From: Wallemia ichthyophaga EXF-994
Taxonomy: Eukaryota; Fungi; Basidiomycota
Assembly: GCF_000400465.1 (NCBI RefSeq)
Contig: NW_008806277.1
Coordinates: 180,001 to 212,000, forward strand
Direction of reading: 5' to 3'
Length of the DNA stretch: 32,000 nt
In this document: piece by piece, positions 1-32,000 of the stretch
Layout: each line of letters begins with the position of its first letter
Numbering within the stretch: the first letter of the stretch is position 1
Notes under the pieces: model-generated
Told to the model about the DNA's origin: nothing
Database searches by the model: none
What the model saw: only the letters and a program-made list of their open reading frames with translations
Position numbers and translations under genes: made by a program

Positions 1-470
1 AAGAAAGGGAAGGGATAGAATTGGCCGCTTGGTCTTCTGAGGACGAGTTCTGTGATGTCGTCATAAATTGATATTGGCAGACGATGAGCTTGGGCATACC
101 AACAACCTAATCAGAGTGTTGGATGGTTTTTATGCTACTAATTCCACCCACATCCCCTGCATTCCAATTTCTGCCTACAAATACTTGGTTGAACTGGTAT
201 TCCTCCAAGCTATTCACCTTAAGCCCCTCAGACTTCATCACTGGCCTAACCTGGGCAGCTAAAGAGCGTAGCAGACTAGGCAACTCATTAGCAACTCCTC
301 CACTCGCGCTGATCCGCTTCACTCAACTCCCTAGCCTCCTTCTGATTGCTGGCTGGCAATGCCGTAGTAAAATTAATTTCTGGGTTTGGATTCGCCTCCT
401 TCTCGTTTATCCTGCGTGCATCACAATGAGCTATTATCTACACCCTGAAATTTCCACACCTCAGCACCAT
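1..470 (-). CDS. WLM-domain (Wss1-like) metalloprotease family protein, 5' part; runs off the left edge
   Basis: Spliced translation MVLRINEKEANPNPEINFTTAL...EARDLLRSLAAQVRPVMKSEGLKVNSLEEYQFNQVFVGRNWNAGDVVELVLRRPSGQFYPFPF matches the WLM N-terminal pattern. ATG at 470. GT-AG introns at 459-412, 151-107 and 99-50, plus one near 320-275. Confidence 0.8.
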
Positions 471-983
471 GAAGTAGAATGAAATAAAGTGAAGTTGATA
501 CATTGTGCTGAGTAATCCAATCTCAAATATTTTCAAATCGTTCACCGATTACGCCATCTCTGCGATGCCTAGAAGTGGAGCTTGATAGGCATGCTTTATA
601 GTCACATATCTGGAAATTGGCCGCGGGGATGACATGAAGGCTGTGTAAATTCAATATATACTGCACGTGGAGTCGCTCGCCTTTACTTGGTTGCCCGGTG
701 CCCGAGTGCCCGGGTGTCTGTCGCAGCAAACACACAGGGAGTTCAGTAGACCAATGTAAGGGGCAAGTATACTCAAATATACGTTTATTATTCCATATGA
801 CACCCTCAATGCTATCGCAAAACCGTGTTTTACCCTTGTTTCAATTTTTACTCCGCTTTGCCTTTAAAAGCGCACTAATTCACTCTTCTTTGTTATCAGC
901 TATCAACTCGAAAGCAGCAGAGCTTCTTTCAAGAATAAAACATCTTTAAGTCTTCACAATCTCTTAATCTCACAGCAAGATCT

Positions 984-2138
984 ATGTTATTAACATCAAC
1001 ACTCCTTGCAATCGTAGCAACTGTCACAGCTCACGGGACTGTCAACCGTATCGACGTTGAAGGCGGACAGTCATTCTCTGGCCCACTAATCGGCTCAAAC
1101 GACAACAGCGGCCCAATCTGGCATGTCTCAACTAGCAGTCCAGTCACGGACCTCCAAAGCAATTCAATGTTCTGTGGTGTTGACGCTATCCCTGGTCAGC
1201 AATCACCTAATATCGGTGCTGGCTCGACTTTAACCATCCACTGGGGACAAGGTTACGCAGACAGTGGTGACCAATGGCCTCATAACACAGGCCCAATCAT
1301 GACCTACATGGCTAAATGTAATGGTGACTGCAGTAACGCAGACTCTGCCAGCTCCAACTTTTTCAAGATCTCCGAGCTCGGTATTGAGAATGGTGAATGG
1401 GTTCAAGCTCAACTCAAGAATGGTCAACCATACTCTGTTCAAATCCCAAATGATGTCCAACCTGGTAAGTGCATTGTGTGACTACTTAATATGGCTAAGA
1501 CTGTGACAGGTAATTACCTAATTAGAACGGAGATCGTTGCACTCCATTCAGGCGTTGAGAGTTACCCATCATGCTCACAGTTCACTGTGACTGGTGATGG
1601 CTCAAACTCATACGCAAGCGCTACAGCTAAATTCCCTGGTGCCTACTTAGCTTCTGATCCTGGTCTTCAAATTGCCGGTGGATCCGTATACAATATTCAA
1701 TCGAGTGTTGAATACCAATTTCCTGGTCCAGCACCCGTTACTGGAGTTCACTTGGGTGTACCTGTTGGTAGAAACGGAGGCAGCAAAAAGTTTGCTGCTC
1801 AACAGCCAAGCTCGGATTCATCACACTCAAGTTACAGCTCGGATAGCCAATCATTTAGCCAGCAATCGCAACAAAATGAATCAAAGTCGCAATCACAATC
1901 AAATGGACCAGACTCAGAATCTGGTAACTCTGGTTGCAACAACCAATACGAACAATGCCTTCAAGCATATGTTCCAGGCAGCGGAGACTTTGATTGTCAG
2001 ACTCAATTTGTCTCATGTCAACAACAGTCACTAGGAAGACGTTGGTCTACCATTCAAAGACCAACCAAACGCTCAAAATCGTTGAAGCGCACTCAACAAC
2101 GCAACGCTAGAATGATGTATCGTACCGTTCATTTGTAA
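984..2138 (+). CDS. AA9 (former GH61) lytic polysaccharide monooxygenase with Ser/Gln linker and C-terminal Cys module
   Basis: Signal peptide followed by His1 (VTA|HGTV). AA9 motifs WPHNTGPIMTYMAKC, FFKI, PGNYLIRTEIVALH and YPSCSQF. One intron, 1465-1509. Confidence 0.9.
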
Positions 2139-2608
2139 ACGGAGATAACTTCAACGCGGCTTTCATTCTCGAATAAAACAATAAGGAACCGGATTCCTTC
2201 AAATTGATTATAGCACATATCTCCCTCTCTTTACATACCTTGACGGTGCCATGTATTCTAACTAACGCTCGCTTATCTTATAACAGATCTGGAGGTCTTA
2301 CGAAATCACATCAATGTAAACAATACATATTTAACACGATTGTTGATCAATCTGTTTTCTTCTACGATAATTCCTTTTGGTGTAATGTGTGATGTCTTAG
2401 CAGTTGACGAGCTCTGGCACTTATTGCAAAATAAATTGTAGAAAATGGACCATGTATTTAAACAATGATATCATGTATTGAGTTTAAGTCTATTAAATAT
2501 TTGCCCTTTTATCCTAAAAAAACAATTTACTGACAAGTGTTCCGATCTATATGTACTTGAGATTTATAACGCGAAGGAATTAGTTAGTGAAAAATTATTT
2601 CCGTGATG

Positions 2609-4852
2609 CTACATAGCTGAGCGTCCAGCGGCTTTTTGTTTGATTAGAGTTGTCAAATACGAACAATCAACTACTTACTTTCGATTGGCAAAAATATTTG
2701 TGAAAGTCCACAGAATATTAAAAGTGCTCCAGAAACATACAGTGGTGTGGGTGATCCCGCTTTAGCCCCAAATGCGTGAATGATTGGTGCGAGTAAACCG
2801 AAAATTCTGTTCAAGCTGCTGCAAAGCGCGTCACCGGTAGCGCGATGTGGTCCAGGGAATGCTTCTGGTGTGTACTTTGGAAAATATCAGTAAGTTGAGG
2901 CTAATAAATCAACCAACTTACAGCAAAGAGAATACCATACATAGCATTTTGTGCGAAGGAGGCAACACATTGGAATGCGAGAATAGAGTCAGGTTGCTTC
3001 GTTGATGAGAACAAGAAGATGAAGATACCGGTTAAGATGGAGAAAATAGACAGTGCACCACGTCTACCAAACCAGCGACCTTTGACTTCAACGAGACCAG
3101 CAGCTATTAATGAACCTGGAATACCCAATACTGCTTGGATGGTGTAATCACGATATGTGTGATAAGTGTCCGAGTTGGTTTTTCCGTTCAAATAAGTTGG
3201 CAAGAATGAGTTGTATAAGGGGTAAGCAAGTCCGATGAGTGCCCAAGACATCATAAGTAAAATTGTGTTGATTGCAAGCTTTTTGGTGGCGAAAAGAGGC
3301 TGCAAAAATCTTAAATGATCTGAAGAGCGAAAGAGCGAGGAAATTACGCACCTTAATATGATTCAAGTTCATATGAGCCAAGTTCATTTTTATGAGCTCT
3401 TTAGTGGAGAATTTCTGTGGCTTTTGATCGAATTCCAGGCCCTGAGCACGAATGGCATCCTTCATCTTCTCCAAAGTGAGTGGGCATTCGACTCTGTTTT
3501 TCTTTGCAATATGCTCAATAACAGCAACAGCAGCCTCATCCTTTCCTTGGCTGAGGTAAAACTATACATAGTCAATACCGTACCTATAATTATGATTAAA
3601 CCAACCTTTGGAGATTCCTTGATCGGCAAAATGAAAGAACGAGTAAGGAACATCAAGAAAGTGAATCCGCCAACAACAAATAGACCATAACGCCATCCAG
3701 CATTAGTGTCCCAATTACAATTGCCGGCATCTGCCATAGCCTGATCACAAGCCCACTGCGGTTGACTGACGAAACCCCAAACAGCGACAGAACTTATTAC
3801 GAGACCGAGTGACCAGAAAGAGGAGAGCAAAGTAAGCAGCCATTGCTGTTTGGCTGGCAGGAATTCAAGCAGAAGCGCTCCATCGACTGGGAGATTACCG
3901 CCCAATCCTAGTCCAACACCAGCTGCCATGGCAGAAAAAGAAACGAAGCTGTTGGCTGATCCGATAGCAGTACCAAATGCACCACAAAGAAAAAGTGATG
4001 CATTGAACGATAGGAGCTTTTGACTGTTATGATGTATAGGTGAAGACAGATTGTACTCACACGACCAAATATGTCAGCTGAAAAGCCGAAGAAAGTAGCA
4101 CCAATAACCAAACCGACATAAAGTGCGAGCTGTGTATGATTAGTAAAAAACTTTTCAGTGTGATTTACTTTAACGTACAGTTGCCATCTCAAAATTTTCT
4201 GGTTGGAATTCATAGGTTATCCAGGTCAAAGAGACGGCAATTGCTCTGGGTGGTGGAAGTGTTAAGTTGGTTCAAATGCGTATGCAGGTGTACTCACTGA
4301 ATCCTGCATAAGTGTGAGTTTTTATGTGAGACCTAGTCAAATTAACGCACCACATGTTATCAGCTGAAAAGATTTAGTTAGGCTATTCGAATGCATGACC
4401 TCACTCACCAAGCCTGCCGCAGAGATTTAGAAGCTGTAAATATCAGAATGAACGACTCACCATCCCATTCCTAGTCATGAGTGAGCAAATATGCAAATCA
4501 ACGCTAACGAAGAAGGCTCACCTGCAACAAAGAAGAGTTGAATCTGATATCTCCCGAAGCCCATTTGATTCAGCGCATCGTTCACCTTAAACCTTGTCAG
4601 CCTTAGCTAATTTTTAATTAAGCAATCTACCATTTGGCATTTTATCTAGTAAATGACTTAATCAGCTCTGATAAAAAGCTTAGGCTTGGTGCTTACAGTA
4701 TAAGAATGCTCCAACCCATATGCTGAGCTGTTATCCAAACTCGATTCCGACTCGCTCACTTGTTTTGTATCGTAGAGAACCTTCTTCTCAGGTGATTGGT
4801 CTGAATGGTTAGACTGCGTCTGTAGCTGCTGTTCCATGTCTTTATTGTTCAT
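2609..4852 (-). CDS. MFS transporter, SV2-like sugar/organic-cation family; about 13 introns including micro-exons
   Basis: Spliced YTIKCQMVNDALNQMGFGRYQIQLFFVAGMGWLADNMWIQAIA, SADIFGR, GGNLPVDGALLLEFLP, YTPEAFPGPHRATG, LPIETAGRSAM*. Confidence 0.9.
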
Positions 4853-5651
4853 TTCAATTTAATTTAAACTCGCTCCTGATCAAGGATTGCGCTCCGCTCA
4901 CAAGTTTGACGATCTTGAGGATTCTCCCATTAATATAAAATGAATATGGGAGCATCGTTATTTTTATAAAAATAAGCAAGTCAATCACTGACCTGAGAGC
5001 AAAGCGCACGTATTTTCCTCGGCTTTGTACGCTCATTCAACGAAGAGATTTAGCCAATTTCACCATCATCTGATATCATCATCAGTTACATAACAATTGT
5101 GATGTGCATTAAGAAATCTATCACGCTTTACAACTTTTAAATTAACTCTTTTATATTCCATGTTCTTTTCTTTCTATCCGCATCCGTAAATCTTTCTCCG
5201 CCGTTTCACACCCTGCCGATAAGCGGTACCCAAATTGAGTCTTGTTAGCACCGATGAGCTTCTTGAGTTATTCTGCATTCCACAATACTTTAAACTAAAC
5301 GTTTTACATTCATGCCAAATGCCAATTAATTCCGAATCAAATTTTTGAGCTTCACGCCCTTCAAATTTCCAAGTCAAATCAAATTTTTAAAGGCGCTCAT
5401 TTTGAATACTAAAGGGGAACTTTCACGACTCACCTCAAATTAAAAAATCGCACATATCTCCGGCAAATGACGAAAAAATCGTGATTGAATCACACTGGCA
5501 TGCAAAAAAAGAATCTACGCATGAATTAATATAATTTTTATGCCGTAACTCCAGATTCCATTTCGCTGATATCGTACCTTGATCATCTCGCGCCACTGAT
5601 CCAGTTACAGACATCTGAGAAGACATTTGACTCCAAATTACGTAAGTCTAT

Positions 5652-7883
5652 TCAAATCGGTACAATACTGATAGAATCATTACAAACAACTTGTAAACCG
5701 ACTTTAAGCGAATCAGCCAAGTTGCTATCGAATTTTTGTATAGTCTTGGCGGGCTCCTCGCCGATACTCTCGCACGGGACATCCCGCTCCATTCTATTGA
5801 GCACCTCATTGGTCGACTGTGATAAAAATGTTCTGACGGCGAGTGGATCAGATCTCAGTGCTGCGGGCGGCAGGGTATTCTTCAGGTTTGTGTGCGTCGC
5901 TTGAAGCGCGCCTAAAGCTTGTGACGCTGGCAAAGTTGTGATATTACCCTGTGTAAGCGTCGTCATGCGCACGACTGGAAGCTTTTAATGAGGTCAGCGG
6001 GTGTGCACGTTATCTAACGGTAAGCTCACAAGGAGATAGTGATACGAGGAGGCATTGGGTAAGTAGCTGTGCCCGAGTCTGATTGCAGATACCAGAGTGA
6101 AAGCAATGTCATTCAATAGTGTCTCTTTGAAAGAAGACGCGGAGATTGACTTCCAGTTCTTGATCAATAGTTCCAGAGTGTTAGATAGAGTAGACCATAA
6201 TTCATACCAATGGTATTCTGTGGAGCGCGTTAGAATGTGGTACACTAATACTCAATAACCACCCACGTAAGCTCGCCTGCAATCGCTGAATATGCCAGAG
6301 CGCACGATTAATGATATGTACTGCAATTAATGAGTTCTCAATGTTAAACTCCTCCTTCTCTGCAGGCTTGGGTATATTGAATCTCAAGTATATTGTACAG
6401 CAATCCAACACTGACTCCATCATTGGTCTATATGCTTTCGGTACTGGTAGTTGAGGCTTCCGCTGCCTACATATGTCTATGCGTCTATTGTCTATAACTG
6501 GTGCTGCGGAATTTGGTGTTAACGGTGTGTTAGTACCGTTGGATTGTAAAGGCTGACTCTTTGGTGATTGTGGCACTGAAGATGGCGCGCTCTTACCTGA
6601 AGAGTTTGAGGAGGTTGGTTTGAGAAGTACCTCTGCGCATTCATCTGCCTCTACTAAGGCTGAGACGGTGTACAAACCTAACGAAGCATATGCTTGTGCA
6701 CGCTTATTGGCGGATGCATGTGTGAAGATGTACGAAAGTGCGGAAAGTAGAGTTACTGGAGCGTTAGGTTCACCTGGCGGTTGACTGTAAATCAAAACCT
6801 CGCATAGCAAACCTGAAAATATTGAGTTGGCATTAATGAACTCGAAAAATGGCAGTAGAATGGCTGTCACGTTGGCAGGTCTAGAGAATCGCGTTAGCTT
6901 TGTCCTAAGCACCACTGAAAACGACCCACAAATCACCATACACTTCTTTTGATATATTGGAATCATCATGATTGTTTGAAAAGGGCAATATTGACATTAT
7001 TGAGTTGGAGATAGACTTAGCAGGTAGTCTGGTGTGATATTCACTGATGCATTTTTCCATTGCAGTGCTCGTTATCAAGATAATCTTTTTCATGACGTCT
7101 GTCTCAACAAAATCACGCACACGACGTAGGTATCTGTTGAGATTTTGAGCTTGAGCTTTGTGATAGTTGGATAAAACGCCTATCAAGAGAGTGGCCTCAA
7201 AAGTGAAACCAGTAGTCGGAGGGGAGGAAATGATTCTGATGAGTGAGTTGAAGAGATCACGTCTTTGAAAGAAGGCACCTATAGCACCTTGATTAACACC
7301 ACAAACAAAAAGAATTGTCAAGTGTAAAGTGCGATGAATTGTGGCAGAGTTAGCTTCGGGGTATTTAAGGGTGTTGTCGATTGCTGCGACTAAGTCAGAT
7401 ATTGTTTTGTCGCTATGTCCATTGCCGCAAAGAGCTTGGGTGATGTTTGTAGATATCTTAAGCTTTGAGATAACAGTTTTTGAGAGTAAAACCATTGTCT
7501 ACGAATTTGTATTAGCTGTGCAGAAAGCAAAAAACACAAGCAACGTACGTGTAAAGCGTTGAGCTTTCTAGGATCATCGAAGGAACTCTTTTGATAGAAC
7601 TCCAAGGACATAGTAAAGAATAGAGTGATTATAGGCTGAAGATCCTTTTCAATCCTCGTTGATTCAAACTGATCGAATTGAGTTGCGAACCAGAGACGGT
7701 GACTGGGCAGCCAATCAAGGCAGAATAAATCGGTGAAGAACCTCTTTTGATCAGATTCGGCGTCCTTTGGTAGTTTTCCCTGGTGTGGATAAGAATGAGT
7801 GCGATAAGGAGGGTATAGCGTACATCAAAGAATTGCTGGTAAATAGAAATGAGCTTTGGTTGTCGTTGAACAGCGCTGTGCAT
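5652..7883 (-). CDS. ARMH3/C10orf76-like (DUF1741) armadillo-like protein
   Basis: N-terminus MHSAVQRQPKLISIYQQFFD..RFFTDLFCLD, central LIGVLSNYHKAQAQNLNRYLRRVRDFV, and C-terminal YHWYELWSTL resemble this family. Several GT-AG introns. The stop position is less certain. Confidence 0.75.
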
Positions 7884-7965
7884 TTTGAGTGTACAAATCG
7901 AATTTGACCACGTCGCAGAGAGACGAGAAGGTAACTCGGTTCGGAACGACCAAGTTGAGGATATT

Positions 7966-8366
7966 ATGAGTGAGAAAGCGAGGGAAATGATTGAGATTCC
8001 ACAGCAATTCTTGAAGGAAGGATCTCAAGTGGGTTTGAATGTTTTCAACTGCATTATCACTGATGAGCTGTAGTTCATGAACAGGTGTACCAAGCCAAAC
8101 CAGCGCGGTTAGTAGATTTCCTGGGGAAATTGGCTTTACTAACGTACAAGGAAGAATACATACAAATCTGTAAGGCAGTTGCCATAGGATTTGCTATAAT
8201 GGGATTCATTGGTTACTTTGTGAAGCTGATACACATTCCAATGTGAGTTTGGTGATATATGAATGTAATAATCTAATGCAACCTCCAGCAACAACATTCT
8301 CGTGTAAGAAACCAAAACTCATCGATGACGTATAAGCTAACAGAAGCATACAGCGCTGGTCAATAG
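7966..8366 (+). CDS. SSS1: Sec61 translocon gamma subunit
   Basis: Spliced [67 protein letters not shown](AGQ). The last intron is inferred; if it is retained, the stop is at 8307. Confidence 0.93.
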
Positions 8367-8545
8367 AATGTAAAGGTTAAAAAGGGGAATCGTAAACTGA
8401 ATGAATTTGTGTACTAAATAATCTCATATCATTAGTCTCTTTCCGGGATATTTGTGTGATGCTTATGTGAAAATTGATGTTTGAGGCTATAACGGTGTAA
8501 TCTGAAGCGATCTGAGTACTCTAAACCTTTTACCAAGTCAATTAA

Positions 8546-9007
8546 ATGTCAAGTTTAAATTCAAAATTATTTTCCAAAAAGCAAACACAGCCTCGACTTC
8601 CCACGCCATACCTACGACCCTCTGAAATGGGAAACAAGCAGCCTTCAGCGAAACCAACGAAACCAGCGACGCTTCTGTCACCTGCGAATATATTAAAGAT
8701 AGCTATCACTCAATTAACATACCCTTTCTCACTGGTCAACAAGAAAACGAAATCGACTAAAAATAGATTAATCGATCACAACCAGAGCAGGCTGAACAGA
8801 TTACTTCATTTGATAATGACTGTTTCAATGCTTATTATCGTCGTTATCACATTTTATATATTTCAAACCAAGATTTCGCGACAAATTCAATCTCAAACTC
8901 AGTCATATCCGCATCAACAGCCAAGGAGAATGTGCAGGCGGCGCATTCCGAGTAAGTGTGGTGCTGCTGATGATATTCAGCTACTGATTTTGCATTCAGA
9001 TGGATAA
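8546..9007 (+). CDS. Hypothetical small single-pass membrane protein
   Basis: ORF of about 140 aa with one hydrophobic segment (LLHLIMTVSMLIIVVITFYIF) and a likely terminal intron (GTAAGT near 8951 to CAG at 8999). No family recognised. Confidence 0.45.
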   Translation: MSSLNSKLFSKKQTQPRLPTPYLRPSEMGNKQPSAKPTKPATLLSPANILKIAITQLTYPFSLVNKKTKSTKNRLIDHNQSRLNRLLHLIMTVSMLIIVVITFYIFQTKISRQIQSQTQSYPHQQPRRMCRRRIPSKCGAADDIQLLILHSDG

Positions 9008-9155
9008 ATAAATCAAATTACTCAGCAGTTGTTTTCTTTCTTCTTCTGTCTTGGAATATTGTGTCGCATTTCAAATATTTAATTATACAACTGTACAAAT
9101 ATACAACTGTACAATTATACATGATAATTTATTCGTTTAATCATTCATTCCAGCG

Positions 9156-9669
9156 CTACGCCAACGCGAGTGATACATATCTAGACATAGACACAAAGCT
9201 TTAGCGTCAAATATTGATCACCATAAAACTTAACTCACCCCAATATCATACTCAGACCACCTAAAGGTGTTACCGGTCCTAAAAACTTAAATCTAACTAA
9301 CGTTAATGAAAATTTTGTCATTGAAACACAATCACTAACTTATCTCTGTTCAGCACCAGTGCATATATTGATCCAGAGAACAAAATTGATCCAGTAAGTA
9401 TAGCAGGTGCAGCAAATTTAGACTTTGACGCACGAGGATGCAGACTCGTTGCCATCAGCGCTAAACCGTTGAAGACGGCATAGTGTGACCCTGTCATCCA
9501 ACTCTCAATCTGCCTTGGCTGAATACCCGCTCTTGCACGTAATCCTGCTTATCAATTAGCTGTGCGATTGTCCATCGAAAAATAGCGCACCATGTGCTCC
9601 AAATGCTCCAAAGCCAATACCAGTAGCTGCCAATAAAGCCCCAGATTTCCAAATCACAGTTTCGTTCAT
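9156..9669 (-). CDS. TMEM256/DUF423 small membrane protein
   Basis: Spliced MNETVIWKSGALLAATGIGFGAFGAHGLR...LFSGSIYALVL...KFLGPVTPLGGLSMILGYVSLALA*. The GAFGAH and GPVTPLGG signatures are present. Confidence 0.88.
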
Positions 9670-9733
9670 TTTCCCTTTAGCGATGATGGCTGTCTTCTTC
9701 CATCTAACCTCTAAACACCCAACATCCACAGAA

Positions 9734-10001
9734 ATGACTTTGAGCGTGGCTGAAGCTAGTGATCCAAAGAAGAACCCCCTCAATCCAGAAGGCATAAAAC
9801 CGTAAGTCTCTTCACCGAACACCGATAAGCCACTAAGATTTCCTTAGTTGCTGTGTATGTCCACAGACCAAGAAAGCAAGAGATGAATGCTTCCTTTTCA
9901 ATGGCTCAAATGCAGACTCTTCCAACGGCTCATCCGATGCTTGCAAGGGCGTTTTAGAAGCTCATCAAGCGTGTATGCGTTCATTTGGATTCCCAGTTTG
10001 A
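9734..10001 (+). CDS. COX17: Mitochondrial copper chaperone Cox17 (not in the ORF track)
   Basis: Intron 9802-9847. Product MTLSVAEASDPKKNPLNPEGIKPCCVCPQTKKARDEC...CKGVLEAHQACMRSFGFPV* has the CC copper site and twin CX9C. Confidence 0.95.
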
Positions 10002-10060
10002 TCTACCTTTCAACTCTAGACGTCTCTTTAAATTATTAACATTAAGTGTACAAACATTCA

Positions 10061-12413
10061 CTACTTCTTTCCTTGCCTCACTGATAACTTTATCTGATCG
10101 CCATCATCGAGATTGTAACTCGCTATAGTTTTTGAATTGGATAAAGTTATGTTTCCAAAATCTAACTTCATTCTACCAATCGGTGGCCCGCGTTTGCCCG
10201 CTCCATTCTTGTCCTCCAATGCCTCAGATATGTGCTCACGTATCACACCGCTCATTGCTGTCAGTGGAGTTGGAGATAGCTGAACAATCGATCCATCTAG
10301 TCCCCATTCTGAGTTGCTTTGATCCAGCGGAAGTTGGACTTTTAGTGTTACTTGACCTGCTGGATGATAATCCATCCACCTATGGATTGCTCATCAATAA
10401 GAGACACTAACAACAGAAAGTCAACATACTCATCCTCGGTATAATACTGTCCTTCTGGTAGCTTTTGCACTTTAGCGCGCTTAGATTTAACTGCAAATGG
10501 TTCCATTTCAGCTTCATCAGCCGTCCGCACATTGCCAGAATGTGGCATATGAAATTTGGGAACAGAAGGTCCCGATGGTGCTGCTGACATTGTTGCACCC
10601 GATGGATCGTACATGTTTCCATATGAGTTGATTTGCGGACCAGCTGTTGTGGCTTGTGGCGCTTGACTGCTGAGCTGTTAGAAATTTCAACGTTTAATCG
10701 AGACAACCCACTTTATTCCGAGCGTCTGGTTAATTCTTTCAGCTTGGACCTCTGAGTCCGCTTGCGCTTGGTAGCGTTGTGATATACTGTCAGCACTAGC
10801 CGTGTGACCATCCCAGACTCCAGCCTCTTTCCTTCTCTTGACATCTTGAGCTGCTGCTTCAGCCTCCTTCCTTCTAAGCTCGGCTTTCTCTCTATCTTGT
10901 CCGAATATATCTGTACGCCCTTGCGCAAGATTCTTGAGTGAGGAAGCAACGTCTGCACCTTGCTGCAATAGCACTGAAGCTTGACGCCTGCTTTCTGCAT
11001 ACTCCTTCTTCTCTTGCCACTTTGGATCTAAAAGCTCTATACGCAAGTGATTGGCGAATTCCTCGTTCGGCACAAGTGCACCGGAGATTGGTGAGCGTGA
11101 GAAGCCTTGCGGTATCTGTTGCTGTTGCTTTTGTGCTGAAGAAGAAGTAAGTATGTTATAATGGTGTAACAAATACACTCACACTTTGGTACATAATTGG
11201 TCTTGATCTTCATTCCCTCTGGTGCAATTGGAGCTTGAGCAGTCGGTTGTGGAGTATATTGTTGCGGTACATGTCCTTGTCCTTGCTGTGGTGCTGCTTC
11301 CATATTTACATCTTGTGTTGATGTGGATGGTTCGGTGATAATCTCTTCCTCGAGGAGGGACGTCATTCGCTTTTGTGCCATTGCAAGGTTCCTGACTTCC
11401 TTGATAGAGAGAGGAGCAGGCAATTCAAGGACGCTATCAGCTGGAGTGATCTCAATAGTCTCACAAACGACAAAGTCCTGCCAATCAATACTTTGAAATG
11501 CCGCTAAATTGAAATTAGCTCAAGTTGGGGCATATAAACGAGATAAAACCCACCTAACTCCTTTTCAGACTCCTGCTCACGCTTCTTCAAACCATCTCTC
11601 TTATAACTCTCCCATTCAGCACGTAAATTTGCGTTATCAACGAGCTGCTTCTTCTTTTCTGATAGGCTAAGCCTATCAAAGTCATCATCTAAAGGTGCAG
11701 AAGTACCCTTGATAACTTTCATGTACTGTTCAACATAATTGTTAAATAAACCGAATAGACTGTGATTTGGACGCAGGAAATCGAATTGAGGATTACGATT
11801 CTCACGACCACCAAGCATAGAAATAAAAGATTTCCCACGACGAGCAGTGAATAGTGCAGTGAGTCGTATAATATCCCTTAATGCACGTATTAGATTATGA
11901 TTTGATGGGTATCAGGCAGATGATACTCACAAATCAACAGCCAAAGCGTTGTCAGGAATATCAGCACTGAATTCATGCGCTAATGGTTCCTTTGGGATTG
12001 GCTTTGAAGGGTAAGTTGATGGCACTTGTGATATTGAAGGAGTGCTAGCTGCTGATCTACCAAAGGTATCTGAACGAATTTTAGCTCTCTGAATAGCCCT
12101 CCAGCTTCTTAGTTACCTTCTTTATCTCCTGCCTTTACTCTGTCGCACTTCCATTTGTAATAACCGTGATAAGCGTCTGCTGAGTTCAAAAATGCAAATT
12201 TCGCGTTAGATCTTTCTTTCTCTCTAATCTTCTCTTCCAAAAGAGCACCGTGTGGGGAATTTGCGACGTAATTTGCAGTTTTATCAACTATGCCTGGAGA
12301 AGGTGTGAGTGGATGGAGGTTGAGAGGCAATGAGGCGCACTTCTAATATCTGGTGGTGGATATATCATTCCCTCGGGCGGAGGAATTTTTGTAATTTGTG
12401 GATTGCCGTTCAT
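10061..12413 (-). CDS. PRP21: Splicing factor 3A subunit 1 (Prp21/SF3A1): two SURP domains and a C-terminal ubiquitin-like domain
   Basis: IYPPPDIR..IVDKTANYVA; DIIRLTALFTARRG..FDFLRPNHSLF; IDWQDFV; HLRIELLDPKWQE; GHTA; C-terminal TIASYNLDDGDQIKLSVR. Confidence 0.93.
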
Positions 12414-12540
12414 CTGTTGGTGGTGGTGGTGAGAGATGGCAAGAGAGATGGTAAGAGATGGAACACAAGGGGAAATAAATGATATAATTATTAATGCGAT
12501 AGTTACAAATATTCGAATACAATTAATTTTAGTCATTAAC

Positions 12541-14664
12541 TCAACACGCTGGCATCTTTGAAACATCAATCACTGCCAATCCTTCATTCTTTGTTCCAAA
12601 TATTATTCTGTTTCCTTCAGGTGCTTGCCATCTTAGATCATATAAGCCATTGCTAGTTATCCAATCTTTCTGTATTTGACCTGTGATTGATTGCCATAAC
12701 GTTATTCTACCATCTGCTCCTCCCACTGCTAACATACGTCCATCCGGGCTGAAATCCGCAGTGAAAACGTGATTCTTTGAGTGTTTACACTTCCAAATTA
12801 ATTCTCCTGATTCTGCATTCCAAAGTCGTACATGTCCATCCATTCCACCTGATAGCAGTAATGGCTTATCTAAGAAGTTGGATTGTGGTGCCCATATTAG
12901 GCATCCTATTTCACGTTCATGTCCCCGCATAACTCTTATGCAATCTGCATCTGGCTGCGGTCTACGATCGTATGGTTCTTCTTTGCTAAACTTCCACACC
13001 CTGATCGTTGCATCATCAGAACCTGAAGCTAGATACTCTCCCGATGGATCCCATCTGACTTGATTTACTTCACGAGTATGCCCATAAAGTGCTTTTATTG
13101 GTTCCGGATCGCCACATTTGAAAACGTAGATGATTCTGTCACCACCAGCGCTATTCCACGTTAACGACGCTTCAATTTTAAGAAACTCACTCACGTTGCT
13201 AATATATCGTTGTCAAGCCAGTCGGCATCAAGTATCGAACCCATGTGGTATTGCCATTGGTGTTCAATATCAAATGTTTGGATGTCCCATACTATCGTGC
13301 GTTTGTCCAATCCAGCACTGGTATATGATATAAGCTTTTATAGGCCATAAATTTGTCAACTTACGTTAAAGCTCGAGTTCCGTCTTTATTAAACTTGACT
13401 GAGAATACTGGGCCTTTGTGCACGCGTTTTTCCATAAGAATATCACCGTTTCTGGTCCATATCCATACGCTACCGTCGTATGCACCAGTCATAATCATTT
13501 CACCGTCCGACTATATGTTGTTAGAATAAACTCAATTTGAAACCGATAACTCACACTCCATGCAATAGTTGTAATATCACGACCATCACCCTTACGAGGT
13601 GGTCCCTTTAACTGCGAACAGTCGATAACTTCAAGGGTCTTTCCCTTCATCTCTCTTCCAACTGCTGGTAGAGTCCATATTTTGAGAATACCGTCAGCAC
13701 CGCTAAATAAAATTAGATCATGATCTGCAATTAAACGTTACTCACCTGCTTGCAGAGACATTGCTATATTTTGGATTAAAAGCTGTTGCGTAAACCTGGA
13801 CTGATTAGATTGATTGTGGTAATAAAGTGATAAACACACATTGCCCATGTGACCCTCCAACCAAATAGCTTCCGCTTTTGTAAGTTTCTTCATCTGTTCA
13901 CGTGGTGCTTCACCTGGTTTAAATTTAGGCTTTGGTGGGGTAGGAACAGGGCCATTGTTAGATGATCTAACTTTGACCTTGTTAACATCTCTAGCTGTTC
14001 TTCTGTATTTGTCATTAGCTTTTTCGGTATCCATTGATGCAGAAGAATCATCGTCAGCTTCATCGGAAGAGTCAGCATGTTTTCTCTTTGAGTTGGCAAT
14101 TTGAGTAGAAGGGTCAACTATAATTTGAGCGTTTGCAGGTCTATCACTAGCCATAGGAGCAATGAGTGCAGGTGGAGGAGGTTGAGGGATTGAAGCATCT
14201 GCAATTGAAAAGTCTTGAACGTCGACATCCTTGAGAAGCCTGAGAGGTCTTTCATAAGGAACAATGGTGCCATCCTATTGTTTGAAAATAAAGTGAAAAT
14301 TTGCAAGACTATGGTTAGTAACGATAGCGAGAAAGAAAAGGCGAAACTAACGGTACGAACAGATCTTTCAATTTCATCGTATAATAAACCTTTTTGAAGG
14401 TATTTAATAAGTAAACCACGTTCCAAAGGGCCATTAGGTTTAGTGAGGGGTAGACTAGCTTCGGTATTGAGGGTGAAAGCTGTGTGATTAAAGCCTTAAA
14501 GCCTGTTAAATAATAAATATTTAAAAGAACTAAAATTTACCAGAATCCTGCAAGTAAGATAATATTAAAAGGTTCATCTCTTGTGAGGAAATTGCAGGTG
14601 CTCTAAGTGAATCCTTTTGATTTGAGTAGGTGGGTGGTAGATCACCATTGAAATTAGAATCCAT
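12541..14664 (-). CDS. LisH plus WD40 protein, TBL1/Sif2-like corepressor subunit
   Basis: LisH-like EMNLLILSYLQDSGFNHTAFTL..RGLLIKYLQKGLLY. WD repeats LYGHTREVNQVRWDPSGEYLASGSDDATIRVW and others. Multiple introns. Confidence 0.85.
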
Positions 14665-15144
14665 TCTTATATTTTATCGATTTTTGTATTTTATTTTAAA
14701 CTTAAATTGATCAAGTTGATGATGATGATGTATAAGAATCTCTCCCGGTGAATCTATGCTAAAATTTTCACTTAGTTTCTTTAGTTCAAATTACTAAAAA
14801 ATATACAATATTCTAAACGCCATAGCTCATCTTTGACCCTTGCATATTACCAAAAAAAAAACTTCATAAATTATCAATCACTTAAACGCGTTGATAAAGG
14901 TGTAGATATGATAAATTAATGTAATTCTTACCAATGATGAATTTATCTTACGCAAATTTACAACATTGAGGGTCAGACATATATCGGCATGTACGACAGT
15001 TACGTGCGAGTATTTGTTTATCTAGCAAAATACCAAGCAGGTCTATAAAATTCTAAGGAAAAATGTTTATTGTGTTTAAATTTTGTAAACCAATCTAAAT
15101 ACTGGTTTTAGCATGTTAAATATCACCATCATATTTATACCCAA

Positions 15145-17017
15145 ATGGAAAGGCGTACAAGGCTGCAGAATTCTAATACTATCAACTTAAACGCGGAGGA
15201 CGTCGAAGCTGTAATATCTCATGGCACACACGAGCAGATTACGGCTTGTCTGCGTGTACTCCTTGAGAATAGAGATACCGTGAGCTATACTTTGATTTAC
15301 TGCAAAATCTAACAACCAATCACAGACTATCACTGATAACAAAGACTTGAATGATCAATTATCAGATTATCAATACCAACTCGATACCAGTACCCAAGCT
15401 TTTGTTCAGTCTCAATCACAGCTGAATGATGCTCTCGCCGATCAAGCTGCTATCGAAGAAGATGCGCTTTCTAGACAAGTTCAACTAGAACTTTTATCTT
15501 CAAAAGTTGAAGCTTTTCAGCGTAAAGAGAATGAACTGCACAGGTCTCATCAGATTCAACTTGATAAGTTCGATAACGATAGAAAGTCTTGGTTTGAATT
15601 GGAGTCTGGCCTTCGAGGTAAAGTTACTTCCCTCAGTGCTAAAATTCTGGCTGCAAATAGAAGCGCCAAATATGATGCTACTCCCCCAACTTCCCCTTCT
15701 AGTCCTAATTCTTCCAATTCCGCTCCTATTATCAAGTCTATGAGTATTGAGAGTGCTTCAGAGAGGTCTGCTAGAGAGGCTACTCTAGAAAAGCTTCAAC
15801 ACTCACTCGACATGGAGAAGCAAAGAAGATCTATCATTGAACGCAGCGAGCATTCCCTAAAGTTTGAGCTAGATCAATCAAAGCGCTCCGTTGAAGAACT
15901 AAGATCTGAGAACTCTAGTTACATGTTGCTTTTACAAGAGCGTACATTCTCCGGTGACCTCCTCGGCTCAAGTGTGTTCGACACGATGCGTGACTTTGAC
16001 GATACCGGTATTGCTGTCATAGCTGAAGAGCCAGAGAATGACTCTATTGATCACAGTGATGATGAAAATAGTGAGCAATTCACTCCGAATCGCAGAAGAG
16101 CCCGTAGACGCGGTCCTGTTGATTCACGCAGGAAGCCCCAGCCAAGCCAGTCACCTAAGCCACTCAGTGAAGAGAATGGTGGTAACATTGGTGTGAGTGA
16201 GATCTATTCTTTGTCAATTGTGCTGACTAATGCAGGTCACCGGCCCCGGATATGATCTCGCTGCGGAATTGGGTAGGGCCAAGCTCGATACAAGCGACAG
16301 AGAGGAAACTTTAGATTGTGAGTGTGTCATGCTGGAAAGGTCTCATCTAACACCCCTAAAGCCCTTAAGAATGACAATAAAACACTCAAAGAAGCGAACA
16401 AGGCGCTGACGACATATGTCTCAAAAATTATCGAAAAGATTATCAATCAAGAAGGTTTTGAACATATTCTTGCAAGTGACTACCGCGATCCTGAGCAACG
16501 TGAAAGTATCAGATTGAAGCGTTCTCAAACCATGTCATCTAGTGCGGGGAGATCTAGCTTAGGTGGAGTTTCGGATACATTACTCAACTCACGCAAGAAA
16601 ACTACGGATAGCAACACTTCGACTGTTCGTACTAGAACTCATCATAGGGGAAGTAATGATAAGCGGAAAAGTTTGTCCATAGATTGGTCAAACATAGGAG
16701 GATTCTTCAAAGGAAATCCAAATCCAAATGAAAGCACAGCGCAGAAGCTGCCAAAGCAGGAAGAAGATGAAGATGACCGTAAAGAAAGGGACAAAGTGCG
16801 AGCAACGATGAAAAAGATATCATCAGAATCATTAAAGACTGATGGTCAGTTCACAAGATTTGATAACGAAGGAAGGGCAGATGTAAGAACAAGATCAGGC
16901 TCCGTTGGTACTGGAGCATTAGCAAACTGGCGTAAGAAGAGAGCTGAACGTGCCGAACTTGTTTCAAAGAGTTCTGGTAGCGCTTTAACAGACATGACTA
17001 ACGGCAGCGCACAGTGA
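15145..17017 (+). CDS. Coiled-coil protein with a C-terminal FIP/Rab-binding-like segment
   Basis: Long heptad-rich ORFs joined by introns. The segment DLAAELG...LKEANKALTTYVSKIIEKIINQEGFEHILASDY is a conserved-looking fungal motif. The function is inferred. Confidence 0.7.
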
Positions 17018-17097
17018 GGATGAGATCACAATAAAAAGATAATTTGTATACCCATTGGATTCATTTAAATATAAACCTATCTTTATCAAGTACGGTG

Positions 17098-19214
17098 ATG
17101 TTGCGATCGACGTCGAGGCTGCTCAATGCCACACAAGGCGTATCTGGGAGGTATATTTGCACAAGTAGAATAGTAACTCAATTAAATCAGGATGAGGAGT
17201 TACAGAAGCTTTATCGGGACATTGAGCTCCATAATAATACATCCACAGATCTTTCCAATGTTATACATCCTGGGCTTTGGGAGAGTGAAGAAAGGATCGA
17301 GACTAACTCACCTGCTTACAAGTTTGGCAAGTACGGCGCTGGTCAGGTAGTCATCCCAGATTCAGTTGATAGCACCATGTCCGAAAGACTGGCGAATACT
17401 AATAAGGCTGAGCTAAGGCAGCAAACAAGGAGTATTTACAAGCTACTTGAAGTAAACAAGAACCTGTCTCCAAAGCAAATCCCAAGATTTATCGCATATA
17501 CACGTCCTGATCAGCCATTAGCATATGCATTGGCTATCGGACCTGGTGTTTATGCGGCTGTTTATAGCGTAATGAGGGAGATTCGAAGAAGAGCATCCAG
17601 TGAAATAGATGGTTGGCTTCCTCACAGGGTAATCGAGTTGGGTTCAGGTGCTGGAATATCTGCTTGGTGAGTCCATCTCATCCAATGAGATACAATCGAT
17701 TTATAAAGGCATACAGGGCAACTATGGATGCCTTCAAGTATGGCGGTAACTCTCACTCGATAGCGGCAGAAGATTTCCAAGATAATGATGAGACTGCAGT
17801 TGTGAATGGTAGTAACGCAGACGAACCTGAGCTTCATCCAGTGCAACAGTATGATGCATTTGACCCTAGCGAGATGATGAACGATTTCAATAGGCAGCTA
17901 TGGAAAGACGCTCAACGGAAGGCTCAGCTGAATGTCACAAGAAAGTTCATCTCATCTAGATTCAAATCAGAGGATCCAGTGGAGGTGAGTTGTTAGTATG
18001 CTGCATCGCAATCTACTAAATTAAGGCAGTCATCGAAAACCCTCGCCCTATCAACTTTCACGCTCTCAGAATTGGGTAATCCTGCAGACAGACGGGAGGT
18101 AATACACAGAATGTGGAAGTCAAATGCAGACATGATGGTAATAATAGATAGGGGAACGCGCGGAGGATATGAGCGTGTAATGGAAGCTCGCCAACAGCTA
18201 TTAGATCTCGGAGGCACATCTGAAACTTCAAGTCACGTATTGGCGCCATGTCCACACGATGGCAATTGCCCATTGCTCAATACCAAGGACTTCTGTCACT
18301 TCAGTCAACGCTTACAAAGACCTGCTTATCAGCGTTATATCAAGAAGGCCAAGTTGGGTACAGAAGACCAAAAGTACTCGTATGTTGTGGTTAGACGAGG
18401 TCAGAGACCATCGTCAGAGAGCAGTAAAGCACTTAATCAATTGTCAAAGTACAGTCCAAGCGAGTTGATAAAGTTGCAGAAACTGGAAGCACGCAAGAAT
18501 CTTGAAGTTGTTGGTGAGATTGAGAATGTTAATGAGATGATGATGTCGACAGCGGAATCTACACCAAATCCAGAATTGTTGGACAGCTCGTCAACACCAA
18601 TAGTAGAAACAGCATCAAATGCTCAAATAGATACAGATGTTGCTCTGCAAGAAGACCTCACAAACAATCCTACATATGATAACAGAGATCTGCTATTAAA
18701 GGATAGTTTCAACTGGTCTAGAGTAATTTATCAGCCAATGAAACGTAAAGGACACGTGATATTCGACACATGCTCTCAAAGAGAACGTATAGAAAGATTC
18801 GTCATAACTAAGCGAGACGGCGATAGTGCTTATAGAGATTCTCGCAAAGCAAAATGGGGTGACTTATTTCCACACGATCCATCAGGCACTGTTCAAGTCA
18901 AGAATGGTGGCATAAAGCGTACAATGCCAACACTACCTGAAGGAGTAATTGATGAAAATCAACTGAAACCAGAACATAAAGATGCTGCATATACTGATGA
19001 TAATGGCAAAGTTGTTATAGATTCGTATGATCATGATCATGCTCACAATGAACGCACTCATAAGCGTAGAGTTAGAGGTATAGGATCAGCTAGGAAGTTG
19101 CGTAAAGGAAAGGGTGCACGTATGGCTGATTTGATGGAGAAGAAGATGGTGGATGAGCGATTGGAGGGTATAGCGAGAGACGCTACTGATGAGATTATGA
19201 GGAATCGTTACTGA
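17098..19214 (+). CDS. RSM22: Mitoribosome small-subunit assembly factor Rsm22/METTL17
   Basis: Mitochondrial-type N-terminus. Motifs VIELGSGAG, IIDRGTRGG, VLAPCPHDGNCPL, CHFSQRLQRP, PMKRKGHVIFDTC, YRDSRKAKWGDLFP. Two introns, near 17668 and 17986. Confidence 0.93.
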
Positions 19215-19427
19215 TGGGTCTGAATTTCATACCAGTGTTTTTATAGCATTGCATTATTGTCTAATAATCACGCATTTACTCGAACTCAATGCGTATATAG
19301 TCGATTTACAAGATTATGAGAAATATGAATGATAATGCAACATAAGAATTAGTCGAAAATGATGGTAGAGTTCCAAGATGATAGGAAAAGTGAAAGGTTT
19401 TGTCTATAAATAAGATAAGAAGTAAAA

Positions 19428-21625
19428 TTATTCTTGTTTAATACCCAAGCCAATAAGTTCTTCCTTTGAATCAACGTTCTTCAAAGGTGGAAGAACGTTA
19501 TGAGATTCAGAGTTACTCTCATCGTATTCCTTGTTCTGACGCGGACCAGCTTCACCGCCACATAAGTCAAGAATAGACTGTCTCCTTGAAGCATTGGTAT
19601 CTGGTCTTTCTTCATACTCTTCATAATCTTCATCTTCCTCTTCAACTTCTTCACCGTCAGCTCTAGTGATTGCATCGAATTTGAAAACATTTGAAGCTTG
19701 CTGTGATTGATTAAATTGATTTTGATTCATAATCGATGATGATTCGTTGTTCGCAGAAGATAACGGTCTCAAAGCTTCAGAAGAAGACACTGGTCTTGAC
19801 GAACCGAATGGTACGTGAATACCAGCCGAAGAAGGTGGTGGTAGATATGGAACGCTATCATTGAAACCTACATTACTCTTCCTTGATGATCTAGGTCTGA
19901 TTGAATATTCATCCCATGTTGTACCACCATTATTGTTACTTTGTTGAGCAGGCTCAGATTGGTTTGGTTGATTATCTGATGGTGGTTGATAACCAAACAT
20001 TCCATTGGATTGGAAGCTATTCTTGCGGAAGGGTAGTGGTTGAAGGTTTGAAGGAATTTGATAAGTTGGATCAAAGTAGCTAGTTGCAGTAAAGTACTCA
20101 GAAGTAGATGGCCTATGACCTTGGCTGGAATGTGGCTTATAGGTTGTAGTTTGAGTTGGAGATGGTAACAGGGGAGCCTGATAGATTTCTTGCTGCTGTT
20201 GTTGTTGTTGCTGTTGCATTTGATGATGATGTTGCAGTTGATGTTGACGCTGCAATTGCTGTTGATGATGCATTTGTTGATGCTGGTGCTGTTCAACAAC
20301 TGAAGCTATTGAAGGAAGCCTTCCTGCTTCTTGTGTACTTTGAATACTTTCAGGGGTATCTCTAACTAAAGGAATCGGGGTAGAAGTTGGCGTTGGTCTC
20401 AAAGCATGAGGAATAGCAGGAGTTTGATTATGCGGTGACCATTCTTCTAAAACAGGCGGAGCAGCGGAAGAAGCTGAAGTTGAAGAATTTGAAGGATGAG
20501 CATCCATTATTGGAGCTGAAGATGAAGCATAAGCTGTGTGTGGATGTGATTTTGTAGGCATTGAAGCTGAATGCAACATTGGATGAGACTGATGAGGTTG
20601 TTGAATTGAGGCAGCAGGAGAAGGAATTAGCGGTTGAGCACTTTGAGGTTGATACATATTAGATGACCAATTGAAACCGTTCCCTTGTAGAACTATATGT
20701 TGATTTGGGAAAGTTGGACGGTGTTGAATGTGATCAGTTGGTGGAGTGTGTGTCATATGAGCTTGTGGTAGAGGAGGTTGAGCAGAGGTAGTTGGTATAG
20801 GAGAGCTACTTGGCGTTGAAGACATCGTTGCTAGTTTCTTAGTTGTTTGACGCTTTCTACCTCTTTGAGATTCAGTTGGAACGGCGGAGCCATCACGACG
20901 ATCAACGACTTGAGCATCAGCAACTTGCTTTTCTGAAGCGTTTGCAGCAAGTTGGGAATGTAAGTTAGACATTCCCTTTAATAAGCTATCATTCATTTCT
21001 GGTTGATCAGCGTGTACCTGTGCCTTGAATCAGGATACGTAACTGTAAAGAGAAAGTGTGTACCTACAGTGCCTGCGTGTTGTCGAAGGTTATCTAATCT
21101 AGAAAATGCTTTACCGCAATGGCATTTCTAAAAAATTTAGTTAGTAATTCGACTTCCTTTTTTTTTTAAAAAAAAAAGAAATATAGAACGTACGAATGGG
21201 CGTTCACCCGTGTGCTTTCTAACGTGTCTAGCCAAGTGTTCAGAGCGAGTGAATTGCATACTGCAGTTACCATAACCAGTACATTGGAATAATTTTGAAG
21301 GCTGGCTGCGAGGTTTGCGCTGTGGACCCACGTGATTTGTATCAGCTTTTCGTCTGCGACCTTGAGCCTTTGGAGGGGAAGGATCTTGAAGGGGTTCTTG
21401 GATAGAAAGTGGAGGTTGTGAGGGTTGTTGTAATGGTGGTGTTTGGTGGTTAATGAGTTGTTGGGTTTGTTGGGGTTGTGGAGGTTGTGGAGGTTGTTGT
21501 GCACGTTGAGCTTGTTGCTGTTGTTGCTGTTGTTGAGCTTCAAATTGCTGCGGGTTATAATAGAAAGGATGCTGCTGATTATCTACGTAGTATCCCCTAG
21601 GATAATACTGGAACTGATGATTCAT
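19428..21625 (-). CDS. C2H2 zinc-finger transcription factor, Usv1/Rgm1-type, Q/P-rich
   Basis: Spliced fingers [54 protein letters not shown]. Two introns. Poly-Q tracts. Confidence 0.88.
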
Positions 21626-22041
21626 TGTACTTTGTTTAATGAAATTCCTTTATAGAAGCTAAAGCTTTTAAATTTCAAGTCAAATTCAATAATTTACTGC
21701 TAAATAAGCAAATACAGGTTGTGCCTGCCTTTATTGCTTATGGTTGAACAGAAAGAATGGCTGACCTGAGTTAGTTACCCAAGGTACATAAAAAATGATT
21801 AGAAATTTATTGTTATGTGTTAGTATTTATGAAGAGTAGGTGTCGCTTCTTATTCATATCTATTCTTAAAAACTTTATTCTTCATTCGTCCAACTCTCAG
21901 CCAATCAGCTCAATTGTTCAGGACACAAGGGCGATTCAAAGTTAGCCACTCTTGAGTACATATTTAATCATATCCACCTGTGATAATACAATTTATTAAT
22001 TCAATAAGCATAAAACTCATTTTAGCTTATGGTCGAACGAA

Positions 22042-22968
22042 TTATAACTTCAAGTCATTGAGAATGTTGATCAAATCATTATTACCACCTAGCTTAATAA
22101 TCTCATCAATTGCTTGCTGATGAAGGTGGTTTATAACAGATAAAGTAAAATCAGCAGATTTAGTTTTGGTATTGAGGTAGTTGATAAGGTATAGCTTTAA
22201 ATCATCATCTTTAGTGCGTTGTTTGAGTATATTTATAATTTGATTAGATTTATTATCTGTTAGAATTCCATGTATTATGGGATAACTGAACTTTCCTTCA
22301 GATATATCTTCAGCGAATCCTTTGTTCTTGGTGTAAGATGATTCGAATAGGTTGCAATAATCATCACGTATTTGAAACAGAACACCAATAATGTTAATCA
22401 AAGGGATTAGATTGAGATTTGATGGAGATTTTGATAACATCAATCTCACTGCGAGTCTTAGTAAACCACCAGTTTTATTATTAACCATTTCCAAGTATTC
22501 CTTTGTAGATGGGCAAATGTGATTATCTCTAAAGTATAGATCCATACCTTGACCTCTGTGTAAATTGATAAGTTCTTGATTAACGATATTGATCAGATTG
22601 AAATCTTCAAGGGAGTGTAAATCGGAGAGTGCTTGGAAGTAGATGTAGTTTGCGGTATTAATTGTGGAAGGTATGCCATATATTCTATGAGCAACAGGTA
22701 AACCTCTCCTCTTATCGGAGTCATCTTCAATGTCATCAATCAATAGACTAGCGTTGTGAAGCTTATCAATGACATTTGTGATAATTGAAAGATGAGTCTT
22801 ATCCAAATTTAACCAAATATTGAAAGCATCTATCAATTTCAATCTAAATTGTTTGCCTTGATTGCTATTTAAATAAACAAAAGGCTCTAAAAGCTTATTC
22901 TCATTATGTCTACTCCAATTAAAGTCTAAATTTTTATTCAAATTATCAAATTCGTGCAAATTGACCAT
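22042..22968 (-). CDS. BTS1: Geranylgeranyl diphosphate synthase, intronless
   Basis: LLEPFVY..GKQFR; first Asp-rich motif LLIDDIEDDSDKRRG; LHRGQGMD; KTGGL; second motif QIRDDY; EDISEGKFS. Confidence 0.93.
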   Translation of the reverse strand: MVNLHEFDNLNKNLDFNWSRHNENKLLEPFVYLNSNQGKQFRLKLIDAFNIWLNLDKTHLSIITNVIDKLHNASLLIDDIEDDSDKRRGLPVAHRIYGIPSTINTANYIYFQALSDLHSLEDFNLINIVNQELINLHRGQGMDLYFRDNHICPSTKEYLEMVNNKTGGLLRLAVRLMLSKSPSNLNLIPLINIIGVLFQIRDDYCNLFESSYTKNKGFAEDISEGKFSYPIIHGILTDNKSNQIINILKQRTKDDDLKLYLINYLNTKTKSADFTLSVINHLHQQAIDEIIKLGGNNDLINILNDLKL

Positions 22969-22987
22969 AACCTTGGTTGTAAATACA

Positions 22988-23339
22988 ATGAGTGGATTGA
23001 GATTGTTAATAGAAAAGAGATCCACAATATTTAATCAAAATTTAAACCCTTTGAATATTAGGAATGGCTTCAAGTACCTCAATAAAAGATTGATTGGTCC
23101 AAAGGCCTTGGAGTATTACCCACCTGCGATTGATATTAGATTATTCAAGCAACTCAACAATCTTCCTTCTACTTTCGTTACAAATAAAGAGAAGCAGAGA
23201 TTGTTAGACGTTGATGCAAGGAAGAGAAGGGGTAAATCTCCACCAAAGAAGGGTGAGTGGGCTATTATCTAGCGTAACCATGTCTAACAGTAATTGCACT
23301 ACAGGACAAGGCAGAAGATCAAGTATGAAGAAGAAGTAA
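22988..23339 (+). CDS. RSM27: Mitochondrial ribosomal protein mS33/Rsm27
   Basis: RSTIFNQNLNPLNIRNGFKYLNKRLIGPKALEYYP...RRGKSPPKKGQGRRSSMKKK*. One intron, about 23253-23304. Confidence 0.88.
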
Positions 23340-23370
23340 TTATAACATTAAATTAATATCTTATCTTAGC

Positions 23371-23743
23371 TTAGTATTTCAAAATGATGTAAAGCGCGTG
23401 AATGATCTGATATAGGTGTGAGCGCGGGAGAGCGAATTCAAAGGAATAAAAAAGCCGCTTACACCAGGAATGTATCCCAAAATGGTCAATAAGATGTTGA
23501 TCCAGAAATCTGCGGCACATCCACGTTCTAAGAACACACCAATTGGTGGTATAAAGATTGCGAAAATAATTCTATAATGTGTGAAATTTGGTAGTCATAG
23601 TGGCTCATAACTCACTTAATGATATCCTGCGTATAGGTCAGCGATCGTCAGCGTAAGAATACTCCCCCACTCACTCTTTAAAATTCATTAGGCTGTGTAC
23701 TCTAACCAACGCTATTGAAAACTTACGAGCAAGTAAAAGGCAT
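23371..23743 (-). CDS. PMP3: Pmp3/UPF0057 plasma-membrane proteolipid, 57 aa (not in the ORF track)
   Basis: Exons 23743-23727, 23675 (1 nt), 23626-23616, 23571-23463 and 23406-23371 total 174 nt. Product MPFTCSDIIKIIFAIFIPPIGVFLERGCAADFWINILLTILGYIPGIIHALYIILKY*. Confidence 0.93.
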
Positions 23744-23900
23744 TCTATAGCCTTAATTAGAAAATAAGCCGTATAAGCCCCTTTGAAACTTACTCTTATT
23801 TATAAAAGCTGATCAACGTAGCACTATAAGCCAAGGCCGCCCGAACTAATTCAAATTCCAACAACTCCATTTAAACGTCATCTACAATTAAAAATAGAAT

Positions 23901-25267
23901 TTAAAGCTTATCATCTCCGAATAGTAAGCTAATAGACTCTCCATTATGTTGTCTCCTGATTGCCTCTCCAATCGTCGCGCTAACATCCATCACGTCAAGT
24001 TTTTCACCCAATTTCTCTTTATTCTCCACTTGGGGAATTGTGTTTGTCACTGCGATCTTTTTTATTGGTAGACTTGGAATTATTTCCATCGCTGATTCTG
24101 ACATTAATCCTATAAATATCATTTCCTCAGCTTGGCATTAGCTACGCATAACGTTCTTCTCACCATGTGATACTATAGCGTACACCGCAGTAGCACCCTT
24201 CTTGGCTAACTCAGTTGAAGCCAACTTCATCGTTTGGGCTGAGACTACCATATCATCAACCAACAGAGCCACCTTGCCTTGTACGTTTCCAACGACTACG
24301 TCCATATGGTCCTCCTCTTTGTCATCGCCATTACGGACTCTTGATCTATGAATCAATCCAAAGTTGACATTCAATCTGTCTGCTAACGCTGTGGCTCTGT
24401 ATTTAAATTGATATTGAGATTCCAATCCCAAAACACCAAACACACCTCTTAGCACCACCTGCATCAGGTGAAAACACCACTGCATTCTCCCAATCTGGAA
24501 CGGATGTCTTGATGTAGTTGATCATAATTGGTTCAGTGTACCTGTACGTGTATCAACTTGAACCCCACATCACAGCTATTATCACTAACAAGTTGTCAAC
24601 TGGGATATCAAAGAATCCCTGAGCAATATTAGCCAATTGAATGATAGAAGTCTTTACCCACTTGAATTTGTGATGCGTGGAGATCCAAAGTGATGACGTG
24701 ATCACATCCAGCAGTGGTGAGCATGTTAGCGACCAATTTAGCAGTCTGATTTGTTAGAAATGTGAATGCCGTAACAATTCACTCACTATTGGTGCTCTTG
24801 ATTTATCCTTTCTGTCTTGTCTAGCGTATGGATAATTTGGGATAACTGCCGTAATACGTCTAGCGGAGGCAGTTTTACAGGCTGAGATGGGAGATCAGGG
24901 CTAGCTGATGGCCTCAATGTCAACCTACCATTTGCCAATATAAGCAACTCCATTAAGCTATCGTTTATATCCCCACATCCAGATTGTATGATGAAAACGT
25001 CTTCCTCTCTAACACTCTCACCGATTCTCACGTTAATCTCTTGATTTGAGAATTTATTTACAACGCAAGGCGATAAATTCAATCCAAGTCTGCGGCTATC
25101 AGATTTTACGCTGATTGCTATTAGCTCATAGCCCACCTCTCAGAGACTTCTTTAGCCAATTCTGGGTGACTGTTGCCTGTAAATTCATCTTCTTAGATTT
25201 CTCACGCTCTATTTTCCTCTACCAGATTAATCTCACCAGTTAATATCTTGATTGTATCAGGCCTCAT
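23901..25267 (-). CDS. Ribose-phosphate pyrophosphokinase (PRS family)
   Basis: [18 protein letters not shown]; [15 protein letters not shown]; PYARQDRK; [18 protein letters not shown]; SPDAGGAKR; VDDM. The specific PRS paralog is not assignable. Confidence 0.93.
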
Positions 25268-25383
25268 TGCTTAAGATAGTGGTCGTTGTGATCAAGCGGA
25301 TGACACAGACCAAAGTAGAATACTTAGAAATTAAATTTATAAATTAAGTTATAACAATTCCTCTGCTAATTATTACTTTCTTC

Positions 25384-26244
25384 TTATTTTTTAAGCTTCT
25401 TTTTTTTCTTGTCTTCCTTAACCGGCGATTCATCGATTGACTTACGCTTTCTGTCTTTCGTGTTTTTCTTGTCTGACTTGTCCTTCTTTTCCTTCTTATC
25501 CTTATTTGGTGATGCTTGCTCGTTTACTGTGCCATCTATTCCACCGGTATCAAAACCTGGTGGTCTGAATCTCCACTTGAGCTTATCGGTTGGCTGTTCA
25601 CGCTTAATTGCACCATCTGAAGATGTGTGTTTCTCAAATTTGGGCGCTTTAAGCATTGGTATGTTGTCAGACAATTGTAATCTATGGTGGATTGGCTTAT
25701 CCACTAATTCATGTCATTATAACAGACACTATGAGCAGACAAGACACTCACCAGTAACCAGTTGACCTTGTTTATTTGGTAGCAACAACTTGAATTGATC
25801 CATTTCATCATTTATCGATGCAGATTCAAATTTGTTCCTTGATTCTTTTGAGTTTGAAGTTAACTGTGAGTGTATACTCATCTCACTGCCTTTGACATCG
25901 ATTGTACCTAATTTATTGTCTTTACTATCGAAATCCAGTTTCATTCCTTTCAAATGCTTTGTCTTTATCTATTCCTGCGTGAGTCTTAACACGGAATAGC
26001 GATAAAACGCACATTCTCTGGTACTCTTAAGCATACGATTTCATAATCATCATCTTTAGCCAGCTTTAACCAATCAACGCTGCTAGATTGATCGACTCCT
26101 TTCAATTTGAAGCCTTTTGGTGGTTTGTATCTACTTGCATTAGAATACAATGACTGTTTGTCGAAATATAACTAACTCATTTAATTGCCTGCTCGTTTCC
26201 TCCTCTCCGACACTCTCACTTGGGCTTCTCTCTGGAGAAGACAT
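25384..26244 (-). CDS. RPA34: RNA polymerase I subunit A34.5
   Basis: YKPPKGFKL..EIVCLRVPEN..KHLKGMKL; QPTDKLKWRFRPPGF; Lys-rich C-terminal tail. Confidence 0.8.
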
Positions 26245-26355
26245 GATAGTAAATTTAAAAGAATACATTTAAATGGCGGCAATTAAAACGTTTCAAAATA
26301 ATTGAAAGATATTTACAGTGTCCTTATTCCATTCCGCTGGGCTCAGCGCTCACGT

Positions 26356-27217
26356 TTAGAGCAAGTAGACTGCTGCACCGAGGATGATTGCACCCATAGC
26401 AGCAAAAGCCTTGCTCTTTGATGCAGATGAGTCATCATCTTTATCACCGCTGCCATTGTCGTTACTGGTGCTTTTGTTGGTGCTGCTGTCACCATTCTCG
26501 TCAATGATGTTCTTCTCGCTGTTGCTGATGTTGTTATCGGTGTTGTTGTAAGATTCGCTGTTATCGTCATAGTCAGCCTTTCCAGTATTAGTTGCGTTGA
26601 GAAGCGTCTCATTGAATGTTCCGGTCATACCAGTGAGCTATTCGAGCTGTCAACTACGCAATAAAGATTCAATAATTATCACTCACTCCAAATATTCCTG
26701 TGTATGCGATGTAAGGGTAACCATAATTTGACGCTTCTTCGGTCTGAGCTGGGAGACTGTCTGAAACAATGCGAAGAGAGCTGTTTGCTTCTTAGAGATA
26801 GTGTCTTCTAAATAAGCTTTATACTCACTAGAATATTCCATCTTGACCGACGTCTGGATCGATCGTTGTGGTGAATTCTTTTTCAGTCGCGTCGACGGTA
26901 CCAAGTTGGCTCAATGGTACCATAGCCAACTATAAATTCGTCAGAACGCTCCCATTTCTGACTTAAACCAACTCACAGACTCATTTCCTGCGAAGAGGTA
27001 AATATGTGATTGACCAATATCGCTCAAAGTAACATTATCTCCTTTTTGAGTCCATTTCACCGTGTATTCATTGCCTGCCTCAACCTTATCTCCAGAAAGT
27101 GGTTGAGTGATAGCCTGCTTCAAGTCGGCCTCAATGCGTTCGAGTATACATTCAACCCACAAGGTTAGCGAGAGTTTTTGATGCGATTGCAGATAAAGCG
27201 AAAATTGATTTCAACAT
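26356..27217 (-). CDS. Secreted GPI-anchored protein with Kre9/Knh1-like N-terminal domain, copy 1
   Basis: Signal MLKSIFALSAIAS; ITQPLSGDKVEAGNEYTVKW; N/S/D-rich stalk; hydrophobic tail AFAAMGAIILGAAVYLL*. Four introns. Confidence 0.8.
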
Positions 27218-28033
27218 TTTAAACGCAAAAGTTCTGTAACCGTGGTAATCTTGTTGAAAAGAGCGTCTTCGTTGCTTAAATTGTGGTAGGTCCGTGCCAA
27301 GTGTAAGCCCGTGCAGTTAGGTACGCAGGACAAAAAAGCTATCGCATTATACAGTCTCTTTTATCTTTTGTAATACAATTTGCTTCTTTTCTGGCTTGCC
27401 ATCAAGATATTTTGCGCGCGGCCCTGCCAAAGCATGATAAGCCTGAGACATGTTGAGGGTACTTGACAATCACGACGGTTGCAAGCGAATTTTGCAAGGC
27501 TTCATCTAAGTCAATTATGCAGAATGGATTGGCGGAACCATTGAATAGTAAGACTTCCAAGGGGTATAAGCTCCTTAGAGACGGATATCTGTGGCGAGTG
27601 AAAGTAAGTGTCGAGCAGTTCTATTGTGGGCTACCGTCATCGCAAAGGCGCCTCCAGCAGATAAATACGTTGCGCATCTGTTACGCATGGATACCGACAT
27701 TCGTGCTTGTGGTAACACATGCATGGCAAGCTTATACACGCTGAAATAGAGCTAGATCTTTTCAGGTGACTCTGAAAGCCGCAAAACTCCTTCAAGCGCG
27801 AAAATGAGGACGATCTATCTGCCGTCTCGAAACAAAAGAAAGTCACGCTTCGAGACAAGTGTTTATAGCACAGTCTTATGTAAGCACATACTCTAAAGCA
27901 TGTAATGACAGACCTAAGCCTGATCAGAACGACTTCTTGGTCTATTTAGATGGGATGCCTGTGTCAGTCTCTCAAAAACAAATATGTTCACAGCGTCATC
28001 GTCATGAATGTTTAAGCTAATCTGAATATGTAT

Positions 28034-28157
28034 ATCATGTACATAAAATAGTTTACTCGGCCTTTGGAGCTGGCAATGGGGCTTGTGCCTTCTTGCCACG
28101 GACCTTCTTGGCTGGAGCATCCTTCTTTTGGCCTTTAGAAGCGTAAATGGCTGAAAC
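28034..28157 (-). pseudogene. Relic of the RPL28 last exon and stop region
   Basis: Identical to 30179-30302 over 124 nt. The upstream RPL28 exons are missing. Confidence 0.85.
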
Positions 28158-28199
28158 AATGGCAACAACGGTCATCGATATACAACTTACACGATGAGC

Positions 28200-28256
28200 T
28201 GCCTGCTCGTCCTACTCACCGGCAATGTCACTTTAGCTTCTCTCCGAACAAGATAT
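28200..28256 (-). pseudogene. Decayed relic of RPA34 exon 1
   Basis: Aligns to the RPA34 start (26244 downward). ATG is changed to ATA, with in-frame TAA and TAG and a 2-nt gap. Confidence 0.75.
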
Positions 28257-28371
28257 GATGATATTTCAAAATGTATTACTTGTATATAAATGGTTACAAT
28301 TAAAACCGCTTAAAAGGATAAAAAGATATTTACAGTGTCCTTCTACATTCCGCTATTCTCAACGCTCACGT

Positions 28372-29228
28372 TTAGAGCAAGTAGACTGCTGCACCGAGGA
28401 TGGTTGCACCCATAGCAGCGAAAGCCTTGCTCTTTGATGCAGATGAGTCATCATCTTCATCACCGTTGTCACCATTGTCACCGTTGCTGTTGTTGTTGTT
28501 GTTGTTTTTGTCACCGCCTGACTCACCGTTGTTGTCCGAATCGCTATCATCTTCGTTGTCCGAATCGCTATCACCGTCGTTGTTAGCCTTTTCAGCACCA
28601 GTTGCGTTGAGGAGTGTTTCATTGAATGTTCCGGTCATACCAGTGAGCTATTCAAGCTGTTAGTTACACAATAAAACCCTAACGCTCATCAACTTACTTC
28701 GAAAATATCAGAGTACGCAATGTAAGGGTAGTCGTATTGCGCCATTTCTGGCTTTTGAGATTGGAGATTGTCTGAAACGACACGGATCGTGCTATTTTTT
28801 GGTTAGAGGTATTTTGCTCCAAATAGGATATTTACCCACTAGTATGTTCCGTTTTGACCGATTTCTGGATCGATCGTAGTGTTGAATTCTTTCTCAGTAG
28901 CGTCGACGGTACCAAGTTGGGTCAATGGAACCATAGAGTCCTATTCATGTGTCAACAAGCTCTCATTCTTCACTGTACCTAGCTCACAGAGTCATTCCCT
29001 GCGTAGAGGTAGACATGTGATTGGCCAATGTCGCTCAAGGTCACATCCTCTCCTCTTTCTACCCATTCCACTGTATATTCTTCACCTCCTTCAATCGTAT
29101 CACCAGAGATTGGTTGGGTGATAGACTGCTTCAAGTAAGCGTCGATGCGTTTCAGTAAACAATACACCCACAAGTCTAGCGAGAGTTGTTGATGCGATTG
29201 CAGATAAAGCGAAAATTGATTCAAACAT
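28372..29228 (-). CDS. Secreted GPI-anchored Kre9/Knh1-N-like protein, copy 2 (tandem paralog)
   Basis: Same exon structure as copy 1. ITQPISGDTIEGGEEYTVEW; D/N/G-rich stalk; tail AFAAMGATILGAAVYLL*. Confidence 0.8.
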
Positions 29229-30197
29229 TTTAAACGCCAAACTTTTGTATCGGTGGTAGTCCTGTCGCAAGGAATGTCTTCGTTCGTTAGTAATTCCTGA
29301 AAAGGCCAGTGCGTGGGGTAGACCTTCACTTAGGTACGCAATGTAAAAGACGTTGCCACATTCGTGCAGTCTCTTCCTTTCTATTGCGATGCAGCTTGCA
29401 TCTCTTCTAGCCTGTTATTAAAATTTTCTGTGCACGTCCCTAGAAAAGAATGATAGGCCGCCTCTAAAACAAATTGAGTAACTAAGGTGGCAATCGCTTA
29501 AGCAGCCTGCAGGTCGATATAGCTTGCTTCGATCTGAGTCAACTATGTTGAGTCGATTGTCGAGCCTCAGAGTTGGTGATCATTATTGCTTCCGAAGGAT
29601 AAAAGCTGCTCAGTATTCTGTGGCAAGTATATTCGCCGTCAAGCTGTTGTCTGGGGCACTGTTCTCATCGCACACGAACCTCCAGCAGATGAGTAAATTA
29701 CCATGAATACAGACTTTCGTGCTTATAATGGAGATATTGCACATGCATGGCAGACTTGTATAGACTAAAATAGTGCTGGATCTTTCAAGTGACTCTAAAG
29801 CCGCATTCCCCTTTAAGCACGAAAATGAGGGCGATTCGTCTGCCATCCCAAATCGAAGCAAGGTTACGTTACCATTCGAGACAAGTATTTATAGCACAGT
29901 CTTAGATTAGCACGTCGTCTAAATCAGTCTGCTGTATTCACTGATGCGTTGTTAAACCGACTGACTAGCATCGGTACTGGATCTTGCTTCATAATCGCAG
30001 ATTTGCTCTCTCAACAAATTGAAAGGTTGATCGTTTGTTGCAATGGCAAAACTTAGCCAAGGCAGAAGAAGGTCTCATTCTACATAAATTGTTGTATGCC
30101 TGTGTCATAGAGTCTCTCAAAAGCAAATATGTTCACAGCGTCGTCGTCATAAATGTTTAGGTGAATCTGCATATGTAAATCATGTACATAAAATAGT

Positions 30198-30950
30198 TTA
30201 CTCGGCCTTTGGAGCTGGCAATGGGGCTTGTGCCTTCTTGCCACGGACCTTCTTGGCTGGAGCATCCTTCTTTTGGCCTTTAGAAGCGTAAATGGCTGAA
30301 ACCTTAGCAACAGCTGGCTGAAATTGCAAGTTAATACGCAATATAGGAGTCTCAATCGAGAGTATAAACTGAGGTTTAGTTTTATCAATGTCATTCGCTT
30401 GAATGGCCAGAGAGGTACGATGAAGTCTTGAAGACAACACCAATCTGGTAAAGTGATGCGAATATTTTAATATAGCAACACAAATACGCCTGACCTTTCA
30501 AAAAGTATTTCGAGGGGGTTCTAGCGTGTTGCGATCGCAGTTTATACTCTCGATTGGATTGAGGTTTATCACTCACCTTGACAAGATCTGGGCGAGTAGT
30601 AGCAACAACATTGGCAGTTGACTTGTAAGCACGACGCTTTCCTCCAGTGACTTGGGTCTTAGCGAAGCCCTTGTTCCATTGGTTGACTGGGGCCTTGGTC
30701 TTACGAGCAACGATTACAGCACCCTTGTCGTGTGGGTTGACACCAAGAGCCTTTTGACCATTGATGGTTGAAGAGTACTTGTAAGAGTGGTTTGCGAGCA
30801 AGTTACCAGGCTCAGAAGACAACTTGTGGGAACCTGGTGCACTTGGGCGAATGAAAGAGGAAGATTTACGCAACAAGAGCCATTGGAGATCACCTGACAC
30901 TGGAGAATCGTTGTTAATACGTTAAAGCACATTAAATTCTAATTCTAACT
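30198..30950 (-). CDS. RPL28: 60S ribosomal protein eL28
   Basis: MSGDLQWLLLRKSSSFI...SEPGNLLANHSYKYS...RPDLVK|PAVAKVSAIYASK. Intron 1 (30949-30900) splits the ATG. Intron 2 is 30576-30318. Confidence 0.93.
30353..30556. repeat. Perfect 19-bp inverted repeat, arms 30353-30371 and 30538-30556
   Basis: CAATCGAGAGTATAAACTG and CAGTTTATACTCTCGATTG are exact reverse complements. Confidence 0.95.
30386..30533 (-). ncRNA. Intronic box H/ACA snoRNA (predicted) in RPL28 intron 2
   Basis: Hairpin 1 has a GCAACAC/GTGTTGC basal stem. H box ATATTA (ANANNA) at 30473-30468. Hairpin 2 has ATTCGC/GCGAAT and CCAGA/TCTGG stems around a pocket. ACA lies at 30391-30389, with the 3' end inferred 3 nt later. Confidence 0.75.
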
Positions 30951-31228
30951 TTTTTCAAGAGTGCTGTATCGCAAGAGGTTTAGACCAAGCACAAAAACCT
31001 TCACGAGTGAATTTTTTTATTTTAAATATATTCGAATGCTATTTCTTGCTAATCTGCGTGTGTATATATCCTGGCCTCGTCCATCACGCACTCTAAACGA
31101 GGTCTACGCTGTCGTTTGGTCTTCTATTCGACGTCGAGCAGCGCGATCTTATAATCTGCGCCCAAGTATATCGAGTTAAACTTCAAATGATGTCTAGTAC
31201 TCTTTGGGCTGGACGTTCTCTTTCTTAA

Positions 31229-31266
31229 CCAGATGCTAGATGCCAGATGCCAGATGCGAAGATGCG
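31229..31266. repeat. Short tandem heptamer repeat, AGATGC(C/T/G) x5
   Basis: ccagatgct agatgcc agatgcc agatgcg a agatgcg, read directly from the sequence. Confidence 0.8.
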
Positions 31267-31851
31267 CAACCTCTAAAGGCAAAATGTTCTTGTCTGGTTT
31301 GGCTACGAAGAGCATCCATCTTGAAATCCATTTCTCGTTTTTATCTCAAATGTAAAGGTAATAGCACTATACTATTATAAGCGATTCCGACATCTTCCAA
31401 CTTTCGCACAAAATACTTGTTGAAAATCGTTCTAGGTCAGAGCTTTGTGGCTAATTAAGAAGTCCAGTTTCGTTCTCGAACTGCATTGCTTGCATTTCTG
31501 AATTTCCAACTTCGGCAGTGCCTTAGATTCGGCAAAAGATGTAAAGATTTGAGGATATATTTCGGTGTTTATCTCTCTTTATTCATTTGGTGATAGTGTG
31601 AAATGATCTATACTATGTCAGTTTACATAATGCACTTTACAGCTTCGCAGACAATCATTACAGCTCCAAGATAGCCGATAATCACAATGCTCGAAAATTG
31701 TTACAATTATTACTAACAATGCAGCAATGCACTAATCACCATGTTTGTAAAGCCAGCTGCACATTCCAAGCAAAGCAGGGTAGACTTTTCATCAGTAATC
31801 TTAATATTATTCAAAAATAGGTCAATACAATAAAGCGTTCGAGTTCGTAAC

Positions 31852-32000
31852 TTAAGGAGTGTATTCATAGTCTACATCTTCATTTGGTCTTCCGTCAGAC
31901 ATCAGAATGACAGAGTAACGACCGGATAATCTCCAATCCTTCTCTTCCTTGTCCAACTTCTCCGCAACACCTGGTGGTAAACCGACGACGACATCCGACT
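31852..32000 (-). CDS. ARMT1/DUF89 damage-control phosphatase family, 3' end; starts beyond the window
   Basis: SDVVVGLPPGVAEKLDKEEKDWRLSGRYSVILMSDG...TP* resembles the DUF89/ARMT1 C-terminus (DVVVGL...W..sGkY). Confidence 0.7.
   Translation of the reverse strand, partial: SDVVVGLPPGVAEKLDKEEKDWRLSGRYSVILMSDGRPNEDVDYEYTP

Follow-up and report, generated by a model that had tools for sequence, protein, structure and literature searches.

A probable one-nucleotide exon in the PMP3 gene of Wallemia

Introduction

Can the spliceosome of Wallemia ichthyophaga retain a single base as an exon? The question arises from a 32,000-nucleotide stretch of DNA from strain EXF-994 of this basidiomycete (contig NW_008806277.1, positions 180,001 to 212,000; we will call the whole stretch the window). 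Near the 5' end of a candidate PMP3 gene, one A lies between what appear to be two short introns. The original prediction, which was made from the DNA letters alone, held that this A must be kept in the mRNA. A single base is the smallest exon that a spliceosome could keep, and very few such exons have been documented. PMP3 is a classic gene for salt and cation tolerance, and in yeast it is linked to both.

Results and Discussion

The PMP3 gene in the window

The gene is on the minus strand. Its parts, and two features upstream of it, are listed below in the order of transcription. (In sequence motifs, slashes mark splice junctions.)

23875-23881, minus strand: CRE-like (CRE/ATF-like) motif ATGACGT, about 130-150 nt upstream of the PMP3 ATG
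23793-23745, minus strand: putative 5'UTR intron, 49 nt, GTAAGT...TCTAAT...CTATAG, ending 1 nt before the PMP3 ATG
23743-23727, minus strand: coding part of exon 1, 17 nt, ATGCCTTTTACTTGCTC, from Met1 to the first two bases of Ser6
23726-23676, minus strand: intron 1, 51 nt, GTAAGT...CCTAAT...AAAG, phase 2 within the Ser6 codon
23675, minus strand: putative one-nucleotide exon, A, the third base of Ser6 (TC+A)
23674-23627, minus strand: intron 2, 48 nt, GTGAGT...GCTGAC...CAG, phase 0 between Ser6 and Asp7
23626-23616, minus strand: exon 3, a micro-exon of 11 nt, GATATCATTAA, from Asp7 to the first two bases of Lys10
23615-23572, minus strand: intron 3, 44 nt, GTGAGT...TTATAG, phase 2 in Lys10
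23571-23463, minus strand: exon 4, 109 nt, the main Pmp3 coding exon, with tblastn and Pfam matches
23462-23407, minus strand: intron 4, 56 nt, GTAAGC...ATCAG
23406-23371, minus strand: coding part of the last exon, 36 nt, IIHALYIILKY and the TAA stop

From exon 1 through exon 3, every position and string that had been predicted is correct to the base. If the four introns in the coding region are removed, then the coding sequence is 174 nt and encodes 57 amino acids (MPFTCSDIIKIIFAIFIPPIGVFLERGCAADFWINILLTILGYIPGIIHALYIILKY). With the 5'UTR intron counted, the internal exons would be 18, 1, 11, and 109 nt.

The predicted protein had been assigned to the Pmp3 family by its sequence pattern, and it matches the entire Pmp3 profile in Pfam (PF01679, positions 1-49 of 49; E = 3.6e-25; 88.2 bits versus a cut-off of 22.9). 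It begins with MPFTCSDIIKII, which fits the fungal pattern M[PA]FT.SD..KI, and its length fits the usual size of roughly 52-57 amino acids. It is 82-95% identical to annotated Pmp3 proteins from other fungi. Among the 16 homologs that we examined, all 16 begin with M[PA]FT[ACG]SD and all 16 have SD..K. Given these matches, we identify the predicted gene as the PMP3 of W. ichthyophaga, which would encode a plasma-membrane proteolipid of the Pmp3/UPF0057 family.

The two features upstream of the ATG recur in all five Wallemia lineages that we compared (see below). A unit of the form GT[AG]AG[TC]...AG is present at the place of the 5'UTR intron in each of them, and 23745-23793 is likely a 5'UTR intron of PMP3. 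Similarly, ATGACGT is found at a similar distance from the PMP3 ATG in all five, with a conserved CTTGGCTT downstream of the motif. ATGACGT is a possible stress-responsive promoter element, and it is separate from the splicing feature.

Splice models for the 5' end of PMP3

The single base is preceded by AG and followed by GT (AAAG/A/GTGAGT at 23679-23669). Introns 1 and 2 each appear complete, with a donor, a branch-like motif, and an acceptor. The branch-like motifs CCTAAT and GCTGAC are 12 and 11 nt before the 3' ends of introns 1 and 2, respectively. At 51 and 48 nt, they are typical in length for the species, whose introns average 61 nt (PMC3849046); introns 3 and 4 are 44 and 56 nt.

We enumerated splice models with donors of the form GT[AGT][AGT]G[TC] only and with introns of at least 35 nt. 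In this restricted enumeration, three models keep the reading frame open into exon 4, and only the model with the one-nucleotide exon yields the N-terminus of the family. If the two introns and the A are instead removed as a single 100-nt intron, the frame shifts and runs into a stop codon, which can be read directly in the sequence; this had been predicted. A single intron of 155 nt (23726-23572), which skips both the 1-nt and the 11-nt exons, is in frame because 12 nt are removed, but it loses the conserved DIIK. Thus the claim that only TC+A keeps the frame was too strong as a statement about the frame, and it holds for the family's N-terminus. (Enumerating GT/GC-AG chains without these restrictions produced 7283 "models", which were not informative.)

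The base is needed to join the flanking exons in frame and to yield the conserved protein. Under the one-nucleotide-exon model, the junction in mature PMP3 mRNA would read TGCTC-A-GATATC (in longer form, TTTACTTGCTCAGATATCATTAAAATTATTTTCGC). Since TCN encodes serine for any N, coding leaves the identity of this base unconstrained.

The motif AGNGTRAGT occurs 8 times in the window, versus 1.7 expected. At just one of these copies, the PMP3 site, is there a consensus donor 35-90 nt upstream.

A second AG/A/GT lies inside intron 1 at 23702-23700 on the minus strand (GGTTAG A GTACAC), and it would give the same protein via introns of 25 and 74 nt. We rejected this site: it requires a 25-nt intron, its donor GTACAC is poor, and it is not conserved.

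The single-base arrangement is conserved across Wallemia

We collected orthologous PMP3 loci via the conserved neighboring gene for GGPP synthase (GGPPS), and we then read the PMP3 region in each of them. Identity of GGPPS to the window's was 96% for the W. ichthyophaga protein, 90% for a Logan contig (L003), 78% for W. hederae, 68% for L013 and L014, and 61% for the group L005-L012. This last group is probably the W. sebi/mellicola group; seven of its contigs, from different samples, are identical to each other, and the diverged L008 retains the AG/N/GT site. We discarded L001 (P0048), which is genomic DNA of an unrelated, GC-richer fungus and has no N-terminal introns.

Over 8.9 kb, the window and the W. 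ichthyophaga assembly GCA_004918235.1 share 99.83% identity, with 13 mismatches and 1 gap; given these differences, the window comes from a different strain. The two do not differ in the PMP3 region, so an indel in the assembly is unlikely. In this second assembly, positions 2832-3629 of our locus L002 are orthologous to 23371-23743 of the window, as are positions 3216-3651 of L004 from W. hederae (GCA_004918325.1).

The original prediction had proposed looking for the AG-N-GT motif in related PMP3 genes. The layout is present in four further Wallemia lineages. W. ichthyophaga and L003 have an A at the single base; L013/L014 and L005-L012 have a T, and the codon is serine either way (TCA or TCT). 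The sites read as follows:

L003: TGCTC/GTAAGT..AATAG/A/GTGGGT..ATATAG/GATATCATTAA; the base is A
L013/L014: TGCTC/GTAAGT..CTATAG/T/GTGAGT..AAATAG/GATATCATTAA; the base is T
L005-L012: TGCTC/GTAAGT..CTATAG/T/GTTAGT..CTATAG/GACATCATTAA; the base is T
W. hederae: TGCTC/GTGAGT..ACATAG/AGACATCATCAAGATCATC; the base is A, fused to the next exon

Introns 1 and 4 are at the same positions in all five lineages, including W. hederae. Introns 2 and 3 are found in four lineages and are absent from W. hederae. In the lineages that have it, intron 2 begins with GTGAGT, GTGGGT, GTGAGT, or GTTAGT, and the base before this donor is A or T instead of the usual G. The introns that flank the single base are just 54-69% alike between lineages, which, for optimal alignments, is about the level of unrelated AT-rich sequences. 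Despite this divergence, every lineage with the one-nucleotide exon has an AG, then one base, then a full donor. The 11-nt micro-exon is kept as GAYATCATTAA in four lineages. Exon 1, which in the window ends with TGCTC/GTAAGT, is also kept across the lineages, with changes at third codon positions only. W. ichthyophaga and L003 have another AG 2 nt past the acceptor of intron 1 (AAAGAG), and it could compete as an acceptor.

In W. hederae, intron 1 is 45 nt and is followed directly by the rest of the coding sequence: TGCTC/intron/AGACATCATCAAGATC, or, at the Ser6 codon, TC/intron/AGACATCATCAAG. In a neighbor-joining tree of GGPPS, W. hederae is nested within the group with the one-nucleotide exon, as ((W. 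ichthyophaga, L003)100, W. hederae)99, and its state is therefore a loss. This suggests that the one-nucleotide-exon arrangement is ancestral to the sampled Wallemia and that W. hederae lost introns 2 and 3 precisely. The resulting junction in W. hederae, TC-A-GAC, is the mRNA junction that the one-nucleotide-exon model predicts.

The spliced coding sequences, as predicted from the five lineages, are under constraint. They differ from each other at 25-41 of the 174 nucleotides, yet the proteins differ at only 0-3 residues. The 57 variable sites comprise 49 at third codon positions, 8 at first positions, and 0 at second positions. Within nucleotides 1-30, all seven variable sites (6, 9, 12, 18, 21, 27, and 30) are third positions, and nucleotide 18 is the one-nucleotide exon itself. 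The three-base rhythm thus continues unbroken from the exon with the ATG, through the single base, and into the 11-nt exon. If the extra base were left out, the variable sites after it would fall on second positions. This pattern indicates strong purifying selection on the reading frame that the putative one-nucleotide exon sets, and it argues against a pseudogene.

Outside of Wallemia, in Laccaria, Saitozyma, and Phakopsora, the introns of PMP3 are placed differently. Among the genomes that we compared, we found no introns at TC/N or between the serine and the aspartate codons outside of Wallemia.

Weighing other explanations

We propose that the A at 23675 is retained as a constitutive one-nucleotide exon and forms the third base of the invariant Ser6 codon. 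From the sequence comparisons, we put the probability of this at about 0.88. The claim that a single A is kept between two introns is supported by the AG/N/GT layout in the relatives, by the loss in W. hederae, and by the substitutions at third positions.

The main product might instead skip both micro-exons via the 155-nt intron described above. TGCTC would then be joined to AATTATT (predicted junction ACTTGCTCAATTATTTTCGC), the internal AG/A/GT would go unused, and the product would be a 53-amino-acid Pmp3 that lacks Asp-Ile-Ile-Lys. Such an intron is in frame, its donor (GTAAGT) and acceptor (TTATAG) both fit the consensus, and it dispenses with a one-nucleotide exon. However, GAYATCATTAA and all four of the internal splice sites have been kept in four lineages while the introns diverged, and we disfavor the skipping of both exons because the 11-nt exon is under coding constraint. 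Also, W. hederae encodes SDIIK contiguously with the main exon, and the homologs that we examined invariably have SD..K. Finally, 155 nt is about 2.5 times the mean intron length of W. ichthyophaga, which is 61 nt (PMC3849046). We consider it very unlikely that this is the main product, but a form without DIIK may occur as a minor isoform. A different way to avoid a one-nucleotide exon would be to restore the frame by a junction without AG or GT, by RNA editing, or by ribosomal frameshifting. We found nothing in the sequence in favor of these routes. They also leave unexplained why, in every lineage with the layout, the single base has AG before it and a full donor consensus after it; why each half has its own branch-like motif (11-12 nt from the 3' end, in the window); and why the junction in W. 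hederae is exactly TC-A-GAC. We view any such route as highly improbable.

The gene could also be a pseudogene, or the assembly could contain an indel, in which case the real intron would be the 100-nt unit (junction ACTTGCTCGATATCATTAA) and the apparent one-nucleotide exon would be a coincidence. What speaks for this is that the Wallemia annotations we checked have no PMP3 model at the locus and that no Wallemia protein is on record. But the two W. ichthyophaga assemblies are independent, with 13 differences over 8.9 kb, and are identical at this site, which makes unlikely the indel that, according to the original prediction, resequencing might reveal. The layout is kept in four other lineages, and the 49:8:0 ratio of third, first, and second positions with 0-3 amino acid changes indicates strong purifying selection on this very frame. 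This explanation seems extremely improbable. The third of the frame-preserving models from the restricted enumeration starts translation at an ATG at 23688, within what we call intron 1, and joins MNFKE to exon 4 via GTGAGT (23674)...ATAG (23572); the upstream exon that encodes MPFTC would then be irrelevant. This ATG is missing from the corresponding intron in L003, L013, and L005, nothing in the family corresponds to an N-terminus of MNFKE, and the exon that encodes MPFTCS is conserved with synonymous changes only. We regard a start at 23688 as next to negligible.

How a single base could be retained

In genomes with short introns, each intron is recognized as a unit (intron definition). If the introns of PMP3, at around 50 nt, are each recognized in this way by the fungal spliceosome, then no minimum exon length would be needed for recognition. 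The same few bases are shared by the acceptor of intron 1 and the donor of intron 2, so these two introns would be removed sequentially, one after the other and never at the same moment. If intron 1 were removed first, the product would contain TGCTCA/GTGAGT (intermediate ACTTGCTCAGTGAGTGGGGG), and the removal of intron 2 would then resemble recursive splicing, except that one base is kept. If intron 2 were removed first, the acceptor of intron 1 would face AGATATC, as ...TTTTAAAG/AGATATC (intermediate GAATTTTAAAGAGATATCATTAA). Either order would leave a normal substrate for the other splicing reaction, and the sequence favors neither.

We considered whether exon 1 pairs with the single A and the donor of intron 2 in the RNA. 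Such pairing is seen in the minimum-energy fold, but its z-score is -1.2, which is not significant, and in other species only a trivial complementarity of GCTC to GAGT is left. We therefore set this pairing aside as a mechanism. We also considered whether intron 2 is a duplicate of intron 1. In within-gene comparisons of introns, the two had no significant similarity in any lineage. A search of Rfam gave no relevant match.

The tiny 5' exons of Wallemia PMP3 might be a control point at which splicing tunes the output of a salt-stress gene. Strictly ordered, recursive-like splicing could yield functional Pmp3, the isoform without DIIK, or frameshifted transcripts, and the choice among these would then set PMP3 output in these xerophilic or halophilic fungi. 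We consider this idea doubtful.

Comparison to known one-base exons

The original prediction described one-nucleotide exons as very rare and named one example, APC11 from Arabidopsis. The example is correct, but the picture is outdated: such exons are also known from CYP621A of Fusarium and from 13 genes of Coprinopsis cinerea.

APC11 of Arabidopsis thaliana has a constitutive one-nucleotide exon (A), as shown by cDNA and mutagenesis (Guo & Liu 2015, PMC4674806). The base lies 333 nt into an interval of 422 nt, and it was still spliced in when it was mutated to T or G (PMC4674806). As in Wallemia PMP3, the base is flanked by AG and GT, is essential for the frame, and was missed by annotation; the behavior of the T and G mutants parallels the natural variation between A and T in Wallemia. 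In contrast, the plant gene APC11 has long stretches of intron around its exon, while the case in Wallemia has introns of about 50 nt on both sides and is known from genomic sequence. What Wallemia adds, relative to APC11, is conservation across the genus and a natural allele that has lost an intron.

In Fusarium, the cytochrome P450 CYP621A has a one-nucleotide exon in about 20 orthologs, and its splicing was confirmed with reads from SRA (Nelson & Syed 2026, PMC12940212). That exon was discovered because the phases of the apparent exons did not join, with an intron-free relative as a marker for length, and pipelines had missed it (PMC12940212). The two fungal cases are alike in that the exon is conserved, is supported by a relative without the intron, and escaped the pipelines. 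They differ in that CYP621A is from an ascomycete and its base is always G (AGGGT) and occupies the middle position of a glycine codon, where it is constrained by coding. PMP3 is from a basidiomycete and encodes a 57-amino-acid membrane protein, and its base is at a fourfold-degenerate third position and varies between A and T.

Among the basidiomycetes, a long-read annotation of Coprinopsis cinerea includes 13 gene models with a one-nucleotide exon (PMC12230235). The splicing machinery of the phylum can therefore evidently cope with such exons. C. cinerea resembles Wallemia in having short introns, and it has many micro-exons. The C. cinerea set is a genome-wide catalog, with no analysis of individual genes or of their evolution (PMC12230235).

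The arrangement in PMP3 also resembles two other kinds of splicing. Recursive splice sites, in Ubx of Drosophila and in other genes, are ratchet points that subdivide very long introns; they read AG/GT, and no base is kept. As at these sites, an acceptor lies next to a donor in PMP3, and if intron 1 is removed first, then exon 1 would precede a donor that is used in the next step. But the introns of PMP3 are about 50 nt, and both are complete before splicing. One base, which the frame requires, lies between the AG and the GT and would be kept, so the PMP3 site falls outside the strict definition of a recursive splice site. In the stwintrons of filamentous fungi, a splice signal of the outer intron is split by an inner intron and forms only once the latter has been excised; nothing is retained. 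Introns 1 and 2 of PMP3 are likewise short fungal introns that are in contact and would be removed consecutively. They do not form a stwintron, because their GT, branch-like, and AG signals are all intact before splicing.

Overall, Wallemia PMP3 appears to add a well-supported case to the rare one-nucleotide exons that were already known. The genus provides a natural series, made up of two lineages with A, two or more with T, the precise intron-loss allele of W. hederae, and up to eight introns in a coding sequence of 174 nt. This series is a compact system for studying how introns that share a boundary are removed, and in what order.

PMP3 is missing from two Wallemia annotations

In the NCBI annotations of W. 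ichthyophaga (GCA_004918235.1, at L002 2832-3629) and W. hederae (GCA_004918325.1, at L004 3216-3651), there is no PMP3 model at the locus. W. hederae lacks a gene model even though its PMP3 is an ordinary gene with three exons. The exact 57-amino-acid Pmp3 sequences of three Wallemia lineages are absent from a collection of 15 billion proteins. Searching for homologs with the whole protein or with just its first 46 amino acids yielded no match at 100% identity, no entry from Wallemia, and no matching N-terminus. Because PMP3 is unannotated and the protein collection has no Pmp3 from Wallemia, comparisons of gene content would score PMP3 as missing. In other words, a salt-tolerance gene is invisible to annotation in a model halophile.

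We also searched metagenome contigs from JGI with degenerate patterns for the spliced junction and found 0 matches; this carries no weight against splicing. Among the papers that we searched, we found none that links Wallemia to the exon structure of PMP3.

Other observations on PMP3 and its neighborhood

The PMP3 genes of some relatives are more fragmented. In L005 (2824-3433), as well as in L006, L007, and L009-L012, the 174-nt coding sequence contains eight introns of 50-60 nt, and the exons are 12, 5, 1, 11, 59, 10, 13, 27, and 36 nt. This corresponds to about 46 introns per kb, versus a genome average of about 2.4 introns per gene. The locus L008 (747-1353) is a diverged variant of this type. 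Introns 5 and 6 of the L005-type gene share their first 15 nt (GTTAGTTGAG[C/A]GTAT), and their overall similarity is not significant.

In L013 (1613-1660, and the equivalent positions of L014), an exon that ends with ...GAAAGA is followed by a 44-nt intron (GTGAGT...AATTAG), and the next exon begins with TGCCATTT. The only genomic ATG nearby runs into a stop codon. From this arrangement, the PMP3 start codon in L013/L014 appears to be built by splicing (A/TG), so that the ATG would exist in the mRNA only.

The genes around PMP3 are tightly packed (window positions of about 22968-23371). The PMP3 stop codon is about 31 nt from the stop codon of the convergent gene MRP-S33, whose start is about 19 nt from the start of the divergent GGPP synthase gene (in L002 coordinates).

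Two of the neighboring gene models probably need correction. In the window, the open reading frame for GGPP synthase (22042-23025, minus strand) is continuous through ...EGKFSYPIIHGILTDNKSNQ... In the NCBI model for W. ichthyophaga (P0128), which has 298 amino acids, SYPIIHGILTD is read as N and 10 residues are missing, while the L003 homolog has 308 amino acids. The NCBI model probably mistakes 30 nt of coding sequence for an intron and thereby loses a conserved motif. On the other side of PMP3, at 1-2831 of L002 (about 24140-26968 of the window, minus strand), a single model of 619 amino acids combines the domains Kre9_KNH, RNA_polI_A34, and PRPP-synthetase. W. hederae has three separate genes where the W. 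ichthyophaga annotation has this fusion, which is probably a merged gene model.

Elsewhere in the window, an open reading frame at 1491-2138 (plus strand) has a match to the AA9 (lytic polysaccharide monooxygenase) domain (E = 8e-15).

What the first reader, a model, noticed from the sequence alone, without database searches (positions are those of the whole stretch)
30318..30576. Perfect 19-bp clamp shrinks a 259-nt intron to the genome's normal size
Seen: RPL28 intron 2 is 259 nt, while nearly all other introns here are about 45-60 nt. It carries an exact 19-bp inverted repeat. Only 20 nt at the donor side and 35 nt at the branch/acceptor side lie outside the stem, 55 nt in total. Inference: the stem loops out the snoRNA so a short-intron spliceosome sees a normal span. 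It may also be an RNase III (Rnt1/Pac1-type) substrate for snoRNA release; flanking-stem processing of snoRNAs is established in yeasts. This could be a general way to carry snoRNAs in a compact genome.
Basis: partly seen in the sequence, partly recalled or inferred. Interest (0 to 1): 0.72.

Follow-up and report, generated by a model that had tools for sequence, protein, structure and literature searches.

The report
Conserved RNA clamp around an intronic snoRNA
In the salt-loving fungus Wallemia, an oversized ribosomal-protein intron carries a small nucleolar RNA inside a long RNA helix that has stayed paired while its sequence changed, leaving about 50-60 unpaired bases, the normal intron size there, though its function is untested.

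Summary
The window is Wallemia ichthyophaga EXF-994. Intron 2 of the eL28 gene (minus strand, 30318-30576, 259 nt) carries a perfect 19-bp inverted repeat with 20 nt outside it on the donor side and 35 nt on the acceptor side.

The helix encloses a box H/ACA snoRNA that matches no Rfam family. It is the strongest inverted repeat in the 32-kb window and has no other copy there.

Four other Wallemia-clade sequences keep a helix at the same place. Seven of 19 pairs show compensatory double changes, and one relative uses entirely different arm sequences. Stem-excluded length is 49-60 nt in the four complete introns, against mean introns of 55-61 nt.

Three Agaricomycetes host the homologous snoRNA in the orthologous intron (334-421 nt) without a significant clamp. 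Coprinopsis has 55-67 nt sibling introns in the same gene. So a clamp is not a general need of short-intron fungi.

The helix has no AGNN tetraloop, so it is not an Rnt1-type substrate.

Best reading: a selected zipper or external stem that loops the snoRNA out of the intron. A splicing role is inferred, not shown. RNase III entry or snoRNP insulation remain live rivals. Whether other Wallemia introns do this could not be tested.

The parts
30318..30576 (-). eL28 intron 2, 259 nt, GTGAGT...CAG, which hosts the snoRNA and the clamp
   Evidence: The spliced protein matches eL28 orthologues.
30538..30556 (-). 5' arm of the clamp (RNA: CAAUCGAGAGUAUAAACUG), intron positions 21-39
   Evidence: Mean pairing probability 0.98 and arm duplex -27.9 kcal/mol.
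30353..30371 (-). 3' arm of the clamp (RNA: CAGUUUAUACUCUCGAUUG), intron positions 206-224
   Evidence: Compensatory changes in relatives.
30386..30535 (-). Box H/ACA snoRNA of about 147-150 nt. The mature ends are not mapped.
   Evidence: Consensus fold of 5 Wallemia-clade sequences gives hairpin, hinge, hairpin and tail, with 8 pairs carrying compensatory changes. No Rfam family matches.
30468..30473 (-). H box AUAUUA in the hinge between the two hairpins
   Evidence: The ANANNA pattern is kept at the aligned position in 7 of 8 species read.
30389..30391 (-). ACA box, followed by 3 nt (UUG) at the presumed 3' end of the snoRNA
30330..30336 (-). Branch-site motif UAUUAAC, read by motif only. 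The branch A is 14 nt from the 3' splice site and 21 nt lie between the clamp and the branch A.
   Evidence: The same motif occurs in intron 1.
30577..30899 (-). eL28 exon 2
30198..30317 (-). eL28 exon 3, including the stop codon
30900..30949 (-). eL28 intron 1, 50 nt (GTTAGA...CAG). It splits the start codon A|TG and serves as the normal-size comparison intron in the same gene.
   Evidence: The W. mellicola protein model starts MSGDLQW.

Best explanation
The helix is a selected RNA structure in the eL28 pre-mRNA of the Wallemia lineage. Two intron segments on either side of an intron-hosted box H/ACA snoRNA pair to form a 18-27 bp clamp.

The clamp turns the snoRNA (about 150 nt) into a side domain. 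The path from the 5' splice site to the branch site becomes about 35-41 nt of single strand plus one helix end. The unpaired intron is 49-60 nt, the size this organism's spliceosome normally handles.

This is how S. cerevisiae 'zipper stems' and the 'external stems' of yeast snoRNA introns are thought to act. The helix brings the splice signals together and keeps the bulky, co-transcriptionally assembled snoRNP from disturbing them. After splicing, the snoRNA would be freed from the lariat by debranching and exonuclease trimming.

Shown: the helix exists, is far beyond chance, is conserved by compensatory change, and sits at near-constant distances from the splice signals.

Inferred: that its selected function is efficient splicing of the host intron.
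For: - Helix beyond chance.
- Conservation with covariation: a helix at the same place in W. ichthyophaga (2 strains), a Wallemia sp. from SRR25399871, W. mellicola and two metagenome relatives. Of 19 pairs, 7 have double compensatory changes and 95.8% of cells are paired. No shuffle of 500 reaches this, and slid controls pair only 24-40%.
- Relative L003 uses completely different arm sequences (11+7 bp, pair probabilities 0.61-1.0, all but the innermost at least 0.93).
- Flank duplex z-scores are -5.5 to -9.1 in all Wallemia-clade sequences.
- Geometry: 5' splice site to stem is 20, 18, 13 and 16 nt. Stem to 3' splice site is 35, 31, 40 and 44 nt. Sums are 55, 49, 53 and 60 nt. Stem to branch A is 21, 17, 26 and 24 nt.
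- Normal introns average 61 and 55 nt in the two published genomes. They are 41-84 nt among about 19 hand-picked candidates from the window heuristic, and 50 nt for intron 1 of the same gene.
- From my own knowledge, with only the reference confirmed: Vincenti et al. 2007 (RNA 13:138) reported that stable external stems in yeast snoRNA introns can overcome bad snoRNA positioning, and that positioning affects host splicing.
Against: - No experimental or RNA-seq evidence was available.
- Three Agaricomycetes with similarly short normal introns splice 334-421 nt versions of this intron with the homologous snoRNA and no significant clamp. A clamp is therefore not required in principle.
- The helices (18-27 bp, -22 to -34 kcal/mol) are much longer than the 6-bp minimum used to define a yeast zipper stem. 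This hints that something else, such as a dsRNA-binding enzyme, may be reading them.
- The near-constant outside length may simply reflect flanks trimmed to the steric minimum in a compact genome.
- The total linker of 35-41 nt is slightly below the 42-nt yeast minimum.
- One natural strain tolerates a mismatch in the helix.
- Only one intron was examined.
Confidence: 0.45

Rival explanations
1. The helix is a processing signal. It is a double-stranded entry site for an RNase III-family enzyme (Pac1/Rnt1 homologue or Dicer-like). The enzyme cuts on both sides of the snoRNA, in the pre-mRNA or the excised lariat, and exonucleases then trim to the snoRNP. This could coexist with a splicing role.
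For: - The helices are long and nearly perfect (19, 21, 22 and 27 bp). This is about two helical turns, more than a zipper needs.
- They begin only 3-7 nt from the 5' hairpin and 10-20 nt from the ACA tail.
- RNase III release of intronic and polycistronic snoRNAs is established in S. cerevisiae (PMC10557570).
- From my own knowledge: the U18 host intron is cut by Rnt1p in a flank-formed helix without a canonical tetraloop, helped by a snoRNP protein (Giorgi et al. 2001).
Against: - There is no AGNN tetraloop. The helix is closed by a 166-nt domain.
- In relative L003 the helix is broken into 11+7 bp, a poor RNase III substrate.
- Cleavage before splicing would destroy the mRNA of a highly expressed ribosomal protein.
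- Agaricomycetes make the homologous snoRNA without such a helix.
- No cleavage data exist.
Confidence: 0.25
2. The helix serves the snoRNA only. It acts as an external stem that insulates folding of the two H/ACA hairpins from the very short flanks, or stalls exonucleases until the snoRNP is assembled. It has no effect on host splicing.
For: - Wallemia flanks are short (40-45 nt 5', 68-80 nt 3') compared with 75-146 and 81-107 nt in Agaricomycetes. The clamp appears together with compaction.
- External stems in flanking intron sequence are known to aid assembly of box C/D snoRNPs that lack a terminal stem (PMC10557570).
Against: - H/ACA snoRNAs need no juxtaposition of their ends, and no such requirement is known for them.
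Confidence: 0.2
3. The helix is an autoregulatory element of the ribosomal protein gene. It would be a helix bound by eL28, or another sensor, that controls splicing, as in several yeast ribosomal protein introns.
For: - The host is a ribosomal protein gene.
- Structured introns autoregulate RPL7B, RPL18B, RPS22B and others in yeast (abstracts listed).
- An 8-bp core (GAGAGUAU/AUACUCUC) is invariant in four species.
Against: Relative L003 has an unrelated helix sequence at the same place. The constraint is therefore on pairing, not on a protein-recognition sequence. No similarity to an eL28 rRNA binding site was tested.
Confidence: 0.05
4. The repeat is a DNA-level relic without RNA function: terminal inverted repeats of a small transposon (MITE) or a palindromic insertion that brought the snoRNA in.
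For: A perfect 19-bp terminal inverted repeat around about 166 bp looks like a MITE at first sight.
Against: - There is no other copy in the window or in neighbouring loci, and no target-site duplication.
- The snoRNA predates the repeat, since it is present in the orthologous Agaricomycete intron without arms.
- The arms evolve by compensatory substitutions.
Confidence: 0.02

Closest known systems
Zipper stems of S. cerevisiae introns (RPS17B; Goguel & Rosbash 1993; Rogic et al. 2008; in vivo survey PMC12350175)
   Same: [quoted passage not shown]
   Different: - It loops out a functional snoRNA. snoRNA introns were excluded from the yeast survey.
- It is much longer (18-27 bp against a 6-bp minimum).
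- It lies in a genome whose normal introns are about 50 nt, rather than in a long-intron class.
- It shows clear covariation, which the yeast survey found hard to detect.
- The total linker of 35-41 nt is below the yeast 42-85 nt window.
External stems flanking intronic snoRNAs (Darzacq & Kiss 2000 for box C/D; Vincenti et al. 2007 for yeast U18/U24 introns; cited from my own knowledge, reference seen; summarised in PMC10557570)
   Same: Intron sequences on both sides of the snoRNA pair with each other. In yeast such stems were reported to compensate for bad spacing between snoRNA and branch point and to matter for host splicing.
   Different: The known cases concern box C/D snoRNAs, where the stem juxtaposes boxes C and D. 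Here the guest is box H/ACA, for which no such need is known. The stem is also far longer.
RNase III (Rnt1p) release of intronic and polycistronic snoRNAs in S. cerevisiae (Ghazal et al. 2005; Giorgi et al. 2001; PMC10557570)
   Same: A double-stranded region next to the snoRNA that could give endonucleolytic entry independent of debranching.
   Different: There is no AGNN tetraloop-capped stem-loop. The helix encloses the whole snoRNA, and no cleavage evidence exists.

Membership tests
Zipper stem (S. cerevisiae operational definition, PMC12350175) | [quoted passage not shown] | tested here: met
   18-27 bp helices with pairing probability 0.82-0.98.
Zipper stem (S. cerevisiae operational definition, PMC12350175) | [quoted passage not shown] | tested here: met
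   The 5' distances are 20, 18, 13 and 16 nt. The branch distances are 21, 17, 26 and 24 nt, so one of the four is slightly under 20.
Zipper stem (S. cerevisiae operational definition, PMC12350175) | Total linker (5' splice site to stem plus stem to branch point) of 42-85 nt | tested here: inconclusive
   Observed 41, 35, 39 and 40 nt, just under the yeast minimum. That minimum comes from a yeast A-complex model, while Wallemia routinely splices 41-50 nt introns.
Zipper stem (S. cerevisiae operational definition, PMC12350175) | Promotes splicing of its intron | not testable with these tools
   Needs reporter mutagenesis or RNA-seq.
External stem of intronic box C/D snoRNAs | Flanking intron sequences pair around the snoRNA | tested here: met
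External stem of intronic box C/D snoRNAs | The enclosed RNA is box C/D (RUGAUGA and CUGA brought together by the stem) | tested here: not met
   There are no C or D boxes on the sense strand. The architecture is H/ACA.
Rnt1p (yeast RNase III) substrate | Stem capped by an AGNN (or AAGU) tetraloop, with cleavage 14-16 bp away | tested here: not met
   The helix is closed by a 166-nt two-hairpin domain, and the flanks contain no separate capped hairpin. The requirement is as stated in PMC10557570.
Generic RNase III / Pac1-type dsRNA substrate | About two turns (at least 20 bp) of near-perfect dsRNA | tested here: inconclusive
   19, 21, 22 and 27 bp in four sequences, but 11+7 bp with an internal loop in L003. 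The threshold is from my general knowledge.
Box H/ACA snoRNA | Hairpin, hinge, hairpin and tail, supported by covariation | tested here: met
   RNAalifold consensus gives 37 pairs, 8 of them with compensatory changes.
Box H/ACA snoRNA | H box ANANNA in the hinge and ACA 3 nt from the 3' end | tested here: met
   AUAUUA at 30468-30473 and ACA at 30389-30391. The H box is kept in 7 of 8 species, and L002 has AAAUUG. The mature 3' end is not mapped.
Box H/ACA snoRNA | Pseudouridylation pocket complementary to an rRNA or snRNA target 14-16 nt upstream of the H or ACA box | not tested
   No Wallemia rRNA was available. From memory only, the conserved 5' pocket strand GCUAGA could pair with a CUAGC segment of 25S rRNA.
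Any curated Rfam snoRNA family | Covariance-model match | tested here: not met
   No match at E up to 10 in the window region or at the snoRNA in the orthologues.
MITE / terminal-inverted-repeat transposon | Multiple dispersed copies and target-site duplication | tested here: not met
   A single copy in the window and neighbouring loci and no duplication at the arm ends.

The most novel reading that the evidence does not exclude
In the Wallemia lineage, every intron that must exceed the normal 45-60 nt is brought back to a normal effective length by a long clamp helix. This would apply to all snoRNA-bearing introns. It would mean that this compact-genome spliceosome reads effective rather than linear intron length, and that the same helices double as RNase III entry sites for snoRNA release. 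It would be a lineage-specific solution that arose as intron flanks were trimmed.
Probability: 0.2. Interest if true: 0.7.

Novelty: new variant of a known kind. Interest (0 to 1): 0.5.

Why it matters
Helices that bring splice signals together are well described in budding yeast. There they are hard to support by covariation, and snoRNA-bearing introns were set aside in the main survey.

This is a clean, covariation-supported case in a different setting. The genome has about 50-nt introns, the helix encloses a box H/ACA snoRNA (a class with no known need for an external stem), and the leftover intron length matches the genome norm in four species.

The sister lineage (Agaricomycetes) keeps the same snoRNA in the same intron without the helix. 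That gives a natural gain-of-structure contrast.

If the pattern holds genome-wide, it would give a direct handle on how intron-definition spliceosomes measure length and on how compact genomes keep intronic snoRNAs.

If it is a one-off, it is a well-documented but ordinary example of an external or zipper stem.

Tried and rejected
- Rfam at gathering and permissive thresholds, on the window and on the orthologues, gave no family for the snoRNA.
- A metagenome scan with a 14-base conserved snoRNA pattern returned 120 loci.
- A plasmid BLAST of the intron found nothing and was not informative.
- The search for other clamped introns or snoRNAs failed. Inverted-repeat scans of the window and of about 23 kb of further Wallemia DNA found no second case.
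- A box C/D motif scan gave only a false positive inside a coding exon of a SURP-domain gene.
- An apparent 225-nt intron with an inverted repeat at 25460-25751 turned out to be a normal 47-nt intron followed by lysine-rich coding sequence.
- The inverted repeats at 27555-27746 and 29523-29862 lie in paralogous upstream regions of two Kre9-like genes, not in introns.
- MITE origin was rejected.
- Vincenti et al. 2007 could not be read because it is not held.
- I ran no further search on guessing other snoRNA host genes.
- The snoRNA target was not assigned because no Wallemia rRNA was available.

Full report
**What is in the sequence**

The window is from Wallemia ichthyophaga EXF-994, a halophilic basidiomycete with a compact 9.6-Mb genome. 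The spliced protein is 99% identical to that strain's eL28 and matches Pfam Ribosomal_L28e.

The gene lies on the minus strand.
- Exon 1 ends with the A of the start codon.
- Intron 1 is 50 nt (30900-30949).
- Exon 2 is 30577-30899.
- Intron 2 is 30318-30576 (259 nt, GTGAGT...CAG).
- Exon 3 is 30198-30317.

The exon 2/3 junction (RPDLVK|PAVAKVS) agrees with annotated orthologues.

The inverted repeat is exactly as described. The arms are 30353-30371 and 30538-30556, 19 nt, perfectly complementary, with 166 nt between them. There are 20 nt on the donor side and 35 nt on the acceptor side.

**Is it more than chance?**

- It is the best inverted repeat in the whole 32-kb window.
- The 19-mer with up to three mismatches occurs only at these two sites, against 0.01 expected.
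- The intron folds at -73.2 kcal/mol, z = -6.2 against dinucleotide shuffles, with the clamp in the minimum-energy and centroid structures.
- The arm duplex is -27.9 kcal/mol and its pairs have a mean probability of 0.98.

**What the clamp encloses**

Between the arms lies a box H/ACA snoRNA of about 150 nt.
- The 5' hairpin has the lower stem GCAACAC/GUGUUGC.
- The hinge carries the H box AUAUUA (30468-30473).
- The 3' hairpin has the lower stem UUCGC/GCGAA.
- An ACA (30389-30391) is followed by three bases.

A consensus fold of five Wallemia-clade sequences gives this architecture, with 8 of 37 pairs carrying compensatory changes. No Rfam family matches, even at E = 10. I did not assign its target.

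**Relatives**

Through eL28 orthologues I fetched the same intron from several sources.
- A second W. ichthyophaga strain (L007).
- A Wallemia species assembled from SRR25399871 (L002).
- W. mellicola CBS 633.66 (L001).
- Two metagenome relatives: L003, and L004/L005, which is cut off inside the 3' arm.

All carry the snoRNA, and all carry a helix formed by the two flanks. Flank-to-flank duplex z-scores are -5.5 to -9.1, with 0 of 500 shuffles as good.

I registered the helices on the invariant core GAGAGUAU/AUACUCUC. The five alignable sequences are 95.8% paired. Seven of 19 pairs have changes on both sides that keep the pair. No shuffle reaches this, and sliding the partner by 1-3 columns drops pairing to 24-40% with essentially no double changes.

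W. mellicola extends the helix outward by nine further pairs that are mismatched in W. ichthyophaga. L003 has an 11+7 bp helix of unrelated sequence at the same place (pair probabilities 0.61-1.0, all but the innermost at least 0.93).

The second W. ichthyophaga strain has a G-to-A change that makes one C.A mismatch. The 'perfect' 19 bp is therefore not invariant even within the species.

Selection is on pairing, not on sequence. This rules out a transposon relic. So do the lack of other copies and the fact that the snoRNA is older than the arms (see the outgroup section).

**Geometry**

For the four complete introns:

| Measure | W. ichthyophaga | Wallemia sp. (L002) | W. mellicola (L001) | L003 |
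|---|---|---|---|---|
| Total length (nt) | 259 | 269 | 274 | 281 |
| 5' splice site to helix (nt) | 20 | 18 | 13 | 16 |
| Helix to 3' splice site (nt) | 35 | 31 | 40 | 44 |
| Stem-excluded length (nt) | 55 | 49 | 53 | 60 |
| Helix to branch A (nt) | 21 | 17 | 26 | 24 |

Branch sites are read by motif only.

Normal introns in these genomes average 61 nt (W. ichthyophaga) and 55 nt (W. sebi) (PMC3849046). A crude ORF-bridging scan of the window returned 224 candidates. About 19 that I picked by hand are 41-84 nt, median about 49. Intron 1 of the same gene is 50 nt.

The helix ends also sit close to the nearest positions allowed in a model of the yeast A complex. [quoted passage not shown]

**The outgroup test cuts the other way**

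In Coprinopsis cinerea, Laccaria bicolor and Gelatoporia subvermispora, the orthologous eL28 intron also hosts a snoRNA with a clearly homologous 5' hairpin.

These introns are 334, 354 and 421 nt, with flanks of 75-146 and 81-107 nt. They have no significant flank helix: z = -0.2, -2.4 and +0.6.

The other three introns of the Coprinopsis gene are 55, 64 and 67 nt. A fungus with short normal introns can therefore splice this snoRNA intron without a clamp.

The clamp is a Wallemia-lineage gain. It goes together with much shorter flanks (40-45 and 68-80 nt).

**How it most likely works**

The best-supported reading is that the helix acts like the zipper stems of budding-yeast introns and the external stems of yeast snoRNA introns.
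- It makes the snoRNA a side domain.
- It keeps the co-transcriptionally assembled snoRNP away from the splice signals.

This may compensate for the trimming of the spacers in this compact genome.

The existence, selection and placement of the helix are shown. The effect on splicing is inferred. I put this at about 0.45.

**Rivals**

*RNase III entry site, about 0.25.* The helices are about two turns long and nearly perfect, more than a zipper needs, and RNase III release of snoRNAs is established in yeast (PMC10557570). But there is no AGNN tetraloop, so it is not an Rnt1-type substrate. L003's helix is interrupted, and cutting before splicing would cost the host mRNA.

*snoRNA-only role, about 0.2.* This would be folding insulation or an exonuclease stop. 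It does not explain the constant, near-minimal distances to the splice signals.

*Autoregulation by eL28, about 0.05.* This is unlikely given L003's unrelated helix sequence.

*DNA relic, about 0.02.* This is effectively excluded.

The splicing and RNase III readings are not mutually exclusive.

**What I could not do**

The key question for interest is whether other long or snoRNA-bearing introns in Wallemia have such clamps. It could not be tested.

None occurs in the window or in about 23 kb of further Wallemia DNA. The tools give no way to scan a fungal genome. No expression data were available. A literature search found no description of this in Wallemia or other basidiomycetes.

**Verdict**

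It is a new variant of a known kind: a zipper or external stem, here around an H/ACA snoRNA in a short-intron genome, with unusually clear covariation and a natural clamp-less outgroup.

Interest is moderate (0.5). It would be higher if the pattern proves genome-wide.

Noticed in passing
window 30900-30950 (minus strand); proteins P0001, P0002: Intron 1 of eL28 (50 nt) splits the start codon as A|TG, giving MSGDLQW..., as in the W. mellicola model. The public EXF-994 model instead takes a distant upstream exon (N-terminus MVISALLHL, gene span 1545 nt). The model from another strain reads into the snoRNA intron. Both look like annotation errors.
   Followed up: partly
window 27400-27900 and 29230-30000 (minus strand): The upstream regions of two tandem Kre9/KNH-like genes are paralogous. 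Both keep a TATA-like motif and nested inverted repeats (29523-29536/29849-29862, 29715-29732/29807-29824, 27555-27572/27729-27746). This could be a structured 5' leader or an unannotated RNA. Rfam finds nothing there.
   Followed up: no
window 30560-30568 and 30370-30378 (minus strand): A 9-nt direct repeat, TAAACCTCA, occurs just after the 5' splice site and again overlapping the start of the 3' arm. It is present only in W. ichthyophaga, not in the relatives. It may be chance or a small duplication.
   Followed up: partly
window 24138-26244 (minus strand): The public gene model fuses an RNA polymerase I A34-like protein with a PRPP synthetase. The A34-like reading frame ends with a stop at about 25384 after a normal 47-nt intron, so these are probably two genes.
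   Followed up: partly
L006 2094-2271, L129, L130 compared with window 30386-30535: The snoRNA's 5' hairpin is conserved between Wallemia and Agaricomycetes, but the 3' hairpin is not alignable and is larger in Agaricomycetes. This suggests turnover of the second guide. The Wallemia sp. in L002 has a variant H box (AAAUUG).
   Followed up: no
window 30318-30576 and orthologous introns: Duplex prediction extends pairing beyond the clamp, so that the 5' splice-site bases (GUGAGU...) pair with the branch-site region in several species. This may be trivial complementarity or a further layer of structure.
   Followed up: no
window about 10650-12330 (minus strand): A SURP-domain protein, which looks like an SF3a subunit 1 / Prp21-like splicing factor on reading the translation (no family search was run), is encoded here. 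A box C/D-like motif pair at 11565-11688 lies inside its coding exon and is a false positive.
   Followed up: partly
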